A stretch of DNA of 64,000 nt from IMG/VR virus record IMGVR_UViG_3300020810_001156, positions 1-64,000 of that record; one strand, given 5' to 3'. How positions within the stretch are numbered: position 1 is the stretch's first letter; every line of letters begins with the position of its first letter. The position numbers and the translations under genes are program-made. A model generated the notes under the pieces. It had not been told where the DNA came from. It was given only the letters and a program-made list of their open reading frames with translations, and did not search any database. Positions 1 through 64,000 of this stretch are shown here, piece after piece.

Positions 1-2
1 AT

Positions 3-131
3 GTATCTGATTTTTTGGATGAGATGGAAATCAAAAGTTGGATGGCTAATGGAATTGGTGAAGGACCTTCTTCACAAAAGAAAAAGAAACTAACATCAGA
101 AAGAGTAAAACGAATAGTACAAATTGACTAA
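3..131 (+). CDS. hypothetical protein, 5' truncated by window edge
   Basis: Open frame from base 3 (VSDFLDEMEIKSW...) to TAA at 129-131. Confidence 0.5.
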   Translation, partial: VSDFLDEMEIKSWMANGIGEGPSSQKKKKLTSERVKRIVQID

Positions 132-132
132 T

Positions 133-315
133 ATGAATAAATTAACGTATCTTATAACCGAAAATGGTGAAACTTATTCAATGGAATTTATCACCGATAG
201 AACCGCAAGTTGGACTGAATCTCAGTATATGAGAAATCGTTCCAATATTCAAATGAATTTGATTGGTGAAGAACCAACGGATGAAACCGAACCAACATCA
301 TATAAATTAGATTAA
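133..315 (+). CDS. hypothetical protein
   Basis: ORF track 124-315; ATG at 133 follows the upstream stop. Confidence 0.7.
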   Translation: MNKLTYLITENGETYSMEFITDRTASWTESQYMRNRSNIQMNLIGEEPTDETEPTSYKLD

Positions 316-316
316 A

Positions 317-880
317 ATGGCAAATGATATTGAAAATTACATTGTAATTGAGAACTCAAATGAAGAAGTTCAAAAGGAAGTTCAGCGAATATTCCAAACC
401 GAAGAAGGTCAATGGGAAGTTCATTCAGAAGATTTAGCAAAGAGAGTATTTGGTGAGGATGCTCCCGAAGAATACGATAGAACTTGGTATTGTGATACTC
501 TTGGTGCTAAGTGGTTGTATGGTTCTATTGAAGATGATTCTGAGGAAGAACAAACCGTCCGAATCACTTCAGCATGGGACCCGGTTAATGGTTGGATTGA
601 ACGATTCGCTGAGAACCTACAAAAAATCAAAGAGGATGTTGTAGTTCACAATACCTTTGAAGATGAGGGATACAACTTTGCTGGTGTTTACTTTGTAGCA
701 AAATATTACGATGATTGTGAGTGGGTAGATATGGATGAGTATGAAGTAGATAAAATTTGGGAAGATGATGATGTTAGAGAAGAATATCATAACGAACTTT
801 ACCAAATTCTACAAGACCACAAAGGGGCATACCAAAATACTTTGGAAGATGTAAAGGAAAATCCTGAGGATTATCAATAA
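317..880 (+). CDS. YubB/DUF1281-like ferredoxin-fold phage protein
   Basis: Motifs WYCDTLGAKW and ITSAWDP resemble the WGTKW and FxTAWxPP motifs of this family. Confidence 0.55.
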   Translation: MANDIENYIVIENSNEEVQKEVQRIFQTEEGQWEVHSEDLAKRVFGEDAPEEYDRTWYCDTLGAKWLYGSIEDDSEEEQTVRITSAWDPVNGWIERFAENLQKIKEDVVVHNTFEDEGYNFAGVYFVAKYYDDCEWVDMDEYEVDKIWEDDDVREEYHNELYQILQDHKGAYQNTLEDVKENPEDYQ

Positions 881-913
881 AACTATATATTTATGGTAAA
901 TATACATTCAACT

Positions 914-1051
914 ATGAACATTAAAGAAAAACTTGCTAAGAAAATCTTAGAGACAAAATTGAATAAAGCAACTAAACACGCTAAATCTTATATTCAAAAG
1001 TTACAACTAGAATTGGATGATTTAATCAATAAAGGAAAAGGCAATGAATAA
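914..1051 (+). CDS. small hypothetical protein (45 aa)
   Basis: MNIKEKLAKK...; follows a TATATTTAT motif and overlaps the next ATG. Confidence 0.55.
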   Translation: MNIKEKLAKKILETKLNKATKHAKSYIQKLQLELDDLINKGKGNE

Positions 1052-1379
1052 AATAGTTTTAGGATATCTATCTGATGGTAATTTTTGGAGAGGTAGGCTG
1101 TATGAGGGTGATTTAAGTAATGATAGAAATTCATTGGAATATAGAAACCCAGACAAACTATCCGATTGGTTAGAAATAAAATGTGGAGGTGGCAAGGGTA
1201 ATACATATAATCCAGATATTCCAAATATCTATGATGCTGATAGATTGGAAGTTATCAAAACAACATTAGAAAGTAGATTGGGATGTGTAGTTGAATATCA
1301 CCAAACTGCATCCATCAATGATTATTGGGGAGCTAACTCAGAAGAGGATAGAAAAAAAGCAGGTACTATTCCTTATTAA
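1044..1379 (+). CDS. hypothetical protein
   Basis: ORF track; tight gene packing. Confidence 0.7.
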   Translation: MNKIVLGYLSDGNFWRGRLYEGDLSNDRNSLEYRNPDKLSDWLEIKCGGGKGNTYNPDIPNIYDADRLEVIKTTLESRLGCVVEYHQTASINDYWGANSEEDRKKAGTIPY

Positions 1380-1425
1380 TAGAATATTTTAGGGTTAAAT
1401 TTTTTTGAAAAAAGTTGGGAAAACA

Positions 1426-1472
1426 TTTGGATTTCTCAACTTTTTTTCGTATGTTAGTACTGTAATTGAGAG
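1426..1472 (+). promoter_or_regulatory. Bacteroidota sigma-A-type promoter with conserved TACTGTAATTGAGAG tail
   Basis: TTTG 1426-1429, 20-nt spacer, TATGTTAG 1450-1457. Confidence 0.8.
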
Positions 1473-1491
1473 ATAACCTAAAAGTATTGAT

Positions 1492-1821
1492 ATGAATTAT
1501 TTGATTGACCCCACTTCCCTTCTTTTCAACTCTCACCGAATTGAGGGATTCACCAAAATGATTGGTGATTTAAAAATTCATCAATGGGATTTATTGGATA
1601 TCGCACAAGAAGTTGCTGAAGAGTGGACCGAAGATTGGCCTGAAGATGAAGGATTCGGTTCTTCAGATATGACCTATATGATTAAGAACTTTATTGATAA
1701 TGTAATTTGGAAATTCGCTAGTGGTAAGTTGGAAACCAAATTTACTCCTTCACTTTCAATAGTGGAGTATTCAGAAGCTGAACACCACAATATGGTTCAA
1801 CGAATGGAAAGTGTAATTTAA
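1492..1821 (+). CDS. hypothetical early protein
   Basis: ORF track; directly downstream of promoter. Confidence 0.75.
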   Translation: MNYLIDPTSLLFNSHRIEGFTKMIGDLKIHQWDLLDIAQEVAEEWTEDWPEDEGFGSSDMTYMIKNFIDNVIWKFASGKLETKFTPSLSIVEYSEAEHHNMVQRMESVI

Positions 1822-1833
1822 ACCCTAAAAGAT

Positions 1834-2067
1834 ATGTTAAACGGAAAGATTGATTTTCTAACCCTAAGTAAAGTTGAGAAAGAGTTCGGTAACTTTGAAA
1901 TCGGACAAGTTCATGGTGGTGGTAATCCCATTTACCTACGATTCGGATATTGGAATCGAGTTGATGTTGTGAAACTCAACGAAATCTTAGGTTATCATGC
2001 TACCGCAATCGAAGATGATTGGTACGATGATGATTGTGGTTGGAAATATTCATATAAACTAAACTAA
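1834..2067 (+). CDS. hypothetical early protein
   Basis: ORF track. Confidence 0.7.
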   Translation: MLNGKIDFLTLSKVEKEFGNFEIGQVHGGGNPIYLRFGYWNRVDVVKLNEILGYHATAIEDDWYDDDCGWKYSYKLN

Positions 2068-2206
2068 GGAGGTACTTTTGAATAAGAAAGAATTCAAACT
2101 TTCAATCCGAACTTTGAACACTATGGCTAAACAAGGTATTGGTCATAGTTCTCTTAAAGAGGTAGTAAAAAATCTTCAAAAAAAATCAAAAAAAAGTAAG
2201 AAATAA

Positions 2207-2252
2207 TTTGGAATTCTCAGGAATATTTCGTATGTTAGTACTGTAATTGAGA
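2207..2252 (+). promoter_or_regulatory. Bacteroidota sigma-A-type promoter with TACTGTAATTGAGA tail
   Basis: TTTG 2207-2210, TATGTTAG 2231-2238. Confidence 0.8.
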
Positions 2253-2267
2253 ATAAAACCTAATACT

Positions 2268-2468
2268 ATGAAAAATTATCAAATCGTTTTAACAACCATC
2301 ATTTCCTTCTTTATCGCTTATTCGGTATTGTTTGGAATCGCACAAGAATATGTTCACTTTGCTGGTGAACTGAATGAGATGGCTGTATTTATCCTTGCTT
2401 CAACAATGGGATTCATGTCGTTGTTTGCTTGGAATTGGAAAGGATTGTGGAATTGGTTAATTAAATAA
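2268..2468 (+). CDS. small membrane protein (2 TM)
   Basis: Two hydrophobic stretches; ATG 2268 lies downstream of the promoter. Confidence 0.7.
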   Translation: MKNYQIVLTTIISFFIAYSVLFGIAQEYVHFAGELNEMAVFILASTMGFMSLFAWNWKGLWNWLIK

Positions 2469-2469
2469 T

Positions 2470-2604
2470 ATGGCATATTCAAAATCATTATACGAAGCAA
2501 TCCACAAAGGTACTTTGGTAAAATACCTAATGAGTAGAGATAGAGAGATAAAAAAACTTAAAAAAGAGATAGAAACCCTTAAAAACGGAAGTTATGAAAG
2601 CTAA
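2470..2604 (+). CDS. small hypothetical protein (44 aa)
   Basis: MAYSKSLYEAIHKG...; fills the gap between flanking genes. Confidence 0.55.
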   Translation: MAYSKSLYEAIHKGTLVKYLMSRDREIKKLKKEIETLKNGSYES

Positions 2605-2899
2605 TTTATTAGTACATTGTCAGTATTACGAAAACTATAATGTGGATTCCAATGGATTTGGTGAAGTTCCATATTGGAAACCTAAAGGTGGACACACCTT
2701 TACAATGCCTGTTGATTCAGACACGGTATTTTATGCGGATGAGGATAAACTCATTCAAGCCATCAAAAATTTGGTGGAATCTCAGAATTCGATTGCTGCG
2801 AAGTTCGAATATATCGAACATGAGTTGGTAACTTCTGAACCTACTTTGGTTGAAGGTTTGGAAACGGAGTTGGAAAAACTTTATAAAGAGGTTGCCTAA
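2594..2899 (+). CDS. hypothetical protein
   Basis: ORF track. Confidence 0.7.
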   Translation: MKANLLVHCQYYENYNVDSNGFGEVPYWKPKGGHTFTMPVDSDTVFYADEDKLIQAIKNLVESQNSIAAKFEYIEHELVTSEPTLVEGLETELEKLYKEVA

Positions 2900-2900
2900 A

Positions 2901-2932
2901 TTAGGTTTTCTCAAATAAATTTCGTATATTTG
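2901..2932 (+). promoter_or_regulatory. Bacteroidota sigma-A-type promoter
   Basis: TTAG at -33, TATATTTG 2925-2932. Confidence 0.65.
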
Positions 2933-2936
2933 TATT

Positions 2937-3242
2937 ATGGAAAAAGTTATTAAAGATGGTAAAGTGGGTGTATTGATTTCACCTGGTTTTGGAGCAGGAT
3001 TCTACACTTGGGGTTACCCCGAAGAAGCAATCTTTGACCCAACTTTGATTGAGTTGGTAGAAAACGAAAAGTGGCAGGAAGCCATTGATTATTGTGAAAA
3101 GACTTGGACCGATGGTTACTCTGGTGGTGTTCAAGATTTAAGAGTGGCTTGGATTGATGAGGGTACAAAGTTCATCATTGAAGAGTACGATGGTGCTGAA
3201 TCTTTCCTATTTAAAGAAGATATTGATTGGGTAACAGCATAA
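2937..3242 (+). CDS. conserved phage hypothetical protein
   Basis: VGVLISPGFGAGFYTW...EEYDGAE motif is typical of a widespread phage family. Confidence 0.75.
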   Translation: MEKVIKDGKVGVLISPGFGAGFYTWGYPEEAIFDPTLIELVENEKWQEAIDYCEKTWTDGYSGGVQDLRVAWIDEGTKFIIEEYDGAESFLFKEDIDWVTA

Positions 3243-3246
3243 AGTT

Positions 3247-3420
3247 ATGAGTGGAAAAGTAAGTGGATATACCGAAAAAATCTTCACCCAAGATGAGGTG
3301 AAAGATATTCTAAAAGAAATCATTGATATGGTAGATGATTTGGGATGGGAACATCAAAGAATGAGTACCAGCGGACAAGAAACCTACGAAAAGTTGTATG
3401 ATTACTTAGAAAATCTATGA
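3247..3420 (+). CDS. small hypothetical protein (57 aa)
   Basis: MSGKVSGYTEKIF...; ATGA overlap with next gene. Confidence 0.6.
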   Translation: MSGKVSGYTEKIFTQDEVKDILKEIIDMVDDLGWEHQRMSTSGQETYEKLYDYLENL

Positions 3421-3656
3421 AAACCTCAGTTCACTATCCATTAGATAAAGAACAAGCCAAACTTCTAAAACAATTGGATGTTTGGTTAATGGATAATATG
3501 TTAACACAGGGTAGTGAAGCAGAAAATATGGTGATGCAATTAAGAGAAAGAATCACCAAAATTGAAGATAAAGGTTACTATGATACAGGCGAAAAAGAAC
3601 TCTTAAATGAGTTAAGGTATCAGTATTTGGAGGACTTAAAAAGTAAATCTGAATAA
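3417..3656 (+). CDS. hypothetical protein
   Basis: ORF track; C-terminal GYY..KELLN.LR motif shared with 17543-17833. Confidence 0.7.
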   Translation: MKTSVHYPLDKEQAKLLKQLDVWLMDNMLTQGSEAENMVMQLRERITKIEDKGYYDTGEKELLNELRYQYLEDLKSKSE

Positions 3657-3659
3657 CCT

Positions 3660-3669
3660 TATATTTATA
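3660..3669 (+). promoter_or_regulatory. putative phage late promoter (ATATTTATA)
   Basis: Recurrent intergenic motif upstream of gene starts. Confidence 0.5.
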
Positions 3670-3721
3670 GAAACCGAATTGTTTTGTAAATCGGTTTTGT
3701 TGTTTAACTAAAGGGAAACCT

Positions 3722-4309
3722 ATGAGAAAACACATTATTTTTGGAATATTGATAGTTGTAGCTCTACTATCCTTTGGAATGAGTGATTCTAAAGACAAAG
3801 AGCTAAACCTTCCAACGATTGAACAAATGGAAGAAGAACGAAAACTGAAAGAAATTGCTATCCAAGATAGTATCAATCAGTACCACAAAGATGAATTAGA
3901 TAGATACTTAGATGCTATCGGATTTAGAGAAAGTGGAAATAGATATAATGTAACCAATACATTTGGTTATATGGGTAAGTACCAATTTGGTAAATCTACC
4001 TTAAAAGGCTTAGGATACAATGTAAGTAGAAATGAGTTTCTAAACAATCCAGACCTACAAGAAGAAGCAATGTTATCTTTATTAAACCATAATAAAGAGA
4101 AACTACAAACATATATTGACATTTACGATGGTAAAACGATAAATGGAATATATATTACTGAGAGTGGTATTCTCGCAGCTGCCCATTTAGGAGGACAAGG
4201 TTCTGTACGAAGATACTTTAAGAATGGAAAAGTTTTTAAAGATGGGAACGGAACTAAAATTACATCTTATATGAACCAGTTTAGTGGATATGACATTAAT
4301 TTAAATTAA
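3722..4309 (+). CDS. lysozyme-like / lytic transglycosylase protein with N-terminal membrane anchor
   Basis: IGFRESGNRY (catalytic Glu), GYMGKYQFG and ILAAAHLGG motifs of the lysozyme superfamily. Confidence 0.75.
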   Translation: MRKHIIFGILIVVALLSFGMSDSKDKELNLPTIEQMEEERKLKEIAIQDSINQYHKDELDRYLDAIGFRESGNRYNVTNTFGYMGKYQFGKSTLKGLGYNVSRNEFLNNPDLQEEAMLSLLNHNKEKLQTYIDIYDGKTINGIYITESGILAAAHLGGQGSVRRYFKNGKVFKDGNGTKITSYMNQFSGYDINLN

Positions 4310-4317
4310 TAAAGGAT

Positions 4318-4725
4318 ATGAGAAAATCGTTATGGATAGGGTTAGGCCTATTTTTTGTAGGTTGTGCCTACATCGGAGTACTTCTTCCTGGAGTACCAAC
4401 CACATTTTTTGTGATACTAGCTGCATGGGCATTTAGTAAATCTTCTGAGAAATTTAATAGGTGGTTACACGAACATCCTTTGTTCGGAAAGTATCTTACC
4501 AATTGGGAAACCAAAAAAATCTATCCAAATAGAGGTAGATGGGCTATGGTGGGTGTTATGTGTATTTCATTAATTTCAATGTATTTTACAGTTCCACTTA
4601 GAGTTGTAGGATATGCAGGAATTACATTTATACTAATTATTATTTGGGCATTTAGATATCCTGGTTCAGTTGAGGAGTATGATAAAAGAGTAAAAGAGGG
4701 TAAAAAAATCGGTTGGTTCAAATAG
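4318..4725 (+). CDS. ybaN: YbaN (DUF454) family inner-membrane protein
   Basis: GVLLPGVPTTFFVILAAWAF.KSS..F..WL..HP.FG.YL signature. Confidence 0.85.
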   Translation: MRKSLWIGLGLFFVGCAYIGVLLPGVPTTFFVILAAWAFSKSSEKFNRWLHEHPLFGKYLTNWETKKIYPNRGRWAMVGVMCISLISMYFTVPLRVVGYAGITFILIIIWAFRYPGSVEEYDKRVKEGKKIGWFK

Positions 4726-4728
4726 ATT

Positions 4729-5658
4729 GTGAAAAAGGTTACATTAGAACATACTGATATTCCTATAAAATACCCATCAATTGATTATTTTATTGATAAA
4801 CTTAAAAGTGGTCAACCATATCACTTTTTAAGATTTAATCATGGTATTATTGATTCTTTTGTTGACGCGTATGATAATTATGATATTCTTAAAAAAGATA
4901 TAGAATCTAAAAAATATGATACAATATCTCAAACGATATATGATGGGTATAAGAATTCACAATGGGGATTTAATTATTACAATTTACAATCAGAGACTAC
5001 GATTGATAAAATCAAATCTTTTGTAAAGATATTTTTTGAACTCAAATTATACATACCTAAATTGGAAGTTGGTATATCAAGTGGTGTTGGGATGGGTTAT
5101 ATATTTGGAACATATGCACCCGATTATCCAATTCAGATAAACAGAAATAAAGTTATTAAAGATATTGTAACTATAACAAATGGTGATTATTTCCATTCTG
5201 GTATTTTCAGGCATTTTTCAGTTATGGGTGATATGTTTAAATTCTTTGAAGTTGCCAATCAATTAAACTATGGTGTAATTGTAATAGGACCTAATTATTT
5301 GAGATTACTAAAATCCAAATATAACATTCAAAATTTCAATATGATTTCTATACCAACCAAAGGTGCTGTTGATTTTATGGATGAATATATTTCAGATATT
5401 AAAAATGCTATTAACCAAAATCAACATAACATATTACTTACATCGGTTGGAACTATAAGTTCTTGTTATATAGCTGATAAGTTAAAAGATGAAAATATCA
5501 TTGGTATTGATATTGGTAGAAGTTTAGATTGGGATATCAGAGAACATCAAAGTAAAGAACCTACAATGCCAAAAGGTGATTGTTGGATTTCACCTGCGGG
5601 TCGTGGAGATGTTTCTCAACAATATAAAAACTATATAAATGGTTTAAGAAATGGGTAA
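4729..5658 (+). CDS. putative GT-D-fold glycosyltransferase-like protein
   Basis: FLRFNHG N-terminal motif and C-terminal IDIGRSLD resemble GT-D/DUF1792 proteins; heads a sugar-modification operon. Confidence 0.45.
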   Translation: MKKVTLEHTDIPIKYPSIDYFIDKLKSGQPYHFLRFNHGIIDSFVDAYDNYDILKKDIESKKYDTISQTIYDGYKNSQWGFNYYNLQSETTIDKIKSFVKIFFELKLYIPKLEVGISSGVGMGYIFGTYAPDYPIQINRNKVIKDIVTITNGDYFHSGIFRHFSVMGDMFKFFEVANQLNYGVIVIGPNYLRLLKSKYNIQNFNMISIPTKGAVDFMDEYISDIKNAINQNQHNILLTSVGTISSCYIADKLKDENIIGIDIGRSLDWDIREHQSKEPTMPKGDCWISPAGRGDVSQQYKNYINGLRNG

Positions 5659-6289
5659 GGGAGTTTATAAAATTACTGAAGAATTTGAAGATAAATTGGC
5701 TCATTATACTGGAGCTAGATTTGCAGTAACGGTAGATAATATGAGTAACGCTCTATTTCTAGCGTTATATTATGAACACAATGTAATGAATAGAACTGAA
5801 GATATTCTTACGATACCAAGTCGTACATATCCATCAGTACCTTGTGAAATCATTCATGCAGGTCTTAAAGTGAACTTTCGTAAAGTTAAAGGAAAGACTA
5901 TCAAAGGAGCATACCAATTAGAGGGTTCTAATGTATGGGATTCAGCTCTAACTTTTACAGCTGATATGTACAAACCAAATACACATATGTGTGTTTCGTT
6001 TACAGGTCCTTACAAACATTTTAAACTTTCAAAAGGTGGTGCGATTCTAACCGATGATTATGATGCATATCTTTGGTTCAAAAGAGCTAGATATAGTGGA
6101 AGAAGAGAATGTTCATATCACGAAGATAACTTTGATATGTTAGGGTGGAATTTTTATATGATGCCCGAACTTGCCGCCAGGGGATTGTTACTTATGGGAC
6201 AATTCTATGAAGGTGGTAAGAAAAAGGTTAACGATGATTTAGAATTATCGTATCCTGATTTAAGTAAATTTGAAATATATAAACAATAA
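5651..6289 (+). CDS. DegT/DnrJ/EryC1/StrS-family aminotransferase (short form)
   Basis: FEDKLAHYTGARFAVTVDN..NALFLAL, SFTGPYKH...GGAILTDD and GWNFYM motifs. Confidence 0.8.
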   Translation: MGKGVYKITEEFEDKLAHYTGARFAVTVDNMSNALFLALYYEHNVMNRTEDILTIPSRTYPSVPCEIIHAGLKVNFRKVKGKTIKGAYQLEGSNVWDSALTFTADMYKPNTHMCVSFTGPYKHFKLSKGGAILTDDYDAYLWFKRARYSGRRECSYHEDNFDMLGWNFYMMPELAARGLLLMGQFYEGGKKKVNDDLELSYPDLSKFEIYKQ

Positions 6290-6309
6290 ATATATAGTTA
6301 GATTTATCA

Positions 6310-7452
6310 ATGAACTTCAAAAAAACCAAAGAACAATTAACGATAAAGAAATCAGCAAGAATATTTGCCGAAACTTATATTAAACCAAACGCTTATTATT
6401 GGGATAATAATGAAATCTTTCCAAAGGAGTTACTACATAATGCTGGTGAGTTGGGGTTTATGGGTATTTTAATTCCAAAAGAATATGGTGGATTGGGATT
6501 GGGGTATATTGAATATGCTGATGTAATAGAAGAGATATCCAAAGTAGACCCATCTATTGGATTATCCATAGCAGCTCATAATTCATTACCATCACAACAT
6601 ATTTACAAATTTGGTACAAAAGAACAAAAAGAAAAGTGGTTACCAAAACTAGCTTCTGGTAAGTGGATTGGTAGTTGGGGATTGACTGAAGAAAATACTG
6701 GTTCTGATGCTGGAAATATGGATTGTGTAGCTGTAAAGGATGGAGATGGTTGGCTGATAAATGGTGTAAAGAAATTTATTACACATGGTAAATCATCCGA
6801 TATTACAGTGGTAGTTGTGAGAACTGGTGATAGAGGAGATTCGCATGGAATGACTGCATTTGTGGTTGAAAGAGGAACTAGAGGGTTTTCCTCAGGTAAA
6901 GTAGAAACAAAAATGGGAATGAGAGCATCTGAAACTGCTGAAATGGTATTTAAAGATTGTTGGATTTCTGATGAAAATAGATTGGGAGAAATCGGTGAGG
7001 GGTTTATCCAATCAATGAAAATATTAGATGGTGGTAGAATATCAATAGCTGCACTATCTTTGGGGATAGCTAAAGGGGCTTATGAATGTGCTTTAAATTA
7101 CTCAAATAAAAGAGTACAATTTGGTAAACCAATTAGTTCATTCCAATCCGTTGGATTTAAATTAGCTGATATGGCTACCGAAATAGAAGCATCGGAATTA
7201 CTGATTCAGAAAGCATCTATTGAAAAGAGCACTAAGTTATCAGCTATGTGTAAGATGTATGCATCTGAAGTTTGTGTTAAGATAACTAATGAAGCTATGC
7301 AGATTTTGGGTGGATATGGATTTGTAAAAGGTGAATATCCAGTAGAAAGGTTTTTAAGAGATTCCAAACTATGTACAATCGGTGAAGGAACTACTGAAAT
7401 TCAAAAATTAGTAATTTTTAGAAAAATAAACAATGAAAGTAGGAAAGTATAA
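6310..7452 (+). CDS. acyl-CoA dehydrogenase
   Basis: GSWGLTEENTGSDAG, WLINGVKKFITHG, KMGMRASET, RVQFGKPI, QILGGYGF and TIGEGTTEIQ motifs. Confidence 0.95.
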   Translation: MNFKKTKEQLTIKKSARIFAETYIKPNAYYWDNNEIFPKELLHNAGELGFMGILIPKEYGGLGLGYIEYADVIEEISKVDPSIGLSIAAHNSLPSQHIYKFGTKEQKEKWLPKLASGKWIGSWGLTEENTGSDAGNMDCVAVKDGDGWLINGVKKFITHGKSSDITVVVVRTGDRGDSHGMTAFVVERGTRGFSSGKVETKMGMRASETAEMVFKDCWISDENRLGEIGEGFIQSMKILDGGRISIAALSLGIAKGAYECALNYSNKRVQFGKPISSFQSVGFKLADMATEIEASELLIQKASIEKSTKLSAMCKMYASEVCVKITNEAMQILGGYGFVKGEYPVERFLRDSKLCTIGEGTTEIQKLVIFRKINNESRKV

Positions 7453-7924
7453 TATAATCGCAGATGATGTAATTATCGAAGATGGTGTTGAAATTGGAAA
7501 CTTCAATATCATAGGAGCTGGAACTATAATCCGAAAGGGAACTGTAGTTGGTAACTATTGTGAAATAGGTGAAAATAATGATATCGGTGAAAACTCGATT
7601 GTTCAAGGTAGAGTTAGAACTGCTAGTGGGTGTATTATAGAAAAAAATGTAACTATAAAATATGGTACAATTCTAACTTCAGATGTACTACTAAAAGAAG
7701 GATGTTTTTTAGGTCCTCATACTATTACATTGGGTTCAACACATGAAAGGATAACCAAACATGGAACTGTAATCGGTAAAAATACCTACATTGGAGCTGG
7801 TTCGAAAATAGCTGCTGATACTAAAATCGGTGATGATATTGTAGTTGGTGCTTTGGGATTTGTAAATAAAGATATAAATGAAAAGGGAATATATGTAGGA
7901 TTGCCCGTTAAAAAAATAAAATAA
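7433..7924 (+). CDS. hexapeptide-repeat (left-handed beta-helix) acyltransferase
   Basis: [IV]G[DEN]xxx repeats; C-terminal YVGLPVKKIK. Confidence 0.85.
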   Translation: MKVGKYNIIADDVIIEDGVEIGNFNIIGAGTIIRKGTVVGNYCEIGENNDIGENSIVQGRVRTASGCIIEKNVTIKYGTILTSDVLLKEGCFLGPHTITLGSTHERITKHGTVIGKNTYIGAGSKIAADTKIGDDIVVGALGFVNKDINEKGIYVGLPVKKIK

Positions 7925-8745
7925 TGTTATCAATTCTTCCAAATGCTGGTTTTGGTTCTACAACCTATTATGATGGTGATGATGTAAATCACCTATCTCA
8001 CTTAAAAAATTGTAAGTTAATATGTAAAAAAAGATTCAATATTGATGAATCGGTTGAGCAAATAGTTGTAGAGGACCCTCAGCTACATTTTTACAAATTA
8101 TCAAATAAAGTATCAAATACTTACATTTTTAATGAAAATGAAGGGTATAGTAAGGGTAAAAATTGTGATATTCATAATACTGCTACAATTGGAGTGGGAG
8201 TAGAAATTGGTGATAATGTAACTATTGGACCAAATGTTGTAATTTATTCTCATACTAAAATTGGTGATAATGTAACAATAGATTCCAATTGTACAATTGG
8301 AACTGAAGGAATGATGTGGGTGTGGGATAATAATAAAAAAGTATATCTCAGACAGTTAGGTGGAGTTTTAATTGAAAATAATGTTAGGATTTGTAGTAAT
8401 TGTGTTATAGTTAGAGGTTCAGCTAATGAACTTACGATTATTAGAGAGGGTTCTAACTTAGCGCCAGGATGTTGTATTGGGCATGGAACTGAAATAGGTG
8501 AGTATGTACATTTCGCTAACAATATATCAACTGGTGGTTCAACAAAAATTGCTGGTTATAACTTTGTAGGAAGTGGTGTAGTTTTTAGAGCTGGTGTTAA
8601 CGTTACTTCAAATGATGTAATTATCGGAGCTGGTGCTGTTGTTAATAAAAACATAGATAAGAGTGGGGTTTATGTTGGTGTACCTGCTAAATGGATAAAA
8701 GAATCCAAAGGTAAATTAAATGGAATGCCAAAATGGAGAAGATAA
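7924..8745 (+). CDS. LpxD-like hexapeptide-repeat N-acyltransferase
   Basis: IGTEG..., QLGGVLIENNVRI..NCVIVRG, IGHGTEIG motifs of the LpxD family. Confidence 0.8.
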   Translation: MLSILPNAGFGSTTYYDGDDVNHLSHLKNCKLICKKRFNIDESVEQIVVEDPQLHFYKLSNKVSNTYIFNENEGYSKGKNCDIHNTATIGVGVEIGDNVTIGPNVVIYSHTKIGDNVTIDSNCTIGTEGMMWVWDNNKKVYLRQLGGVLIENNVRICSNCVIVRGSANELTIIREGSNLAPGCCIGHGTEIGEYVHFANNISTGGSTKIAGYNFVGSGVVFRAGVNVTSNDVIIGAGAVVNKNIDKSGVYVGVPAKWIKESKGKLNGMPKWRR

Positions 8746-9284
8746 AAGTATTTCAAATTGGATTTAACAAATGTGGAACACAATCTCTTTGTGATTTTTT
8801 TCTTCAAAATGGATATAAATCCGTACATTGGGGTGAAGGAAAATGGGCTAATCATTTTAAAAAAAATCAAAGTGAAGGTAACCTACTTTGTGAAGGAGCT
8901 AATGATATTGTAATGTGGACTGATATTGGATTTATACAAAGGAACTTTCAAATATTTGCTGAACAATATCCCAATTCTAAATTCATATACAATATCAGAC
9001 CTTTAGAAAAGTGGTTAGATAGTAGAATTAGACAATATAAAAAACATCCACTTTCCTTTACAGATGGATATGGATTTACTATTGAAAATGGAATTGATAG
9101 AATTGATTATTGGAAATCCGAATGGTTTTATCACAAAAAAGTTATTGAAGAGTTTTTTGTGGGAAATATGGCTAAACGATTATTGATTTTTGATATTGAA
9201 AAAAATAATGGTGAGGATATTCAATCTTTTTTACCAGAATTAAAGTTTAGTAACTTAAAAATACCATATAGAAACAAAGGATGA
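8733..9284 (+). CDS. sulfotransferase-family P-loop protein
   Basis: KVFQIGFNKCGTQSL PAPS-binding loop; FIYNIRP..KWL.SR. Confidence 0.75.
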   Translation: MEKIKVFQIGFNKCGTQSLCDFFLQNGYKSVHWGEGKWANHFKKNQSEGNLLCEGANDIVMWTDIGFIQRNFQIFAEQYPNSKFIYNIRPLEKWLDSRIRQYKKHPLSFTDGYGFTIENGIDRIDYWKSEWFYHKKVIEEFFVGNMAKRLLIFDIEKNNGEDIQSFLPELKFSNLKIPYRNKG

Positions 9285-9360
9285 GTGATATAGCAATTAT
9301 AGTAATTATTGTGATTGGAGGACTTTTATCTGGATATTTAAGATATTCGGAGTATAAAGA

Positions 9361-9392
9361 TTTGTAATTCTCATTTATTTTTCGTATATTTG
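9361..9392 (+). promoter_or_regulatory. Bacteroidota sigma-A-type promoter
   Basis: TTTG 9361-9364, TATATTTG 9385-9392. Confidence 0.8.
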
Positions 9393-9432
9393 TATTAACA
9401 AAACTTAAAGATGAACAAAATCAAGTAATGTA

Positions 9433-9657
9433 ATGGAAACTTATGTAGTAATAGCATATCGATGGGGTGATATCAATGAACACTCATATTTGGTAGCAGT
9501 TTGTGATTCACATTTTATTGCTCAGAGATATGCTGATAATGAAACCACTGCTAGAGCTGGAAAGTATGGTTGTATGGTTTACAAAAAAATGATGAACGCA
9601 CCATTTACTGATAATGATGTATTGGTATATAAAACTAAATCACAAAAACAAAAATAA
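9433..9657 (+). CDS. hypothetical protein
   Basis: ORF track. Confidence 0.7.
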   Translation: METYVVIAYRWGDINEHSYLVAVCDSHFIAQRYADNETTARAGKYGCMVYKKMMNAPFTDNDVLVYKTKSQKQK

Positions 9658-10728
9658 ATGAATTACGCACTAACTTACGATGATATTCAATTAGTACCAG
9701 CTTTTTCGAATATCAAATCAAGACAAAATATCAAACTTCATACGATGTTGAGTGAAAGATATGGATTATTAAATCCTATCGTAGCTTCACCAATGGATAC
9801 AGTTTGTGAGTTTGAAATGGCTTACAAAATGGCTGAATTGGGTGGAGTTGGGTGTATTCACCGATTTATGAGTATCAAAGAACAAAGAGATATCGTAGAG
9901 AGGTTGTATGAAGCAATCTATGCCGATGAATTTGGTATTGCTGAACAATGGGGTGTAATGTACGATGATTGGCATGGTGAAATCAAAGCCGTACCTATCA
10001 TGGCTGCTATTGGAGTTCAAAATGAAGATAAGGATAGAGCTTCGGCATTGGTTGAAGCTGGTGCAAATGTTTTACTGATTGATGTGGCTCATGGAGACCA
10101 CCAAAATGTGTTAGATATGATTCATTGGTGTGTAACTCAAGATGATTTTCAAAATGTAGATATCATAGCTGGAAATATTGCAACTGCAGAGGCAGCAGAG
10201 TTACTCCAAACTTATGGAGTACATGGTTTGAGAGTTGGAATTGGTGGAGGTTCACTTTGTACAACGAGAATTAAAACTGGGTTTGGTGTTCCAAATGTAA
10301 CTTCATTAGAGGATATCGCTAGGGTATCGAATGTACCTATTATGGCTGATGGTGGTTTGAGAACTTCTGGTGATATCTCAAAAGCACTAGCAGTTGGAGC
10401 TGATTGTGTAATGTTGGGTTCACTATTAGCTGGAACTGATGAAGCGCCTGGTCAAATTGTTGAAACTCCAAACGGATTGTACAAAAGATATAGAGGTTCA
10501 GCATCATTGGAAACTAAAGTAACTCACGGACAAGCTGCGAGAAATGTTGAAGGTGAAGCAACAACAATTCCATATAAAGGTGGAGTTAAATTTATTATCA
10601 ATGGATTATTGGATGGAGTGAAATCAGCCCTAAGTTATGCTGGGGCTAGTGATTTAAAAAATTATAATCCAAAATATGTAGTAGTTACCAATGCTGGACA
10701 GAATGAAGCTAAACCGCATCTTTTATGA
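9658..10728 (+). CDS. guaB: IMP dehydrogenase / GMP reductase family protein, no CBS domains
   Basis: ALTYDDIQLVP, ASPMDTV, IDVAHG, GNIAT, GIGGGSLCTTR (catalytic Cys), ADGG; IMPDH versus GMPR not resolved. Confidence 0.85.
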   Translation: MNYALTYDDIQLVPAFSNIKSRQNIKLHTMLSERYGLLNPIVASPMDTVCEFEMAYKMAELGGVGCIHRFMSIKEQRDIVERLYEAIYADEFGIAEQWGVMYDDWHGEIKAVPIMAAIGVQNEDKDRASALVEAGANVLLIDVAHGDHQNVLDMIHWCVTQDDFQNVDIIAGNIATAEAAELLQTYGVHGLRVGIGGGSLCTTRIKTGFGVPNVTSLEDIARVSNVPIMADGGLRTSGDISKALAVGADCVMLGSLLAGTDEAPGQIVETPNGLYKRYRGSASLETKVTHGQAARNVEGEATTIPYKGGVKFIINGLLDGVKSALSYAGASDLKNYNPKYVVVTNAGQNEAKPHLL

Positions 10729-10901
10729 TAAAATGGTGGAGAACAAATAAAGAACTCGAAACTGAGATTGGTAGATTAGAACACCAAATCCGTCTCATGC
10801 AAGACCATTTTGCGGTTCAAAATAAAGAGATTTTGAGCTTGAAAAAGCAAATCCGTGAGCTTGAAATGTTGTGGGATATAGAAATGAAAAAGAAATATTA
10901 A
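10725..10901 (+). CDS. small coiled-coil protein (58 aa)
   Basis: MIKWWRTNKELETEIGRLEHQ...; ATGA overlap with the upstream stop. Confidence 0.6.
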   Translation: MIKWWRTNKELETEIGRLEHQIRLMQDHFAVQNKEILSLKKQIRELEMLWDIEMKKKY

Positions 10902-10904
10902 AGA

Positions 10905-10913
10905 ATATTTATA
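10905..10913 (+). promoter_or_regulatory. putative phage late promoter (ATATTTATA)
   Basis: Recurrent intergenic motif. Confidence 0.5.
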
Positions 10914-10929
10914 CTAAAAAGGAAAAATT

Positions 10930-11115
10930 ATGAGTCAAGAACAACATAAACCCAGAGATATCCACCAAATGTATGGGTGGGTAGTAGTAGGTAAGAGAGA
11001 TGGGAGAGAACATGCGCTCCATTTCCAAACCAAAGAGGAAGCTATGAAATCTTCATTGGAGGGCATCCTTATGGATGAGAGATACTACAAAGAAGTTTAC
11101 TTAAAAAATAAATAA
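10930..11115 (+). CDS. hypothetical protein
   Basis: ORF track. Confidence 0.65.
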   Translation: MSQEQHKPRDIHQMYGWVVVGKRDGREHALHFQTKEEAMKSSLEGILMDERYYKEVYLKNK

Positions 11116-11116
11116 T

Positions 11117-11539
11117 ATGAGTAAGAAAAAAGCTGTTATAGTTAGTGGATATTTCAATCCGCTTCATAAAGGACACTTAGAATTATTTGAGTTAGCAAAA
11201 CAACACGCTGATAAACTTTGGGTGATTGTAAATTCAGATAAGCAAAGAGAACTGAAAGGTTCTGAGTACTTTATGGATGAGGATGAAAGATTACAAATCG
11301 TAAAAGCAATTAGATATGTAGATTATGCTCTAATTTCTCAAGATACTGATAAAACACAATGTGAAACCCTCAAACAATTTTCAGAAATGTTTGGTGAGAT
11401 TTATGATTTGGCATTCGCTAATGGTGGTGACCAAAATAATGATACAATCCCAGAAGTTGAGGTTTGTAAAGAAAATGGTATTGAATTAATCGATGGATTA
11501 GGAAACAAAATCCAATCCTCAAGTTGGTTATTGAAATAA
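11117..11539 (+). CDS. cytidylyltransferase-like nucleotidyltransferase (RfaE-II/TagD family)
   Basis: VSGYFNPLHKGH (HxGH), VIVNSD, FANGGD motifs. Confidence 0.9.
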   Translation: MSKKKAVIVSGYFNPLHKGHLELFELAKQHADKLWVIVNSDKQRELKGSEYFMDEDERLQIVKAIRYVDYALISQDTDKTQCETLKQFSEMFGEIYDLAFANGGDQNNDTIPEVEVCKENGIELIDGLGNKIQSSSWLLK

Positions 11540-11543
11540 TAGA

Positions 11544-11888
11544 ATGAGTGAAGATACAATTATAAACCTACTTGCAGCTGGAACTTTGATAGTTGCAGTA
11601 GTATTAAGCATAATAATTAGAAATACTAAAATACACAAAGTATTAACTTTCATATTTTATCCATTAATAAAACTAAAAGATTGGGTTGACCCGAACTATT
11701 GGGCTGGTGAGATAGGTGAAAAGAGTGGAATGTATGAAAAAGCAAGAAACTCTAAAAGTAGAAAATGGGTTGATAATCTAAAAGGTTGGAAATGGTGGGC
11801 ATGGCAAATAGGAGTTGGACTTGTATTTGTAATTGTTTTAGAATTCGTTCTAAATATGATAGGATTAACAATGTTACCTTGGAAATGA
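11544..11888 (+). CDS. membrane protein
   Basis: N- and C-terminal hydrophobic helices. Confidence 0.7.
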   Translation: MSEDTIINLLAAGTLIVAVVLSIIIRNTKIHKVLTFIFYPLIKLKDWVDPNYWAGEIGEKSGMYEKARNSKSRKWVDNLKGWKWWAWQIGVGLVFVIVLEFVLNMIGLTMLPWK

Positions 11889-12064
11889 CAGCAAAAGAGT
11901 GGTTAGATAAGCAAGAATGGGAAAACAAATTCGTAGAATCTGTTGCTTGGTCTCATCATACAACAATGGATAGTATAATGGAAGAATATGCTAAACACTA
12001 TTTAACCGAACATTTAAAATATACTCAAAGAAAAATCGAAACTGAAAAGAAAAAATATATATGA
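11885..12064 (+). CDS. hypothetical protein
   Basis: ATG 11885 (ATGA overlap) preferred over track start 11786. Confidence 0.6.
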   Translation: MTAKEWLDKQEWENKFVESVAWSHHTTMDSIMEEYAKHYLTEHLKYTQRKIETEKKKYI

Positions 12065-12261
12065 TAGATTTTATTCTAACTTATTTCCTTTTAGGAACAC
12101 TATGGACTATGTACTTTGAATATGCAGTAAATCCGAAACAAATGAGTAATTCCGATAGAATCCGTCAAATGATTTTTTGGATTATACCCGCTGGAGCTTT
12201 TGTGATTGGCTTCATTATTGGATTCATAAATCACATCAACAATTTTTTTAAAAATAATTAA
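12061..12261 (+). CDS. small membrane protein
   Basis: Two hydrophobic segments. Confidence 0.7.
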   Translation: MIDFILTYFLLGTLWTMYFEYAVNPKQMSNSDRIRQMIFWIIPAGAFVIGFIIGFINHINNFFKNN

Positions 12262-12273
12262 CTTTAATAAAAT

Positions 12274-12300
12274 ACACCCCAATTCGGTGGGTTTTTTATT
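12274..12300 (+). terminator. intrinsic terminator
   Basis: CACC/GGTG hairpin followed by a T-run. Confidence 0.55.
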
Positions 12301-12320
12301 TGAAAATAATTGTAAAAAGG

Positions 12321-12352
12321 CTTGACTTTTATAAAAATTCTTATTAGATTAG
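12321..12352 (+). promoter_or_regulatory. Bacteroidota sigma-A-type promoter (variant)
   Basis: CTTG 12321-12324, TAGATTAG 12345-12352. Confidence 0.55.
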
Positions 12353-12365
12353 AGGTGTTGAGTTA

Positions 12366-12548
12366 ATGATAATTAAACCCCTTACTAATATGGACCAACG
12401 AATGAAAGATAGACTTTGGAAAGAAAGAGAAATGAGAGCCGAATTGGCTCATGAAGATAGAAGTTGGAGAAACCAACAACAAATGAGAGTGATTCATAGA
12501 AGAAGAGCTCAAGTTCAATTGGAAAGATTAAACCAAAAATCTCAATGA
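12366..12548 (+). CDS. hypothetical basic protein
   Basis: ORF track. Confidence 0.6.
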   Translation: MIIKPLTNMDQRMKDRLWKEREMRAELAHEDRSWRNQQQMRVIHRRRAQVQLERLNQKSQ

Positions 12549-12937
12549 GTACCTTTCCTACCGATTTCCAAAAAGTAGTAGATTTCTTAAAATACTACGA
12601 TGTGAATGTAATGATTGATTCAGTTAGTTGTTATATTAAAACCGATGATGAACAAACCATTTGCATTCACCACAATTATAACTTAGAGAAAAACGGATTA
12701 ATTACCCTACTTCACGAAGCTGGACATGTATTACAATCCAATGATAATGGAGTGTGTAATCATTACAAAAATGTGGATGATATGGAAAATCCCAAAGAGT
12801 ACAATATGTACCAATTTATGAATGAGTTGGATGCTTGGAATAGAGGTGAGGAATTGATTGAAATGTTGGACTTGGATGTTGATTCAAATAGATTCCATAA
12901 ACAAAGAGAGGAAGCGCTCTTAACTTATTATGTTTAG
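12545..12937 (+). CDS. HExxH zincin-like metallopeptidase (ImmA/IrrE-like)
   Basis: LITLLHEAGH followed by E.DAW..G. Confidence 0.6.
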   Translation: MSTFPTDFQKVVDFLKYYDVNVMIDSVSCYIKTDDEQTICIHHNYNLEKNGLITLLHEAGHVLQSNDNGVCNHYKNVDDMENPKEYNMYQFMNELDAWNRGEELIEMLDLDVDSNRFHKQREEALLTYYV

Positions 12938-13124
12938 AGAACCCGAAGTATTAGAAAACGAAAATGGAGTATCTACTCCTGTATTTTTAAAGAGTGGATT
13001 CTTTGATGAAACTTTCTTACATAAGGAACGAAACCCTATTGAAGATGTAGAAGAGATGCTAGAGGAATATTCCGATTTAATCCATTGGGTCTATATTCCT
13101 TTGTGGAGATTTAGAACCGAATAA
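12930..13124 (+). CDS. hypothetical protein
   Basis: ORF track. Confidence 0.6.
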   Translation: MFREPEVLENENGVSTPVFLKSGFFDETFLHKERNPIEDVEEMLEEYSDLIHWVYIPLWRFRTE

Positions 13125-13125
13125 A

Positions 13126-13157
13126 TTTGCATGATTCAAATATTTTTCTTATATTAG
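13126..13157 (+). promoter_or_regulatory. Bacteroidota sigma-A-type promoter
   Basis: TTTG 13126-13129, TATATTAG 13150-13157. Confidence 0.75.
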
Positions 13158-13172
13158 TGCTAAAATAATAGT

Positions 13173-13949
13173 ATGACTTTTTGGGAATGGAAAAATGAGG
13201 TATCTCAAGTTAAGAGTAAATTGGATATTCGAAAGGAGAGAGTAGAAGAATTCTTTAAAAATGAAGAATGGAGAAACCACCAGAAATTATCCGAATGGGC
13301 TATAAAGAATGATATAAAGTATCTTAGAAAGTACGATGCATTTGAGTATGAGTATGAATACAAATATATCATGTACTATGAATACCAAGTCCGTACAGCG
13401 TTACCACCAATAGAACCAAAAGAGAATCATTTTTGGTGTAGGTATTGTAGAGATGAAAAACCACAATCTGAAGTTAGGGGTACTTCAATATGTACTCCAT
13501 GTGCTAAACAATATCGAAGAGATAATTACGCTGAAAAAGAACGAAATTCAATGAGAGAAAGATATCATTCAGACCCAATACATAGAATTGGTTCTGTTAT
13601 AAAAGCTCATATCAATCATATCTTAAATAATAAATTTGATAAGATAAGAGATGAAACATGGGAAGAAACTGTTGGATTGAGTAAGCAGGCATTTTTAGAT
13701 TATATTTTAGAACAATGTGAACCTCATTGGAATATGGATAATTACGGAACGGAATGGGTCATTCAACATATCATTCCAAGAGATTGGGCTGAAGTAGAAT
13801 CTGATGCATATCTATTGAACTATTATAAGAACTTAATGCCGTGGGGTTTTTCTGAGAACGCAGCTCTTAAAAATAGAATCGAACCTTCTCAATTAAATGA
13901 ATGGCATTACACTAATGAGAGAATTCAACAATTGATTCAAAACCAATAG
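13173..13949 (+). CDS. HNH-type endonuclease-like protein with Cys4 zinc finger
   Basis: CRYC...CTPC, then MDNYGTEWVIQHIIP...YYKNLMP...EN, like the W.NYG.WHIDHIIP...NLQPLW..N free-standing HNH family. Confidence 0.65.
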   Translation: MTFWEWKNEVSQVKSKLDIRKERVEEFFKNEEWRNHQKLSEWAIKNDIKYLRKYDAFEYEYEYKYIMYYEYQVRTALPPIEPKENHFWCRYCRDEKPQSEVRGTSICTPCAKQYRRDNYAEKERNSMRERYHSDPIHRIGSVIKAHINHILNNKFDKIRDETWEETVGLSKQAFLDYILEQCEPHWNMDNYGTEWVIQHIIPRDWAEVESDAYLLNYYKNLMPWGFSENAALKNRIEPSQLNEWHYTNERIQQLIQNQ

Positions 13950-13954
13950 TAAAG

Positions 13955-13984
13955 AATCCACCCCAAAAAGGTGGGTTTTCTTTT
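13955..13984 (+). terminator. intrinsic terminator
   Basis: AATCCACC/GGTGGGTT hairpin followed by TTCTTTT. Confidence 0.7.
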
Positions 13985-14045
13985 GCGCCAAATCCAAATG
14001 AACTCGAAGTTGGAAAACCAAGATAAAAATAATATAGCTAAGAAT
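13985..14045. repeat. imperfect ~60-bp repeat, copy 1 (copy 2 at 16530-16585)
   Basis: GCGC-AAATC..AAC-CGAAG-TGGA..AAG-TAAAAATAA-ATAGCTAAGAAT shared; each copy follows a terminator. Confidence 0.65.
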
Positions 14046-14141
14046 AGTAGTAATCAATATAGTATAGGTATAGAAGATATATAAGATAAAGAATAAGAAG
14101 ATATAATAGTTATATTAAATAACCCCAAATACCACCCAGCT

Positions 14142-14297
14142 ATGATAACTCAGAAAGAACTCATCCATATGTACTATAAGATATGTGATATAGAAGAGGA
14201 ATTGTATGTTAACCCCTTCCCCAACGATAAGATACTCCTCCTGACCGAAGATTTAAAAAAGACTATCATCAATAGAGTAGATGAAGCTCCTAAATAA
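14142..14297 (+). CDS. small hypothetical protein (51 aa)
   Basis: MITQKELIHMYYKICDIEEELY...; not in ORF track. Confidence 0.45.
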   Translation: MITQKELIHMYYKICDIEEELYVNPFPNDKILLLTEDLKKTIINRVDEAPK

Positions 14298-14426
14298 TCA
14301 AACCATCAACACTCTTTTACCATAAGAGTTAGGATAATGACACCCCCATATAATTAACTATACCGATATACACCTATAAGCATATATTCTAATACTTATA
14401 TACAAATAGGTTTATTTCTATCTCTA

Positions 14427-14462
14427 TCCCACTACCTACCACTTTCCCCCACTTTTCCCCAC
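14427..14462 (-). promoter_or_regulatory. four GTGG boxes at exact 10-bp period (MraZ-operator-like array)
   Basis: Minus strand reads GTGGGG-AAAA-GTGGGG-GAAA-GTGGTA-GGTA-GTGGGA. Confidence 0.55.
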
Positions 14463-14665
14463 CTAATAACATACTACTAAATAATTAGCTAAGAAAAGTA
14501 CTCTATCACCATGGTAGAGGGGCTTGTGTGTGTGTTGGTATCGCTGCAAATTTTCCTGGCCCTGATTCTGATACTATCTCCGAGCCACCTTACCCCTTTA
14601 ACCCCTAAATCCCATAAGCGCTTAGAGACAATCCCTGAGAGAGCTTGGAAATTGGGCTGTAAGAG

Positions 14666-14697
14666 CTAATATACAAAAAAGAAATGAGATATACAAG
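14666..14697 (-). promoter_or_regulatory. Bacteroidota sigma-A-type promoter, minus strand, firing into non-coding DNA
   Basis: Reverse complement: CTTG-N20-TATATTAG. Confidence 0.7.
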
Positions 14698-14707
14698 CCA
14701 TATGGCC

Positions 14708-14810
14708 TGACAATTCGTCATTGTGGATAACTTTTTTTATTAACACCAAAATGTGGATAACTTTTCAAGCGGCTGTTGATAACTTTTTAGCTTGATTTGA
14801 CAAATTGTCA
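14708..14810. promoter_or_regulatory. three co-oriented DnaA boxes flanked by two TGACAAnTTGTCA-type palindromes
   Basis: TGTGGATAA at 14722 and 14752, TGTTGATAA at 14774, each followed by CTTTT; palindromes at 14708-14720 (imperfect) and 14798-14810. Confidence 0.75.
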
Positions 14811-14819
14811 TACAAATAA

Positions 14820-14851
14820 TTTGGATATATCATTTATTTTTCGTATCTTTA
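14820..14851 (+). promoter_or_regulatory. Bacteroidota sigma-A-type promoter upstream of candidate sRNA
   Basis: TTTG 14820-14823, TATCTTTA 14844-14851. Confidence 0.65.
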
Positions 14852-14854
14852 AGG

Positions 14855-14925
14855 GTGGCTGGGTGGGAGTAGTATAGGGGAAAACAGCGAATACTGCCGC
14901 AGGAATTAGATTCACCGGCAGTCAC
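14855..14925 (+). ncRNA. candidate structured small RNA
   Basis: Own promoter; closing stem GTGGCTG/CAGTCAC plus GGTG/CACC; inner stem GTAGTAT/ATACTGC; no ORF. Confidence 0.4.
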
Positions 14926-14959
14926 GACAAAAAAAATATTAAAAAAAAGTGAGAAAAGG

Positions 14960-15006
14960 CTTGCATGATTCAAATTAATTTCGTATATTAGTACTGTAAT
15001 TGAGAG
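14960..15006 (+). promoter_or_regulatory. Bacteroidota sigma-A-type promoter with TACTGTAATTGAGAG tail
   Basis: CTTG 14960-14963, TATATTAG 14984-14991. Confidence 0.8.
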
Positions 15007-15029
15007 ATAAGTTAAAACCTAAAACAAAT

Positions 15030-15605
15030 ATGAGTAAGAAATTCAAATTTAAATTAAACGGAATGGAGTTCTCCCTTCCTATTAAACACCTAAAGACAAC
15101 TGATTGGAATGGTAACCCTACCAAGCCTGAGATTTCGATTAACCACTCAGCTGGGTCAAACCTTCTGAAACAATATGTGAAAGCGAAGTATCCCAAAGTT
15201 ACGGTGATGGTTTCATCATCTATCTTCTCTATGGGTAACTCAGTTGATGTGTATATTACTGATGAGGTTGGTAATCCAGTTGATAAATCTATTGTAGAAG
15301 ATGTTCAAGCTTTCGGTAACCAATTTGTTTATGGTCAGTTCAACGGAATGATTGATATGTATGAACACAAAGAGTGTGGTGCTACCTCTGAAAGTGGTAC
15401 TACTATCACTGGTAACATCAAATACCTTCACGTTCAGAATCGTGCGAAGCACGCATCTCTTCCTGATGTATGTAGAATGTTGGTTGAGATGACAACTACT
15501 GAGAACTATGTGTTTGGAAAAGTAAGTGTTGAAAAAGCTATTGAACATGCTAAGAGTTTCGGCGCTAGTGAGAATAATATTAACAAAGCTCTAAAATTGA
15601 TATAA
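15030..15605 (+). CDS. LPD29 (large polyvalent protein-associated domain 29)-like protein
   Basis: LLKQYVKAKYPKVTVMVSSSIFSMGNSVDVY...F.YGQFNGMIDMYE matches the LPD29 pattern. Confidence 0.7.
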   Translation: MSKKFKFKLNGMEFSLPIKHLKTTDWNGNPTKPEISINHSAGSNLLKQYVKAKYPKVTVMVSSSIFSMGNSVDVYITDEVGNPVDKSIVEDVQAFGNQFVYGQFNGMIDMYEHKECGATSESGTTITGNIKYLHVQNRAKHASLPDVCRMLVEMTTTENYVFGKVSVEKAIEHAKSFGASENNINKALKLI

Positions 15606-15606
15606 T

Positions 15607-15759
15607 ATGAGTAAGTATGAGAATGGGTATCTACCTAAGATTCAGTATTGGCAATCCCAATACGATTTGGCTAAGGAAGCTGGAAATAATTCAGCGATGT
15701 TGAAGTGTTTGGATAAGTTAACTTACTTTGTCCAACGCCAAAAAGAGGTGTACGGATAA
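15607..15759 (+). CDS. small hypothetical protein (50 aa)
   Basis: MSKYENGYLPKIQYWQ... Confidence 0.6.
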   Translation: MSKYENGYLPKIQYWQSQYDLAKEAGNNSAMLKCLDKLTYFVQRQKEVYG

Positions 15760-15785
15760 AAAAATTGAAAAAAGTTTGAAATAAA

Positions 15786-15828
15786 TTTGGATATATCATT
15801 TTTATTTCGTATATTAGTAGTGTAATTG
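15786..15828 (+). promoter_or_regulatory. Bacteroidota sigma-A-type promoter upstream of tRNA
   Basis: TTTG 15786-15789, TATATTAG 15810-15817, TAGTGTAATTG tail. Confidence 0.8.
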
Positions 15829-15871
15829 GTTGAGGTGATTGAGATGTACTCTAGCCCTAACTAACAAATTT

Positions 15872-15943
15872 GCGGGAGAAGCGTTAAGAGAAACGTGCCG
15901 GGCTTCCAGCTCGGAGAAGGTGGGGCGGTTCCATCCTCCCGCT
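15872..15943 (+). tRNA. tRNA-Gly(UCC) with non-canonical D and T loops
   Basis: Acceptor GCGGGAG/CTCCCGC; D stem GCGT/ACGT; anticodon stem CCGGG/CTCGG with loop CTTCCAG; T stem GGTGG/CCATC; U73; no encoded CCA. Confidence 0.75.
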
Positions 15944-16009
15944 CAACTGATGATGAGATTAAGGATAACTCGGCTCCGAATGGGGAGGTAGCATCATCAA
16001 ACACATATT

Positions 16010-16297
16010 ATGGGAGAACAAGTAGCAAACAATAGAGAAATGCAGGAAGTGATGTATCTCCGCCAAGAAGATGGAAAGTGGTACATCCTATCCGAACCTA
16101 AATCACCTGGCCTGGTGAAGAAGGAATACTTACCTATTGGCAATCGGCTTGTATATCCTAAGAAGTGGGGAAGGAAGAAAGCTGCTGAGGTACTACTATC
16201 CGCACTTATATCAGATTCGGAAAAGGTGTGTGAAAAAGCTAATGAGAGGTTGGAAGTACTAAGAGGATTAACTGCTGAGGTTAGTGAATGGAAGTAA
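16010..16297 (+). CDS. hypothetical protein
   Basis: ORF track. Confidence 0.7.
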   Translation: MGEQVANNREMQEVMYLRQEDGKWYILSEPKSPGLVKKEYLPIGNRLVYPKKWGRKKAAEVLLSALISDSEKVCEKANERLEVLRGLTAEVSEWK

Positions 16298-16467
16298 TGA
16301 CTTATTATCAGATACGGAAGAAAGTAGAAGAATCAGGTAAGTCACTGGAAGTCAGAGAGTTAGCTAAGCAGTTACAACTTCAACTATCGGAACCTGGAGC
16401 TAATATCCCATTTAAAGATGCATATGAAATGGCCTATAATGAGATACTCCTACAAAGGGTTTACTAA
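16297..16467 (+). CDS. small hypothetical protein (56 aa)
   Basis: TAATG overlap; MTYYQIRKKVEESG... Confidence 0.55.
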   Translation: MTYYQIRKKVEESGKSLEVRELAKQLQLQLSEPGANIPFKDAYEMAYNEILLQRVY

Positions 16468-16500
16468 ATAAGGGTTATAGTAGTGGGTTGAGGTTACTAA

Positions 16501-16528
16501 GGGAGTGAGGAATCGCTCCCTTTTTTTA
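16501..16528 (+). terminator. intrinsic terminator
   Basis: GGGAGTGA-GGAA-TCGCTCCC followed by T7. Confidence 0.85.
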
Positions 16529-16529
16529 T

Positions 16530-16585
16530 GCGCAAATCTCAAACCGAAGCTGGACAAATAAGCTAAAAATAAAATAGCTAAGAAT
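16530..16585. repeat. imperfect ~60-bp repeat, copy 2 (copy 1 at 13985-14045)
   Basis: Shared core ends in TAAAAATAAAATAGCTAAGAAT. Confidence 0.65.
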
Positions 16586-16630
16586 CCCTATACTATACAT
16601 AAGAGAATATATACTATACTTATACTCACT

Positions 16631-16780
16631 ATGACAACAAAGAAAACACATAGTATATACCACAACACTCAGAACACTATAAAGTGTTACCATTGTAATT
16701 GGGAATGGGAGAGTGGGGCTTTAACCCTATACGAATGCCCCCATTGTGGAAAAGTGGCTGAAGGTATTTCCCAGCTCTAG
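16631..16780 (+). CDS. small zinc-ribbon protein (49 aa)
   Basis: KCYHCNWEW...YECPHCGK (CxxC...CxxC). Confidence 0.6.
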   Translation: MTTKKTHSIYHNTQNTIKCYHCNWEWESGALTLYECPHCGKVAEGISQL

Positions 16781-16990
16781 CGAGCGTAAGCGAGCGGAGG
16801 AGACAGGGGAGACCCCCCACCCCCCTTAGACAGGTTTCTTGTTGCTACCGGATTTGGAAACGCTCTCAAGCCGGGTCTGGTCCGTTTTCGCCTCGAGCCC
16901 GGTTTTTTCCGGTATAGAAAAAATACCCTTTGATACCCCTTCGGTGTATCCTAAGAGGATATCAAACTCGGATTTGTGAAGGGAGCCATT
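16779..16990. other. GC-rich non-coding structured island (candidate packaging/terminus or origin site)
   Basis: AGCGAGCG x2, AGACAGG x2, GGGGAGACCCCCCACCCCCC, CCGGG/CCCGG stem, UUCG hairpin; contrasts with AT-rich surroundings. Confidence 0.45.
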
Positions 16991-17009
16991 TTTATTTTAC
17001 CTCATTTTA

Positions 17010-17041
17010 TTTGGAATTCTCATTTATTTTTTGTATATTTG
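17010..17041 (+). promoter_or_regulatory. Bacteroidota sigma-A-type promoter
   Basis: TTTG 17010-17013, TATATTTG 17034-17041. Confidence 0.8.
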
Positions 17042-17064
17042 TATAAACTAAAATTTAAGAAGAT

Positions 17065-17223
17065 ATGCAAGCATTGACATTAAAAGAAACAATCAACATT
17101 GGAGGTAAGCAATTTTATCATTATTCATTGGGCGGAAAGTACTTCTCTAAAGAGTGGGTAGTAATTCATGGAATAACCTATTATGATTCAGTAAGAGGTG
17201 AAGAAGATTTTCGAAGAGTATAG
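17065..17223 (+). CDS. small hypothetical protein (52 aa)
   Basis: First ATG after the promoter; MQALTLKETINIGGK... Confidence 0.55.
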   Translation: MQALTLKETINIGGKQFYHYSLGGKYFSKEWVVIHGITYYDSVRGEEDFRRV

Positions 17224-17410
17224 ATATACCTTTAAGGGAATCACTTATGAGATAAGGGAAGAACCTCAAAGAGCGAAACAGCTACTTAGGGATTTCCTTC
17301 ATTGTGAAGAAACAAAGGATTGGATAACTATTAAGAATCGAATAACCAATGGATTGATGTTCGGTTGGTTAAAAGAAGTAGAAGAAAAGAATGAGCAAGG
17401 ATTTTGGTAA
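17198..17410 (+). CDS. hypothetical protein
   Basis: ORF track (GTG start). Confidence 0.6.
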   Translation: MKKIFEEYRYTFKGITYEIREEPQRAKQLLRDFLHCEETKDWITIKNRITNGLMFGWLKEVEEKNEQGFW

Positions 17411-17542
17411 GAAGGTTCATAAAATGAATCAGTTAAAGAAAAGATTAAAAAGAAGTAGAGATAACGAAGGACACTCTACTCCCCTAAAGGATAAACTTAG
17501 GTTAAAGAGATTAGTAGAATTAAAGAAAGAGATAGATAAGAA

Positions 17543-17833
17543 ATGGAAACCGAAACATTAAGTAATCAAAGAGAAGCTCTTTTGGAGTTACAAGGGTGGC
17601 AAGAACAAATCTTAGCTATGAGTTCTTCGGAGTTAGGAAATGAGATTCCCTTAAAGAAAAAACAAATGAAGATGTTGGAATGGGCTCTATCCGATGAATA
17701 CTTTATACTAAGGGCTAATGATAGAAAGGTTCTTAAAAGAGTATATGAGAGAGGATATTACTATGAAGAAGATAAAGAAGTTCTCAATTGGATTAGAGAG
17801 AATATCTTAAAGGGAAAGAATTTCATTAAGTAA
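17543..17833 (+). CDS. hypothetical protein
   Basis: ORF track; C-terminus resembles 3417-3656. Confidence 0.7.
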   Translation: METETLSNQREALLELQGWQEQILAMSSSELGNEIPLKKKQMKMLEWALSDEYFILRANDRKVLKRVYERGYYYEEDKEVLNWIRENILKGKNFIK

Positions 17834-18017
17834 TGGATAGAAGTATAAAAGATATCCTTGATGAGTTGACCTATGAATGCGATGAGTGTTGTGGCATTAC
17901 ATCGGATAGAGAAAGGGTATTGGATTTAATAGAAGAGTTAAGAAGGAAGTTGGATGTTGGGTAGTTACTCAGTATTCCCTATAAGGTGATATTTATCTAT
18001 AAAGGATTAAATGAATT

Positions 18018-18305
18018 ATGGGGCCTGAAGAATACCATTACTTAGATAAGTTCAATAACCAATACTTTAAGAATATGAGGGAGGTTCGTATATCCTCCTT
18101 ATATTGGGTATGGGATAACTTATCTTCTAATTCAGGTTCTATACGAAGAAAGACAATAATAGAACTCATACCTTATCCATCCTTATCTCAATTGCTTTCC
18201 GAATTGGAATCGGAAGAAAGATATGAGGATTGTAAGGTTGTATGGGATATAATGAATTTATATGAAGAACATGAGAAAAAAGGAATATACAAACAACTCT
18301 TCTAA
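18018..18305 (+). CDS. hypothetical protein with UVR-like motif
   Basis: LSELESEERYEDCKVVWD resembles the UvrB/C hairpin. Confidence 0.6.
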   Translation: MGPEEYHYLDKFNNQYFKNMREVRISSLYWVWDNLSSNSGSIRRKTIIELIPYPSLSQLLSELESEERYEDCKVVWDIMNLYEEHEKKGIYKQLF

Positions 18306-18519
18306 TTTACCCATAGGGGAATGGAAGATAGGAGATGATACGGATTTCATTTCCTTTGCTTTAAAACAAAAACCCCATTGGTTTCATAGGATGATGGCTA
18401 GGTTTTTCTTTGGCCTTCGTTGGATTGATTTCGAAGAACCACATGATGTGAAACCTTCTAAAGGGATAAGGGCTGGTGTAACGAAGGTTGTACCACCTTC
18501 TAAACGAATCCGAAGATGA
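18262..18519 (+). CDS. hypothetical protein
   Basis: ORF track; KPHWFHRMMARFFFGLRW. Confidence 0.6.
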   Translation: MKNMRKKEYTNNSSNLPIGEWKIGDDTDFISFALKQKPHWFHRMMARFFFGLRWIDFEEPHDVKPSKGIRAGVTKVVPPSKRIRR

Positions 18520-18736
18520 GAGCGATAGAACAAAAGAGTAGATTAAAACACATTGCCCATAACCCATCTGGAGAATTGGTGAGAATTCTAACTCAAAGAG
18601 GACGAGCTTGGTTGAGGCTAAGAACTATCAATAGGAATCAAATAACGACGACGGAAAATTCGTTTTGACCGACACCGTAAAAAATTTTAAAAAGACTGGG
18701 GTAGAACGGGCCCCCTCAAACAACAATAAGGGTTAT

Positions 18737-19027
18737 ATGGGAAAGAAAAAGAAAATCAAAAAAGGATTAGGAAGAAAAATAGGAGAGTGGTTGGTTTTCA
18801 ATCGTAGGTTAACTGCTGCGGAACGATTAGGAAATAGAATGGGTTATATGGGTTCGGCATTTATTATGATGTCTCCATATTTACTTCCTTACGATAACTT
18901 AGGCGCTTACACATATTTAATTGGAGCCGTTCTATCTATACCACAAGTATTCCTTGCCAAACAATGGAACTTAGTGGTAATCAACTTAAATCTATTGGTA
19001 GGATATGGATTATACCTTTATCGATAA
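18737..19027 (+). CDS. small membrane protein
   Basis: Three hydrophobic helices; ATG 18737 preferred over TTG 18665. Confidence 0.65.
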   Translation: MGKKKKIKKGLGRKIGEWLVFNRRLTAAERLGNRMGYMGSAFIMMSPYLLPYDNLGAYTYLIGAVLSIPQVFLAKQWNLVVINLNLLVGYGLYLYR

Positions 19028-19114
19028 ATTAAAAATAAAATTTAAAATGTGGTTGGTTGGAAAGACCGTTAAGATTTGGTTTCCAATCCCCAAACCACGT
19101 CTTTGGAATATATT

Positions 19115-19414
19115 ATGATTTGGAAAGATAGAGAGTGTTTACATTTAGTTCTAATGAAAGACCCTTTCGAAAGAATAGCAAAGGGTGTGAAGAAAATCGA
19201 ATATAGAGAACGAACTGATTATTGGAATAGAAGATTATGGGGAAAGGATATCAAATGGATTTTCTTTCAATATGCGTATCATAAGAACCCCACACATATG
19301 GTTGTGGAATGTAAGAAGGTAGAAATCACCGATAGATGGGAACTTCACTTAGGTGATATCATTCACTTTGAAAATAATCATATAGATAATTTAGAATTGT
19401 TAAAGGAAAAATAA
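19115..19414 (+). CDS. ASCH-domain protein
   Basis: LHLVL..DPFERIAKGVKKIEYRE..DYW..RL signature. Confidence 0.8.
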   Translation: MIWKDRECLHLVLMKDPFERIAKGVKKIEYRERTDYWNRRLWGKDIKWIFFQYAYHKNPTHMVVECKKVEITDRWELHLGDIIHFENNHIDNLELLKEK

Positions 19415-19415
19415 T

Positions 19416-19425
19416 TATATTTATA
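19416..19425 (+). promoter_or_regulatory. putative phage late promoter (TATATTTATA)
   Basis: Recurrent intergenic motif. Confidence 0.5.
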
Positions 19426-19448
19426 TACACAACTAAAGGAGTATAGAT

Positions 19449-19736
19449 ATGAAAATCGGTATTAAATCACATGGTAAAGGATACCAAATAGAATTCACAA
19501 TCGGACCAGGTAGAGGTGATACACACCTTACGGCAATGGCTAAAACATCAGTAGAATTAGATAAATTGAAAACTGCGATTATCAATAGAGAACATGGTGA
19601 GGAAGCAATTGGTGTAATTATTGCTAGGGCAATTGAAAAGAAATTAAACTTACCTGTTGAAGTGGATTATGGATATAGAGGAGCAGGATTTGGATTTAAA
19701 TTTGATTTATATTCTATTGCTAAAAAATTAAAATAA
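19449..19736 (+). CDS. hypothetical protein
   Basis: ORF track. Confidence 0.7.
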   Translation: MKIGIKSHGKGYQIEFTIGPGRGDTHLTAMAKTSVELDKLKTAIINREHGEEAIGVIIARAIEKKLNLPVEVDYGYRGAGFGFKFDLYSIAKKLK

Positions 19737-19745
19737 GGAATTATT

Positions 19746-20108
19746 ATGAACGAATATGTAGGAACTTTGATGCAGAGTAGAAACCAAACTCACATCTTTC
19801 ACTTACAAACAACATCTTACGCTAAGCATGTAGCGTTACAAGAATACTATGAAGGAATCATTGATTTGATTGATGGATTAGTAGAAGCATATCAAGGTAA
19901 GTACGAAATCATAACTGGGTATAAAATGATTGGTACATTAGAAGATATGAGTGATGAAGGAGATATCACAAACTATATTGAAAAGATAGCAAGATATTGT
20001 GAATTAAAAAGAGAGAAACTTCCACAAGATAATTTCTTAACTAACATCTATGATGATATAGATGTATTACTTCGTTCCACACATTACAAATTATCACAGT
20101 TATCTTAA
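19746..20108 (+). CDS. ferritin/Dps-like four-helix protein (DUF5856-like)
   Basis: HIFHLQT.SYAKH.AL.EYYE.I.DLIDGLVEAYQG motif. Confidence 0.75.
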   Translation: MNEYVGTLMQSRNQTHIFHLQTTSYAKHVALQEYYEGIIDLIDGLVEAYQGKYEIITGYKMIGTLEDMSDEGDITNYIEKIARYCELKREKLPQDNFLTNIYDDIDVLLRSTHYKLSQLS

Positions 20109-20125
20109 CCAAAAAATAAAGAGCA

Positions 20126-20163
20126 TAAAAAAAGGGGATGATTAATTTCATCCCCTTTCTTAT
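20126..20163. terminator. bidirectional intrinsic terminator
   Basis: AAAAAAGGGGATGA-TTAATT-TCATCCCCTTTCTT between convergent genes. Confidence 0.85.
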
Positions 20164-20179
20164 TTTATAAAGGTTTCTC

Positions 20180-22900
20180 TTAGAATCTATAAGTTAAACT
20201 TGCGTTCCAAGTTCTACCAAATCCGAACCATACTGAGTTTCTAACATCAACACCATTCCATGTAGTTGAACTAGCATCTGCATGAATGTTAGAGTTAGAT
20301 TCTGCAATATAAACAGCATCGAATAAGTTGTTGATATTAGCTCTCGCAGTAAATTTACCAAACTTACCAGTCAATCCTAAATCAACTAAACCATACGATG
20401 GTAATTTCATCGCACCTAAGTTATCAGGTTGTGTAAACTCCGAATCAGTAATAGAGTAGTCAGCGTATAATCCATCTACAAATCTATAATCTACATCAAC
20501 ATTAAATCTTTTACCTAACTTCTGGTCTACTCCTAAAACAGCTACGAATTGTGCAGCATCACCAACTTTAGCATCTTTAAGGTAAAGAGTACCTGTTCCG
20601 ATTGATTGTTGGTTATCATCAAATAATTCTGCTTCGAAATCTTTAGTATATCTCCAATCACCGATTGATAACATACCTCTGAATCTCGTTGCGTTTGATA
20701 ATTGATACTTACCTTCAAATTCGATACCATTATGTACTACATCGATATCTCTGAATTGTGCAAATCCATCTACACCTTGTTGGTTAGATAAACTTCTACT
20801 AACAAATCTATTACCCCAAGTTGTTGTGTAAGCGTTAATGTTAAACGATACATCTGAACCAATAAAACCATAACCCAATTCAAATGAACGAATTTCTTCG
20901 TTTTGTAAATCTGGATTAATTTCATTAGCAAAGTTAGGGAATACTGCATCAAACTGAGGTTGTCTTGAAATTACACCTGCGTTAAAGAACACATTTGATT
21001 TCTCATCGATATTGTAGTTAGCACCACCCTTTACATATCCACCACCTTGGTTTTGAACATCTGATTCTGGGTTACCTGGTTGGTCAAAATAATCGATTCT
21101 TTGGAATGCTTGGTTAGATAAACCTGCTTGTACTACTGCAGTTAATTTATCTCCCTGATATTCTACTAAACCATTAAGACCTTGCCATCCAACTTTACCA
21201 ACATTGTAGTAATCAATCTTCGGACCGTTTAGACCTGTATTCTGAAAAGGATTTGCTTCAACTAAAGTATTGATGATTTGACCGTTAGAGTTTTTGTTAC
21301 CCGTTGAGTAATAACCATCTAATCCCATTAAATCATTAAGAACTCTATAATGATAACCAGTATAGCTTCTTAAATCAACACCAATAGATGTTTTGAATTT
21401 ACCAAATTGTCCTTCTAAGTTTGAGATACCACCAACCCAGTTGTGTGAGTTCATAGATGCTCTTCTTACCAATACTGTTCTATTTACATTAGAATCTCTG
21501 AATCCATTCGAACCAATAAGTTGTCCTTGGAATGCTGAGATATCACCTGTATATCCTTCAGTAGTTGATTGGTTAGCTGCAACGATTGCATCGAAATCGA
21601 TGAATCCATTTGCATCTCTTGAACCTCTACCATTTTCTAAGTAGTGTTCTGTAAGGTCTTTTCTGAAAGGTAAGATATCAGTTGCAGCTGCACGATAGTT
21701 GTTACCACGAGGACCTGTACCACCACCTCTACCAGCAGAACCATATAATGATGTTGCTAATTTAAGGTTATCTGAAATGTTCCAATCCCAGTTGAAAGTT
21801 GCTAATGGTTTGTTGTAGAAGTTTCTTCTTAAAGAATACTCTTCTCCATTTAGTGTACCACCATTAGAATTCCATCTCTGGTCAATTCCTTCTTCACCAA
21901 AGTTTTGGTAATCTCTAATAGATACCCAAACATCTCTTTGATGGTGCCATTGACCTGCACCTAAGAATGAAAAGTTCAATTCATGGTCTGAACCTTCCGG
22001 TGCGTAACCAACTGCAGCGAAGTAAGTCCATCCTTCACCTGAAGTGTTGTAAACATATCCGTTACCAGCCCACTTAGATAATAAGAAAGATGATGCCCAT
22101 CCTTTATCATTCTTACCTGTGTTGTAAGAAACTCCTGTTTTGGTGTATCCATCGTTACCAACCATTTGAATTACTTTACCACCTTCAGTTTTCTGTGCGG
22201 CTTTAGTAAAAATGGAAACAGTTCCCCCAACTGAAGGAACTGCCAACTTAGATGCACCTAAACCTCTTTGGATTTGGATACCTGATGCTACATCGGTTAA
22301 ACCTTGCCAGTTACTCCAATATACCCATCCGTTCTCCATATCGTTAACGGGTTGTCCGTTAATAAGGAAAGATGTATTTCTTTGGTCAAATCCTCTAAGA
22401 GAGATTCTTGAATCACCATAACCACCACCTTGTTTAGTAGCATAAACCCCTGGAGTTTTATTCATAATTTCAGGGAATTCTTGGTTACCAACCTTTAGAG
22501 AAATCTCAGCTGGTGATATCGATGATACCGCTACTGGAGTTTCTCTTACTTTTGCTACATCAATTACCCCTGATGTAACCACCACTTCAGCTAACTGATT
22601 TAATGCAGTTGGTAAATTTACAATCATATCGTTCACAGCAACAACCTCAGTTGTTTGGAAACCAATAAAAGAAATTACTAAAGTGTTACCAGCGGATGCC
22701 CCAGAAATAGAAAAGAGACCATCAAAATCGGTTGTTGTACCATTTTGGGTCCCTTTGATTACTACCGTTGCGCCTGGTAGGGGTTCATTCGTTTCTGCAT
22801 CTACCACTGTTCCAGTGATTTGTGCGAAACCGGTCATTGAGGTGAAAACCATCAATAACCCAATCAAAAATTGCTTCATAATTGCTTGATTTTTGTTCAT
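20180..22900 (-). CDS. TonB-dependent outer-membrane receptor
   Basis: Signal peptide (FAQ), CarboxypepD-like domain (ITGTVVD..EPLPGATV), plug (SLRGF...INGQP), barrel ending ...SLTYRF. Confidence 0.9.
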   Translation of the reverse strand: MNKNQAIMKQFLIGLLMVFTSMTGFAQITGTVVDAETNEPLPGATVVIKGTQNGTTTDFDGLFSISGASAGNTLVISFIGFQTTEVVAVNDMIVNLPTALNQLAEVVVTSGVIDVAKVRETPVAVSSISPAEISLKVGNQEFPEIMNKTPGVYATKQGGGYGDSRISLRGFDQRNTSFLINGQPVNDMENGWVYWSNWQGLTDVASGIQIQRGLGASKLAVPSVGGTVSIFTKAAQKTEGGKVIQMVGNDGYTKTGVSYNTGKNDKGWASSFLLSKWAGNGYVYNTSGEGWTYFAAVGYAPEGSDHELNFSFLGAGQWHHQRDVWVSIRDYQNFGEEGIDQRWNSNGGTLNGEEYSLRRNFYNKPLATFNWDWNISDNLKLATSLYGSAGRGGGTGPRGNNYRAAATDILPFRKDLTEHYLENGRGSRDANGFIDFDAIVAANQSTTEGYTGDISAFQGQLIGSNGFRDSNVNRTVLVRRASMNSHNWVGGISNLEGQFGKFKTSIGVDLRSYTGYHYRVLNDLMGLDGYYSTGNKNSNGQIINTLVEANPFQNTGLNGPKIDYYNVGKVGWQGLNGLVEYQGDKLTAVVQAGLSNQAFQRIDYFDQPGNPESDVQNQGGGYVKGGANYNIDEKSNVFFNAGVISRQPQFDAVFPNFANEINPDLQNEEIRSFELGYGFIGSDVSFNINAYTTTWGNRFVSRSLSNQQGVDGFAQFRDIDVVHNGIEFEGKYQLSNATRFRGMLSIGDWRYTKDFEAELFDDNQQSIGTGTLYLKDAKVGDAAQFVAVLGVDQKLGKRFNVDVDYRFVDGLYADYSITDSEFTQPDNLGAMKLPSYGLVDLGLTGKFGKFTARANINNLFDAVYIAESNSNIHADASSTTWNGVDVRNSVWFGFGRTWNASLTYRF

Positions 22901-23003
22901 AAATAATATAACTAATTAATATAACTTAACCCCATAAAGGGGTTTCTTTGAATATGTATAATGAACTTTGAAAAACAAAATTTCACTTGTACATATTTTG
23001 ATA

Positions 23004-23035
23004 CTAAGATACGAATAAATTTCTTAATATCCAAA
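23004..23035 (-). promoter_or_regulatory. Bacteroidota sigma-A-type promoter for the TBDR
   Basis: Reverse complement: TTTG-N20-TATCTTAG. Confidence 0.75.
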
Positions 23036-23075
23036 TAATATTTGGAAAATATTAAAAAAATGTTAATAAAAAATA

Positions 23076-23107
23076 TTTGTATATGTCAATTTTTTTTCGT
23101 ATATTAG
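23076..23107 (+). promoter_or_regulatory. Bacteroidota sigma-A-type promoter for the helicase
   Basis: TTTG 23076-23079, TATATTAG 23100-23107. Confidence 0.75.
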
Positions 23108-23149
23108 TAAAATTGTATATTTATGTATATACATATATAAGTATTACGA

Positions 23150-24529
23150 ATGTTAACATTACGAAATAATCAAATAGAACCTGTTAGAAAGGGTATTGAA
23201 TATTTTTCTGAAAATAAACCCGTTCCATCAATTATCGTAGCACCTACTGCTTTCGGTAAATCAATTGTTATTGCTCATATAGCAAAAGGTGTGGGAGAGA
23301 AGGTACTTGTTATTCAACCATCAAAAGAATTATTAGAACAAAACTATGAGAAGTTTACTAACTTAGGTGGTGAAGCAACTATCTATTCCGCTTCAATGGG
23401 TGAAAAAGAGATTGGTGATGTAACATATGCTACTATTGGTTCTATTGTTAATATAGCATATAAATTCAAAGAGTATGGAATATCTAAAGTAATCATCGAT
23501 GAGTGCGATAGGTTTCCCAGAGAACCAAATGGAATGTTAAGAAGATTCTTAAAGGGAGCTGGTATCATCCATACTTTAGGTCTAACTGCTACCCCTCTCA
23601 AACTTCAAACCAATATGGGTGAAGATGGTAAACCTTTCTCTAAGTTGGTTATGTTAACTAATCGTTCTAAGAAAGGTAACTTCTTTAAAAAGATTATTCA
23701 TGTTGCCCAAATTCAACAAATGGTTGAATCAAAGTTTTGGAGTAGATTAGAATATCAATCCTATGATTTCAATACTGGTGATTTGGTTTACAATACAACT
23801 GGTGCTGAGTATTCTAATTCATCTATAAAAAGAGCATATAAGAATCAAAAGATATCTTCTAAGATTGTAAAGAAGGTTGAAGAACTATACAATAGAAAAT
23901 CAATCTTAATAGCAGTTCCTTCAATCGATGAGGCTAAAGAATTAACTACAATGATTCCAAGTTGTAAAGCAGTTTACTCTGATATGCCAACTTCGGAAAG
24001 AAAAGAGATTATTGAAGATTTCAAAGCTGGTAGGTTAAGATGCATCGCTCAAGTTAATATCTTATCAGTTGGATTTGATTATCCAGAATTAGATTGTATC
24101 ATAACTGGTAGACCTACTGCTTCTTTGAGTTGGTGGTATCAATTTGTTGGTAGAGTTACTCGTATCCATCCAAACAAATCAGAAGGATTGGTTGTAGATT
24201 TCGTAGGAGCAGTTCCAAAGTTTGGAAAGGTTGAAGATATCTACTTCAAAGAAGATAAGGGAAGGTGGAGTATGTATGGTGAAGGAAAGAAACTACTAAC
24301 AGGTATCCCTATAAAAGAGATTGGTTTGCATATAGAAGGTGAACCATCACCATATGAAAAAGCCGCTGCATCACCATCAGTTAAGATGCCGTTTGGTAAA
24401 TATGCTGGTAGAGAGGTTAGAGAGATTCCTGCTCATTATAGAGAGTGGATGTTGACCAATTTTAATTGGACTCCATTTAACCAAAAGATTAAGGATGAAA
24501 TTCTAAGACTAAAATCTATTGGTATTTAA
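23150..24529 (+). CDS. SF2 DEAD/DEAH-like helicase (RadD/UvsW-like) with C-terminal DUF3820-like domain
   Basis: APTAFGKS, IIDECD, GLTATP, LSVGFD, QFVGRVTR; tail MPFGKY.G. Confidence 0.9.
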   Translation: MLTLRNNQIEPVRKGIEYFSENKPVPSIIVAPTAFGKSIVIAHIAKGVGEKVLVIQPSKELLEQNYEKFTNLGGEATIYSASMGEKEIGDVTYATIGSIVNIAYKFKEYGISKVIIDECDRFPREPNGMLRRFLKGAGIIHTLGLTATPLKLQTNMGEDGKPFSKLVMLTNRSKKGNFFKKIIHVAQIQQMVESKFWSRLEYQSYDFNTGDLVYNTTGAEYSNSSIKRAYKNQKISSKIVKKVEELYNRKSILIAVPSIDEAKELTTMIPSCKAVYSDMPTSERKEIIEDFKAGRLRCIAQVNILSVGFDYPELDCIITGRPTASLSWWYQFVGRVTRIHPNKSEGLVVDFVGAVPKFGKVEDIYFKEDKGRWSMYGEGKKLLTGIPIKEIGLHIEGEPSPYEKAAASPSVKMPFGKYAGREVREIPAHYREWMLTNFNWTPFNQKIKDEILRLKSIGI

Positions 24530-24537
24530 TACTTACT

Positions 24538-24547
24538 TATATTTATA
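24538..24547 (+). promoter_or_regulatory. putative phage late promoter heading the exported-protein operon
   Basis: TATATTTATA just after the helicase stop. Confidence 0.5.
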
Positions 24548-24695
24548 ACAAATACTCATTGTATAGTATCTAATACTCAACGAGTATAATCGTTATCTCA
24601 ATTAAGTTTATCGGAGGGTTCTCCTCTGGTGTTTTATAAATCGTTTTATTATTAAGTTATACAATTGGTTACTTTAACTATAAAGTAGGCATTTT

Positions 24696-25175
24696 ATGTA
24701 TGCGTTAAGATTTTTAGGAATTGTTTTATTCTTAATATTGGGTGTATCAAGTATATCCGCACAAGAAATAAAGGTAGGAGATGTTACAAACGAAATCCGA
24801 TTAGGACCTTTCGCTGGTAATGCAAATCTTGCTATGGGAGTTCGTAATATTACCGAAGAACTTCTTATGGATTTGGATTACGATTTATCCCCATACGCAG
24901 AAACACAAATTAATATAAGACTTGTATTCTTTGATGTAAAGAATATTGGTAAGAGTATTGGTGTATATCATAATAAGGTATCAGCAACTCAAATCATTGC
25001 AATAGGAGAATTACAAGTTGGTAAGAAAGTAAAGAAACGAGTTACTAAAAAAGGAGTGAGTAAAGAAATATCTAACTCCACTTTGGTGGTAGCATCAGAT
25101 GGTTCGTTTAATCAACAAACGGCATCAAGTGCTGTAAAAAAGGTTTTAGTAGAAATAATTAAAGATTTATTATGA
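24696..25175 (+). CDS. exported CsgG/TolB-N-like alpha/beta protein
   Basis: Signal peptide (SAQ); LAMGVRNITEELL helix and terminal S.AVKK.L helix resemble the CsgG fold. Confidence 0.5.
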   Translation: MYALRFLGIVLFLILGVSSISAQEIKVGDVTNEIRLGPFAGNANLAMGVRNITEELLMDLDYDLSPYAETQINIRLVFFDVKNIGKSIGVYHNKVSATQIIAIGELQVGKKVKKRVTKKGVSKEISNSTLVVASDGSFNQQTASSAVKKVLVEIIKDLL

Positions 25176-26848
25176 AAAAAATTTTAACATTATTAGTTAG
25201 TGTATTGTGTACACTAAGTGTCTTTGGACAATCTCGTATGGATTATTCGAGAGTAAATACAGTAACCCAAGTAGGGGATACTTTAATTGTAAAATATCAA
25301 TACTTTAAAGGAACTGATGTTAATGGTAATGATATGCCAGATGCGACACTTTATCAGTTTGATATACAACATAACAATAAGTTATTGGATGTTATTGAAA
25401 ATGATTGGCAACCAACATCTAACTCTTCACAAAAAGCAGTAAACACTTGGAATGGATATAAGTTTACTATTGATTCTGAAAAAGACCAAACTGATTTTGA
25501 TGGGCAATATCTAAGTTGGTTAAGTGGAGATGCTACCTATGGAACAAATGCTGATTGGTCAGTACAAAGGGTAACTTATCAAGATGTAACTTCATTGGAA
25601 AATGGTGATGAGATTATGAAGGTATCTTATAAGATTAAAGATAAGGCAAATTCAAACTATACTGATTATACTAATTTAATCAATGTGAATTGGGCAAACT
25701 ATAAAGAAGCAGATGGTACTCAGATTGATGTAACTGGTCAATCTAATATAGGGTTAACAGGTATTCAAGGTGGTGATGCTGGTAATGTTTCTATTTCAGT
25801 ATCATCGAATGTAATCACAAATAATATTGGTGATGGTGGTGATTTCTCTTATACAATTTATAACAAAGGTGAAAATACTAATCCAATAGCAAGTGGTAAC
25901 TTTGATGCTGCTGGTGATGCAACTGTAACTGGTTTGGAAAATGATGTTGAGTATGATTTATATGTTTCAATTGATTCATCTAAAGAGTATTTAGATAATG
26001 TAGTAACTGTATCTGATTTATCATTGGTGTTTGCAGAAGCAATAGGAGCAGGCGATTCTCCAAATGGTATTTCAACTACATTTGATTATTACATTCAAAG
26101 TATTTTAGCGAATGTTGTAGGTACTTCTATTCCAAATGGTGGTGATATAAACTTTGATGATTCGTATGAGATACTTGCTTATCTACAAGGTGTAACATCT
26201 ACCAATACAACATTCATTTCAAAAACAGGTGAAGTGTATAATGTAAGTGGTATCAAATCTACTTTTGGTGATGAAGTAAATGGTATAGCAACCGTTTCAC
26301 CAACATTCAAACCAACTGATAGTGATAAATCGTTCCAATTTGCTCATGCAATTTCTGGTGATGTAAACTTCTCACATGGATTTGAACCAACATCAACTAA
26401 TGCGGATATACCAACCTCAGCACAATCAACTACTACTCAAAGAAGTATGATGGCAAGGGGTGCAAAACTTAATCCTGAAACTGCTAATTTAGATTTAACA
26501 TCTGAATTAAAAGATGGTCAAGTAATCTTCACAATAGGTTCGGAGGTTGAGGAAATGATTGGTGCTCAGTTTAACATTGTTTACGATAGAACGAGATTAG
26601 TATTAGATGATGTAATATTTGATACTGGTAATACAATGACCAACTTCTCAAATCACATTGAAGAAAATGGAAAAATAAATATAGGTTCTTTTGACCAAAA
26701 CTTTGAGGCAACTGTTAAGACAGGTACTCCTTATAAGTTAATCTTTACACCAACCGTACAGTTACAAAACACATCAGGTTTAATTACTTTCAAAGTTAAT
26801 GAAGGTGTTAAAGCAGATGGTACACAAATTAAATTTATAATGGAGTAA
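25172..26848 (+). CDS. exported cohesin- and dockerin-like domain protein
   Basis: Signal peptide (FGQ); cohesin-like N-terminus (YQFDIQHN..LL) and C-terminus (GAQFNIVYD); dockerin-like VTVSD and GDVNFSH segments. Confidence 0.6.
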   Translation: MKKILTLLVSVLCTLSVFGQSRMDYSRVNTVTQVGDTLIVKYQYFKGTDVNGNDMPDATLYQFDIQHNNKLLDVIENDWQPTSNSSQKAVNTWNGYKFTIDSEKDQTDFDGQYLSWLSGDATYGTNADWSVQRVTYQDVTSLENGDEIMKVSYKIKDKANSNYTDYTNLINVNWANYKEADGTQIDVTGQSNIGLTGIQGGDAGNVSISVSSNVITNNIGDGGDFSYTIYNKGENTNPIASGNFDAAGDATVTGLENDVEYDLYVSIDSSKEYLDNVVTVSDLSLVFAEAIGAGDSPNGISTTFDYYIQSILANVVGTSIPNGGDINFDDSYEILAYLQGVTSTNTTFISKTGEVYNVSGIKSTFGDEVNGIATVSPTFKPTDSDKSFQFAHAISGDVNFSHGFEPTSTNADIPTSAQSTTTQRSMMARGAKLNPETANLDLTSELKDGQVIFTIGSEVEEMIGAQFNIVYDRTRLVLDDVIFDTGNTMTNFSNHIEENGKINIGSFDQNFEATVKTGTPYKLIFTPTVQLQNTSGLITFKVNEGVKADGTQIKFIME

Positions 26849-26850
26849 AT

Positions 26851-27228
26851 ATGAAAAAAGTATTAGTATTATTATCTTTGGTTTTATTAATGGGATGTGT
26901 TAAGGATGAAATCCTTTCTCCTATTGATAATACAGTAGAGGTTCCTGAATCATTGGTTATTGGTGATTTACAAGGTATTAAAGTAGAATCAACAATCGTA
27001 ACCGATGAAGTTAAGATGAATATCAAACTTCCTTATACGGGAACTTATAGAGTTAAAATTAGAGATATAGGAAAAGAACTTATATCTCAAGAAAAGTTAC
27101 AAGCAAACGAAGGAGATAATATTCTTAAAGTATATGTTTCTTCTTTATCAAACGATGGTTATACTTTAGAGTTGACCGATGATAATCACGATATCATAGG
27201 TATAACTTCAATCGTAGTAAACAACTAA
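26851..27228 (+). CDS. lipoprotein consisting of a T9SS C-terminal sorting domain-like Ig fold
   Basis: Lipobox LMGC then VKDE; IRDIGKELI...GDN.LKV.VSSL..GYTLEL resembles type A CTD. Confidence 0.6.
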   Translation: MKKVLVLLSLVLLMGCVKDEILSPIDNTVEVPESLVIGDLQGIKVESTIVTDEVKMNIKLPYTGTYRVKIRDIGKELISQEKLQANEGDNILKVYVSSLSNDGYTLELTDDNHDIIGITSIVVNN

Positions 27229-27238
27229 ATATAAAATT

Positions 27239-27541
27239 ATGAGTGAAGAAAAAGAAGTAGGGTTCTTCGGACAATTGAAAAATCAAATCATAACTGGTGC
27301 AGGGGTTATCCTAACTGGTTTGGGTACAATGTTTATGGATGAAGTAAAAACATTCATTGGTATTGGAGATGAAGAAGAAACCAAAACAGAACAAGTTCAA
27401 GTTGAACAAAAGCAAGAGGTCAATGTAAGTGGACCTGAAATCATTATCAATATTCCTGAACAAAAAACAGAAACTAAAACAATTATTAAAGAAGTTCCTG
27501 TTAAAGAAAAGAAGGAAAAAGAAGAAGAAATAGATTGGTAA
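27239..27541 (+). CDS. membrane-anchored protein with charged low-complexity tail
   Basis: One TM segment; KTIIKEVPVKEKKEKEEE. Confidence 0.75.
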   Translation: MSEEKEVGFFGQLKNQIITGAGVILTGLGTMFMDEVKTFIGIGDEEETKTEQVQVEQKQEVNVSGPEIIINIPEQKTETKTIIKEVPVKEKKEKEEEIDW

Positions 27542-27570
27542 TAAGTTATATATTGTTAATATTAAATTAA

Positions 27571-27807
27571 ATGATTATGTTAAAATTCTTTAGAAATTTT
27601 TGGGAACTAAACACTATGCCGATGGTGGATATGTGGAATGATGCCGAAACTGTTAATGAAAAAATAGTAGCAGTATTTTTTAGCATTTGGATTGCTATAT
27701 TGTTGGTATTGTTTTATGTAGGAATGACGGGATTATTATACGGATTAATATCAGGAGAAGCAGATGTAGCAAATGCAACATTTGGTATCTTTGATTATTG
27801 TTGTTAA
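27571..27807 (+). CDS. small membrane protein
   Basis: Long hydrophobic segment. Confidence 0.65.
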   Translation: MIMLKFFRNFWELNTMPMVDMWNDAETVNEKIVAVFFSIWIAILLVLFYVGMTGLLYGLISGEADVANATFGIFDYCC

Positions 27808-28008
27808 TTATGAAAAAAATAATTGATATATTGAGTAAGATTGATAGTTGGGTATATAATCAACTATTAAATTTATACCCTAATCTTACAAAACATATGA
27901 GGGAAAAATAATGGGATTATTAGATGTGTTTATAATAACATCTGCAATCGTTATAGGTATGTCCGTTGTAATCGGACAATTAATGAAAATATTTGATAAG
28001 GAAGAATA

Positions 28009-28725
28009 ATGAAAAAATTATTACTATTGTTGGTATGTGTATTTTTAACACAAACCACATTTGCGCAAGTTGGAAGTATTAAAGCAGAAGAATATGTTGC
28101 TGAATTCGAAAAGAAAAAATCAATTGATGATGTTTCGGATTATGATGGTGATATGTTGCCTGTTGCACTACTCGATGTAGGTATCTCAGATGCTCTCTAC
28201 GAAACTTATCCTGAATTAAGGGATGGTAGAGTGGGTTTAGGACTTACAAACATTGTAATCGAATATTTGGATTGGACAAATAGATTTGAATTTGTTGAAG
28301 AAAAATCTGCAATCAAAGATAGAATGAAATCACAATGGGTTGCTTCTCGTAAAGGTGTATCTGAAAATAAAGTTTATGGTATGGGTAAGATTACTCTTGC
28401 TGAATACTTTGTAACTATTGAGATATACGATTTCTCAGTATCGGAAGATGAAGTACTTTCACTTAAAGAAGGTTCTAAACAAACTCAAACAACTCGTTTA
28501 GGATTACAAGTAAGATTTACCGATGCTGAAACTGGTAGATACTTGGTAGGTTCTGGTTTAGGAGATGCTAAGACTGTTAAAACTCAAGAAGGTTTAATTG
28601 GTTTAGATGTAGATGAAATCGCATTTAGAGAATCAGGTATCGGAGTTGCAACTCGTAAAGCATTAGAAACAGCTTCAGCAAGAATTGTGGCAAGAATGAT
28701 ACGAAAAGGAATCTTCCCAAACTAA
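28009..28725 (+). CDS. csgG: CsgG-family (curli assembly/transport) protein
   Basis: Signal peptide; RFEFVEEK, AEYFVTIEIYDF, LGLQVRFTDAETG...GSG.G, G.ATRKALETA motifs. Confidence 0.7.
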   Translation: MKKLLLLLVCVFLTQTTFAQVGSIKAEEYVAEFEKKKSIDDVSDYDGDMLPVALLDVGISDALYETYPELRDGRVGLGLTNIVIEYLDWTNRFEFVEEKSAIKDRMKSQWVASRKGVSENKVYGMGKITLAEYFVTIEIYDFSVSEDEVLSLKEGSKQTQTTRLGLQVRFTDAETGRYLVGSGLGDAKTVKTQEGLIGLDVDEIAFRESGIGVATRKALETASARIVARMIRKGIFPN

Positions 28726-28728
28726 TGG

Positions 28729-30339
28729 ATGAAAAAACTACTATCGATACTATTTTTTATATTCGTAACACAAGTTAGTTACGGACAGACATTTACACAA
28801 ACCTTTGTAGATAGATGTACTGGTGAAGTACAAGTAGTAACTGCCAACTTTCAAACGGGTTCGGCAGTTGTTTCATTTTATAATAAAGTTAGAGTATTTA
28901 CATATCAAGAATATGTAAACGGAGAATTACACCAATGGTTGATGACTACTTATGCTTGGTGGCAAGCACTCTCCCCATGTTCAGCTGCACAAACTCAAAC
29001 TACCAACGCACAAAACGCAGCGAATAACGCCACAAATAACACTACAAACACAACCAATACAAATACCTCATCAACTAGCAACACATCTTCATCAAGTAGT
29101 AGTTCATCATCAAGTTCGTCTGGAGGGGATTCTGGTAGTTCATCTTCAAGTTCGTCAGGTGGTTCAGACGGTGGTGGTGATGGAAGTAGTTCATCAGGTG
29201 GTTCAGAAGGTAGTGGAGAAGGTAGTGGAGAAGGTAGTGGAGAAGGTTCTGGCGAAGGAAGTGGAGAAGGTAGTGGAGAAGGTAGTGGAGAAGGTGAAGG
29301 TTCTGGTGAAGGTTCCGGTGAAGGTGAAGGTGAAGGAGAAGGTAGTGGAGAGGGTGAAGGTGAAGGAGAAGGTTCTGGTGAAGGAGAAGGAGAAGGTTCT
29401 GGTGAAGGTGAAGGAGAAGGTGAAGAAGAGTCATCTGAAGAAAGTTCAGAGGAAGAATCAAGTGAAGAGGAATCATCAGAAGAATCGGAAGAAGAAAGTT
29501 CAGAAGAAGAATCCGAAGAAGAGAGTGAGGAGGAATCAGAAGAAGAAGAGAGTGAAGAAGAATCTGAGGAAGATGAGGAAGAATCTGATGAGGATGATGA
29601 AGAAGAATCCGAAGAAAGTGATGGTGAAGATGAAGAAGATGAGGAAGATGAAAAGGAAAAAAAGTTTATGCCTATTCAATTAAAGGCGGATATGATGGCT
29701 CAACAAGCTCTTACTTTGGATTATAATGCGGTTCTTAATATCGGTGCTTCTATGAGTTCTATTTTTGGTGATAGAAGTTATGGTGCTAATCTTATGATAT
29801 ATGATAATCTTAAACAAGCAAACATTTCACTTAACACATCAGGTGTTACTATGAATGATAATTACGAAGTAACATGGGTAGATGGTGTTTCGGTTTCTTA
29901 TATGAGAAACTATAAGATGAATGCTATATCAGCATCAGCAAGTAGAATGAAACCATTAGGTAAGTGGGGAACTGTTGGTGTGGGTATTAACTATTCTTAT
30001 ATGACGGGTAAAGACCAATTAGGGCAACAACTTCCTAAGTCTTGGATGTTAGGATATAATGTTGTTTATTCTAATATGATAAAAATAACTGATAGAATAA
30101 TGTATTCACCAGCATTGGTTGGAGTTAGTTCTCCATTATCATATACACAAATGCAAGAAACTGATATTGTAGATTTTTCTACAATCAATAAAGATTTAAT
30201 GGTTATAGTAGCAAACCCATTCACAATACAATTAACTAATAGATTTTCGTTCAATGTAGGGTGGACAGTTATAATGAGTACGAGTGAATATCTACCGATA
30301 TTAAACTCGTTTATGATAGGTTCTAAAATACCATTTTAA
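28729..30339 (+). CDS. exported protein: small N-domain, long S/G/E low-complexity stalk, C-terminal beta-barrel-like domain
   Basis: Signal peptide (YGQ); GSGE and EEES repeats; alternating beta strands ending in Phe. Confidence 0.8.
29206..29660 (+). repeat. coding low-complexity repeats (GSGE / GEGE / EEES)
   Basis: Tandem GAAGGTAGTGGA-type and GAAGAA-rich units. Confidence 0.9.
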
Positions 30340-30341
30340 TT

Positions 30342-30890
30342 ATGAATAAAAAAATAGAAATTTCTGTATGGTTACTTTGTTTATTAGTAATCGGATTTTG
30401 GTTTATTGGATATACTACACAATACCAAAGACCAGCTAAAATAGAATATGTAGAAGTAGTAAAAGAAGTAGAAGTAGTTGTTACTGATACAATCTATGTA
30501 GATAAAATCATAGAAGAAAAAATATATGTACCAAAATACATTACACAAATCGAAAGAGATACAATTAAAGTAGAAGTACCAGTAGAAGTAATTGTTGAAA
30601 AACAAATACCAATTACTAAAAAAGTATATGTGGATAAAGTAGTAGATAGACTTGTTGAAGTTCCCGTCAACGAGAAAAAACTATTTTTAGGGTTTGGTTA
30701 TCAATACGATTTTGAAAATTATTTTAGTGGAGCAAATATAAAGTTAATTCACAAAACACCTAAAGATAAAATGTTTAGTTTAGATGTTGGTTTCAGAAAT
30801 GATTTGTTAGATAAAGAAACTAATGTAGGAAGATTAAGACCTTACATTGGAGGTTCTATATATTTTAGAATTGATAATCCAAACAAATAG
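30342..30890 (+). CDS. membrane-anchored protein with V/E/K-rich repeats and C-terminal beta strands
   Basis: TM helix; KVEVPVEVIVEK and VDRLVEVPV repeats. Confidence 0.75.
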   Translation: MNKKIEISVWLLCLLVIGFWFIGYTTQYQRPAKIEYVEVVKEVEVVVTDTIYVDKIIEEKIYVPKYITQIERDTIKVEVPVEVIVEKQIPITKKVYVDKVVDRLVEVPVNEKKLFLGFGYQYDFENYFSGANIKLIHKTPKDKMFSLDVGFRNDLLDKETNVGRLRPYIGGSIYFRIDNPNK

Positions 30891-32920
30891 TGAAAAAACT
30901 TCTTTACATATTATTATTTTTACCCACTTTAGTTTTTGGACAAAGTGGTGAAGGATATGTAAATTACAAATCCTATAAAACTCACTATGGGAATGGTTAT
31001 AGTTCAACCTATAATGGATACACATATAGTGGATTAGCTGATAACGCAACCGAGTTACAAGCAATGTTAGATGTAAATCACCCTGGTACATCTTTAACAC
31101 ATGAAGGTGAAGCAGTAGCTAATTCAAGTGAAGGATTAAAAGGAGGTAGACCTTCCAGATGGGGGAATGATTTTTATGCCGTTTATCACTATGGTTGGTT
31201 TCAACCACAAGAAACAGGAACTTACAGATTTACCCTACAATCAGATGATGGTAGTGGTTTATGGATAGATGGAGACTTAAAACTATTTAGACCTTGTTGT
31301 GGTGCATCCTCTGTGGATGTTTCCTTAACATCAGGACAATGGTACTTCTTTGAAACAAAATGGCAAGAATATACAGGTGGTGATTATATGTACTTTATGT
31401 ACTCACCTCCAAGTAATGCTAATGTGTTTTATGTTGGTGACCAAACACAGTATCTTAAAGTAACTAATATAGAACCAGAAGAAGAACCAATAAGTCCTGA
31501 AGTAGATTTAGATTTAGAATTCCATTCTCAATTAGCACCAGAAGAATATAGATTCAGAGTTTACTATGATGGAACTTCTGCACAAGATGGAACTGAATGG
31601 TTGAATACATCTACAATGAACTCTTCTTATTATTTAGATGATGATGGTAGTAAGGATATTACTGATTATCTAAATTTAGTCAAAATGGCAGATGGTAAGA
31701 AGGCAACTACAACTGGTGGTTGGACGGAGTGGTGTGTGGTTTATGATTATGATACAACTAACAAACGATACAGGGTTGGTATTGATAAAAGAGAATTTCC
31801 AAGTGGATTTACTTTTACTGATTTGAAACAATTAAAGTTGTTTGATTTATGGGATGGTGAAATAACTTATATGTCAGATGATATCTATTGGGCAAATTAT
31901 TACATCTATACTGATACTCAATTTGATTTCACAAGTTCAACCTTTTCATCTTATATAAGAGATGCAAATGGATTCTATGGAATAAAAGCAGATTTCTCAT
32001 TTGAAGATGTTGAAATATACAAAGGACATAAAGTATCATTTATGAATCCATCTACCAATATAGAAGGATGGACAGCAGAAGAATTTATGGATGATTATAT
32101 TACAGTTGCAGATGTAGTTGCAGGATTTAACGAATTAGCTGGTGGTGGAATTAATGGTGGATTAAAAGGAGATTTGAATGGAGTCCAATTACAAAACTCA
32201 GATGTTAACCAAGATGGTGAATTTGATTTTCAAGATAGTCAAATAGGATTATCTTTTTTGACTGGTGGTGATACTCCGTTTGATGGAAGTTTATATGATA
32301 TAATGAGAATAGTTCCTAAATCAGAATATGATAATACTACAACTACTAATTGGAAAACACAAACAAATAAATCACCATCAACATCGTTTACGTTTAGTCT
32401 TATAGATACGATACAAACTTTAGAGTATAAGGTTTCTTTTATAGGTGATGTAAACCTTTCACATTCTGCTCCCCAAACAGGTACTTCACCCGCTACCCAA
32501 TCTACTATATCTTCAAGAATGATGAGTGTAAGAAATTCATCTACTCAAAACAATACTTCGTTAGAGGTTGATTTAGATATTGAAAAAACTGAAGAACATA
32601 TAATCATTACATTAGATTTGCCTGAGAATAATTTTAATCTAATTGGTTCTGAATTTAGAATTGGGTTTGATAATGAACGAGTAGAATATGATAAGTTAGA
32701 AACTAATACAATGATGAATAGCTTTGATGCTAAGAGGAGTTCTTATGTTAAGGTGGGTTCTATATCAACTGATGGTTCTCTAACCTTAAACAGCGGCGTT
32801 CAATATAAAATTTATTTTAAACCAATACAATCATTTGAATCAACATTAGGATTGGTATCGGTTAAGAAATCAGAAGTTGTTGATGTAAATGCTAATATAA
32901 TAAATGTAATTATAAAATGA
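30890..32920 (+). CDS. exported PA14-domain protein with dockerin- and cohesin-like domains
   Basis: Signal peptide (FGQ); GWFQPQETGTYRFTLQSDDGS.LWIDG (PA14); DVNQDGEFDFQD; GDVNLSH; C-terminal cohesin-like domain. Confidence 0.75.
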   Translation: MKKLLYILLFLPTLVFGQSGEGYVNYKSYKTHYGNGYSSTYNGYTYSGLADNATELQAMLDVNHPGTSLTHEGEAVANSSEGLKGGRPSRWGNDFYAVYHYGWFQPQETGTYRFTLQSDDGSGLWIDGDLKLFRPCCGASSVDVSLTSGQWYFFETKWQEYTGGDYMYFMYSPPSNANVFYVGDQTQYLKVTNIEPEEEPISPEVDLDLEFHSQLAPEEYRFRVYYDGTSAQDGTEWLNTSTMNSSYYLDDDGSKDITDYLNLVKMADGKKATTTGGWTEWCVVYDYDTTNKRYRVGIDKREFPSGFTFTDLKQLKLFDLWDGEITYMSDDIYWANYYIYTDTQFDFTSSTFSSYIRDANGFYGIKADFSFEDVEIYKGHKVSFMNPSTNIEGWTAEEFMDDYITVADVVAGFNELAGGGINGGLKGDLNGVQLQNSDVNQDGEFDFQDSQIGLSFLTGGDTPFDGSLYDIMRIVPKSEYDNTTTTNWKTQTNKSPSTSFTFSLIDTIQTLEYKVSFIGDVNLSHSAPQTGTSPATQSTISSRMMSVRNSSTQNNTSLEVDLDIEKTEEHIIITLDLPENNFNLIGSEFRIGFDNERVEYDKLETNTMMNSFDAKRSSYVKVGSISTDGSLTLNSGVQYKIYFKPIQSFESTLGLVSVKKSEVVDVNANIINVIIK

Positions 32921-33258
32921 GAAAGATATTATTATTTATATTATTAATTTTGGTATCTTGTCAACCTGATGAGTTAATGGTTGTTGAACCATATCCACAA
33001 TACGAAATGATATTTGAGGAATCAATATCTAAAGTGGTTGATGGACAAGAGTTCTCATTTGAGGTATCAACAACTGAAGAATATACGTTGATTATATCAC
33101 ACCAAAATAGTTCAGTAATATCAAAAGAATCATTCATGCCAACAATGGGATTGAATACTAAAATCCTTTATACAAAATCTTTACCTAAAGGAGAATTAAA
33201 CTTAATATTAATTTTATCTAAAGAAGAAATCCAAAAAACTACTATTATTATAGAATAA
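32917..33258 (+). CDS. lipoprotein with T9SS CTD-like Ig fold (paralog of 26851)
   Basis: Lipobox LVSC then QPDE; similar strand pattern ending KTTIIIE. Confidence 0.55.
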   Translation: MRKILLFILLILVSCQPDELMVVEPYPQYEMIFEESISKVVDGQEFSFEVSTTEEYTLIISHQNSSVISKESFMPTMGLNTKILYTKSLPKGELNLILILSKEEIQKTTIIIE

Positions 33259-33268
33259 TATATTTATA
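33259..33268 (+). promoter_or_regulatory. putative phage late promoter (TATATTTATA)
   Basis: Recurrent intergenic motif. Confidence 0.5.
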
Positions 33269-33271
33269 GGT

Positions 33272-33928
33272 ATGTTAGTATATGATTTCAAAAATGTGGG
33301 AAAGATTTATGGATTGACCAATAATGATTCGGTTGAACCAAAACATGCTGACCGTATTGCTGAAATTCCTAAATCTATTTTTTCTGGGTTTAAGTATGAG
33401 AGGTATAAAAATATGCCTCCATATAAAAACGAATCTATGAGAACAATGCAGGAATTAATTAGATTATCACAAATACCATCTAATGATGAATTTACTTTGA
33501 AGATGGATAAAGTGAAAGAATCTTTTAAAAATTTATGTGAAGAATTAGATATTGATTTCCCAAAAGAAATGGTAAAAGATTTAAAAGATGCTGCTAGTGG
33601 TGTGATATTAGATTTAAAATATCACTACAATAGACCGAGGCCTTACAAATTAGCACCTTTACTTAATATAGAATTAGATACTAACGAAATCGAAGATACA
33701 ACATCAGATTCACCATCTTATCCTTCTGGACACGCAGCTCAAGGTATTCTGATATCCAATTATTTAGCTTACAAAAATCCTTTACATAGAGGAAAGATTT
33801 TGAGGTTAGGTAGAGATATAGCAAAGAGTAGAGTTACTGCAAAAGTTCACTATCAATCGGATGTAGATTTTGGTTCAATGATTGGAAACGATATGTTCAA
33901 CTATTTAAAAGAAAACAAATTAATATAA
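33272..33928 (+). CDS. PAP2-superfamily phosphatase/haloperoxidase-like protein
   Basis: KYHYNRPRP, PSYPSGHA and SRV.AKVHY.SD motifs. Confidence 0.9.
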   Translation: MLVYDFKNVGKIYGLTNNDSVEPKHADRIAEIPKSIFSGFKYERYKNMPPYKNESMRTMQELIRLSQIPSNDEFTLKMDKVKESFKNLCEELDIDFPKEMVKDLKDAASGVILDLKYHYNRPRPYKLAPLLNIELDTNEIEDTTSDSPSYPSGHAAQGILISNYLAYKNPLHRGKILRLGRDIAKSRVTAKVHYQSDVDFGSMIGNDMFNYLKENKLI

Positions 33929-34128
33929 TGCCAGCAAAATTAAAACCAAGTACAAAGGAATATCTTAGAGATAAAAATGGCAGACAAATCAATAAATGGT
34001 TTTGGAAGCATTATACTTTGAGTGGGGCAGGAACAGAAGAGTTGATAAAGTTATATGGCACACCTTCCTATAAGAAGAAAAAACAAATGATTAAAAGAGA
34101 ACTTCAAAAAAGAGGAGTAGAACTATGA
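33928..34128 (+). CDS. small basic hypothetical protein
   Basis: ORF track. Confidence 0.65.
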   Translation: MPAKLKPSTKEYLRDKNGRQINKWFWKHYTLSGAGTEELIKLYGTPSYKKKKQMIKRELQKRGVEL

Positions 34129-34361
34129 AAGAATTTGCAGTACAAAAACAATTAATACCAGTAGATACTAATACTGGAGACCCTTCTTGGGCAAAAAGAC
34201 AGATTTGGGTTTATAAATTAAATGGAGATGATACTATTGATGAGTATGATACTCAATCTGAAGCAGAAATAAAAAGAGATGAATTGGATTCTAACGACCC
34301 GACAAGTAGAGTATATAGGGTAGTAAGAAGAATAGACCAATTTAACTATGAAGTGCTTTAG
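34125..34361 (+). CDS. hypothetical protein
   Basis: ORF track. Confidence 0.7.
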   Translation: MKEFAVQKQLIPVDTNTGDPSWAKRQIWVYKLNGDDTIDEYDTQSEAEIKRDELDSNDPTSRVYRVVRRIDQFNYEVL

Positions 34362-34614
34362 TTGTCTTGTCTAAATTTTTATTTTAATTTTTTTATTTAA
34401 CACTTGTCTTGTCTTGCACCGTGTCACTGTGTCCGAAAAATCAAAAAGAATATTTGCTCGGTCCAACAATCGTTTCTGATTGAAGTTTGGAAGCGTTTAG
34501 ACTCATAGCTTCACCTTAGAGTATCGTATGTTCGTATAATACATATAGACCAAAATCACCAAACATAAAAAAAATTTGAACTTTTTTCACTTTTTGAAAA
34601 TTTAGTTGAAAGTG

Positions 34615-34646
34615 TTTGGAATTGTAAAATATTTTTCGTATATTTG
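34615..34646 (+). promoter_or_regulatory. Bacteroidota sigma-A-type promoter
   Basis: TTTG 34615-34618, TATATTTG 34639-34646. Confidence 0.8.
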
Positions 34647-34669
34647 TGGATAAACATCAAATAGAATAT

Positions 34670-35029
34670 ATGGAAGATAAAGTACCTTACGGAGAAACCG
34701 CAGTAGAATTTTGTGAAAGAACCTACCCAGAAACTTGTAAAGAGTTTAAACTAATTTTAGATGAGATGTATGAAACCTTTTGTAAGAAACAAAGAAATTA
34801 TGGACCAGGCAACATTTCAGTTGGTTCATCTTTGGAAACCGAAGAAGATGTTAAAGTAGCATTGACGGGTTTGTGGTTTAGAAAGAATGATAAAATCCAA
34901 AGATTACTTCAGTTAGTTGTAAAAGGTCAACCCGATGAGGTTGGTGAAAATATTCAAGATACTTATGAGGATTTATCAGTTTATGGTATAATCTCTCAAT
35001 TAGTACAAAGAGGTAAATGGGCAAAATAA
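34670..35029 (+). CDS. DUF1599 / nucleotide-modification-associated all-alpha protein
   Basis: F.KKQRNYG..NI, R.NDKIQRL, DTYEDL.VYGII. Confidence 0.75.
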   Translation: MEDKVPYGETAVEFCERTYPETCKEFKLILDEMYETFCKKQRNYGPGNISVGSSLETEEDVKVALTGLWFRKNDKIQRLLQLVVKGQPDEVGENIQDTYEDLSVYGIISQLVQRGKWAK

Positions 35030-35163
35030 AATTTAATACTTACTTGGTATGGGGGCAGATTTACATCCTACCCTATATTAAGTTAACACACAATAGAAAC
35101 CTCAATGGTGATTTAGAACTTATCATTGGTTGGTTAAATAAAGAATTGGTAATCGGAATTTAA
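35017..35163 (+). CDS. small hypothetical protein (48 aa)
   Basis: MGKIKFNTYLVWGQ...; fills the gap between genes. Confidence 0.5.
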   Translation: MGKIKFNTYLVWGQIYILPYIKLTHNRNLNGDLELIIGWLNKELVIGI

Positions 35164-35164
35164 T

Positions 35165-35845
35165 ATGAGAATCTGGCACATATCAGATACACACACTTAT
35201 CACAATTTGTTGGAAGTTCCAACTGATATTGATATGGTGATTTTTAGTGGGGATTGTTCTAATCCAAAAGACCCTTACAATAACGAAGCTGAGGTAAGAG
35301 GTTTTATTGATTGGTATCGTTCACTAAAGATACCTTTAAAGATATTTGTTGCTGGAAATCACGATACTTCTATTGAAAACAAATTCGTAACCAAAGAAGA
35401 TTTTGAAAGACACAAAATTATCTATTTGGAAAATGAAAGTATCACTATTGAAGGATTAAAAATCTTTGGTTCACCTCATACTCCAACATTTGGATATGGT
35501 TGGGCTTTTAATAAAGATAGAACTAAGTTGGAAAGAATTTGGAGAAAAGCTATTGATGAAGATGTGAATATTGTTATCACCCACGGACCTCCAAAGGGTA
35601 TCTTAGATTTATCATTTGATAGAGCTGGAAATTTAGAAAGGTGTGGTGATAAATCCCTTCTCAATAGAGTAATGGAAGTAAATCCAAAATTATGTTTATT
35701 TGGACACATCCACAACCACCAAGATATTATCAATCAGGGAACAATGAAGTTGAGTGGATTAGATACTATCTTCTCAAATGGTTCGGTGATGAAAGATGGT
35801 AGATTTGGTAAATTAACTTCAAACGGAAACATCTTTGAGTTATAA
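35165..35845 (+). CDS. calcineurin-like metallophosphoesterase
   Basis: ISDTH, SGD, AGNHD, THGPP and FGHIH motifs. Confidence 0.95.
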   Translation: MRIWHISDTHTYHNLLEVPTDIDMVIFSGDCSNPKDPYNNEAEVRGFIDWYRSLKIPLKIFVAGNHDTSIENKFVTKEDFERHKIIYLENESITIEGLKIFGSPHTPTFGYGWAFNKDRTKLERIWRKAIDEDVNIVITHGPPKGILDLSFDRAGNLERCGDKSLLNRVMEVNPKLCLFGHIHNHQDIINQGTMKLSGLDTIFSNGSVMKDGRFGKLTSNGNIFEL

Positions 35846-35857
35846 ATACTTATTATT

Positions 35858-36316
35858 ATGAGATGGGTAGAATACTTTCAAAATTTAGCACACCAAATTA
35901 AACTCAAATCCAAAGATGAGAGAACTCAGATTGGAGCAGTAATAGTTGGTAAAGATAAAGAAATTGTATCAACAGGTTACAACTCATTTCCCAGAGGTAT
36001 TGATGATACAATAAAAGAAAGACAAGAAAGGCCAGAGAAATATTTTTGGTTTGAACACGCTGAAAGAAATGCCATATATAACGCAGCTCGAATTGGAGTT
36101 TCTACTAAAGGATGTACAATGTATCTAAGTTGTGGTATCCCTTGCTCTGATTGTGCTAGAGGAATTATCAATGCTGGAATCGTAAGAATCTTTTGTGAAA
36201 GAGGTGGTGGAGCAAAAGGACCTAAGTGGGAAGAATCCGCTGAAAGGAGTTGGAAGATGTTCGAAGAAGCTGGAGTAAATGTTCAGTTTTATGATGAAGG
36301 TAATAACGGAATCTAA
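35858..36316 (+). CDS. dCMP deaminase (cytidine/deoxycytidylate deaminase family)
   Basis: TGYN, HAERNAI and PCSDCARGII. Confidence 0.95.
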   Translation: MRWVEYFQNLAHQIKLKSKDERTQIGAVIVGKDKEIVSTGYNSFPRGIDDTIKERQERPEKYFWFEHAERNAIYNAARIGVSTKGCTMYLSCGIPCSDCARGIINAGIVRIFCERGGGAKGPKWEESAERSWKMFEEAGVNVQFYDEGNNGI

Positions 36317-36332
36317 TCTTTCTTAAATTCGA

Positions 36333-36341
36333 ATATTTATA
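36333..36341 (+). promoter_or_regulatory. putative phage late promoter (ATATTTATA-TAGAAAGGA)
   Basis: Identical extended context at 54020. Confidence 0.55.
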
Positions 36342-36356
36342 TAGAAAGGAATTATA

Positions 36357-37547
36357 ATGGCTGAACCAGCATATAACGCAGGAGGACTTATTGGTTTTAA
36401 TGAAACTACTACTGGTGGTAACACTAATAGTGGTAATAATGGTTATACACCAAGTCCACCCAAATCACCCCCACCAATTCCTACACCACCACCAAAAGAA
36501 AGTAATCCACCTCAACCAAAACCACAAAAAACTACTTTGGATGAGGTATCTTCTGTATCTAAACCATTAACCCCAACAAAAAAACCAGCATCTAAAAACA
36601 TTAGAGAACGTATTAGTGTAGAAAATGTTATTGAAAAACAAACAGTTGGTAATTTTGAAGAAATTGATAAAATAAGATTATTTGGTGAATATCCCCAAAA
36701 CTTTGTGGATATCCCTAAATACGATTTATCAAAGCTAAATGTAATTAGTGATGAGGAGGTTGATTTCAATTTTATTCTTTGTTTGAAAGATGGTGAAGAA
36801 TCACTACCCCGATTATTTGTAACAAAAAACTTTTACGAAAGATTAACAAATAACTACTCTACTGGAAACCCATTTGGTGTAAATGATATTATAGATGAAA
36901 AAAATATTATAGTAATTGATATTAAACCCTTAAAAGAAAAGGTAGAACTTTTAAGGATAGCTGAGTTAAACACAGATATAGATTTAACATCGGTTCAGGA
37001 ATCTGAAAGGAGTTATGTAGAGGTAATTAGAAATTTATTTGTTCATTCCAATTACGAAAAAGATGCAGTAAAGGGATTACAAGCTAATCCCACATATACT
37101 GATATCGAACTATTAAGATATATTTCTTGGGCAGTTGCGAAACCATCTAATAATTTCGATGAACGATTAATACCAGCTGAACAATTAGGTACTTTTAAAG
37201 ATATTCCACAAAACGCTGATATTAGTGATGATGAACCATCTAAAAAGATTGAAGAAGAATTAGATAACAATGGAAATCCAATTGACCCAAATCCAAACTT
37301 ATATCCACCAATTGGTAGAAGGGGTGTAGAAGATGAAGAAGAAGTTTTCTATAATGGAAAAACTTGGACTTGGTTCGAAGAAGAAGAATCTTGGAATTTG
37401 GTAAATCGGGATAATGGTGAACCATTACCTGGTGGAGGTAACAATGGTGGTTCTGGAGGTTCTGGAGGTTCTGGGGGTTCTGGAGGTTCTGGAGGTTCTG
37501 GCGGCTATGGTGATGTTGGTGGTGGTGGACCTAGAGATAGAAGTTAA
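36357..37547 (+). CDS. hypothetical protein with Pro-rich N-terminus and Gly/Ser tail (probably virion-associated)
   Basis: ORF track; low-complexity ends like 60722-62236. Confidence 0.75.
   Translation: MAEPAYNAGGLIGFNETTTGGNTNSGNNGYTPSPPKSPPPIPTPPPKESNPPQPKPQKTTLDEVSSVSKPLTPTKKPASKNIRERISVENVIEKQTVGNFEEIDKIRLFGEYPQNFVDIPKYDLSKLNVISDEEVDFNFILCLKDGEESLPRLFVTKNFYERLTNNYSTGNPFGVNDIIDEKNIIVIDIKPLKEKVELLRIAELNTDIDLTSVQESERSYVEVIRNLFVHSNYEKDAVKGLQANPTYTDIELLRYISWAVAKPSNNFDERLIPAEQLGTFKDIPQNADISDDEPSKKIEEELDNNGNPIDPNPNLYPPIGRRGVEDEEEVFYNGKTWTWFEEEESWNLVNRDNGEPLPGGGNNGGSGGSGGSGGSGGSGGSGGYGDVGGGGPRDRS
37449..37502 (+). repeat. 6x 9-bp coding tandem repeat (GGS)
   Basis: GGTTCTGGN x6. Confidence 0.9.
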
Positions 37548-37596
37548 ATCTAATTTTTATTATATTTATAATAGTAACAACTAAACATTTCGCACT

Positions 37597-37956
37597 TTGA
37601 AAAAAAGACCTTTAGCAAATGTTGAATGGAGAAAATACTTCTCTCTTAATAATACCACATTGAATGAGTATTTAAATTCCTATGGAGATGATTTTCTTAA
37701 CCAATCCCTTTCTTTAGTTATTCAAGCCCACAAACAAAATCTTCCCTCAGTTGTATTGATTGAATTTACAATCGATGGTGTTGTTTCGGTTGTGGAAAAG
37801 AAAGATTACTTATTGGTTTTACAACGATTACTAAATTTGTGTGAACGATTGGAAAAGTATGAGATTTGTGCTGAGATTGTAAAGTATCAGAAATCAATTC
37901 CACCAAAGATTAAAACCCCAACTAAAAAATCGCATAAGATAACTACATTTAATTAA
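37597..37956 (+). CDS. hypothetical protein with UVR-like motif
   Basis: TTG start after TATATTTATA at 37561; LCERLEKYEICAEI. Confidence 0.65.
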   Translation: MKKRPLANVEWRKYFSLNNTTLNEYLNSYGDDFLNQSLSLVIQAHKQNLPSVVLIEFTIDGVVSVVEKKDYLLVLQRLLNLCERLEKYEICAEIVKYQKSIPPKIKTPTKKSHKITTFN

Positions 37957-37961
37957 AACAC

Positions 37962-38624
37962 ATGGCAGAGAACATTACAAAAGTTCCACCAAAAGGTAAA
38001 ATCAAATTTGATATAACCTTGTCTGAAGAACAAAAGTTAGCAAAAACAGCAATCCTTTATCATCCTTACAATTTTATAATGGGAAAAGCAGGTTCCGGTA
38101 AAACCCTTTTAGCAGTACAAATAGCATTAGATATGTTTTTTACGAGGCAGGTAAATAAGATTGTAATAACAAGACCAACGGTATCAAACGAAGATAATGG
38201 ATATCTGCCTGGTTCACTAAATGAAAAGATGGAACCTTGGTTAGTTCCAATTCGTTCTAATATGAGAAAGGTTTATAACAAACCTATGATTTTAGAGAAG
38301 ATGGAAAAGAACGAAGATATTGAATTAGTTTCTCTTTCACATTTCAGAGGAAGAACATTTGAACACTCGATTGTGATTGTAGATGAATTTCAAAACCTAA
38401 CTAAACCACAATTAGGAATGGTATTAGGTAGATTAGGTAAGGGTTCAACAATGATTTTAACAGGAGACCCACAACAAATCGATTTGAAGTTTTCAAATGA
38501 TTCGGCAATACATGAAGTTCCTAAAGTAAAGGATTCACAATATGTTTATTCAACTCATCTGAGAGATAATCACAGACATGAAGCATTGGATGAACTACTA
38601 CGATTGTTGAGTAATTATCAGTAA
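37962..38624 (+). CDS. phoH: PhoH-family ATPase
   Basis: GKAGSGKT, GYLPG, FRGRTF, VDEFQN, GDPQQID. Confidence 0.95.
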   Translation: MAENITKVPPKGKIKFDITLSEEQKLAKTAILYHPYNFIMGKAGSGKTLLAVQIALDMFFTRQVNKIVITRPTVSNEDNGYLPGSLNEKMEPWLVPIRSNMRKVYNKPMILEKMEKNEDIELVSLSHFRGRTFEHSIVIVDEFQNLTKPQLGMVLGRLGKGSTMILTGDPQQIDLKFSNDSAIHEVPKVKDSQYVYSTHLRDNHRHEALDELLRLLSNYQ

Positions 38625-38662
38625 AAATAAATTAAAAATAATTAAAAAAAGTTGAGTTTTCC

Positions 38663-38709
38663 CTTGGATTTCTCAACTTTTTTTTGTATGTTAGTACTGT
38701 AATTGAGAG
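38663..38709 (+). promoter_or_regulatory. Bacteroidota sigma-A-type promoter with TACTGTAATTGAGAG tail and overlapping inverted repeat
   Basis: CTTG, TATGTTAG 38687-38694; AAAAAAAGTTGAG/CTCAACTTTTTTT. Confidence 0.8.
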
Positions 38710-38715
38710 ATAGAT

Positions 38716-39045
38716 ATGAAAAACCAAAAGACATTAAACGCCCTTCGTAAGAAAGCCGGATTGGGTATTTGTGAAAATTCAAGAATGCCAAACCTCAACA
38801 AAGTTGGTGAACTACTAACTGAGTTAGGAATTGAAAACGATGTAACAAATTGGAGTTGTACCAAATGGACATCAGCGGCAGGTTACCGATACAACACTTC
38901 GGGGGGTACTCGTGATTACAATGGTTACCGATTGAAAGTTCCTCAAATCAATTTGAATATCAATTCAACTGACACATACTACTCTTGGAACACAAAGATG
39001 TTCGCTAAAGAGTTGGTAGAATTGATTGAAAAAGTTCAAAAATAA
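38716..39045 (+). CDS. hypothetical early protein
   Basis: ORF track. Confidence 0.75.
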   Translation: MKNQKTLNALRKKAGLGICENSRMPNLNKVGELLTELGIENDVTNWSCTKWTSAAGYRYNTSGGTRDYNGYRLKVPQINLNINSTDTYYSWNTKMFAKELVELIEKVQK

Positions 39046-39056
39046 TTAAGAAAAGA

Positions 39057-39103
39057 CTTGCATAATTCAAAATTATTTTGTATGTTAGTACTGTAATTGA
39101 GAG
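39057..39103 (+). promoter_or_regulatory. Bacteroidota sigma-A-type promoter with TACTGTAATTGAGAG tail
   Basis: CTTG 39057-39060, TATGTTAG 39081-39088. Confidence 0.8.
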
Positions 39104-39134
39104 TAAGAGTTAAAACGATTAAACCCTAAAAGAT

Positions 39135-39446
39135 ATGAAAACTAAATTTGATTTGTGGCTCGAAAAAGTTAACGAAGAGAGAAAAACCTATTGGGAAAGT
39201 AAATTTAATTACAAACCCTACGAACCCCTAAGAGTTGATAAAGGTAGAAAATACATCCGTTTGTGGGATGGTAGTTCTGCTTGGGGATTTGTTTCTATGG
39301 TTGATGGAGTTAACAAAGGAGTTCCAGTTAAGAAAGGTGATTTGTTGAAACCACAAGGTTGGCAAGGACCTGCTAAACATTCTCGTGGTAACATCTTTGA
39401 TGGTACTGATAAGTGGGAATACTACGGACCAAATTACTTAGTTTAA
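39135..39446 (+). CDS. conserved phage early protein
   Basis: GRKYIRL...GDLLKP.GW..PAKH.RGNIF motif widespread in large phages. Confidence 0.8.
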   Translation: MKTKFDLWLEKVNEERKTYWESKFNYKPYEPLRVDKGRKYIRLWDGSSAWGFVSMVDGVNKGVPVKKGDLLKPQGWQGPAKHSRGNIFDGTDKWEYYGPNYLV

Positions 39447-39469
39447 TTAAACCTTAAAACATAAACGAT

Positions 39470-39697
39470 ATGAATATTAAAGAATTTTATTTGAACACTT
39501 ACCCAACCGATGAATTGGGAGTTGAAATCAACGAGAAAGCCACCTTTGTTGGTTTGGTTACCGAACTATTTGGTGGGAGCGATATCTACGAATATATTGG
39601 TGTTGGTGATAGTATCATCAGAGAACGATGTTTTGAAGAACTAGCAAAACAACTAAACAAACCATATGATTTTGTTTACAATTTATGGTTAAATTAA
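39470..39697 (+). CDS. hypothetical protein
   Basis: ORF track. Confidence 0.75.
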   Translation: MNIKEFYLNTYPTDELGVEINEKATFVGLVTELFGGSDIYEYIGVGDSIIRERCFEELAKQLNKPYDFVYNLWLN

Positions 39698-39708
39698 TTC
39701 AAAAAAAG

Positions 39709-39750
39709 CTTGCATGTTTCAAATAAATTTTGTATATTAGTACTCTAATG
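39709..39750 (+). promoter_or_regulatory. Bacteroidota sigma-A-type promoter
   Basis: CTTG 39709-39712, TATATTAG 39733-39740, TACTCTAAT tail. Confidence 0.75.
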
Positions 39751-39756
39751 AGTGAT

Positions 39757-40242
39757 ATGATAAAAAAGAAAATAGTTTACATTGATATGGATGGAGTCAT
39801 CGTTGACTTCGGAAAAGCAATCAAAGATTGGTTTGAAAAACATCCACATTTAGAAGAAAGATACAAAACTCATCCTGACCACATTCAAGGTTTATTCAGA
39901 ATCGCACCTCCCATTAAAGGTGCTATTGAAGCTATTAAAAAATTACACAATAGTGGTAAGTATGAATTATTCATCGCCACCTCTGCTCCTTGGGGTAATC
40001 CTCAATCTCTTACTGATAAAAGATTTTGGTTAGAAGATTACTTCGATAATATCTTTCACAAAAGATTATTCACTACTCACAGAAAAGATTTGTTAATGGG
40101 TGATTACCTTATTGATGATAGATTAAAGAATGGAGCTGGTGAGTTCAAAGGTAAATTATTAAGATTTGGATATGATTGGGAAAACAACAATTCTCCTAAT
40201 GAATATCCTGATTGGGATTCTATTTTAGATTATTTATTATGA
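39757..40242 (+). CDS. 5'(3')-deoxyribonucleotidase (NT5C, HAD family)
   Basis: YIDMDGVIVDF, ATSAPW, K..WLE.YF, GDYLIDD. Confidence 0.9.
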   Translation: MIKKKIVYIDMDGVIVDFGKAIKDWFEKHPHLEERYKTHPDHIQGLFRIAPPIKGAIEAIKKLHNSGKYELFIATSAPWGNPQSLTDKRFWLEDYFDNIFHKRLFTTHRKDLLMGDYLIDDRLKNGAGEFKGKLLRFGYDWENNNSPNEYPDWDSILDYLL

Positions 40243-40790
40243 AACAATTCGATAGTATAAATTTTTTATTAAAGTTTGCATTAGTTCTTTATTCATTAAT
40301 GTTATTGGGAACATTAACATCTTGTACGGATGACCCATTATCAGATTTACCCGATAATTACACAATGGAATTAGATGGTAGATTAGATACAACCAATGAA
40401 GGATTATATAAATTAGAACTAAACTCTACACAAAATTCTATTCAAACAATTCATAGAATTACAGGTAAACTTTTAAATCACAACGAAGAACCATTATATC
40501 CACAATTAGTTGAATGGGAATCATCTCATCAATGGACTTTAAATGATACTGCTTATGTATTCATTCGAAGAACTATAAATGTATTAGGTGATTGGGTAGA
40601 TGTAGATACAACTTATGTAACTGGATTTGCTGGAACCATTGTACCGACTATAAATGAGTTTTCATATAGTGGAACTGGTGGAGAAATAAATACAGTAATT
40701 GCACCAATAGATGAAATGGTTGGCGATACACTTATTGTAAAAGCAACATTTCAAGACTTAGAAGAAACAATTAGAATCGTATTAGAATGA
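40239..40790 (+). CDS. lipoprotein
   Basis: Hydrophobic stretch and lipobox LTSC then TDD. Confidence 0.7.
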   Translation: MKQFDSINFLLKFALVLYSLMLLGTLTSCTDDPLSDLPDNYTMELDGRLDTTNEGLYKLELNSTQNSIQTIHRITGKLLNHNEEPLYPQLVEWESSHQWTLNDTAYVFIRRTINVLGDWVDVDTTYVTGFAGTIVPTINEFSYSGTGGEINTVIAPIDEMVGDTLIVKATFQDLEETIRIVLE

Positions 40791-41161
40791 GAAAGGTAAG
40801 ATTACAAGCAACACCACTAACCGATGAAACTTTTAAGAGGCAAGGTTGGTCAAAACATCTTTCAAATGATTATAATGGTACTGGAGATTTTATTGAGAAT
40901 AGGGAGGATTTAGATGATAATGAAGAACTGGACAAACCTTATTTTTGGACACTCCCTCTACCTAAAGAAAGAAATGATAAGTATGCACCCCGATTTGTAA
41001 CCAACTCATCCGATGATGATGCAGAGTTGGTAAATATGGGATTAAAGCCAGGTCAATATTTTATTGAAATTTTAGATTTCGATGGACTTGGATTTTGTAC
41101 AACTGAGGAAGAATTAGAAATATTATATAGGTCACTAACTGGAAAATATATAGAACAATGA
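40787..41161 (+). CDS. hypothetical protein
   Basis: ORF track. Confidence 0.75.
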   Translation: MRKVRLQATPLTDETFKRQGWSKHLSNDYNGTGDFIENREDLDDNEELDKPYFWTLPLPKERNDKYAPRFVTNSSDDDAELVNMGLKPGQYFIEILDFDGLGFCTTEEELEILYRSLTGKYIEQ

Positions 41162-41844
41162 TTAGAAACTATACAGAAGAACAAATAGAAGCAAACTATA
41201 ATAAGTTTATAGAAGCTATTAAAAAAGTGTTTAGTGGAGAACGATTAGAAAAACTTCTCCATATGTATTCCCCAGAAGAATTGGGAACTGAACTTGCTAT
41301 TGCACCCGCAAGTGGTAAACTTAATTTTCACTCTGCATATCCTGGTGGTTATATCGACCACGTAATGAATGTAGCAAGAAACGCTTACAAACTAAAAAAG
41401 ATGTTTGAAGAGAGTGGTGGGTTTATTAACTTTACTGATGAAGAATTATTCTTCGCAGCTTTCCACCACGATTTAGGAAAGTTGGGTGATGGTAAAGAAC
41501 CATATTATTTACCACAAGAATCGGAATGGCATCAAAAAAATAAAAAAGAATATTTTACTCACAATCCAAAGTTACAATACTTTGATGTAACCGATAGAGC
41601 ATTTTGGTTACTGAATCAATATGGAATCAAATATACTCAGAAAGAACAATTGGGTATTCATATGGCTGATGGATTGTACAACGATGCAACTAAGAAATAC
41701 TTTATTTCTTATAATGAAGATTTCCAAGTAAAAACTGATTTACCATACATTATTCATTGGGCTGACCATATGAGTACTAGATTAGAAAATTCAGAATATA
41801 GAAAATCAACGGGTATGTATGACAATATTTCCGAAAACTTTTAA
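41158..41844 (+). CDS. HD-domain phosphohydrolase
   Basis: APAS...FH.AYPGG..DH, FHHDLGK, IHWAD. Confidence 0.9.
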   Translation: MIRNYTEEQIEANYNKFIEAIKKVFSGERLEKLLHMYSPEELGTELAIAPASGKLNFHSAYPGGYIDHVMNVARNAYKLKKMFEESGGFINFTDEELFFAAFHHDLGKLGDGKEPYYLPQESEWHQKNKKEYFTHNPKLQYFDVTDRAFWLLNQYGIKYTQKEQLGIHMADGLYNDATKKYFISYNEDFQVKTDLPYIIHWADHMSTRLENSEYRKSTGMYDNISENF

Positions 41845-41850
41845 TTAAAC

Positions 41851-41890
41851 TGACAAGTTGTCATACAAAATGAAATGGTATGGATTTGGT
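41851..41890 (+). promoter_or_regulatory. palindromic operator TGACAAGTTGTCA plus GG-N10-G element upstream of hsp20
   Basis: TGACAAnTTGTCATACAAA also at 14798; TGGTATGGATTTGGT at 41876-41890. Confidence 0.45.
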
Positions 41891-41931
41891 AATATATAGA
41901 TTGTATGTTTAACTTAAAAAAAGGAAAAAAT

Positions 41932-42297
41932 ATGATTTTAACATTTGACAGATTCTTTGATGAGGTATTTGATTCTAAATTTCAACCGATGCAAATAAAT
42001 CATCAACAAGGAAACTATTCCATCAATACAACTAAAGATGGAAAACAAAGTATTGTTATAAGTGTTGTAGGACACAACCCAAAAGATGTAAATGTGGATG
42101 TTACTGAAGATTTAATTACAGTAAATGCAGAAACTGAAAATGTGAATGCAGTTGTTGGCAATATAAATCTAAAGTTCAAAGTAGGAAAAGATTACGATGG
42201 AACTACTGCAGAAGCATCAATTGAAAATGGTCTACTTACCATTCTTTTGGATAAAAAAGAAGAGAGAAAAAGTAAAAAGATAAAGATTAAATTTTAA
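41932..42297 (+). CDS. small heat-shock protein (Hsp20/alpha-crystallin family)
   Basis: V.GHNPKDVNV.V, AEASIENGLLTI.L motifs. Confidence 0.85.
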   Translation: MILTFDRFFDEVFDSKFQPMQINHQQGNYSINTTKDGKQSIVISVVGHNPKDVNVDVTEDLITVNAETENVNAVVGNINLKFKVGKDYDGTTAEASIENGLLTILLDKKEERKSKKIKIKF

Positions 42298-42318
42298 TCT
42301 TAGTGGTGTTAGTTTAGT

Positions 42319-42350
42319 AAAGGGGAGGTTGAATAAATCTCCCTTTTTTC
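42319..42350 (+). terminator. intrinsic terminator
   Basis: GGGAGGTT/AATCTCCC hairpin followed by T6. Confidence 0.7.
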
Positions 42351-42389
42351 ATTTTCTTATATTTATATATATTAACAAATAGAGTTATT

Positions 42390-42569
42390 ATGAAACCAGA
42401 ACATAAACAAAAAGCATTATCTCATATTGAGGGAGTAGAAAATCACAACAAAGTGATTAAAGGTATGTTAGATGGAAGTAGACCATCAGACCAAAAAGAA
42501 GCTTTAAGACTAACACATCAAATTGAAAGGTTACTCGAACTTACGAAAAATCTCGTAGACTTAGCATAG
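42390..42569 (+). CDS. small hypothetical protein (59 aa)
   Basis: MKPEHKQKALSHIEG...; follows TATATTTATA at 42358. Confidence 0.65.
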   Translation: MKPEHKQKALSHIEGVENHNKVIKGMLDGSRPSDQKEALRLTHQIERLLELTKNLVDLA

Positions 42570-42579
42570 AAAGAGTAAA

Positions 42580-43983
42580 ATGAAGTTCAGAACTTTATTA
42601 TTGGGATTATCTGCGTTGTTCGTAGCATTTAACGCAGCATTCTTCTCCGTAACTGGTTTATCTAAACTATTTGCAGGAGCAGCATTTTCCGTTATGATAA
42701 TGGCAAGTTCATTGGAATTAGCTAAATTAATTACGGCTGGATATCTTTATAATTATTGGGAAAAAATAAACAAAACATTTAGAATCTATCTAAGTGGAGC
42801 AGTGGTTATATTAATACTAATCACATCATTAGGTATTTACGGATTTCTAACATCAGCATTTCAAGATACATTTAATCAATTTAGTGTTCAAGAAAAACAA
42901 CTAGCATTTCTACAACAAAAAGAAAAGTTTTGGGCAGATGACGTTGCAAGATACGATACTGAATTAGAAAGAATTTCACAAAATATTTCAACACTTTCAA
43001 ATGCTAAAGCAACCGGAATCCAAGTTAGAGATACAACTTCATCAACTGGATTTAGAAACACAATCTCAACAACCGAACTAAGATTATCACAACAAAGAAT
43101 ATCGGTTGAAGAAGATAACAGAAAAGAGGTTCAAGGAAAAAGAGAAGTAGCGGCCGATTCATTACAATCCATTCAATTAAAAATATTAGATGTTGAATCA
43201 TCAGAAGGTGTTTCATCGGAGTTAGGACCTTTACAATACCTTAGTGGATTATTGGATAAACCTATGGACCAAATTATAAACTGGTTCATTCTTATTATTA
43301 TCTTTGTATTCGACCCATTGGCAGTTGCACTTGTAATCGCATTCAACAACGCAATGAAAGTTGATAAAGGTGAAAAGGATAAAAAGAAAGTAGTTGAGAA
43401 AAGAGAACTCTATGGTGAAGAACCTGAAGAGGGCTCTGATATCTACACCGAAGGTGAATTAAAGGATTGGGATACCACATTATCAGATGGGTTAGAAGAT
43501 GAAGAATGGGATGAAGACCATGCCTTAGACCAAGTAATGAATGATATGGTATCCGATATGGATATGGAAGAACTCAATGAAGATTTATTTGGCGAGGAAG
43601 ATGATGTTCCATATGAAGATAGTAAGTTTGAAACTGACAATACTACTACGGAAGATAAAAAAAAAGTTGATGAAGCTGTAATCGTTGATGGTGTTGAGTT
43701 AAAAAAAGATACAAAAAGACGAGGTGTTGATATTGATGGTGATGGTACTATTGATGGATATGATAATACAGGAGATGGATTAATTGATGAACCAAAACCA
43801 TCATCTTCTCAACGAGCACAATATGTAATGAGAGAAAAACCATATTATGCTAGACCTGACTTTAATTGGGGAGATAGAAGTAAGTGGATAAACAATCAAA
43901 ACGCGGTAAACTATTGGTTGACTTACATAAAGAATGATAAAGATACTTCTTATCCAACCGACTTCGATTCTAAAACTTATTAA
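42580..43983 (+). CDS. membrane protein with long coiled coil and acidic C-terminus
   Basis: Three N-terminal TM helices, coiled coil, IIFVFDPLAV helix, DIDGDG/DNTGDG loops. Confidence 0.8.
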   Translation: MKFRTLLLGLSALFVAFNAAFFSVTGLSKLFAGAAFSVMIMASSLELAKLITAGYLYNYWEKINKTFRIYLSGAVVILILITSLGIYGFLTSAFQDTFNQFSVQEKQLAFLQQKEKFWADDVARYDTELERISQNISTLSNAKATGIQVRDTTSSTGFRNTISTTELRLSQQRISVEEDNRKEVQGKREVAADSLQSIQLKILDVESSEGVSSELGPLQYLSGLLDKPMDQIINWFILIIIFVFDPLAVALVIAFNNAMKVDKGEKDKKKVVEKRELYGEEPEEGSDIYTEGELKDWDTTLSDGLEDEEWDEDHALDQVMNDMVSDMDMEELNEDLFGEEDDVPYEDSKFETDNTTTEDKKKVDEAVIVDGVELKKDTKRRGVDIDGDGTIDGYDNTGDGLIDEPKPSSSQRAQYVMREKPYYARPDFNWGDRSKWINNQNAVNYWLTYIKNDKDTSYPTDFDSKTY

Positions 43984-43989
43984 AAATAA

Positions 43990-44021
43990 TTTGGTTTTTT
44001 GAAAATAATTTCGTATATTTG
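43990..44021 (+). promoter_or_regulatory. Bacteroidota sigma-A-type promoter
   Basis: TTTG 43990-43993, TATATTTG 44014-44021. Confidence 0.8.
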
Positions 44022-44050
44022 TTATAAACAAATAAGAAATCATACAAAAG

Positions 44051-45004
44051 ATGAATTTAGGATACGCTTGTATTAATATGACTCTATCAGGTCAAAAACC
44101 AAAAGTAACTACTAATCGTTCAATGATTAAAAGAACATTCTTAGAAAGGGGTGTTGGTTACGCAACTGAATTAGGGTTACAAAACGCAAGAGATTTGTTT
44201 CATATTTTAAAATGGAATAATGAAAATGGAATCAAACTATTTAGATTATCATCTGAAATGTTTCCATGGGGTTCTGAGTATGATTTAGAAACAGCACCAC
44301 ATTACCTAAGAATTAAAACAATATTAGAGGGGTGTGGTCATTATGCAAAAACAAATGGAATTAGAATTACTTCTCACCCTGGTCCTTTCAATGTTCTTAC
44401 TTCACCACATAAAAAAGTAGTAGATAATACTATTACTGATTTAGAACTACATGGTAAAGTTTTTGATTTATTAGGATTAGAAAAATCACATTATAACAAA
44501 ATCAACATTCATTGCAATGGTGTTTATGGAGATAAGAAATCTGCTATGGATAGATTTTGTGATAACTTCCAAAGATTATCACCATCGGTTCAATCTCGTT
44601 TGACAGTTGAGAATGATGATAAAGCATCAATGTATTCGGTAAAAGATTTAATGTATATTCACAACAAAATTGGTATCCCAATCGTATTTGATTATCACCA
44701 CCACAAATTTAATACAGGTGGATTGAGTGAAGAAGAAGCTCTAAAATTAGCAATCTCAACTTGGCCAAAAGGAATTAAACCCATTGTTCATTACTCTGAA
44801 AGTAAAGCATTACATGAGGAGAATGAAAAATTAAAACCACAAGCACATTCAGATTACATCAATGAATTACCCGAACTATATGGTACTGATGTTGATGTAA
44901 TGGTGGAAGCAAAAGCAAAAGAACTTGCTATTCTACCATTTATTAATAAAGATAGTGTATGTGCTTATAGTGGATTGTTAAACACACAAAGTTACGCAGA
45001 ATGA
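44051..45004 (+). CDS. uvsE: UV DNA damage endonuclease (UvsE/UVDE)
   Basis: LGYACIN, FRLSS, HPGPF, HCNG, ENDDK, FDYHHH, HYSES, AHSD, EAKAKE. Confidence 0.95.
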   Translation: MNLGYACINMTLSGQKPKVTTNRSMIKRTFLERGVGYATELGLQNARDLFHILKWNNENGIKLFRLSSEMFPWGSEYDLETAPHYLRIKTILEGCGHYAKTNGIRITSHPGPFNVLTSPHKKVVDNTITDLELHGKVFDLLGLEKSHYNKINIHCNGVYGDKKSAMDRFCDNFQRLSPSVQSRLTVENDDKASMYSVKDLMYIHNKIGIPIVFDYHHHKFNTGGLSEEEALKLAISTWPKGIKPIVHYSESKALHEENEKLKPQAHSDYINELPELYGTDVDVMVEAKAKELAILPFINKDSVCAYSGLLNTQSYAE

Positions 45005-45387
45005 TTATAGATGTAGATATTAAAGCTCCTAAGAGAGTAGAAAAGAATTGGGGATATGAATTATGGATTCACAACGATGAAGAGTATTGTGGGAAATTAT
45101 TGGTATTCACAAAAGAAAGAAATAGATTCTCAATGCATTACCACTTAAAGAAAAAAGAAAGTTGGTATGTGCAAGAAGGAAGATTCCAATTTAATTGGTT
45201 GAATGTAGAAGATGGAAAATTAGAAGGTAAAACTTTAGAGAAGGGTGATAGTGTTTTAATTGAAAGAGGATTGCCTCATCAGTTAATTTCATTAGAAGAT
45301 AACTCAATTGTATTTGAAGTTTCGACTGAACACTTTGATGAGGATAGTTACAGAGTTTATAGAGAAACACCTGAGGATTTATTATGA
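45001..45387 (+). CDS. cupin-domain protein (sugar isomerase-like)
   Basis: K.WGYE.W..N..EYCGK, SMHYH..K.ESWYV, PHQL, EVST. Confidence 0.85.
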   Translation: MIIDVDIKAPKRVEKNWGYELWIHNDEEYCGKLLVFTKERNRFSMHYHLKKKESWYVQEGRFQFNWLNVEDGKLEGKTLEKGDSVLIERGLPHQLISLEDNSIVFEVSTEHFDEDSYRVYRETPEDLL

Positions 45388-45560
45388 GTTACATAAAAGT
45401 TCACGTACCAGAAATATATCAATTAAAAGAACAATTTGAGTCTGATAAAGATAAATGGATTCAATACTATTCAAAGTATGGAGCATTTGTTGGAAGTTCA
45501 GATTCGGTAGATTACCTAACTAAAGAAATAGAAAAATATTATGATAGTAAAAAGAGTTGA
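45384..45560 (+). CDS. small hypothetical protein (58 aa)
   Basis: MSYIKVHVPEIYQL...; ATGA overlap. Confidence 0.55.
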   Translation: MSYIKVHVPEIYQLKEQFESDKDKWIQYYSKYGAFVGSSDSVDYLTKEIEKYYDSKKS

Positions 45561-46119
45561 AAAAACTCCCGTTACAAACGAAGAGTTAAACCTATATAAA
45601 GAAAGAATATCTAAATTAGATAAAGAGTTTGCAGTAACTGCATTAGATGTTGGGATGGATAAGAGAATCGTAACCATTAAGTTTGGTGGTGATTACGATG
45701 ATTTAACTTTGGTAAATCCAACAATAACAAAAACATCAGATGCTATGGTACAATATTTTGAAAAAGATTTACACAAGAAAAACAAAGTAAGAAAAACAAT
45801 TAGACATAAATCCTTTTCAGTTGATACAGACAATTTAGGTTTGGTAGAATTTTCATCGGACAACGATAGTTGGAAAACACAAGATGAGTTTATGAATGAT
45901 TTGGGCTTATTCGAATGTATTACCGCACAAAGATTAATCGATTCAATTGATGGTATTGATATTAGTTCACCACTTCGTAGATACACAGCTGAAATCAAAA
46001 AAGAAAAGAAGCCAGGTAGAAACGAAAGAGTAATGTTACAATCACCTGAAGGAGATATGGAATTTGTTAAATACAAAAAAGCACAACCTCTTTTAGATAA
46101 AGGATATAAATTGGTATAG
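45541..46119 (+). CDS. peptide deformylase-like protein with degenerate catalytic motifs
   Basis: A.DVG..KR, LVNP.I and AQRLIDSIDGI align to PDF motifs; HExxH and EGCLS lost. Confidence 0.65.
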   Translation: MIVKRVEKTPVTNEELNLYKERISKLDKEFAVTALDVGMDKRIVTIKFGGDYDDLTLVNPTITKTSDAMVQYFEKDLHKKNKVRKTIRHKSFSVDTDNLGLVEFSSDNDSWKTQDEFMNDLGLFECITAQRLIDSIDGIDISSPLRRYTAEIKKEKKPGRNERVMLQSPEGDMEFVKYKKAQPLLDKGYKLV

Positions 46120-46121
46120 TT

Positions 46122-46373
46122 ATGGGAATTTTTAGTTACGAATCAGAAGATTCCCTAAATAGGGAAGCTAAGAACATTTCATTCGATGTTCCTGATGATA
46201 TGAATATTTATGAGTATAAGATTATGTGTGTTCGAATGGCACATGCAATGGGTTATCATCACAAATCTGTAAAGAAGGCGTTTGGTGAATTAGATTACGA
46301 AACGGAATCGGATAGAGATTTTAAAGAATTTATGGAAGCAGTTAATCAACTAACTGGTTCTCTTACACCCTAA
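46122..46373 (+). CDS. hypothetical protein
   Basis: ORF track. Confidence 0.75.
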   Translation: MGIFSYESEDSLNREAKNISFDVPDDMNIYEYKIMCVRMAHAMGYHHKSVKKAFGELDYETESDRDFKEFMEAVNQLTGSLTP

Positions 46374-46376
46374 TGA

Positions 46377-46595
46377 ATGAATAAACTATACATATTAGAA
46401 CAAAAAATAGCAACTTTGGAAATTATATTAGAATCGATAGTAGAAGAATTAATTGAAACCAAATTGGTTAATGGAGAAACCTTAGATGCTAGGATTATAG
46501 AAAGAATAAAAGAGTTATCTAATAAAGTAAAAGAAGAAGAAAAACAAATTGAACTACTTAACTTTCCCTATTGGGGAGAAAAAGGTGAAGCATAA
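46377..46595 (+). CDS. hypothetical coiled-coil protein
   Basis: ORF track. Confidence 0.7.
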   Translation: MNKLYILEQKIATLEIILESIVEELIETKLVNGETLDARIIERIKELSNKVKEEEKQIELLNFPYWGEKGEA

Positions 46596-46627
46596 TTTGG
46601 TTTTATCAAAATAATTTCGTATATTAG
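46596..46627 (+). promoter_or_regulatory. Bacteroidota sigma-A-type promoter for the sigma-factor operon
   Basis: TTTG 46596-46599, TATATTAG 46620-46627. Confidence 0.8.
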
Positions 46628-46644
46628 TAAAATATTTTAACTAC

Positions 46645-46917
46645 ATGGAATCAATTTATATATTATATGTTATCATAGCATTATTAGTACTTTCAAATAT
46701 ATTCTTTATTTGGAAAGGAACTCAACTCGTTAAACAAGTTGAAGATGCTGTAAATGAAACTGATAATGTTACCGATGAAACACTTATAGTTTTGGAAAGA
46801 ATGTTATCAGAAATGAAAGAAATAGATATCAGAGGTTCATTTGAATCAGATGATGAGGTTGGTGTTGTATTTAATGAGTTAAAAGATATTATTCAAAAAT
46901 ACCAAAACAAATTATAA
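46645..46917 (+). CDS. membrane-anchored coiled-coil protein
   Basis: N-terminal TM helix. Confidence 0.75.
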   Translation: MESIYILYVIIALLVLSNIFFIWKGTQLVKQVEDAVNETDNVTDETLIVLERMLSEMKEIDIRGSFESDDEVGVVFNELKDIIQKYQNKL

Positions 46918-46918
46918 A

Positions 46919-47638
46919 ATGCCAAGACCTAGAAAAAATAAACAATACTTTACACAAGATACGCAAGATGCAATTATAGCGTATAATAAATCAAAGAGTG
47001 ATAGAGAAAAAAATGAACTTTATCGGAATCGGATAAAGTATCCTTTTGAAAAATTAGCAGAAAACATATTAAATACATTTAAATTCTCTTACTTTGATGT
47101 ACCAAAAGAAGATGTACAAAAAGAAGTGGTAGCTATTCTTATTCAAAAAATTCATATGTTTAAAGAAGGTAAGGGAAAAGCATTTTCATACTTTTCAATT
47201 GTAGCAAAAAACTATCTTATCCTTAATAATAACTCAAATTATAAAAGATACAAAAAAACAGATTTGTTATCTCAGATGCCACAAACTTGGAATCCTGAAA
47301 ATGATTTTTATCACGAACAACAAGGGGATGAGTTTTCTGAATTTAAAGAATTAATGTTACAATATTGGGATAAAAATCTTACAAAAGTATTCACAAAGAA
47401 GAGAGATATTCAAATAGCAGATGCTATCTTAGAGTTATTTAGAAGAAGTCAATATATCGAAAACTTTAATAAAAAGCATTTATATCTTTTAATCAGAGAA
47501 ATGACTGATTGCAAGACTCACTATATCACAAAAGTAGTTAATGTAATGAAAGAGCATCAGAAAAAAATGTTAAATGATTATTTAGACTATGGTGAGTTAA
47601 AGGAAGATTCTGATGAAGATGAATTCTTTTCTTACTAA
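46919..47638 (+). CDS. phage RNA polymerase sigma factor (T4 gp55-like)
   Basis: QYFT...AI..YN, KLAENI, F...KGKAFSYFSIVAKNYLI resemble sigma region 2 of gp55-type factors. Confidence 0.7.
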   Translation: MPRPRKNKQYFTQDTQDAIIAYNKSKSDREKNELYRNRIKYPFEKLAENILNTFKFSYFDVPKEDVQKEVVAILIQKIHMFKEGKGKAFSYFSIVAKNYLILNNNSNYKRYKKTDLLSQMPQTWNPENDFYHEQQGDEFSEFKELMLQYWDKNLTKVFTKKRDIQIADAILELFRRSQYIENFNKKHLYLLIREMTDCKTHYITKVVNVMKEHQKKMLNDYLDYGELKEDSDEDEFFSY

Positions 47639-47688
47639 TCCTATATTTATTCTAAATAGGTTATAATACTTCACTTAAAGAAATACAA

Positions 47689-47799
47689 ATGGAATTGGAA
47701 GATATTTTCAAGACCAAAGAATTCAAATCGTTACCACTTCATAAACGAATTTGGATTAGAATTAAGGTTGCATTTTTTGGACTATTAGAATTAATGTAA
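47689..47799 (+). CDS. small hypothetical protein (36 aa)
   Basis: MELEDIFKTKEFKSLP...; follows TATATTTAT at 47642; TAATG overlap. Confidence 0.5.
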   Translation: MELEDIFKTKEFKSLPLHKRIWIRIKVAFFGLLELM

Positions 47800-47987
47800 T
47801 GAAAAAATGGACTTCGGTACGAGCAGTTTACCTACTCATGTCTCTCGTACTTTTATCCGCCACACTTCTACAAAATTGGTGGATAGTATTATTTGTAGTA
47901 ACAATGTTGCAAATCGGTGTATGGACTAAATTTTGTCCATCTAAGTTTTTATTTGAAAAGTTAGGATTAAAGAAATCAGAACTTTAA
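47799..47987 (+). CDS. DUF2892/YgaP-like small membrane protein
   Basis: W..VR......G/S, two TM helices, G.WT.FCP....F.KLG. Confidence 0.7.
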   Translation: MKKWTSVRAVYLLMSLVLLSATLLQNWWIVLFVVTMLQIGVWTKFCPSKFLFEKLGLKKSEL

Positions 47988-47996
47988 AAGTTACTT

Positions 47997-49229
47997 ATGA
48001 ATCGGTTTGCGAAAATATGTTTAGGCATGGCAGGTGCTATTATGTTCACTTTCTTTGCAGTACAAACTTGTATTGTATTTAGATGGTGTGAACCCTCTTA
48101 CTTTCTTGCCGAATTTGGATATGGTTGTGTTATTGCATTCATGCCACCATTCTTCTATGTGGTATATGATTTCATTCGTACTACAAAATTAAAAGAAGCA
48201 AATATTGATTTACAATTAAATGCTATTGATAAATCTAATTTGGTGGTTATGTTGGATATGGATGGGTACATCTTATCAGCAAACAAAAAGTTTTGTAACA
48301 CAATGATGTGTACTGAAAAAGAACTAAAGTACAAACAACATAAAAGAATGGTCCCAAAAGAATATGGTGATAGTTTAGAGTATCACGAATTTTGGGAAAG
48401 GTTAAAGAGAGGTGAAAGTATTACTGGTGAATTTGAAAGAATTGCAAAGGATGGTACATCTCGTTGGTTATTTGGTAACTACACTCCCATCCAAAGTTCA
48501 GATGGTAGTTACAACAAAGTTCTAAAGATAGCAACTGATATTACACTTCAACACGAATCCGAAGTGTTGGTAAATCAGAAAAACTCTTACTTAGAACACG
48601 CTGCGAAGATTCTCCGACACGATATGCATAGTGGTATCAACACATATATGCCAAGAGGATTATCATCATTACAAAGAAGATTATCTGAAGAAAAAATTAA
48701 AGAGTTAAAAATTGATGCTCCACTAAGGATGTTAGCAGAAGGATTGAAACACACACAAAAAGTTTATGCTGGTGTTAAGGAGTTTACAAACTTAGTTAAG
48801 GAAGATGCACAATTAGATATGAAGGAATGTAACTTATCAGAAATATTGAGAAATTACTTATCCTCTACATCTTATGTTTCACAAGTTAAAATAGATAGGT
48901 TACCATTCACTCAAGTAAACGAACCACTCTTTTGTACTGCAATAGATAACTTAATCAGAAATGGATTAAAGTATAATGATAGTAGTACAAAGGTGGTTAA
49001 AATTTATATGGAAAATGATTTTACAATTTGTGTGGAAGATAATGGTAGAGGTATTACTAATGAAGAGTTCATTGAGTTATCTAAACCATATACAAGAAAA
49101 GAAGGACAAAAGGAAGGAGGTTCAGGATTGGGATTAAACATTTGTATCGCAATTTTGAAAGAACATGGTTTTAAGATAACTGCAGAGAAGTTAGACTCTG
49201 GTACAAAATTAAAAATTAAATTAAAATGA
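47997..49229 (+). CDS. membrane PAS-domain sensor histidine kinase
   Basis: Two TM helices; PAS-PAC; H-box LRHDM; N-box DNLIRNGLKY; EDNGRGI; GSGLGL. Confidence 0.9.
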   Translation: MNRFAKICLGMAGAIMFTFFAVQTCIVFRWCEPSYFLAEFGYGCVIAFMPPFFYVVYDFIRTTKLKEANIDLQLNAIDKSNLVVMLDMDGYILSANKKFCNTMMCTEKELKYKQHKRMVPKEYGDSLEYHEFWERLKRGESITGEFERIAKDGTSRWLFGNYTPIQSSDGSYNKVLKIATDITLQHESEVLVNQKNSYLEHAAKILRHDMHSGINTYMPRGLSSLQRRLSEEKIKELKIDAPLRMLAEGLKHTQKVYAGVKEFTNLVKEDAQLDMKECNLSEILRNYLSSTSYVSQVKIDRLPFTQVNEPLFCTAIDNLIRNGLKYNDSSTKVVKIYMENDFTICVEDNGRGITNEEFIELSKPYTRKEGQKEGGSGLGLNICIAILKEHGFKITAEKLDSGTKLKIKLK

Positions 49230-49672
49230 ACACAATGATTAACTCAATCTTGTTAGTGGATGATGAGGACTTATTCCACTTGGTATTTGAAGATGCTTGT
49301 AGTATCTTAGATATCACTCTATCTTTAGAGGCACTAAATTCATCTGATGAAGCAGATGAAAAATTCAAAGAATGGTTTCCAGAAAACCCAGCAGATGAAA
49401 GACCCGAATGTGTATTCGTTGATTTGAATATTATCGGTTCTTCATATGATGGTATTGAACTTATTCGTAAAATCAATTTTGAATATGGTAACGGATGTGT
49501 AATTGGTATTATCTCATCTTCAGATGATAATCAAGAAATTGAAAAAGCAAAATCAGCAGGTGCACAATTTTGGATTATTAAATCCGATGATATTGAACCT
49601 CGATTAGAAGAATTCAGAAAAGATTATGAAGGATATCTAAACCGAACCGCTCCATTCAAAATTTATAAATAA
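49226..49672 (+). CDS. single-domain response regulator (receiver only)
   Basis: ILLVDDED, phospho-acceptor VFVDLN, ISSS, WIIK. Confidence 0.9.
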   Translation: MNTMINSILLVDDEDLFHLVFEDACSILDITLSLEALNSSDEADEKFKEWFPENPADERPECVFVDLNIIGSSYDGIELIRKINFEYGNGCVIGIISSSDDNQEIEKAKSAGAQFWIIKSDDIEPRLEEFRKDYEGYLNRTAPFKIYK

Positions 49673-49680
49673 GTTTTACA

Positions 49681-50274
49681 ATGATTGAGGTTACGAAACA
49701 TACCAGAGATATCCTATTGGGTGTTGCTAAGAAAAGGAAAGTTTATGTTGAAGGAAACTTTCTTAAACTCTTAAAAGCACCCGATGGGGATACCGAGTTT
49801 GAAGAATATCTTAAAATATGTAAGGATAAAGATTCTACTGCTCGTAGAAAAAGATTACAAGTAACTAAGCAAGTTCAACAACAAAACAAAGAGTTGGTTG
49901 ATAAACAAAAGGAAACCGATGAATTGATGATAGAACTTCAAGATGCTTTGGAATCTGCAAAACAATCTGAAGAAGAAGCAAATCAATTAAGACAAGAAGC
50001 CGAAAAAGGAATGGGTAAAGCATTAGAAGATTTGGAACTAATGCAAAAGAAAACACAATTTGAGTTAATCAGTACAATTGTTAAAGTAGCACTTTATGTG
50101 ATTATAGGAGTTGGTGTTCTCACAACTGCTATGTATGGGTTAGCATTGATTTCTGGTACTGATACACAAATCATAGGTTCTACTTGGAGTAATATGTTTG
50201 GTATTCTCCTAACTAACGCATTCTCAATCGTTGGTACGATTATGGGTGTAAAGTATGCAACTGAAAAAGAATAA
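49681..50274 (+). CDS. coiled-coil membrane protein
   Basis: Long coiled coil and two C-terminal TM helices. Confidence 0.75.
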   Translation: MIEVTKHTRDILLGVAKKRKVYVEGNFLKLLKAPDGDTEFEEYLKICKDKDSTARRKRLQVTKQVQQQNKELVDKQKETDELMIELQDALESAKQSEEEANQLRQEAEKGMGKALEDLELMQKKTQFELISTIVKVALYVIIGVGVLTTAMYGLALISGTDTQIIGSTWSNMFGILLTNAFSIVGTIMGVKYATEKE

Positions 50275-50276
50275 AG

Positions 50277-50807
50277 ATGAGTCCTCAAATCATAGATAAA
50301 GTTAGTGTGGAAACTTACTATGATGTATTATCCATACCATTTGATAGGGAAGTATCAGAACCACATCATATCAGTTCTATCGTAGATTTTAAGACCCTAA
50401 GAGAAGATACACAAAATTTTTTATTAAAACTACCCATCGTTCAGTTCACAGGTAATTTTAAGGCAGGTGGCTTGGATTCTAAACAACGATTGTATCTAAT
50501 GAGTAGTATGAATGATATCTTCTTCGTAGACACCCTTAAAACGAATTATGCTAAGTGTGTAACCAAACTGATTAATGTTCCCGATTTAAGTGGAAAGGAA
50601 GTTATTGAAAGAACTGATGAGCATAGAAGTATTAAACGAATTAGAAAATCCGAAAGTTATGAAGTTACCTATAATGAGGTGGATTATGTAATTGAAATTA
50701 CCGAAGAGGGTAATGGAACATTTACCAGCATTATGTATGGGGATAACTTCGTAATGGATTATATGTTGGAGAAAGATATATTGGAATATTTTTATAAGAA
50801 TAAGTAA
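50277..50807 (+). CDS. hypothetical protein
   Basis: ORF track; last gene of the kinase operon. Confidence 0.75.
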   Translation: MSPQIIDKVSVETYYDVLSIPFDREVSEPHHISSIVDFKTLREDTQNFLLKLPIVQFTGNFKAGGLDSKQRLYLMSSMNDIFFVDTLKTNYAKCVTKLINVPDLSGKEVIERTDEHRSIKRIRKSESYEVTYNEVDYVIEITEEGNGTFTSIMYGDNFVMDYMLEKDILEYFYKNK

Positions 50808-50859
50808 TTGTTTTTGTTTGATTTAGTATAATATACTTATTGGTATATAATAATAAATT

Positions 50860-51003
50860 ATGGCAAAAGCAAAGGGAGGTTTTGGTATTTCGTTATATCG
50901 TTCTCAAAGTAAGAAGAGACCTGGTGTTCACGCTAAGAGTAAAACTTCAAAATCTAAAAATAGTAGAAATTACAAAAAGGCATATAGAGGGCAGGGTAGA
51001 TAA
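50860..51003 (+). CDS. small very basic protein (47 aa) ending YRGQGR
   Basis: MAKAKGGFG...KKAYRGQGR; preferred over overlapping track ORF 50840-51040. Confidence 0.75.
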   Translation: MAKAKGGFGISLYRSQSKKRPGVHAKSKTSKSKNSRNYKKAYRGQGR

Positions 51004-51025
51004 TCCTACACTTTTTTGTTTATTG

Positions 51026-51034
51026 ATATTTATA
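51026..51034 (+). promoter_or_regulatory. putative phage late promoter heading the baseplate module
   Basis: ATATTTATA. Confidence 0.55.
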
Positions 51035-51058
51035 TATTGAACAAATATTGATAAACGT

Positions 51059-51454
51059 ATGTCAACAGATTTCGAATTATTCCCAGGCAAAAACCTTAGT
51101 GGGTTGTTTGAGGATATCTATAACAATCAAATAAATAAAAAGAAACATATTTCTGATGTCATCTTTGAAATCAGAAAAATGATTAGGCATAATGGTGATA
51201 TGGGAATTTTAGGTCCAGTCATCAAAGACTTAATTGATACATCAGTTCGTAACGATGACCAATTGGTTAAGTTAGCAACTATCGCACAAAGAATTATAGC
51301 ATCTAATCAAAAATCAGAAGGAGATACTGGATTCCTCACGGAAGCAGAGAGAGAACAATTACTTTCAGAAATTGAACAAGTTCAAGATGAGGTTAGTAGG
51401 GTAGATGATTTACAAAACGAAATAGAAGAAGTAAAACAAAAATTAGAAAAGTAA
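51059..51454 (+). CDS. hypothetical helical protein (structural module)
   Basis: ORF track. Confidence 0.8.
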   Translation: MSTDFELFPGKNLSGLFEDIYNNQINKKKHISDVIFEIRKMIRHNGDMGILGPVIKDLIDTSVRNDDQLVKLATIAQRIIASNQKSEGDTGFLTEAEREQLLSEIEQVQDEVSRVDDLQNEIEEVKQKLEK

Positions 51455-52680
51455 TGTTTGGGGATAGAAATCGTAATGTACAATCCAATCAAAGTGTTAA
51501 TATTAGAAGGCATAAAGATACTATGTCTATGGGTACTGTATATAAGATTATATTGGATATTAATGATGATATTCTTTCTGATTTAGAAATAGAAGAACCA
51601 CTAAAAGGTAAATATATAGGAGCGATTCAGTTCAGAGCTTCAACTAGTCAAAATAAAAAAGATGAAGGATTAACTTTAGCATTACCGAAAGATAAAACAT
51701 GTGTTTCTCTACCAACTATAAATGAAACAGTTGCTATTACCAATTCACCAGCTGGTGGATATTTGTATGAACGAATCATCAGTTCGGCATTACCAAATGT
51801 AAATACAAGTATAGATGAAATAAATGCATCTCAGAAAAAAGAAAAATCAGCTCAATCAAACACCGCATCTAATTATGGTAACGTACAATCAACTGGAATA
51901 TCAAGAACGGAAAGTTCATCTGATTCGATTGATGTTTCTTCGCTAGGTCAATATTTCCAACCAGATGGTACTATTCATAAACTTAAACTATATGAGGGTG
52001 ATTATTTAATTGAAAGTAGATTTGGTCAATCAATTAGATTTAGTGGTTATAATAACCCTGATAATATTTTTTCACCAAACATTATAATTAGAAATGGTGA
52101 AAATGGAGAATCCCTAACAAAGGATATAGGAACATCTACTGAAGAAAGTATTAATGATGATGGTAATATTATATTTTTAGGTAGCGGTGAACGATTATTG
52201 GAATATACATTACCAACTGAAAATGAATATCCATCATTTTTTAATTACCCATCAGAACTAAAAGGAAATCAAATATTATTAAATTCAGATAGAGTTATTA
52301 TATCGGCTAAATCAGCCGAAATGATTTTTTCTGCAAAAAAAGATATTGGTTTTATAACTGATGGTCAATTTTCAATTGATGCAACCGATGGTATAAACAT
52401 CACAACAGATAATCATATATTTGTTGATACACAGGATAGAGATATAAATTTAGATATTGGTAATGGTACTATTATGTTAGGAACTGATGGTGAGTTGGAA
52501 GCTGCACCAAAGGGTGAAACTTTGGTAGAGTTATTGGGTGAAATGATAGATTTAATAACACAACAAATATATTTAACACCAGCTGGCCCAACCTCACCTG
52601 GCCCAACAAATATAGCACAATTTACAACATTGAAATCTAAATTACAAACAATGTTAAGTAATAATGTACAACTAAAGTAA
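51454..52680 (+). CDS. baseplate hub/central spike protein (gp5/VgrG-like)
   Basis: N-terminal OB-like LP..NETV, YEGD.LIESRFGQSIRF, beta-helical ILLNSDRVIISAK, terminal TPAGP. Confidence 0.65.
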   Translation: MFGDRNRNVQSNQSVNIRRHKDTMSMGTVYKIILDINDDILSDLEIEEPLKGKYIGAIQFRASTSQNKKDEGLTLALPKDKTCVSLPTINETVAITNSPAGGYLYERIISSALPNVNTSIDEINASQKKEKSAQSNTASNYGNVQSTGISRTESSSDSIDVSSLGQYFQPDGTIHKLKLYEGDYLIESRFGQSIRFSGYNNPDNIFSPNIIIRNGENGESLTKDIGTSTEESINDDGNIIFLGSGERLLEYTLPTENEYPSFFNYPSELKGNQILLNSDRVIISAKSAEMIFSAKKDIGFITDGQFSIDATDGINITTDNHIFVDTQDRDINLDIGNGTIMLGTDGELEAAPKGETLVELLGEMIDLITQQIYLTPAGPTSPGPTNIAQFTTLKSKLQTMLSNNVQLK

Positions 52681-52681
52681 T

Positions 52682-53095
52682 ATGGCAGTAAATAAAAACA
52701 TATTGGGTGGTGCTAGTGATAGTATAAAAAAAGTTGCTGATATATCTAATATTACAAATAATCCTAAAGATACGATAAGTAGCATAACTACAGAACTACC
52801 AACTCCACCTGCATTACCAAAAGTTCCACCTAAGCCAGAATTACCGGCGTTACCAAAGGTTAGATTGCCTAAACTTCCACCTATTCCAAAGTTTAGAAAA
52901 AAGAAAGTAGAAGAAAATCCTAAACTTAAAAAAGGATTACCAAAGTTACCAACTCCACCTAATCTACCACCAATACCAGTAGTACCTAAAGTACCAAATA
53001 TTCCAAAAATACCTAATATAGAACTGCCAAAGGTACCTGAAGTAAAAATACCTGATATTAATTTACCAAATCCATCGGATTTATTAAAAAGATAA
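52682..53095 (+). CDS. Pro/Lys-rich protein
   Basis: LPKVP/IPKIP repeats. Confidence 0.7.
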   Translation: MAVNKNILGGASDSIKKVADISNITNNPKDTISSITTELPTPPALPKVPPKPELPALPKVRLPKLPPIPKFRKKKVEENPKLKKGLPKLPTPPNLPPIPVVPKVPNIPKIPNIELPKVPEVKIPDINLPNPSDLLKR

Positions 53096-53098
53096 AAA

Positions 53099-54004
53099 AT
53101 GTCTTGGGGATTATTTAAAAGAAACGTAATACGAAAGACAAATCCAAATAACAATCCTTCTTTAGATATAAATAAGGTTGCAACTATTTGGGCTGATGAA
53201 TATGATGCTGCGATAAAAAGAGGAAAAGATTTTATTAATTTAGAATCAGTACAAGCTGGTAATAAAGAAATAATGAAAAATCTTTTTAGAGTTGCGTTAT
53301 TAAAAGGATTGGCAACACCACCTGGCGTAAATTTTTCATTACCAAATGAATTTGGGAATGGTGTAAAAGCTTATTGGGCCGGAGCCCAAATGAACCCATT
53401 TCCAATTCCACTAATTCCAGCACCCGGTTCAATTCAAAATTTAGTAGTAAATTCTAATATTGTAACTAATGTGGGGGTGTGGCCTCTATACCCACCATTA
53501 AAACCCGCTAAAAAACAAGAGATAATAGTAAATATGTTTATACTTGCCGCTATTGTGCATTTATTTTCGATAGGTGGTGTTATACAAACAACTTCACTAT
53601 ATCCATCGGCACCATCCCCAATACCCGCTCCTGGTGTTATAATTTGGACGGGATATTTAATACCACCCGCAATCCCTATTCCAAATCCAAACTTCCCATC
53701 TGCGGATGGTAGTGAACTACCTGTAATAGAGCAGGTTGATAATAACACTATAAGTGAAGTTGGTCCTATTCAAGAATATGAATTACCCAATGATAGTGAT
53801 GATAGTGGATTAGGTGATGGTATAAATGGAGATGGTAGTGGATTAGGTGATGGTATAAATGGAGATAGTTCTTTTGAAGATATGGTAAACTCATCTTTAG
53901 GAGATGATATTAATGATATTGGTGATGGTAATAATATCAACAAACAAATAGAAGAATTTAAAAAACAATTAGTAGCAATACGACCAGATTGTATTAAAAA
54001 TTAA
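53099..54004 (+). CDS. hypothetical baseplate-region protein
   Basis: ORF track; context. Confidence 0.75.
   Translation: MSWGLFKRNVIRKTNPNNNPSLDINKVATIWADEYDAAIKRGKDFINLESVQAGNKEIMKNLFRVALLKGLATPPGVNFSLPNEFGNGVKAYWAGAQMNPFPIPLIPAPGSIQNLVVNSNIVTNVGVWPLYPPLKPAKKQEIIVNMFILAAIVHLFSIGGVIQTTSLYPSAPSPIPAPGVIIWTGYLIPPAIPIPNPNFPSADGSELPVIEQVDNNTISEVGPIQEYELPNDSDDSGLGDGINGDGSGLGDGINGDSSFEDMVNSSLGDDINDIGDGNNINKQIEEFKKQLVAIRPDCIKN
53803..53866 (+). repeat. tandem 33-bp-period coding duplication (SGLGDGINGD x2)
   Basis: TAGTGGATTAGGTGATGGTATAAATGGAGAT at 53803 and 53836. Confidence 0.9.
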
Positions 54005-54019
54005 AAAAACCTAAATCAA

Positions 54020-54028
54020 ATATTTATA
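54020..54028 (+). promoter_or_regulatory. putative phage late promoter (ATATTTATA-TAGAAAGGA)
   Basis: Same extended context as 36333. Confidence 0.55.
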
Positions 54029-54050
54029 TAGAAAGGAAAACATTTTAACA

Positions 54051-54584
54051 ATGGATACTGATAAATTAGTAAAAGCAATACAGATTATAGTTAAGGAGGA
54101 AATCAAAGTGATTCTTCCCAAACTCGTTAAAGAAGGTGTTAAGAAAGAAATGGCTAAGTTATTGAAAGAAAACAAAAAACTTAAAGAAGCTATTACACCA
54201 AAACAACCAACATTTATGGATTCAAATGTAATGGAAGAACCAGTTCAACCACAAAAAACATTTAGTAAGAATCCTGCATTAAATGAGGTATTGGCACAAA
54301 CACAACCCTTTAACTCACAACAAAGAAGTGGAACTAATGTTCCATCATATGCTGGGGCACCAACCGAAGTATCGTCTGGTACGATGAACTTCGATTCAAA
54401 CTCAGTACATACATTAGGTGCATCAAATATAGCACAACAAATGGGTTACGGAGATATGGCACCAAAACAAGGTTTAGGTGTTCATACTGGAAACGCTGGA
54501 TTGGATAAAGCACTAAATAGAGATTATAGTGGTTTAATGAAAGCATTGGATAAAAAGAAAGGTCCTTGGAGACCGGGAATGTAA
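54051..54584 (+). CDS. hypothetical structural-module protein
   Basis: ORF track; LNEVLAQT and ALNRDYSGLMK motifs. Confidence 0.8.
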   Translation: MDTDKLVKAIQIIVKEEIKVILPKLVKEGVKKEMAKLLKENKKLKEAITPKQPTFMDSNVMEEPVQPQKTFSKNPALNEVLAQTQPFNSQQRSGTNVPSYAGAPTEVSSGTMNFDSNSVHTLGASNIAQQMGYGDMAPKQGLGVHTGNAGLDKALNRDYSGLMKALDKKKGPWRPGM

Positions 54585-54592
54585 TATAGATT

Positions 54593-55021
54593 ATGGCAGT
54601 TGAGTTAGGAAGAAGAATTGTTAAAGATACCATTGCATACGCAAATTATGCTATTGGTATTACATTACCATTAACTTTTGGTAAAAATACCTTTGAACAA
54701 TCTTTTCTAACTAAAGACCAAGTTAAATCAAATATTAAAAATCTTCTACTTACTAAAAGGGGGGAACGTATTTTACAACCTGAATTTGGTAGTGGAATCC
54801 AATCGTTATTGTTTGAACCAAATGTAGATGATTTAGAAGGTAGAATAGAAGATACAATAAACGAAAGTTTAGAACAGTGGTTACCTTATGTTACGGCAGA
54901 AGAAATTGATATTGAATCAACTGATGAATTGAGAGATAACAATAAATTAAATGTTTCAATTAAATTTAGAATTGGTGATGATATTAATTTAGAAACCTTA
55001 ACATTCACAGTTCAGGGATAA
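54593..55021 (+). CDS. baseplate wedge protein (T4 gp25/GPW family)
   Basis: VKSNIKNLLLTKRGERILQPEFGS, QWLPYV. Confidence 0.9.
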   Translation: MAVELGRRIVKDTIAYANYAIGITLPLTFGKNTFEQSFLTKDQVKSNIKNLLLTKRGERILQPEFGSGIQSLLFEPNVDDLEGRIEDTINESLEQWLPYVTAEEIDIESTDELRDNNKLNVSIKFRIGDDINLETLTFTVQG

Positions 55022-55027
55022 TAAGAT

Positions 55028-57061
55028 ATGGCAATTACAAAAACAACAAAGAATTTTAAGGGTAGAGGTAAGGATATAAAATACCTCAATAAAGATTTTA
55101 CTGAATTCAGAACTAATCTTATTGAGTTTGCTAAAACTTATTTCCCAACAACTTATTCTGATTTTAACGAATCCTCTCCTGGTATGATGTTCATTGAAAT
55201 GGCATCTTATATTGGAGATTCACTTTCATATTATGTTGATGATACCTTAAAGGAATCATTAATGGTACATGCTGATGATATTGAAAATGTAATAGCACTT
55301 TCACAATACTTAGGATATAAACCCAAAGTATCCGCACCAGCAGTAACAACTTTATCTGTCTATCAATTAGTTCCTTCAACTGGAACTGGTGCAAACAATA
55401 CATTTGATGAAACATATCTTTTAAAGATAAAAGAAGGTATGATATTGGAATCTTCAAATGGAGTATCTTTTATTACAAAAGATGTAGTTGATTTTTCGGA
55501 TTCAACTGATAGAGAAATTACAATATACCAAACCGATTCGGTTACTGGAGAAACATCATTTTATTTAGTAAAGAAATTAGTAAAAGTTATTTCGGCAGAA
55601 GTAAAAACTGAAGAATTTACATTTGGTTCATATGAAGAATTTCAAAAAATTGATTTATTGGATACAAACATTATAGATATCTATGATGTACGAGATTCAA
55701 ATGGAAACAAATGGTATGAAGTTCCCTACTTAGCACAAGAATTGGTATTTGTGGATTATCCGAATACGGAAAGTAATGACCCAGACCTTTATCAATTTAA
55801 ATCAACAGTACCATATGTATTAAATACACTTAAAACATCTCGTAGATTTGTTAAACAGGTTAACCCAGATAGTACAACAACTATTCAGTTTGGTGCAGGA
55901 GACCCAACAGCGAATGATGAAACGATTATACCTAATTTAAAAAATGTTGGATTGGGATTACCCAATTCTATTTCTAAATTAGAAGAATCATTTGACCCAA
56001 CTAACTTTTTAAAAACCAAAACTTATGGTTCATCACCATCAAATACAACCATAACTGTAAAATATTTAGTTGGTGGTGGTGTAGAATCAAATGTTCAAAA
56101 AGGAACAATTACTCAAATTAGAAATAGTGAATTTGAAGAAGATACAACATTATTCACACCAACGCAGTTGGCAATTTATAATTCAGCTAAAAATTCAATC
56201 GCAGTAGATAATGAAGTTCCTGCAACAGGTGGTAAAGGTGGTGATACTATTGAAGAAATAAGACAAAATGCTTTAGCAAACTTTGGTTCTCAGAATAGAG
56301 CAGTAACTGCTAAAGATTATGAAGTAAGAGCATTATCAATGCCAACTAAGTATGGTTCGGTTGCAAAGGCATACGCTACGGCAGATGGTACATTAGATAA
56401 CAACTCACCATCATCAATTCTTTCTTCACCAAAAGCTCTACAAGAGTTTACTGATTTAGTGATGAGTTTTGTTGAGAAGCCAGATAGTGAAGAACCTGAT
56501 AGAAAAAGCGTTCAACAAGAAATACAAAAATATCTAACTGGAAAAACATCAAATGATAATGAAAAAAATAATCCATTCGCAATAAATTTATATTTGTTAG
56601 GGTATGATTCAAATAAAAAATTATCAAATCTTAATAGAGCAGTAAAGGAAAATTTAAAAACATATCTATCGGAATATAAAATTTTAACCGATGGTATTAA
56701 TATTAATGATGGGTTTATTATTAATATAGGAATTGAATTTGAAGTAATTACTTTAAAAAATTATAATAAAAGTGAGGTAATTTCTGATTGTATATCCGAA
56801 TTAAAAGATTATTTAAATATTGATAATTGGACATTCAACAATACAATTAATATTTCAGAATTAGAATTAATTGTAGCAAATGTTGATGGTGTTAGTTCAG
56901 TACCAAAATTAAAAATTGTAAATAAGTGTGGTGGAGAATATTCACCAAACTCATATAATATAGAAGCGGCGATTAAAGATAAGATTTTATATCCATCTTT
57001 AGACCCATCGGTTTTCGAAGTTAAATTTCCAGATTCGGATATTAAAGGGAGGGCAAGATAA
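55028..57061 (+). CDS. baseplate wedge protein (T4 gp6 / baseplate J-like)
   Basis: YLNKDF..FR..L, DFNESSPGMMFIEMASYIGD.LSYY.D, QNRAVTAKDY. Confidence 0.9.
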   Translation: MAITKTTKNFKGRGKDIKYLNKDFTEFRTNLIEFAKTYFPTTYSDFNESSPGMMFIEMASYIGDSLSYYVDDTLKESLMVHADDIENVIALSQYLGYKPKVSAPAVTTLSVYQLVPSTGTGANNTFDETYLLKIKEGMILESSNGVSFITKDVVDFSDSTDREITIYQTDSVTGETSFYLVKKLVKVISAEVKTEEFTFGSYEEFQKIDLLDTNIIDIYDVRDSNGNKWYEVPYLAQELVFVDYPNTESNDPDLYQFKSTVPYVLNTLKTSRRFVKQVNPDSTTTIQFGAGDPTANDETIIPNLKNVGLGLPNSISKLEESFDPTNFLKTKTYGSSPSNTTITVKYLVGGGVESNVQKGTITQIRNSEFEEDTTLFTPTQLAIYNSAKNSIAVDNEVPATGGKGGDTIEEIRQNALANFGSQNRAVTAKDYEVRALSMPTKYGSVAKAYATADGTLDNNSPSSILSSPKALQEFTDLVMSFVEKPDSEEPDRKSVQQEIQKYLTGKTSNDNEKNNPFAINLYLLGYDSNKKLSNLNRAVKENLKTYLSEYKILTDGININDGFIINIGIEFEVITLKNYNKSEVISDCISELKDYLNIDNWTFNNTINISELELIVANVDGVSSVPKLKIVNKCGGEYSPNSYNIEAAIKDKILYPSLDPSVFEVKFPDSDIKGRAR

Positions 57062-58128
57062 TGGCATACTATTTTTTAACAGCATCAAAAGATGCATCGG
57101 TGTACTTACAACAACCCGACCAAAACGCTGGTTTAGATGAGGTATTAGAGGTTAGTAAGGTTTATTATGGTAACATCAAAGATGTATCCAGAGCACTTCT
57201 TAAATTTGATGTAACTGGATTATCATCTAGCTTAGCAGATGGGTCTGTAACAATGTCTGAAGCAACCCTTATATTAAAAGAAACCGAATCAGAAGAACTT
57301 CCATTAGAATTTACATTAGAAGCATATCCAATTTCACAAAGTTGGGAAATGGGTAATGGTACTCGTTTTGATGATATTACAACATCGGGTGTAACTTGGA
57401 ATAATAGAGAAGGTGATTCTACACTAAGATGGTTGGAAACATCTGAGTTTAGTAGTGTATCTACTGGTTCTTATGAAGGCAAAGGTGGAACATTTTATTA
57501 CGCATCTTCTTCATTACAAAACTTTGAATATAAAACTACCGATGTTTATATAGATATCAAAGATATTATGATTGATTGGATTAGTGGTTCTATTCCAAAT
57601 GATGGAATCATTCTAAAATTACCATTTTCAAAAGAAACAGATACAAATGATTATGGTATTCTTAGGTTTTTTAGTAAAGAAACAAACACCATTCATCAAC
57701 CAAAAGTTAGAATAGGTTGGGATGATACATCATTTTCAACTGGTTCGTTGACTGAGTTAACATCGGAAGAAATAAAAGTTGGAATTAAAAATTTTAAAAA
57801 AGAATATAAAGTAAATACAACTCCAAAATTAAGAGTAGTTGGTAGAGATTTATATCCAATAAAAACATTCTCATCAACATTACAATATAGTATTAGTAAA
57901 TTTTTACCAATAACATCATATTATCAAATATCCGACTATCATTCAGGTGAAGTAGTAGTTCCATTTTCAGATTATACAAAATTAAGTTGTGATTCCGATG
58001 GAAATTACTTTAAATTAAATTTATCTAATTGGGAAGTTGATAGGGTGTATATTATAGAATTTAAAGTTAGTATCAATGGAACTGATTATTTCTTTGATGA
58101 TGATTATACATTTAGCGTAATTTCATAA
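57061..58128 (+). CDS. virion structural protein (DNRLRE-like beta-sandwich)
   Basis: ASKDASVY, SRALLKFD, W.MG.G, FFSKET.TI.QP; context. Confidence 0.7.
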   Translation: MAYYFLTASKDASVYLQQPDQNAGLDEVLEVSKVYYGNIKDVSRALLKFDVTGLSSSLADGSVTMSEATLILKETESEELPLEFTLEAYPISQSWEMGNGTRFDDITTSGVTWNNREGDSTLRWLETSEFSSVSTGSYEGKGGTFYYASSSLQNFEYKTTDVYIDIKDIMIDWISGSIPNDGIILKLPFSKETDTNDYGILRFFSKETNTIHQPKVRIGWDDTSFSTGSLTELTSEEIKVGIKNFKKEYKVNTTPKLRVVGRDLYPIKTFSSTLQYSISKFLPITSYYQISDYHSGEVVVPFSDYTKLSCDSDGNYFKLNLSNWEVDRVYIIEFKVSINGTDYFFDDDYTFSVIS

Positions 58129-58131
58129 ACA

Positions 58132-59448
58132 ATGTTTAAAAAGAATAGAGCACAAAAAAAGGCAGAATCTATAAAACGAGGTCAAGCTGGTATGGGTAAT
58201 GAAAAAGAACCTATGAAGCGTGGACTTGGTAGAGATGAGTTTGTCAAAAAACTTAAAGAAGGTGGTTCTCTAAATCTTCCTAAAAAAAACGAACGTGGTG
58301 TACGCATCGCTAAAAGAAATGTAGTTAAGGGAAGGCCAATTAATCCATTATCGGATGTAATTAAAAATAGACCATTTGATTCTACAACAATAGAACCAAA
58401 TGTAAATCCATCTACAATAAATTGGGATGGTGTTAATAGTGCTGATTATGATGAATTATATGGATATATTAGTGAGCAAGAAATAGATGGTGGTATCATA
58501 GGCGGTCAACTAATTAGACCTAAATATGATAGTGTTGAATTGGAAAAATCAATAGATACTAGAATATTTGAACTTATACCAAACACACCAGCACCACAAC
58601 CAGATACAGTACTTCGTTCAGTATATAATACAGCATTAGAACAAATAGAAGATTTAACTGCCGAGGTTGAAAGATTAAATAATGATGTTAGTAATTTAAA
58701 TTCAATAATAGCTGAATTAGAAAGTATAGTTGCTGCATTAAGAATAGAAACCGATAATGAAAAATTAAAAGCTAATATTGCAAATGACCAAAGAGATATT
58801 GCTAATACTCAAATTGCATCAACAACAATAGATTTACAAAACGCGGTACAAAACTCAATCAACGAAGCAATCGAAAGAGTTTCTTTAACCGCTAGAATAG
58901 AGGCATTACAAGAATCGTTTAGAGTACAAAAAGAACTAACTGAAGAAAGAGAAAAACAAAATGCTGCACAAAACGCATTAGAAGGATTAAATGGATTCTT
59001 CCAACAAACTGAAAATAGTGGATGGAAGATATCAGCAAACGATGTAAATGAAGAGGGTAAGAAGGGATTAAAAATTGCATCTCGTAAACCCGATGAAGTT
59101 TCGATAGTAAATGGTTCTAAGGGTGTTGCATTCTTTAACTTTACAACTGAAGAACAAACATTTACATTATCTGAAAGTATTAGTTGGCTTGACGGCCCTA
59201 AAACTTGGAAAGTTCCTGCTAGAAATGAACAATCTGCTGGTGTAACTACTGTTACATTTAAGTGGACACCTCTTGGTAAAACATCTAAAAGAAAACAAGA
59301 AAAAAGCGGAACTCTTATAATTAATACATCAGCTGGTGATAAATTGGAGATAAAAGCATATTATTGGAAACGAGTTAAGAGAAAAGACAAGTGGGGAAGT
59401 AGAGGTACTGCTCAAGTATTTGTTGGTGAAGATAAAACAGGTGGATAA
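58132..59448 (+). CDS. coiled-coil virion protein
   Basis: Central heptad region; context. Confidence 0.75.
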   Translation: MFKKNRAQKKAESIKRGQAGMGNEKEPMKRGLGRDEFVKKLKEGGSLNLPKKNERGVRIAKRNVVKGRPINPLSDVIKNRPFDSTTIEPNVNPSTINWDGVNSADYDELYGYISEQEIDGGIIGGQLIRPKYDSVELEKSIDTRIFELIPNTPAPQPDTVLRSVYNTALEQIEDLTAEVERLNNDVSNLNSIIAELESIVAALRIETDNEKLKANIANDQRDIANTQIASTTIDLQNAVQNSINEAIERVSLTARIEALQESFRVQKELTEEREKQNAAQNALEGLNGFFQQTENSGWKISANDVNEEGKKGLKIASRKPDEVSIVNGSKGVAFFNFTTEEQTFTLSESISWLDGPKTWKVPARNEQSAGVTTVTFKWTPLGKTSKRKQEKSGTLIINTSAGDKLEIKAYYWKRVKRKDKWGSRGTAQVFVGEDKTGG

Positions 59449-60716
59449 TGGCAATTAAAACATTTAAGGAAATAATAGAAAATAAAGGGTATCGAATTTC
59501 TACTAAAGATAGAGAAATTTTCGAAAAAGGAACCCTGCAATCTTTTTTCGGATTTTCTGATGCGGATATGATTGAGTTCATTGTTTATGATGCCAATGAT
59601 AATCAGCTTCCTCAGGGTGATGAAGGAAAGTTAGTTAGATACATTCCACTTAGTTCAGAAAACATTAAAGATTATTTTTTAATCGCAGATGGAACCGAAT
59701 TTCAGGCATTTAATTTTCCCAATGAATATTTTATTGATGCAGAACGATTAATTAATGAGGCGGGATATAATAATGGTATATTTAAAGCACAAATAACACT
59801 ATTAAATAAAAGAGTTGGATTTGATAACTTAAATGAAAAACTTTGGATTAAAGAAATATCTCCATCGAGAACTGAAGTAAAGTTACTACCGATTCGAAAT
59901 GAAGTTTCAGAAAAAACTGATTTATTAACCAGATTTAATATTATGGTAAATGGACAATCTTTTAGGGATGATATTTTACCATATATAGGGGAATTTGTTG
60001 AAAAAATAGATTCAAAAGAAATAGATTCATTTATTAAAAAGACATATACTGAAAAATGGTATAACAAATTAGTTTCTGAGTTTGGTGTTAGGGAGTTCGA
60101 TAGATTAATGACAAGAATACATAAACAATTTGCAGAAGCGATGAAATATGAATTTTTAAATAGAAATTCTTACATTGGTGATGTAAACTATGGTAAAAAG
60201 AAACCGACAAAAGAATCATTATCTTTATCAAAAGAAGCAGTGTACAAAACAGCTCAGAGAATCTTAATAGAATGTGTAGATAAATTTTTGCCACAAAGAA
60301 CAATTCAATCAAGAACAACTAGAGAAAATGAATTTGATGCTAGTAGAGATAAAGTTGGTAAAATTATAAGAACTAGAGAATCGGATGTAATTATTCAACC
60401 GAATGTGCCGGGTATTGAGGTAACAAAAGAAAAACCTCTACCACAAACAAAAGATGAATTTAAGGAATCAAAAAATTTAGAGGTAGCTATTAAAAAAGAA
60501 GTACCATCTGAATTACCAATTCCAAAATTTATAAAAGAAAATCCGATTAAAAGTAAAAAGAAAAGTATATTTAAAAATAAGTTTTTGGGATTGGGTACTG
60601 GTAAACGAATACCGCTTGAAAATGATAAGAGTGGTGCATTTACAAAAAGACCAAATCCAATAACAACACCAGTTACAAATCAAAGAGGTGGAGGAGGACC
60701 TTCTGATATAAGTTAA
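59448..60716 (+). CDS. baseplate-region structural protein
   Basis: WIKEISPSRTEVKL motif; context. Confidence 0.75.
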   Translation: MAIKTFKEIIENKGYRISTKDREIFEKGTLQSFFGFSDADMIEFIVYDANDNQLPQGDEGKLVRYIPLSSENIKDYFLIADGTEFQAFNFPNEYFIDAERLINEAGYNNGIFKAQITLLNKRVGFDNLNEKLWIKEISPSRTEVKLLPIRNEVSEKTDLLTRFNIMVNGQSFRDDILPYIGEFVEKIDSKEIDSFIKKTYTEKWYNKLVSEFGVREFDRLMTRIHKQFAEAMKYEFLNRNSYIGDVNYGKKKPTKESLSLSKEAVYKTAQRILIECVDKFLPQRTIQSRTTRENEFDASRDKVGKIIRTRESDVIIQPNVPGIEVTKEKPLPQTKDEFKESKNLEVAIKKEVPSELPIPKFIKENPIKSKKKSIFKNKFLGLGTGKRIPLENDKSGAFTKRPNPITTPVTNQRGGGGPSDIS

Positions 60717-60721
60717 TAATT

Positions 60722-62236
60722 ATGCCAGCACCAATAAAAAATATCGATTATGATGAAGTATATGACCCTAATGAGGGTGATAATACTGGACCACAAGAGC
60801 CAGACCAAGACCCTGGTGTAGGTAATGGCCCTGCTACTGGCGATACTGGTGATACTGGTAATACTGGTGGTAATAGTGGAGGTAACTCACCAAAGGGACC
60901 TTATGGTGATACAGAAGACCCAGAAGAACCACCAAAGGATACTATCTCAGACCCTATTTTATTTATTATAAAAACTAATGAAAAGGGATTTTCAACTTTT
61001 GTAAATGATGAAAAAGTTGGTATAAATTCATTGGTAAGAGTTACAAGAGAATCATTAGCAAGAACTGGTGATAAAAAAATAAAAGTATCTAAAGAGGGTT
61101 ATGTATGTAACGAATACTACATCGTATCTATGTTAGATGATGGGGCTCCCATTATAGAAAATCAAGGATTAAAACCGGAAAACCAATTACTTGGAATAAA
61201 TACAAAAGCAATTTCTCTTATCAAATATGTTGATAATAAAATTGTAGAAGAAAAGGGTATTGCTAGTGTATCTTCTATTGATTTAAATTTTAAATTAAAT
61301 AAAAAACCAGTAAATACAGGCGGTGGACGTGATGAATATGAGGAACCAAGTAGTTATAAAGTAAATTTTTTAATAACTGGTGAGGGATTGCCGGTAAGTG
61401 TACTAAAAAATGGAAATAAAAATGCACAATTTTTTCCATCTATTGGACAGAGTTCATATGAAGATGTTGAAGGAACAAACTATGTAATAAGTTCAGCTGA
61501 TACTTCTTTGTATAGGATTACTCGTATTGATATTCTCAAACCAGATAATAAACCCATTATAATAGAAGCGGATGCTGGTGAATCGTTGGAAACAACATTA
61601 AAATTGACATCTGAATATAGTATTGGCATAGATACCGAAAAGATACCAGTTCCATTACCAGGATTAGACCCTCAAATATCATTGGTAAATGGAGACCCAA
61701 GAAAATATAATATTAACACTAAATCTGGAGTACCACTACTGGTTCAGATGAACGATGATGTGCAAGCAATAACAGTTGTAGTTGGTGATGATGTTTTGGA
61801 ATTTGATGATTTTGGTAGAGATAATTATGAGGAACCGGGTGGAAAGGTTGTTGGTATAACAATACCTCATAGGGTTTTTAACAAAATAGGACAATATAAT
61901 ATAAAATTATTTCCATTTTCATTTGATGATTATGAAAATCAAGTTAGAGAATCGGAACAACCTATTACTATAACACCAAAAGAAGTTACACCTAAGTTTG
62001 TACAAAACGAAAAAGAATTACCCCCACCACCACCAAAACCAGAGGATAAGGCTAATCCATATAAGCCAGTATCTACACCATCTGGTGGCTCTCCTCGTAG
62101 AGGTGGCGGAGGTGGAGGCGGAGGCCGAAACGAATTTATAGAAAGAGACGAATTTAATGATTTTGGAGATAGATTCGATGACTTTGGAAGAGATGATAGC
62201 ATCCTCAGACCTAATTATGATATAAGACAATTCTAA
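60722..62236 (+). CDS. structural-module protein with low-complexity termini
   Basis: ORF track; context. Confidence 0.75.
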   Translation: MPAPIKNIDYDEVYDPNEGDNTGPQEPDQDPGVGNGPATGDTGDTGNTGGNSGGNSPKGPYGDTEDPEEPPKDTISDPILFIIKTNEKGFSTFVNDEKVGINSLVRVTRESLARTGDKKIKVSKEGYVCNEYYIVSMLDDGAPIIENQGLKPENQLLGINTKAISLIKYVDNKIVEEKGIASVSSIDLNFKLNKKPVNTGGGRDEYEEPSSYKVNFLITGEGLPVSVLKNGNKNAQFFPSIGQSSYEDVEGTNYVISSADTSLYRITRIDILKPDNKPIIIEADAGESLETTLKLTSEYSIGIDTEKIPVPLPGLDPQISLVNGDPRKYNINTKSGVPLLVQMNDDVQAITVVVGDDVLEFDDFGRDNYEEPGGKVVGITIPHRVFNKIGQYNIKLFPFSFDDYENQVRESEQPITITPKEVTPKFVQNEKELPPPPPKPEDKANPYKPVSTPSGGSPRRGGGGGGGGRNEFIERDEFNDFGDRFDDFGRDDSILRPNYDIRQF

Positions 62237-64000
62237 TGCCAGCACCAAAAAACATATTAGATATTTTAAAATCTTTGGGAGCAAACAAAGTTCCACCAAA
62301 GAATAATGCCATTATATCATTATCTGATTTAAATAAATCTGGTAAAGCGGGTGGTGGAGCATTTAATCCTATTAATGATATTTTAAAACCAATAAACCCT
62401 ATAAACTATCCAACTAAACCAGTAAATGATTTAGGATTAAAATCAAATATTCCAAATACAAAAAAAGCAAACGAAAAGAAATTGCCTGAGGTATCTTTAT
62501 CAGATAGACCTAAAAATCTAAATGAAGTTGAAGAACAAAAAGATATTGTAACTAAGTTAGATGAGGGAACTCAAGATAATGAAACATCTAATATCTTAGA
62601 TAGAGCAGTTAGTTTAACAATTAATGTTGTTGATGAGTATTCTGTAACTGTACCAGATATTAGAAGAATCACATATCCCAAAGTAATTAGGGGTGCTGAT
62701 TTTATTGGATATGATGTTGATTTTAAATTAAGATTTGATGTAGAAGGATTAGAAAGAAGTGGGTTTGTTGAAGTTGGTATTGGTAGAGTTAAAAATGCAT
62801 TTACAACAAGAGAATTTAATCTTAATTTTAATGTACAAGAGATTCTAATCAACTATCTTGATATGGAAGGTACTGAAGATGTTGATAAAATTAAGATACC
62901 AATATCATTAACTCCTGTAAACCAAAATCTAAGAAAAGAAAAGGTAAGGGGTGAAACAGAAACTTTTACTATTTTATTTGATAAGGGTGATTTAGATATA
63001 CCACGTTCGGTTGCTATTAACAGGATATCAGAAGGATTCATTTCTCAATTTAATAAATGTAGTTTTGATGATTCAACATATCTTACTCACTTATTACATT
63101 TGGGGGATGGTAACAACAAAGTAATAACAACTTGGAGAGGATTGCAAGAAATCACTCAAACTGGTGGTGATGCATCTTCGTTAATTTTAAAGTTATATGA
63201 ACCCCTTTCAAACGATATACAAACAAATCAAAAAGTTTGGATTACTAAAATTCAAACCAATCCTATATTTGAGACACTCACATTATTGGGTGATACGCAG
63301 GATTACTGCCCACCATTACAAGGACCTAATTTTTCGTTAGAATCTGATAATGGTATTGGATATCAAGTATATAGTGATTTACTTGCAAGTGGTTCATCAA
63401 CAAATGATGCACTAATAAGAGAGTATGGTGAAAAAGTTGGTATAGATACCAAAAAATTAAATATTCAATATGTAAGTGGTTCCGAATATGTATTTGAAAA
63501 TTTTGTACATTTTGGTTCGGCTGAAGAAAGAATTAAAAACTTCCAATATAAAGTTGAACTATTAGAATCATATCAAACAAAATATAATAGTTTATCGGTA
63601 TCTCAAGTAGAATTGGGGTATTTATTAGCAGAGGGTGGATTGGTTGATGAATATACAATCATAAGTGAACCAGCTTCTTCCAGTTTACAAATTGAGGCTA
63701 TAAGTGTAACAGCAGCTTCGGTGGTACAAGCTAATCAACAATTGGTTAATATAAACAATCTTATCAAAACATTTGATGGATTTGAAAACTTTTTATATAC
63801 ATCAACCAATTCATTAGCATATCCTAAGAGCGGAAGTTCAATTATAGCATCAACCGATTCTCAGGCAATTGCTTGGTATAATACTGCTGTAAATGAAGCC
63901 GCAACATTTGATAGAAATAATGTAGATTACCTAAACAACAATCTTCCAGAATTTATTAGAGAAGATTATCAGAACGAGGACTTTATGTTGTTTATGGATA
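62236..64000 (+). CDS. large baseplate/virion protein, 3' truncated by window edge
   Basis: ATG overlaps the upstream TAA; frame appears open to the end; NFVHFGSAEERIKNF.YK and final EDFMLFMD. Confidence 0.8.
   Translation, partial: MPAPKNILDILKSLGANKVPPKNNAIISLSDLNKSGKAGGGAFNPINDILKPINPINYPTKPVNDLGLKSNIPNTKKANEKKLPEVSLSDRPKNLNEVEEQKDIVTKLDEGTQDNETSNILDRAVSLTINVVDEYSVTVPDIRRITYPKVIRGADFIGYDVDFKLRFDVEGLERSGFVEVGIGRVKNAFTTREFNLNFNVQEILINYLDMEGTEDVDKIKIPISLTPVNQNLRKEKVRGETETFTILFDKGDLDIPRSVAINRISEGFISQFNKCSFDDSTYLTHLLHLGDGNNKVITTWRGLQEITQTGGDASSLILKLYEPLSNDIQTNQKVWITKIQTNPIFETLTLLGDTQDYCPPLQGPNFSLESDNGIGYQVYSDLLASGSSTNDALIREYGEKVGIDTKKLNIQYVSGSEYVFENFVHFGSAEERIKNFQYKVELLESYQTKYNSLSVSQVELGYLLAEGGLVDEYTIISEPASSSLQIEAISVTAASVVQANQQLVNINNLIKTFDGFENFLYTSTNSLAYPKSGSSIIASTDSQAIAWYNTAVNEAATFDRNNVDYLNNNLPEFIREDYQNEDFMLFMD

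What the first reader, a model, noticed from the sequence alone, without database searches (positions are those of the whole stretch)
14722..14782. Three phased DnaA boxes between divergent promoters
Seen: two perfect TGTGGATAA and one TGTTGATAA in the same orientation, each followed by CTTTT, within 61 bp. Established: TTATCCACA is the bacterial DnaA box; clusters mark oriC or titration loci such as datA. Large lytic phages normally replicate without DnaA. Inference: a host-initiator-dependent early origin or a DnaA sink that blocks host re-initiation.
Basis: partly seen in the sequence, partly recalled or inferred. Interest (0 to 1): 0.7.

Follow-up and report, generated by a model that had tools for sequence, protein, structure and literature searches.

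The report
Phage copy of host cell-cycle operators
A giant marine phage carries, between two back-to-back promoters, conserved binding sites for the host replication initiator DnaA and, 260 bp away, for the host division regulator MraZ, so it has probably copied the control logic of its host's cell-division promoter to read or disturb the host cell cycle.

Summary
TGTGGATAACTTTT (14722, 14752) and TGTTGATAACTTTT (14774) are the only three copies of that 14-mer in the 252.6-kb phage genome (0.02 expected). A fourth, inverted box (TTATTAACA) lies at 14738. The boxes sit between two divergent host-type promoters, and five relatives keep this layout.

The 14-mer, flank included, is the natural bacterial DnaA box. 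Pairs of it mark dnaA-linked loci across many phyla. The phage encodes no DnaA.

The new result is a four-box GTGG array with a 10-bp period at 14429-14462, in the same polarity as the DnaA boxes. It is unique in the genome and conserved in relatives. It nearly equals the MraZ operator upstream of mraZ in Bacteroidia. In those host promoters a DnaA box, often TTATTAACA or TTATCAACA, abuts the operator. An unrelated phage lineage carries the same order: DnaA boxes, then a GTGG array.

Best reading: a cis-regulatory module that ties two early phage promoters to host DnaA and MraZ. A decoy for both regulators is a live rival. An origin is a weaker one, since no unwinding element, DnaA-trios or skew signal was found. 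Binding and function are untested.

The parts
14722..14735 (-). DnaA box 1. Reads TGTGGATAACTTTT on +, which is AAAAGTTATCCACA on -. Perfect 9-mer with the natural flank.
14738..14746 (+). DnaA box 1', inverted relative to the others (TTATTAACA on +). This is the weak variant that also occurs at Bacteroidia mraZ promoters.
14752..14765 (-). DnaA box 2 (TGTGGATAACTTTT on +), perfect 9-mer
14774..14787 (-). DnaA box 3 (TGTTGATAACTTTT on +, TTATCAACA on -). Second commonest natural variant near bacterial box clusters.
14708..14720 (.). Palindrome TGACAATTCGTCA, centred about -53 of P_left. Probably an operator of an unknown dimeric regulator.
14798..14810 (.). Palindrome TGACAAATTGTCA, centred about -52 of P_right. 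The same motif lies upstream of promoters at 41851 and 244545.
14668..14696 (-). P_left, a leftward host-type promoter (TTGTAT, 17 nt, TATATT). Predicted start near 14661.
14821..14849 (+). P_right, a rightward host-type promoter (TTGGAT, 17 nt, TATCTT). Predicted start near 14856.
   Evidence: RNA contigs to the right
14466..14667 (-). Body of the leftward non-coding unit. It holds conserved sequence blocks, has no ORF and shows no conserved RNA fold. Its length from the promoter to the GTGG array is conserved in five relatives.
14429..14462 (-). Four-box MraZ-operator mimic: GTGG at an exact 10-bp period, four times. Unique in the genome.
14853..14880 (+). G-rich start of the P_right transcript (GGGTGGCTGGGTGGGAG...). 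The only G-quadruplex-type motif in the genome. Its 5' part is conserved in relatives.
14958..14991 (+). Proximal promoter of the 191-aa gene (TTGCAT, 17 nt, TATATT; 37 bits)
15030..15605 (+). 191-aa LPD29-like early gene, reached by transcripts from P_right. Function unknown.
14142..14297 (+). Conserved 51-aa ORF to the left of the module. RNA contigs in two runs begin at 14119.

Best explanation
The boxes are binding sites for the host initiator and transcription factor DnaA. There are two consensus and two weaker boxes. They lie in the 124-bp gap between the upstream elements of two back-to-back promoters recognised by the host (Bacteroidota-type) RNA polymerase. They are one half of a conserved module of about 450 bp (14.40-14.88 kb) in the largest non-coding stretch of a T4-like jumbo phage. 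The other half is a four-box operator for the host division regulator MraZ. It lies about 200 nt downstream of P_left, in the same polarity as the DnaA boxes. That order, DnaA box then GTGG boxes, is the one found at the mraZ (division and cell-wall cluster) promoter of Bacteroidia. I propose that the phage has rebuilt its host's cell-cycle control logic in cis. DnaA, bound at about -65 to -130 of both promoters (at -46 and -56 in relatives that lack the palindromes), would set how often P_left and P_right fire. MraZ, bound on its array, would block or modulate the leftward transcript. Early phage output consists of a non-coding leftward RNA of about 250 nt and the G-rich leader that runs into the LPD29-like gene. 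It would thereby be tied to the replication and division state of the infected cell. Shown here: the motifs, their uniqueness, their conservation, their match to host sites, and the promoters by sequence. Inferred: binding of DnaA and MraZ, the direction of the effect, and the benefit to the phage.
For: Cluster uniqueness. The extended box is the natural DnaA box. Pairs of it hit more than 120 bacterial genomes, and 45 of 120 loci carry dnaA within 8 kb. Flank preferences are +1 C 69% and +2 T 79%. The TG and TA variants are enriched near bacterial clusters. Two AAAAAGTTATCAACA boxes lie upstream of dnaB in a flavobacterium. The phage has no DnaA, MraZ or AbrB-type protein. Promoters: 42 sites in the genome, both flanking sites among them. 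The same divergent pair flanks the boxes in L010, L014, L019 and L176. In L010 and L019 the boxes take the place of the palindromes next to the upstream promoter elements. MraZ array: the 17-mer hits 44 of 401 Bacteroidia genomes. In 8 of 8 fetched loci it lies 57-230 nt upstream of mraZ-rsmH. A four-box operator with GTG(T/G) is described in PMC12957436. The array is unique in the phage and kept in relatives. Host promoters: 21 forward DnaA-type boxes against 0 for the reversed control in 36 mraZ upstream regions. Nine of them end 2-3 nt before the first GTG box. Recurrence: in an unrelated phage lineage 58 of 107 GTGG arrays have 1-5 forward TTATCCACA boxes upstream, the last one 35-36 nt away. 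RNA contigs run from about 14878 into the 191-aa gene.
Against: No binding or expression experiment exists. Metatranscriptome contigs at 95% identity or more leave 14470-14837 uncovered, so the P_left transcript is not seen. This is weak evidence, because the contigs are unstranded, break at strain variants and may include DNA. P_left is the weakest of the 42 promoter-like sites (16 bits). In the phage the DnaA boxes and the MraZ array are about 260 bp apart. At host promoters they abut, and in the other phage lineage they are 36 nt apart. Number, spacing and orientation of the boxes vary among relatives, which would also suit a decoy. Complete distant relatives have no box cluster. The output RNAs have no known function and no conserved fold.
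Confidence: 0.45

Rival explanations
1. Decoy or sink. As the phage genome is amplified, the DnaA boxes and the MraZ operator draw both autoregulated host regulators away from their chromosomal targets (oriC and the dnaA promoter, and the dcw promoter). Alternatively the boxes could change the nucleotide state of DnaA, as datA and DARS do. Either way host replication initiation and division-gene expression would be re-set. In this reading the position next to promoters is incidental.
For: Both arrays copy the strongest natural sites of two oligomerising cell-cycle regulators. Number, spacing and orientation of the DnaA boxes are free among relatives. The module lies in non-coding DNA and recurs in unrelated phages, followed by long ORF-free stretches. 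The phage encodes neither protein.
Against: There are only 3-5 DnaA boxes and one MraZ operator per genome. The flanking divergent promoters are conserved in five relatives, and boxes replace promoter-proximal palindromes at about -50. A pure decoy would not need either. Titration of negatively autoregulated proteins is partly buffered (established knowledge of dnaA and mraZ autoregulation). I recognised no IHF site, which datA requires, but I did not scan for one formally.
Confidence: 0.22
2. Replication origin. Divergent transcription supercoils and opens the box region, or the G-rich transcripts form stable R-loops that prime the T4-type replisome. DnaA assists opening or helicase entry.
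For: This is the largest non-coding region of the genome. DnaA boxes are origin hallmarks. The replisome is T4-type, and T4 origins are promoters whose transcripts form R-loops (my knowledge: Kreuzer and Brister 2010). The P_right transcript starts with the only G-quadruplex-type motif in the genome, and the leftward transcript is G-rich. The region holds 10-bp repeats and an AT-rich conserved stretch at 14340-14425.
Against: The 10-bp repeats turn out to be a host MraZ operator, not iterons of a replication protein. I saw no DnaA-trios or unwinding element next to the boxes (by eye). Skew is uninformative. The G-quadruplex count is within shuffle expectation, and the fourth G tract is not conserved. 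A variant contig lacks 14457-14797. Complete distant relatives have no box cluster. The replication genes lie 150 kb away.
Confidence: 0.15
3. The motifs are sites for phage-encoded proteins that happen to resemble host sites, or they have no present function.
For: About 87% of phage protein families have no known function, so an unrecognised DNA-binding protein cannot be excluded. The neighbouring palindromes change with phage lineage (TGACAAATTGTCA here, TGACACATTGTCA in L008), which suggests a phage-specific regulator acts in the same region.
Against: Two independent motifs both match host operators, down to the flank and the variant usage. The same pairing and polarity occur in an unrelated phage lineage. 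Pfam found no DnaA, MraZ or AbrB fold protein in the phage.
Confidence: 0.1

Closest known systems
DnaA-regulated bacterial promoters (dnaA, nrdAB and mioC in E. coli; sda in B. subtilis) and DnaA stimulation of lambda pR
   Same: DnaA boxes lie within about 130 bp upstream of, or between, promoters read by the host polymerase. DnaA acts as a transcription factor. Lambda is a phage precedent (my knowledge: Szalewska-Palasz et al. 1998).
   Different: Here the element is in a strictly T4-like jumbo phage of Bacteroidota. It has 3-5 boxes shared by two divergent promoters that drive non-coding RNA, and it is coupled to a second host operator. DnaA dependence has not been tested.
MraZ operator of the mraZ/dcw promoter (four GTG(T/G) boxes; PMC12957436)
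   Same: Four GTGG boxes at an exact 10-bp period. By eye, 24 of 25 positions agree with the operator of one sampled Bacteroidia genome (L284). The polarity relative to the DnaA boxes is the same as at host promoters.
   Different: No mraZ or dcw gene follows. The array lies about 200 nt downstream of a promoter rather than over one. It sits in a virus.
Host-regulator sites in T4-like cyanophage promoters (PhoB boxes, NtcA sites)
   Same: A lytic T4-like marine phage wires its own transcription to a host regulator that reports host physiology (my knowledge: Zeng and Chisholm 2012).
   Different: Those sites sense nutrients and drive auxiliary metabolic genes. Here the regulators are the replication initiator and the division regulator, and the outputs are non-coding.
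datA and DARS loci of E. coli
   Same: Small clusters of 3-5 DnaA boxes outside oriC that act on DnaA itself.
   Different: datA needs an IHF site and DARS needs a defined box geometry. Neither requirement was shown here. The geometry varies among relatives, and the cluster lies between promoters.
oriC, and DnaA-dependent plasmid and phage origins (P1 oriR, pSC101)
   Same: A cluster of DnaA boxes near direct repeats and AT-rich DNA in a non-coding region.
   Different: The direct repeats are MraZ boxes, not iterons of a replication protein. There are no DnaA-trios, unwinding element or initiator gene. The phage has a T4-type replisome.

Membership tests
DnaA-box cluster | 9-mers matching TTATCCACA or TTWTNCACA | tested here: met
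   Two perfect 9-mers (14722, 14752). TTATCAACA (14774) and TTATTAACA (14738) each miss the relaxed consensus at position 6 only. Both variants are enriched near bacterial clusters and used at Bacteroidia promoters.
DnaA-box cluster | At least three boxes close together, beyond chance | tested here: met
   Three or four boxes within 66 bp. The 14-mer is expected 0.018 times per genome and found three times. Three sites within 70 bp occurred in 0 of 60 simulated genomes.
DnaA-box cluster | Bound by DnaA | not testable with these tools
   Needs a gel-shift or footprint experiment with host DnaA.
oriC-type or DnaA-dependent origin | AT-rich unwinding element or DnaA-trios next to the boxes | tested here: not met
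   The boxes are flanked by palindromes and promoters. No repeated trinucleotide trios are visible in 14690-14830. The inter-promoter DNA did not look more AT-rich than the 67% genome average by eye.
oriC-type or DnaA-dependent origin | Strand-composition switch at the site | tested here: inconclusive
   Cumulative GC skew rises along the whole genome because 237 of 242 ORFs are on one strand.
oriC-type or DnaA-dependent origin | Supports initiation of replication | not testable with these tools
   Needs marker-frequency analysis or a mini-replicon test.
DnaA-regulated promoter | Boxes within or just upstream of a promoter used by the host polymerase | tested here: met
   Box centres lie at -65 to -117 of P_left and -78 to -130 of P_right. 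In L010 and L019 they lie at -46 and -56.
DnaA-regulated promoter | Transcription changes with DnaA | not testable with these tools
   Needs reporter fusions or infection of DnaA-depleted cells.
MraZ operator | Three or four GTG(T/G) boxes at a period of about 10 bp | tested here: met
   Four boxes at exactly 10 bp, 14429-14462 on the minus strand. Unique in the genome, with none in 30 shuffles. The definition comes from PMC12957436.
MraZ operator | Matches operators that sit upstream of mraZ in the host group | tested here: met
   The 17-mer is found in 44 of 401 Bacteroidia genomes. In 8 of 8 fetched loci it lies 57-230 nt upstream of mraZ-rsmH.
MraZ operator | Overlaps the promoter it controls | tested here: inconclusive
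   The array lies about 200 nt downstream of P_left. No promoter-like site above 11 bits overlaps it.
datA-type DnaA-inactivating locus | IHF site between essential boxes | not tested
   I recognised no WATCAANNNNTTR match by eye in 14700-14800. No formal scan was run.
Structured non-coding RNA | Conserved secondary structure with covariation | tested here: not met
   Rfam gave nothing for 12-18 kb. The fold z-score is -0.2. The five-sequence consensus fold is -8.6 kcal/mol with an unfavourable covariation term.

The most novel reading that the evidence does not exclude
Lytic phages of several unrelated lineages carry a so far undescribed class of non-coding module. It copies the control region of the host division-gene promoter: DnaA boxes followed, in fixed polarity, by an MraZ operator. 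Phages would use it either to time their own programme by the host cell cycle or to strip both regulators from the host chromosome. The analysis also shows that Bacteroidia couple replication to division through a DnaA box that abuts the MraZ operator.
Probability: 0.4. Interest if true: 0.85.

Novelty: new variant of a known kind. Interest (0 to 1): 0.72.

Why it matters
Phages are known to borrow host nutrient regulators, and temperate phages use DnaA at their origins. A conserved pairing of DnaA and MraZ operators in lytic jumbo phages would mean that phages read, or rewrite, the two master switches of the bacterial cell cycle through DNA sites alone. It offers a directly testable handle: gel shifts, reporter fusions and a plasmid-borne decoy. 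That handle addresses how large phages sense host growth state, which is an open question for marine phage-host dynamics. It also points to an unreported DnaA input at the dcw promoter of Bacteroidia.

Tried and rejected
- **Known phage DNA:** nucleotide searches of the region against 50,697 phage records gave no match.
- **Known RNA families:** Rfam over 12-18 kb returned only a sub-threshold DUF805 RNA hit elsewhere.
- **Structured RNA:** the leftward unit folds no better than shuffles and shows no covariation. The rightward leader is only mildly structured (z -2.2).
- **G-quadruplex origin idea:** there is one motif in the genome, shuffles give 0-4, and the fourth G tract is not conserved.
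- **Captured host DNA:** BLAST of 14380-14900 against 401 Bacteroidia genomes gave only 26-39-nt matches, one group of which led to the MraZ operator.
- **Conserved block GGCTCGGAGA..GTATCAGAATC as a host motif:** six hits, all with three mismatches, in 151 genomes, which is chance level.
- **Genes beside DnaA-box pairs in 119 other viral contigs:** there is no common family and no replication theme. A recurrent 125-aa neighbour has no informative relative.
- **Transcript evidence:** metatranscriptome contigs are unstranded and broken at strain variants. They neither show nor exclude the P_left RNA.
- **GC skew for an origin:** uninformative.
- **The 191-aa gene:** it has only a weak LPD29 signal and no solved relative.
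- **Literature:** I found no report of DnaA-box clusters in lytic jumbo phages beyond software predictions. I found none of MraZ sites in phages and none of DnaA boxes at mraZ promoters.
- **Complex prediction:** not used, because jobs with DNA receive no verdict.

Full report
**What the window is.** The window is the first 64 kb of a 252,603-bp IMG/VR virus record with 33% G+C, estimated complete. Of 242 long ORFs, 237 lie on the + strand, and GC skew simply follows transcription. The phage has a T4-type replication and recombination set:
- a gp43-like family-B polymerase, 52% identical to that of a Microcystis phage, with thousands of T4-like hits;
- a DnaB/gp41-like helicase;
- gp32-like, UvsX-like and exonuclease genes.

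A TonB-dependent receptor gene at 20180-22900 (-) is 67-69% identical to receptors of two Bacteroidia genomes. About 40 promoters share the motif ATTTGG..N..TTTCGTATATTTG. That motif is the Bacteroidota sigma-A pattern TTTG / TAnnTTTG (my knowledge). The host is therefore a member of Bacteroidota, most likely a marine or salt-marsh flavobacterium.

**The observation.** The 14-mer TGTKGATAACTTTT occurs three times in the whole genome, all within 66 bp, where 0.018 copies are expected. Simulated genomes never reached three TGTKRATAAC sites in 70 bp. A fourth, inverted box (TTATTAACA, 14738-14746) lies between boxes 1 and 2. Window-wide the loose 9-mer is at background, so the signal is the cluster and its flank.

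The stretch 13950-15000 is the largest ORF-free region of the genome.

Two 13-bp palindromes bracket the boxes (14708 and 14798). Outside them lie two mirror-image promoters. A matrix built from 23 other promoters of this phage finds only 42 sites above 14 bits in the genome. Of these, 39 are on + and 3 on -, and shuffles reach at most 7.2 bits. P_right scores 25.0 bits and P_left 16.0 bits. The palindromes are centred at about -52 and -53 of the two predicted starts.

Of those 120 loci, 45 carry dnaA itself within the 8-kb locus. The 308 further perfect boxes in the first 80 of these loci prefer the same flank: +1 C 69%, +2 T 79%, +3 T 59%. After the perfect box, TGTTGATAA is the second and TGTTAATAA the fourth commonest variant near those clusters. 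In a flavobacterium, two AAAAAGTTATCAACA boxes sit just upstream of a gene whose start I read as dnaB. The phage encodes no DnaA. I conclude that host DnaA is the likely ligand, with a probability of about 0.8.

**Conservation.** Relatives were found through the neighbouring 191-aa gene and through the motif itself. L010, L014, L019/L020 and L176 keep 2-5 boxes between the same divergent promoter pair. The spacers between the boxes cannot be aligned. Number, spacing (15-54 bp) and orientation vary, so strict helical phasing is not a property of the element. In L010 and L019 the palindromes are absent and boxes lie at -46 and -56 of the two promoters. Complete but distant relatives have no cluster. 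A variant contig in a metatranscriptome joins 14456 directly to 14798, which removes the boxes and P_left.

**The second operator.** Left of P_left lies a non-coding unit with conserved sequence blocks. Its length from the promoter is conserved (252-262 nt in five phages). It has no conserved RNA fold and no ORF.

The unit ends in four GTGG boxes at an exact 10-bp period (14429-14462, minus strand). The array is unique in the genome, never appears in shuffles, and is kept in all four relatives.

A BLAST of the region against 401 Bacteroidia genomes gave only short matches. Several of them fell on this array. The 17-mer CCACTTTCCCCCACTTT, allowing one mismatch, occurs in 44 of 401 genomes, usually once. 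In 8 of 8 fetched loci it lies 57-230 nt upstream of mraZ followed by rsmH. MraZ is known to bind four GTG(T/G) boxes in its own promoter (PMC12957436). The phage has no MraZ or AbrB-type protein.

**The host promoter has the same grammar.** I examined 36 Bacteroidia mraZ upstream regions.
- Twenty-nine have at least three GTG(T/G) boxes at a 10-bp period.
- DnaA-type boxes in forward orientation number 21, against 0 for the reversed control.
- In nine regions a box ends 2-3 nt before the first GTG box. The variants are TTATTAACA four times, TTATCAACA twice, TTTTCCACA twice and TTATCCACA once.

The phage's 'weak' variants are thus the ones used at the host division promoter. The polarity in the phage, forward DnaA boxes then the GTGG array on the minus strand, is the host polarity.

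**Recurrence.** None of these sites has mraZ nearby. Of 107 evaluable sites, 58 carry 1-5 forward TTATCCACA boxes in the 400 bp upstream. That is 177 boxes against 2 for the reversed control, and only 5 downstream. The last box lies a fixed 35-36 nt before the array. These contigs share almost no proteins with this phage. The module is followed by 0.6-2.3 kb without ORFs. Separately, more than 120 viral contigs carry pairs of extended DnaA boxes with no dnaA gene nearby, and most of these pairs are intergenic.

**Interpretation.** The sites are promoter-proximal. Their position relative to two conserved promoters is kept, and in some relatives they replace another operator at about -50. That fits cis-regulation: host DnaA and MraZ would gate P_left and P_right. 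I give this reading 0.45.

The same facts, plus the free geometry of the boxes, leave room for a decoy that draws both regulators off the host chromosome (0.22).

An origin is less likely (0.15). The repeats are not iterons, no unwinding element or trios are present, the replisome is T4-type, and the element is dispensable in variants and absent in distant relatives. Transcription-primed initiation, as at T4 origins, cannot be excluded. The G-rich start of the P_right transcript is compatible with it.

**Limits.** RNA contigs cover 14119-14469 and run from about 14878 into the 191-aa gene. They do not cover 14470-14837 at 95% identity or more. They are unstranded and break at strain variants, so they do not settle whether P_left fires. 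Everything about binding and effect is inference from sequence.

Noticed in passing
window 14429-14462 (-): A four-box GTGG array with a 10-bp period that nearly equals the MraZ operator of Bacteroidia mraZ promoters. It is unique in the phage genome and conserved in relatives. It became part of the main finding.
   Followed up: yes
L411, L414, L416, L417, L421, L430, L436, L288 (Bacteroidia mraZ upstream regions): Host-side pattern: a DnaA-type box ends 2-3 nt before the first MraZ box in 9 of 36 genomes. Forward boxes number 21 against 0 for the reversed control. This suggests DnaA input at the dcw promoter, which I did not find described.
   Followed up: partly
L295, L321, L339, L370 and about 55 more IMG/VR loci: An unrelated phage lineage has 3-5 perfect TTATCCACA boxes, a fixed 35-36-nt gap, three AAGTGG boxes, and then 0.6-2.3 kb without ORFs but rich in CCCCAAACC and TTGTCAA repeats.
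   Followed up: partly
window 20180-22900 (-): A 906-aa TonB-dependent receptor with a CarboxypepD_reg domain, one of only five minus-strand genes and with its own promoter. It is 67-69% identical to receptors in two Bacteroidia genomes. It is a host-derived gene and a clue to the host.
   Followed up: partly
window 14708, 14798, 41851; genome 244545: The palindrome TGACAANTTGTCA lies 10-20 nt upstream of the upstream element of four promoters. Relative L008 uses TGACACATTGTCA. It looks like the operator of a lineage-specific regulator that has not been identified.
   Followed up: partly
window 34645-34653: A perfect DnaA box overlaps the TAnnTTTG element of the promoter at 34596-34650 (TATATTTGTGGATAA). 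It may be chance, since isolated perfect boxes occur at the expected number.
   Followed up: no
window 15895-15945 and 16790-16850: GC-rich islands in a stretch with few long ORFs (16297-17198). RNA contig depth is highest at 16142-16680 (up to 54). No Rfam family matched.
   Followed up: no
window 12742-12809 (+): A sub-threshold Rfam match to DUF805 RNA (33.7 bits, gathering score 51.1, E 0.0025).
   Followed up: no
window 47997-49229 (+); 9658-10728 (+); 19746-20108 (+): Host-physiology genes in a phage: a PAS-domain histidine kinase, an IMPDH/GMP-reductase family enzyme, and a DUF5856 protein that PHROGs calls a starvation-inducible regulator.
   Followed up: no
window 14456/14798 junction (RNA run X16): A related strain's contig joins the MraZ array directly to the right palindrome and P_right. 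It lacks 341 bp that hold the left unit body, P_left and all DnaA boxes.
   Followed up: partly
genome 110811-125297, 126219-139991, 142082-153682, 75880-84288 (outside the window): Four giant ORFs of 4828, 4590, 3866 and 2802 aa. Two adjacent Mom-like DNA-modification genes lie at 180366-182116.
   Followed up: no
L166, L170, L177, L188, L189 and about 15 more IMG/VR loci: Pairs of extended DnaA boxes lie beside a recurrent 125-aa ORF of unknown function in many viral contigs.
   Followed up: partly

Follow-up and report, generated by a model that had tools for sequence, protein, structure and literature searches.

A large marine phage was found to carry a conserved derivative of tRNA-Gly(UCC) which, judged from its sequence, should still be chargeable with glycine but appears unfit for the ribosome. 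The gene lies in the first 64,000 nucleotides (hereafter the window) of a 252,603-bp IMG/VR virus record, IMGVR_UViG_3300020810_001156, rated complete. Most of the near-complete phages carrying this element (eight of nine) also encode pairs of Mom-family enzymes; Mom uses glycyl-tRNA to modify DNA. Our preferred reading, to which we assign a probability of about 0.45, is that the element is a non-proteinogenic glycyl carrier feeding Mom, and may thus be a private glycine donor for the protection of phage DNA. Its expression, charging and use by Mom are all inferred.

To verify the first-pass annotation of this locus, the sequence of the 250-nt gap between a 50-aa and a 95-aa ORF was re-examined. 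Every sequence feature listed in that annotation was present, and its observation is confirmed: the 72-nt cloverleaf (layout 7 / 2 / D arm / 1 / 5-7-5 / 4 / 5-7-5 / 7 / 1) has an acceptor stem GCGGGAG/CUCCCGC followed by U73, A8 and U14, an 8-nt D-loop without GG, an anticodon arm CCGGG-CUUCCAG-CUCGG, a 4-nt variable region, and a T arm GGUGG-GGCGGUU-CCAUC with U51-A63. The cloverleaf is the minimum-free-energy fold (-32.8 kcal/mol, z -2.36, 4 of 200 shuffles as good). ARAGORN at default settings found no tRNA in either the window or the whole genome, and called the element only at the 80% threshold, among 147 mostly spurious calls. Rfam likewise reported nothing in ordinary scans, as its speed filters drop the element in any longer input; when only a 92-nt slice was supplied, the tRNA model RF00005 scored it at 34.4 bits over model positions 1-71, above the 29-bit gathering cut-off. 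A canonical neighbour in a related phage scored 68 bits. A weak match to RAGATH-21 (16 bits against a 70-bit cut-off) was dismissed. The features of the locus, and others encountered in the same genome, are listed in Table 1.

Table 1. Coordinates of the tRNA-like gene, its parts, and other features of the window and the genome.
Position	Strand	Feature	Observations
15783..15819	+	Promoter motif (TTTGG, about 20 nt, TTTCGTATATTAGTA) upstream of the tRNA-like gene	Conserved in relative L004; a sigma-70 scan finds TGGATA-16-TATATT
15872..15943	+	tRNA-Gly(UCC)-derived gene, 72 nt	No encoded CCA (trailer CAA); covariance model R1 scores 106 bits, single copy in the genome
15872..15878	+	Acceptor stem, 5' strand	Pairs with 15936-15942; G1 C2 G3 invariant, position 4 a purine, positions 5-7 covary
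15879..15897	+	A8, R9, D arm and R26	Stem 15881-84 / 15893-96; loop UAAGAGAA with R15, G19, A21 but no G18G19; pairs 10-25, 11-24 and 12-23 covary; loop invariant apart from R15 and R17
15898..15914	+	Anticodon arm	5-bp stem plus the C32-G38 pair, enclosing the 5-nt loop UUCCA (C35, C36, A37 invariant); all six pairs show two-sided changes
15915..15918	+	4-nt variable region AGAA	Last base co-varies with R15: 15/48 combinations A/A, G/U and A/U, never G/A
15919..15935	+	T arm, stem GGUGG/CCAUC and loop GGCGGUU	G54 G55 C56 R57 G58 invariant in the family
15936..15943	+	Acceptor stem 3' strand and discriminator U73	U73 invariant in 80 of 80
15945..16002	+	Optional 58-nt hairpin spacer before the next ORF	One metatranscriptome contig lacks it, joining 15944 to 16003; in two-copy relatives the same hairpin lies between the copies
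16010..16297	+	Conserved 95-aa ORF following the element in this phage lineage	245 or more homologues at 72-92% identity; a neighbour, not shown to be a partner
13173-13949		258-aa ORF	Matches the phage endonuclease VII family (phrog_1035, E 2e-8)
14380-14960		Second ORF-free, partly GC-rich stretch, conserved in relatives	Contains a copy of the promoter motif (14817) followed by a G-rich segment and a hairpin
16778-16965		ORF-free stretch of 49-57% GC in a genome of about 33% GC	76-94% nucleotide identity in more than 25 related loci; no thermodynamic fold signal (z -0.16), no Rfam hit
20180-22900	-	906-aa TonB-dependent receptor	CarboxypepD_reg, Plug and beta-barrel domains; a Bacteroidota-style outer-membrane transporter carried by a virus
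1423, 2204, 9358, 14817, 15783, 17007, 23073, 46593		Window copies, given as examples, of the recurrent promoter-like motif (TTTGG, about 20 nt, TTTCGTATATTWGTA)	At least 14 copies in the genome, 13 of them on the + strand and mostly before ORFs
genome 180366-181133 and 181310-182116 (outside the window)		Two tandem Mom-family GNAT genes	PF25680, E 1e-43 and 2e-45; a copy of the promoter motif precedes the second, at genome position 181112
genome 249111-251228 (outside the window)		705-aa CCA-adding enzyme	HD domain and a long basic tail

The annotation's claim that the gene has its own promoter also held. The Bacteroidota promoter consensus is -33 TTTG / -7 TAnnTTTG, and we infer that the upstream motif is of this type; the same motif precedes the second Mom gene, but it appears to drive many genes of the phage. 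The promoter type, the phage-encoded TonB-dependent receptor, and the finding that the nearest cultured homologue of the phage Mom is from a Polaribacter phage all suggest that the host is probably a member of the Bacteroidota.

To examine whether the element is conserved, as the annotation had proposed to check through homologue covariation, a covariance model (R1) was built from three copies, one relative with 72% identity in the 95-aa protein having been seen to possess two copies upstream of the same ORF. R1 was then applied to 80 related metagenome loci which had been retrieved through the neighbouring protein, so that retrieval did not depend on the RNA. It detected 77 copies (52 distinct; alignment A4), in which all 22 stem pairs plus 32-38 are standard pairs in 100% of cells, against 46-50% when the partner is slid, and 14 pairs change on both sides. 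Positions 5-7, the D stem, the whole anticodon stem and T-stem pairs 50-64, 52-62 and 53-61 covary, whereas 49-65 and 51-63 never vary. Frequent G-U pairs indicate that selection acts on the + strand RNA. A decaying tRNA pseudogene or a chance cloverleaf, for which the only argument is the silence of ARAGORN and of default Rfam scans, is effectively excluded by these data: compensatory changes are found in every helix, the novel loops are invariant where decay would be random, and the gene has a promoter motif.

The distribution of the family was tested with a loop-based pattern, which found it in 35 IMG/VR contigs and in none of 185,579 prokaryote genomes; a blastn search of 50,697 GenBank phage records matched only the canonical tRNAs, never the element. 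In many of these contigs the element lies inside canonical tRNA arrays on the same strand, often as two tandem copies with a 77-nt period, sometimes 7 nt from tRNA-Gly(GCC). Among all canonical tRNAs in 33 such loci, R1 weakly hit only tRNA-Gly (25-46 bits). One gene, at positions 5439-5523 of locus L108, shares the stems of the element but has a canonical GG D-loop and a UUCAAAU T-loop. The acceptor stem, the T stem and the trailer (U73, then C, with no encoded CCA) match those of canonical phage tRNA-Gly(UCC). Taken together, these results show that the element is a descendant of tRNA-Gly(UCC).

The array context also bears on a further reading, that the element is a cis-acting processing or regulatory signal for the downstream 95-aa ORF, either as RNase P/Z punctuation creating a short leader or as an operator bound by a tRNA-binding protein. 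In this lineage the element ends 8-10 nt before the ATG in nearly all relatives, sometimes as two copies. However, in the array phages the same element occurs without that ORF, the window copy is separated from the ATG by the optional 58-nt hairpin (the position of which between tandem copies in relatives suggests that this lineage may have lost its second copy), and punctuation alone would not conserve C35, C36, U73 and both loops. We therefore dropped this idea as improbable. The 95-aa protein was also tested as a partner, together with an unrelated family of roughly 85-95-aa proteins (invariant W, HH, W) which adjoins the element in 23 of 33 tRNA-array loci (among them L096:3785-4039 and L094:6213-6470), its stop codon being in several cases the TAA inside the D-loop of the first copy. 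Neither has a Pfam or PHROG hit, the two are unrelated to each other (hhalign probability 0.2%), and confident AlphaFold models, that of the second family being a predicted four-helix bundle, found no fold match in the PDB.

To identify the positions under constraint, 80 distinct full-length copies from 92 loci (A4 plus a second alignment, A5) were compared. G1, C2, G3, U73, C35, C36, A37 and A8 are invariant, and C70, G71 and C72 are constant in every 3' strand tallied; position 4 is G (73) or A (7), and position 69 is C (74) or U (6). These include the determinants of bacterial GlyRS, namely G1-C72, C2-G71, C35, C36, U73 and purine-4 with pyrimidine-69, and that enzyme is reported to be insensitive to loop sequences and to U54/U55 changes (PMC10464925). 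Conversely, the signatures needed for decoding are replaced: the family has A8/U14, A18, G54, G55 and G58, the D-loop is RAGAGA and the T-loop GGCRGYW. Pair 32-38 is C-G in 45 and U-A in 7 of the 52 distinct copies of A4, and Watson-Crick without exception in the family. Position 33 is A in 28 of the 80 copies, the loop variants being UUCCA, AUCCA and UACCA, with one AACCA. The family therefore looks selected to stay chargeable with glycine while losing U33, an open anticodon loop, G18, T54, psi55 and A58.

A working but unorthodox decoding tRNA-Gly, for instance one hardened against an anticodon nuclease or a modification enzyme, or a frameshift-promoting variant used at GGN codons, is unlikely in view of these replacements and of the canonical tRNA-Gly(UCC or GCC) which carrier phages often also encode. 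In its favor are the location in tRNA arrays, the retention of U33 in about two thirds of copies (anticodons UCC or ACC), and the resemblance of relatives with 6-nt loops to classical tRNA-Gly frameshift suppressors.

The interpretation given in the first-pass annotation, a tRNA-Gly that keeps its aminoacylation identity but lacks the ribosomal elbow and serves as a glycine donor for a non-ribosomal ligase or as a decoy, is partly supported. Its core idea of a glycine-identity tRNA withdrawn from translation agrees with the sequence conservation, and a non-ribosomal donor role is the best-supported reading. The description of the elbow as lacking is, however, too strong: G19, C56, R57 and G53-C61 are invariant, U8-A14 is swapped to A8-U14 rather than lost, positions 15 and 48 co-vary, and both loops are frozen in a new consensus, so that the elbow is probably remodelled, not absent. 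The U51-A63 pair which it had listed among the aberrant features is, like the other two of the first three T-stem pairs (49-65 and 50-64), identical to that of a canonical phage tRNA-Gly(UCC) (locus L118); no antideterminant or other staphylococcal-type sign of EF-Tu evasion is visible in this sequence comparison, and EF-Tu may still bind the RNA. The strongest anti-decoding feature, the closed 32-38 pair together with A33 in a third of copies, had been missed. Finally, the Fem- and MprF-like ligases proposed as partners are absent: searches of the 252.6-kb genome for FemAB, Acetyltransf_6 and the MprF C-domain (PF02388, PF13480 and PF09924) returned nothing. No class II aaRS core and no phage GlyRS was found either.

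The search for an alternative partner led to Mom. This GNAT of phage Mu transfers glycine from Gly-tRNAGly to N6 of adenine in dsDNA, the product rearranging to N6-carbamoylmethyl-adenine, and rejects Gly-tRNAAla (PMC13219725). Using Mu Mom from its GenBank record as query, two full-length tandem homologues were found in the genome of the window, beside ribonucleotide reductase and thioredoxin genes; both keep the catalytic residues R111 and S124 of Mu Mom.

To test whether Mom and the element co-occur, 30 element-bearing IMG/VR records were searched. Of the seven rated at least 90% complete, six have Mom, always as a tandem pair, as do a record rated 87% and the genome of the window. The exception (record G020, 168 kb) carries element copies identical to those of a 270-kb Mom-positive record and also lacks the Mom flanks, so it is probably a fragment. 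In the reverse direction, of 18 large records retrieved with the phage Mom, all five rated at least 90% complete have R1 hits. These are aberrant tRNA-Gly(UCC) genes with a C32-G38 closure, G33 or A33, 6-nt loops and, in two cases, non-UUC T-loops; several are not called by ARAGORN, and they stand beside canonical tRNA-Gly. Mom-positive records L219-L224 carry up to three tRNA-Gly(UCC)-type genes, ranging from canonical through copies with a closed or 6-nt anticodon loop to copies with non-UUC T-loops, in what looks like a graded series of withdrawal from decoding. As controls, 16 large tRNA-array phage records were picked through a shared tRNA-Ser(UGA); none has Mom over the cut-off or the element, and their R1 hits are ordinary tRNA-Gly(UCC). 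On near-complete records the comparison is 8/9 against 0/4 (Fisher p = 0.007), although this test overstates independence: the carriers are related phages which share small ORFs, several are near-identical, and both Mom and the element could simply be clade traits. Mom and the element are never adjacent, lying 27-107 kb apart. Four cultured Mom-encoding viruses (PX29, phiSA_BS1, P12002L and HGTV-1) have no match to the element, and Mu uses all host isoacceptors, so that the RNA can only be an accessory for Mom and not a requirement.

One possible explanation for these findings is that the locus encodes a non-proteinogenic glycine tRNA. The analysis itself establishes a structure-constrained descendant of tRNA-Gly(UCC), found only in large phages and preceded by a recurrent phage promoter motif, which keeps every known bacterial GlyRS determinant, has replaced the anticodon-loop and elbow signatures that decoding needs, and belongs to phages that also carry Mom-family enzymes (with the exception noted above); the steps that follow are inferred. 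In this view, transcription would start from the promoter at 15783-15819, and the transcript would be trimmed like a tRNA and receive CCA, possibly from the phage's own CCA-adding enzyme. That enzyme, encoded in a genome with no canonical tRNA gene, is however limited to this lineage (records G000 and G017, the latter being the closest large relative) and absent from 14 other records, and thus is not a general companion of the element. Host GlyRS would then charge the RNA, and the closed anticodon loop, the frequent loss of U33 and the remodelled D/T loops would prevent the ribosome from consuming this glycine. The reserved pool would be used by the two Mom-family GNATs to glycylate N6 of adenine in phage DNA, the product rearranging to N6-carbamoylmethyl-adenine and protecting against restriction, and the new D/T-loop consensus may be a private handle for the transferase. 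Mom is thought to read mainly the 3' end, which leaves the remodelled elbow unexplained. Metatranscriptome contigs cover the locus only at background depth, with no ends and no enrichment.

An additional scenario is that the RNA is a decoy or spare target for host defences that attack tRNA-Gly, such as toxSAS enzymes that pyrophosphorylate the CCA end after reading the acceptor stem, GNAT toxins that acetylate Gly-tRNAGly, or anticodon nucleases; the RNA would soak up or replace the attacked species without entering translation. FaRel2 selects tRNAGly and tRNAThr through acceptor pairs 1, 2, 4 and 5, and its authors note that phages use tRNA isoacceptors against tRNA-targeting defences (10.1101/2024.07.05.602228). 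The element is phage-specific and keeps the tRNA-Gly acceptor stem and U73. The decoy ideas, also raised in the first-pass annotation, remain possible but are less favored: a stoichiometric decoy is a poor answer to a turnover enzyme, invariance of C35, C36 and A37 is not needed for an acceptor-end decoy, and a replacement tRNA should keep U33, an open loop and the elbow in order to decode. Neither this scenario nor the decoding or cis-signal readings explain both the conservation of the anticodon determinants and the link with Mom.

In its furthest form, which we regard as tentative, the donor hypothesis implies that large aquatic phages run a translation-insulated glycine supply line, in which a remodelled tRNA-Gly and duplicated Mom enzymes recognizing its rebuilt elbow form a natural orthogonal tRNA-transferase pair dedicated to hypermodifying viral DNA. 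This would be the first non-proteinogenic tRNA outside staphylococci, the first in a virus and the first tied to DNA chemistry; no description of a phage-encoded non-proteinogenic tRNA-Gly, or of a link of such a tRNA to Mom, was found in the searchable literature. A conserved viral family would show that the strategy is more general and that viruses evolve it too. It offers a possible answer to a question left open by the Mom work, namely how a phage draws millions of glycyl groups without starving translation. A tRNA body that GlyRS charges but the ribosome ignores, possibly with a matching transferase, would also be a ready-made orthogonal pair for engineering. As these genes escape ARAGORN and filtered Rfam scans, phage tRNA repertoires are under-annotated.

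The closest precedent is the set of staphylococcal non-proteogenic tRNAGly (NP1-NP3 of S. aureus; Ia/Ib of S. epidermidis) which feed FmhB/FemA/FemB, and which were stated to be so far the only known case (PMC7826273). Both are extra tRNA-Gly(UCC) paralogues with D- and T-loops lacking GG and T-psi-C and an anticodon stem drawn with six pairs and a 5-nt loop; both also share retained GlyRS recognition and poor fitness for the ribosome, which for the present element are inferred from sequence. In staphylococci the altered D/T regions lower use by the translation machinery and raise use by FmhB, and here they could likewise serve as transferase determinants. The present element differs in being viral, in the absence of a Fem-family enzyme, in loops rebuilt to a different, strictly conserved consensus with the A8-U14 swap, in a variable position 33, in unchanged T-stem pairs of the kind that tune EF-Tu binding, and in a candidate acceptor that is DNA and not peptidoglycan. 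With phage Mu the genome shares Mom-family GNATs bearing the catalytic Arg and Ser, a chemistry that needs Gly on a tRNAGly body; Mu, however, has one Mom and no tRNA, whereas these phages have tandem Mom pairs plus their own aberrant tRNA-Gly genes, the use of which by Mom is inferred. Phage tRNAs or tRNA mimics used against tRNA-targeting defences resemble the element as phage-borne extra tRNAs of one specificity, tRNAGly being a known toxSAS target, but such rescue tRNAs must decode, and this family has lost the decoding signatures. Canonical phage-encoded tRNA-Gly(UCC) or (GCC) share its acceptor stem type (GCGG.../...CCGC-U), T stem, trailer and array context, but keep U8, A14, G18G19, U33, an unpaired 32-38 and the UUCGA T-loop.

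What the first reader, a model, noticed from the sequence alone, without database searches (positions are those of the whole stretch)
20180..22900. Full-length TonB-dependent receptor carried by a lytic phage
Seen: an intact 906-aa TBDR, the only long minus-strand gene, with its own host-type promoter and terminator (moron-like). Established: TBDRs import nutrients and are frequent phage receptors. Inference: a nutrient-uptake AMG, or a receptor decoy/replacement for superinfection exclusion.
Basis: partly seen in the sequence, partly recalled or inferred. Interest (0 to 1): 0.6.

Follow-up and report, generated by a model that had tools for sequence, protein, structure and literature searches.

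The report
Jumbo phage carries host nutrient-import gate
A 252-kb T4-like phage of marine flavobacteria carries an intact copy of its hosts' single-copy core outer-membrane importer; hundreds of related phages keep the gene under the same evolutionary constraints as the bacterial gene, so it most likely works as a real transporter during infection.

Summary
ORF 20180-22900(-) is an intact TonB-dependent transporter with a signal peptide, CarboxypepD_reg domain, TonB box, plug, 22-strand-type barrel and C-terminal beta-signal. It is the only long minus-strand gene in the whole 252.6-kb T4-like jumbo phage, not just in the window. It is not a chimera: an independent assembly is identical over 15 flanking genes, and relatives with 87-92% identical copies share the same inverted arrangement. 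At least 76 related viral contigs carry the gene, mostly co-directional inside the replication/nucleotide module. Ten long relatives lack it, so it is accessory. It descends from a single-copy flavobacterial TBDR at a conserved DUF3108-M23-pgi-TBDR locus. Phage copies are under purifying selection (omega 0.04-0.21), and their per-site variability matches that of cellular copies (rho 0.83; the plug is equally conserved). One phage clade is rejected (AU p=0.015), so there were at least two phage-cell transfers. The same allele class has also replaced the resident gene in situ in several bacterial genera. Best reading: a functional, host-TonB-powered uptake gene (AMG) with unknown substrate. Receptor remodelling is the main rival. 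The terminator is supported; the 'host-type promoter' is not. Phage TBDRs were surveyed in an October 2026 preprint, so this is a new member of a known kind.

The parts
20180..22900 (-). TonB-dependent transporter gene (906 aa from the first ATG; probable true start at 22879, 899 aa)
22820..22879 (-). Sec signal peptide (aa 8-27, MKQFLIGLLMVFTSMTGFA|Q), with Gln at +1 as is typical of Bacteroidota signal-peptidase-I substrates (the Q-rule is cited from memory)
   Evidence: an N-terminal hydrophobic segment ending in A-Q is present in all phage and cellular copies
22577..22819 (-). N-terminal CarboxypepD_reg-like domain (aa 28-108). It is absent from the ~835-aa short forms found in some phages and cells.
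22571..22594 (-). TonB-box-like segment LAEVVVTS (aa 103-110)
   Evidence: LxEVVV(T/S)S is conserved in phage and cellular copies. L103 and E105 are nearly invariant.
22235..22549 (-). Plug domain (aa 118-222), the most conserved part of the protein
   Evidence: mean column entropy 0.23 in phages, 0.24 in cells
20183..22183 (-). Beta-barrel (aa 240-906), ending in the beta-signal ...SLTYRF
   Evidence: pLDDT about 80-90; FhuA, Fiu, OprC, FecA at E 1e-28 to 1e-24
20128..20161 (.). Bidirectional intrinsic terminator shared by the convergent TBDR and DUF5856 genes
   Evidence: (hairpin and T-run kept in 87% and 92% relatives with a different stem sequence)
22901..23149 (.). AT-rich divergent intergenic region between the TBDR and the helicase gene; the TBDR promoter should lie here but was not identified
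23027..23040 (-). Conserved block TATTATTTGGATAT, the best candidate for a Bacteroidota-like -7 element (one base longer than TAnnTTTG)
   Evidence: conserved in three relatives; no exact match. This is inference only.
22928..22944 (-). Small GC hairpin AACCCCTTTATGGGGTT in the 5' leader. It is unique in the window and deleted in the 92% relative, so it is dispensable.
19746..20108 (+). Convergent neighbour, a DUF5856 protein from a virus-restricted family of unknown function
23150..24529 (+). Divergent neighbour, a DEAD/ResIII-type phage helicase
9658..10728 (+). GMP-reductase/IMPDH-fold gene. Its homologue lies directly upstream of the TBDR, on the same strand, in 17 related phage contigs.

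Best explanation
The gene is a functional TonB-dependent outer-membrane transporter that a lineage of T4-like jumbo phages of marine Flavobacteriales captured from its hosts. The source was the hosts' single-copy core TBDR, which sits next to pgi. Inferred mechanism: during the lytic cycle the phage gene is transcribed. The precursor is exported by host Sec via its signal peptide and inserted into the outer membrane by host BAM via its C-terminal beta-signal. It is then energised by the host TonB-ExbBD complex through its TonB box, because the phage encodes no Ton components. There it imports the same, still unidentified, substrate as the host orthologue, keeping up or raising uptake capacity while the phage replicates. 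That makes it an auxiliary metabolic (uptake) gene. Shown here: gene integrity, phage context, origin, conserved motifs, purifying selection, and constraints identical to the cellular copies. Inferred: expression, membrane insertion, TonB coupling, the substrate and the fitness benefit.
For: Family and fold. True phage context and no chimera: L003 is 100% identical over 15 flanking genes; the same inverted layout in a 267-kb contig, a 98-kb contig and others from different metagenomes. Widespread in the phage group: 426 IMG/VR hits; 76 of the 80 fetched loci have flanks matching G000 proteins. Origin: cellular orthologues lie in a conserved DUF3108-M23-pgi-TBDR synteny and are single-copy. The basal branches of the clade holding the phage copies are cellular. 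Function retained: omega is 0.035-0.21 in 18 phage pairs against 0.018-0.116 in 8 pairs from bacterial-genome loci, 6 of them with verified pgi-linked context. The signal peptide, the TonB box and the terminal Phe are kept in all phage copies. Per-site entropy in phages and cells correlates at Spearman 0.83, with plug 0.23/0.24, strands 0.72/0.69 and loops 0.72/0.71, and no site is fixed differently. Host Ton system needed: no TonB_C or ExbB in G000. Metabolic setting: in relatives the gene lies co-directionally among GMP reductase, RNR, thioredoxin, NAD synthase, PolB and clamp-loader genes. Composition matches the phage genome (GC3 z = 0.7).
Against: The substrate is unknown: no curated equivalog matches, and the fold matches are generic at 12-15% identity. 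The gene is accessory: ten long relatives lack it (though these records are only 39-84% complete). It is unclear how much extra uptake new transporter copies can give within one lytic cycle. Conservation identical to the host copy is also what one would expect if the protein only had to be a faithful, working stand-in for a host receptor. The plug is poorly modelled (pLDDT 26-50) despite its sequence conservation.
Confidence: 0.55

Rival explanations
1. Receptor remodelling or superinfection exclusion. The host's pgi-linked TBDR is a phage receptor, for these or competing phages. The phage-made copy changes the receptor landscape of the infected cell by occupying BAM or membrane space, masking receptors, or supplying a non-adsorbing but working allele. 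This would reduce secondary adsorption or the loss of progeny on cell debris.
For: TBDRs are classic phage receptors; the best fold matches are FhuA, including its complexes with the T5 receptor-binding protein and the Llp exclusion protein. The preprint 10.64898/2026.10.24.761521 proposes this role for huge-phage OMPs. The cellular locus shows allele replacement that disagrees with the species tree, a pattern often seen at phage-receptor loci. Omega is somewhat higher in phage copies than in cellular copies.
Against: The long loops are no more variable than the barrel strands, in phages and in cells alike, and no phage-specific substitutions exist, so there is no arms-race signature. The TonB box and plug are fully conserved, which a decoy does not need. 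Adding new protein does not remove receptors already in the membrane (established knowledge of OMP stability). No receptor-binding data exist.
Confidence: 0.2
2. Gene-shuttle or receptor-seeding role. The phages act mainly as vehicles that move this transporter allele between marine Bacteroidota lineages. Alternatively, they release receptor-laden membrane debris that makes neighbouring cells adsorb phage. On either view the gene's persistence reflects transfer dynamics, not uptake during infection.
For: A single phage clade is rejected (AU p = 0.015). The phage-type allele occupies the pgi slot in Polaribacter, Robiginitalea and Yeosuana, against the flank tree (AU p = 0.012, delta lnL 435), and it is the only copy in the two of these genomes that were searched, Polaribacter and Robiginitalea. 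The gene occupies at least six different positions in phage genomes.
Against: The direction of transfer is unresolved; the basal branches are cellular, so repeated cell-to-phage capture explains most of the interleaving. A strictly lytic T4-like phage is a poor donor to surviving cells. Long-term purifying selection within phage-only clades implies a benefit to the phage itself.
Confidence: 0.1
3. Neutral passenger or assembly/binning artefact: a host fragment joined to phage DNA, or a recently captured gene of no use to the phage.
For: TBDR genes are very abundant in Bacteroidota metagenomes. The gene is the only long one on the opposite strand. Some 'MAG' contigs with this gene are mis-binned (L104 is identical to phage L075), which shows that binning errors occur around it.
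Against: Assemblies from several metagenomes give the identical or a conserved arrangement. The nearest cellular copy is only about 76% identical. The reading frame is intact in about 150 copies. Omega is well below 1. GC3 matches the phage genome.
Confidence: 0.02

Closest known systems
Huge-phage beta-barrel outer-membrane proteins, including the 22-stranded TonB-dependent receptor of Lak phages (bioRxiv 10.64898/2026.10.24.761521, Oct 2026)
   Same: A full-length TBDR encoded by a phage of more than 200 kb that infects Bacteroidota. The gene is host-derived, and some neighbourhoods include transport or cofactor genes. The preprint reports transcription for the Lak example.
   Different: That work is a survey centred on gut phages of Prevotella, and its text never mentions Flavobacteria. 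The case here is a T4-like group of apparently marine phages. The gene is orthologous to a single-copy, pgi-linked core TBDR, sits in the replication module, shows measured purifying selection and constraints identical to cellular copies, and shows repeated phage-cell exchange. None of these points is described there, as far as the text I could read shows.
Cyanophage nutrient-uptake AMGs such as the phosphate-binding protein PstS and porin-like OMPs (own knowledge; the cyanophage OMP-like family IPR056410/DUF680 is mentioned)
   Same: Lytic marine T4-like phages that carry host-derived envelope or periplasmic uptake components, thought to relieve nutrient limitation during infection.
   Different: Those are a periplasmic binding protein or small passive barrels. 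This is an energised 22-strand-type transporter that depends on the host TonB-ExbBD complex, and its substrate is unknown.
FhuA/BtuB-type TonB-dependent transporters of E. coli
   Same: Plug-in-barrel fold (Foldseek E 2.5e-28 to FhuA), a TonB box and a C-terminal aromatic beta-signal. These proteins also serve as phage receptors.
   Different: Only 12-15% identity. This protein has an N-terminal CarboxypepD_reg domain typical of Bacteroidota. The BtuB equivalog model scores 41 bits against a 599.7-bit cut-off, so the 'cobalamin receptor' and 'Fe transport' names in JGI records are generic labels.
SusC/RagA family of Bacteroidota
   Same: The N-terminal CarboxypepD_reg domain, TonB box and start of the plug resemble SusC (TIGR04056 aligns to aa 27-184).
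   Different: The whole-protein score is 96 bits against a cut-off of 368. No SusD-like partner lies next to the gene in the two cellular loci with Pfam-annotated neighbours, and none was found among the phage neighbours that were annotated. It is therefore not a SusC-type glycan importer.
Phage lambda Lom and other phage morons
   Same: A phage-encoded outer-membrane beta-barrel which, in this subclade, forms a self-contained unit on the opposite strand with its own terminator.
   Different: Lom is an 8-stranded barrel expressed from a prophage. This phage has no integrase, the barrel is a 22-strand-type transporter, and in most relatives the gene is not a separate unit.

Membership tests
TonB-dependent transporter (TBDT/TBDR) | N-terminal plug domain (PF07715) | tested here: met
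   47.9 bits against a cut-off of 23.9, aa 118-222; dozens of invariant plug residues across 48 homologues
TonB-dependent transporter (TBDT/TBDR) | C-terminal 22-stranded beta-barrel (PF00593) enclosing the plug | tested here: met
   (55.4 bits against 27), barrel pLDDT about 80-90, FhuA/Fiu/OprC/FecA at E 1e-28 to 1e-24 and TM up to 0.76 by target length.
TonB-dependent transporter (TBDT/TBDR) | TonB box upstream of the plug | tested here: met
   LAEVVVTS at aa 103-110, conserved as LxEVVV(T/S)S in phage and cellular copies. Binding to TonB itself was not testable.
TonB-dependent transporter (TBDT/TBDR) | Sec signal peptide and C-terminal aromatic beta-signal for BAM | tested here: met
   a hydrophobic N-terminus ending in A|Q; a C-terminus L-(K/R/T)-Y-x-F with terminal Phe nearly invariant
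TonB-dependent transporter (TBDT/TBDR) | Energised by a TonB-ExbB-ExbD complex | not testable with these tools
   The phage has no TonB_C or ExbB (ExbD was not searched), so it would depend on the host. This needs experiment.
SusC/RagA subfamily | Whole-protein match to TIGR04056 and an adjacent SusD-like lipoprotein | tested here: not met
   96 bits against a cut-off of 368, N-terminus only; no SusD-like neighbour among the annotated genes
BtuB cobalamin receptor / siderophore receptors | Match to curated equivalog models | tested here: not met
   TIGR01779 41 bits against 599.7; MxcH 16.9 against 925
Auxiliary metabolic gene (AMG) of a phage | Host-derived gene inside a true phage genome, flanked by phage genes on both sides | tested here: met
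Auxiliary metabolic gene (AMG) of a phage | Maintained by selection in the phage lineage | tested here: met
   (omega 0.035-0.21); a phage-only clade of 30 sampled rows
Auxiliary metabolic gene (AMG) of a phage | Expressed during infection and changes host metabolism or uptake | not testable with these tools
Moron (autonomous accessory transcription unit) | Own promoter and own terminator, inserted between two phage genes | tested here: inconclusive
   The terminator is met. The promoter was not identified. The layout is autonomous only in this subclade.

The most novel reading that the evidence does not exclude
The TBDR may be more than a uptake AMG. It may be a gene that circulates between T4-like jumbo phages and distantly related marine Bacteroidota. 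The phage-borne allele class repeatedly overwrites the resident single-copy transporter at the pgi locus, as seen in Polaribacter, Robiginitalea and Yeosuana. On this view the phages act as reservoir and vector for a core outer-membrane protein that may also be their own receptor, so that a lytic phage shapes, or even seeds, the receptor landscape of its host community.
Probability: 0.12. Interest if true: 0.8.

Novelty: new member of a known kind. Interest (0 to 1): 0.55.

Why it matters
TonB-dependent transporters are the main way marine Flavobacteriia take up substrates. A large, apparently abundant group of lytic jumbo phages keeps a working copy of one specific, otherwise single-copy core transporter. 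That points to a nutrient that limits phage production in the sea, and it singles out a conserved flavobacterial transporter of unknown substrate as worth characterising. The matched phage and cellular copies also give a natural test of whether a phage OMP acts as importer or as receptor modifier, a question the recent huge-phage survey left open. The discordant allele replacement at the bacterial locus suggests that phage-linked gene flow reaches even core envelope genes.

Tried and rejected
2. GenBank phage records: there was no DNA match. By protein, the only hits were 35% or less identical, in unannotated gut 'Bacteriophage sp.' contigs and two uncultured huge phages, so no cultured phage with this gene was found.
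3. Substrate inference led nowhere. NCBIfam has no equivalog. The PDB sequence search matches only the N-terminal domains. Foldseek gives generic TBDTs.
4. The neighbour DUF5856, labelled 'starvation-inducible regulator' in PHROGs, was checked as a possible Dps/ferritin clue. No support was found, and the lead was dropped.
5. An iron link via the adjacent RNR in relatives was considered and not pursued, since nothing found here supports it.
6. Transposon-like mobility: no flanking direct or inverted repeats.
7. E. coli-type and Bacteroidota-type promoter scans: not significant, or no exact match.
8. Extracellular versus periplasmic loop assignment: model coordinates were not exposed, so I compared only 'long loops' with strands.
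9. The costly representative-protein search, complex prediction and the second structure job were not used. The family was already clear and no binding claim is made.
Full report
OBSERVATION

The ORF is real and lies exactly where stated: 20180..22900, minus strand, 906 aa. Pfam finds three domains above the curated cut-offs: CarbopepD_reg_2 (aa 28-108), Plug (118-222) and the TonB-dependent receptor barrel (382-859). M8 is nearly invariant among homologues, so translation probably starts at 22879. The mature protein would then follow a 20-residue signal peptide ending ...GFA|Q.

An AlphaFold2 model built on a 48-sequence alignment gives a confident barrel (pLDDT about 80-90 over aa 240-906; mean 76, pTM 0.72). 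The plug is poorly modelled. Foldseek matches classical TonB-dependent transporters (FhuA, Fiu, OprC, FecA) at E 1e-28 to 1e-24 but only 12-15% identity. The family is therefore certain and the substrate is not. The protein is not a SusC (96 bits against a 368-bit cut-off) and not a BtuB (41 against 599.7). The 'cobalamin receptor' and 'Fe transport' names in JGI records are generic.

THE PHAGE

The window is the first 64 kb of a 252,603-bp IMG/VR virus record that CheckV rates 100% complete. The genome encodes:
- a T4-type major capsid protein (Gp23, E 1.6e-76);
- a baseplate wedge protein and a helicase;
- DnaB, class I RNR, family-B DNA polymerase, clamp loader, GroEL and GroES.

It has no tyrosine or serine recombinase and no tRNAs. 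This is a T4-like jumbo myovirus. 'Lytic' is the natural reading but rests on absence of evidence.

Of 222 non-overlapping ORFs of at least 80 aa, 218 are on the + strand.

NOT A CHIMERA

L003, a 107-kb contig from another metagenome, is 100% identical across the TBDR and 15 flanking genes. Copies that are 92% and 87% identical lie on a 267-kb contig, a 98-kb contig and eight shorter contigs from other samples. The three whose context was read (the 267-kb, the 98-kb and an 18.7-kb contig) have exactly the same layout: helicase on one side, TBDR inverted, DUF5856 gene on the other. The nearest cellular copy is only about 76% identical, and the gene's GC3 matches the phage genome (z = 0.7).

REGULATORY SIGNALS

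The terminator claim holds. A 14-bp hairpin plus T-run lies at 20128-20161 between the convergent genes. The 87% and 92% relatives keep a hairpin and T-run at the same place with a completely different stem sequence, which is good evidence that it functions.

The promoter claim does not hold as stated. Sigma-70-like matches are fewer than in shuffled sequence (12 against 17). There is no exact Bacteroidota -7 box (TAnnTTTG, a consensus I cite from memory) upstream. A conserved TTATTTGG-containing block at 23027-23040 is the best candidate. A small 5'-leader hairpin (22928-22944) is deleted in one relative and so is dispensable.

HOW WIDESPREAD THE GENE IS

A scan of IMG/VR gave 426 relatives. 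Of the 80 loci fetched, 76 have at least two flanking ORFs with homologues in G000, so they are relatives of this phage and not bacterial contamination.

In almost all of them the TBDR is co-directional with its neighbours and sits in the replication/nucleotide module. The gene directly upstream is most often:
- a GMP-reductase-fold gene (17 loci);
- a non-specific endonuclease (7);
- clamp-loader subunit A (6);
- thioredoxin next to RNR (6);
- GroES (6).

The gene directly downstream is often an AAA_28 (NadR-kinase-like) family member (24 loci). GT2, NAD synthase or radical-SAM genes also occur there.

The window's isolated, inverted layout is therefore a derived feature of one subclade. Ten long relatives identified by PolB (45-79% identity; 39-84% complete) have no TBDR anywhere in the record, while the same search finds the gene in G000. 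The gene is accessory and patchy, and it occupies at least six different positions. No flanking repeats explain this mobility.

ORIGIN

The closest cellular homologues are in marine Bacteroidota MAGs. In a complete Polaribacter chromosome and in a 185-kb Flavobacteriaceae contig the gene lies in the order DUF3108 - M23 peptidase - pgi - TBDR, among housekeeping genes.

This synteny holds in 25 of the 80 genome loci. These include the distant (42-45%) orthologues of Tenacibaculum, Maribacter, Flagellimonas and Flavobacterium. Each of five genomes checked has just one such gene. The phage gene thus descends from an old, single-copy core flavobacterial transporter that is not part of a polysaccharide-utilisation locus.

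PHYLOGENY

I built an IQ-TREE tree of 54 rows whose context I had verified.
- All phage copies and one class of cellular copies form a clade with 100% support, and its basal branches are cellular.
- The window's gene lies in a phage-only clade of 30 rows (SH-aLRT 90).
- A second clade (99%) mixes 6 cellular and 5 phage rows.
- Forcing all phage copies into one clade is rejected (delta lnL 83, AU p = 0.015).

There were therefore at least two phage-cell transfers. Their direction is not resolved. Some 'MAG' rows are mis-binned phage contigs: L104 is identical to L075.

A SECOND, UNEXPECTED RESULT

Among cellular loci, the tree of the syntenic neighbours (PGI + M23 + DUF3108) follows taxonomy. 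Polaribacter pairs with Tenacibaculum (100%), and Robiginitalea groups with Flagellimonas and Maribacter. The TBDRs of these pairs nevertheless belong to two deeply split allele classes (48-51% identity against 67-73% within a class).

Forcing the holders of the 'phage-type' allele into one clade on the neighbour tree costs 435 lnL units (AU p = 0.012). Because the gene is single-copy, the allele class that the phages carry has replaced the resident gene in situ several times. Whether phages are the vector is inference.

IS IT FUNCTIONAL, AND AS WHAT?

- Nei-Gojobori omega is 0.035-0.21 for 18 phage-phage pairs. It is 0.018-0.116 for 8 pairs from bacterial-genome loci, 6 of them with verified pgi-linked cellular context.
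- Every phage copy keeps the signal peptide, the TonB-box-like LxEVVV(T/S)S segment and the C-terminal ...Y-x-F.
- Column entropies in 72 phage copies and 14 cellular copies correlate at Spearman 0.83. Region by region they are equal: plug 0.23/0.24, strands 0.72/0.69, long loops 0.72/0.71. No site is fixed differently between the two groups.
- The phage has no TonB or ExbB.

Together these results say that the phage protein is selected to do what the cellular protein does: TonB-dependent import using host machinery. A decoy would not need a TonB box or an invariant plug. An arms-race receptor would be expected to show fast-evolving loops, and these loops do not evolve fast.

I therefore favour the uptake-AMG reading at about 0.55. 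Receptor remodelling or superinfection exclusion, the role suggested for huge-phage OMPs in the recent preprint, comes second at about 0.2. A shuttle or receptor-seeding role stands at about 0.1. Artefact or passenger stands at about 0.02.

The substrate remains unknown. The neighbourhood in relatives (purine, deoxynucleotide and NAD metabolism) is suggestive but proves nothing.

WHAT IS KNOWN

The only relevant paper in the searchable library is bioRxiv 10.64898/2026.10.24.761521 (24 Oct 2026). It reports 1,603 beta-barrel OMPs in 1,303 huge phages, 296 of them from marine samples, and a transcribed 22-stranded TonB-dependent receptor in Lak phages of Prevotella. It discusses superinfection exclusion. 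Its text does not mention Flavobacteria.

Other searches found nothing on phage-encoded TBDRs in marine or flavobacterial jumbo phages. PHROGs already holds an unannotated family that matches the barrel (phrog_5687). The kind is therefore known, and this is a new, well-populated member.

The features I did not find described are:
- orthology to a single-copy core gene;
- constraints identical to the cellular copy;
- placement in the replication module;
- recurrent exchange between phages and cells;
- in-situ allele replacement in hosts.

LIMITS

- There are no expression data and no host isolate, and the substrate is unknown.
- The trees were made with the quick search and the LG+G4 model.
- The AU tests used groups defined by context before the constrained searches, but the allele classes were recognised on a first tree.
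- The virus records used to show absence of the gene are incomplete.
- The marine origin is inferred from the names of the MAG taxa.

Noticed in passing
G000 whole genome (window = 1-64000): Extreme strand bias: 218 of 222 non-overlapping ORFs of at least 80 aa are on the + strand. There are no tRNA genes in this 252.6-kb jumbo phage. Most structural ORFs in the window have no PHROG match.
   Followed up: partly
cellular loci L083, L086/L114, L093 against L126, L121/L130, L122: The single-copy pgi-linked TBDR of Flavobacteriaceae exists in two deeply split allele classes, and their distribution contradicts the tree of the syntenic neighbours (AU p = 0.012). This indicates in-situ replacement of a core outer-membrane gene.
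   Followed up: yes
G000 176874-179873 (L164:2475-5474): The phage RNR small subunit carries an N-terminal ATP-cone and the large subunit is short at 568 aa. I recall this arrangement from Flavobacteriia class I RNRs; that is from memory and was not tested.
   Followed up: no
G000 188411-189628 (L164:14012-15229): A protein with a Druantia DruA domain (E 6.3e-22) is conserved at 65-86% identity in the replication module of related phages. It is a homologue of a defence-system protein carried by a phage.
   Followed up: no
G000 244881-246800 (L165): The phage encodes a GroES + GroEL pair. GroES lies directly upstream of the TBDR in six relatives.
   Followed up: no
window 9658-10728 (+): A gene with the GMP-reductase/IMPDH fold (PF00478, E 5.8e-97, no CBS insert seen), a purine-salvage AMG. 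Its homologue is the commonest upstream neighbour of the TBDR in relatives.
   Followed up: partly
relatives, e.g. L005:6065-6358, L033:10764-12207, L018:14019-15101: Downstream of the TBDR many relatives carry an AAA_28 (NadR-kinase-like) family member, often in two copies, as well as NAD synthase, a GT2 glycosyltransferase and a radical-SAM protein. The AAA_28 family has no homologue in G000 at E 1e-8.
   Followed up: partly
window 30890-32920 (+): A 676-aa protein with a PA14/GLEYA carbohydrate-binding domain (also seen in L227). It may be an adhesin or a receptor-binding protein.
   Followed up: no
window 19416-19444 and 23116-23144: The AT-rich motif TATATTTAT(A/G)TATA recurs just upstream of + strand genes, and the second copy is conserved in a relative. 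It is a candidate phage promoter element.
   Followed up: no
L104 (Crocinitomicaceae MAG), L088 and L091 (Ca. Arcticimaribacter MAGs): These contigs are deposited in bacterial MAGs but are, or probably are, jumbo-phage contigs. L104 is identical to IMG/VR locus L075, flanks included. L088 and L091 share a phage gene just downstream of the TBDR.
   Followed up: partly
IMG/VR records behind L206, L207 and L221 (G005-G007): These PolB relatives (53% identity; 130-170 kb) are classed as 'provirus' by IMG/VR. That is odd for T4-like phages and was not examined.
   Followed up: no
phage and cellular TBDR copies, e.g. L064, L076, L085, L113: Both phages and cells hold a long form (about 900 aa, with the CarboxypepD_reg domain) and a short form (about 835 aa, signal peptide followed directly by the TonB box). 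The N-terminal domain has been lost or gained repeatedly.
   Followed up: partly
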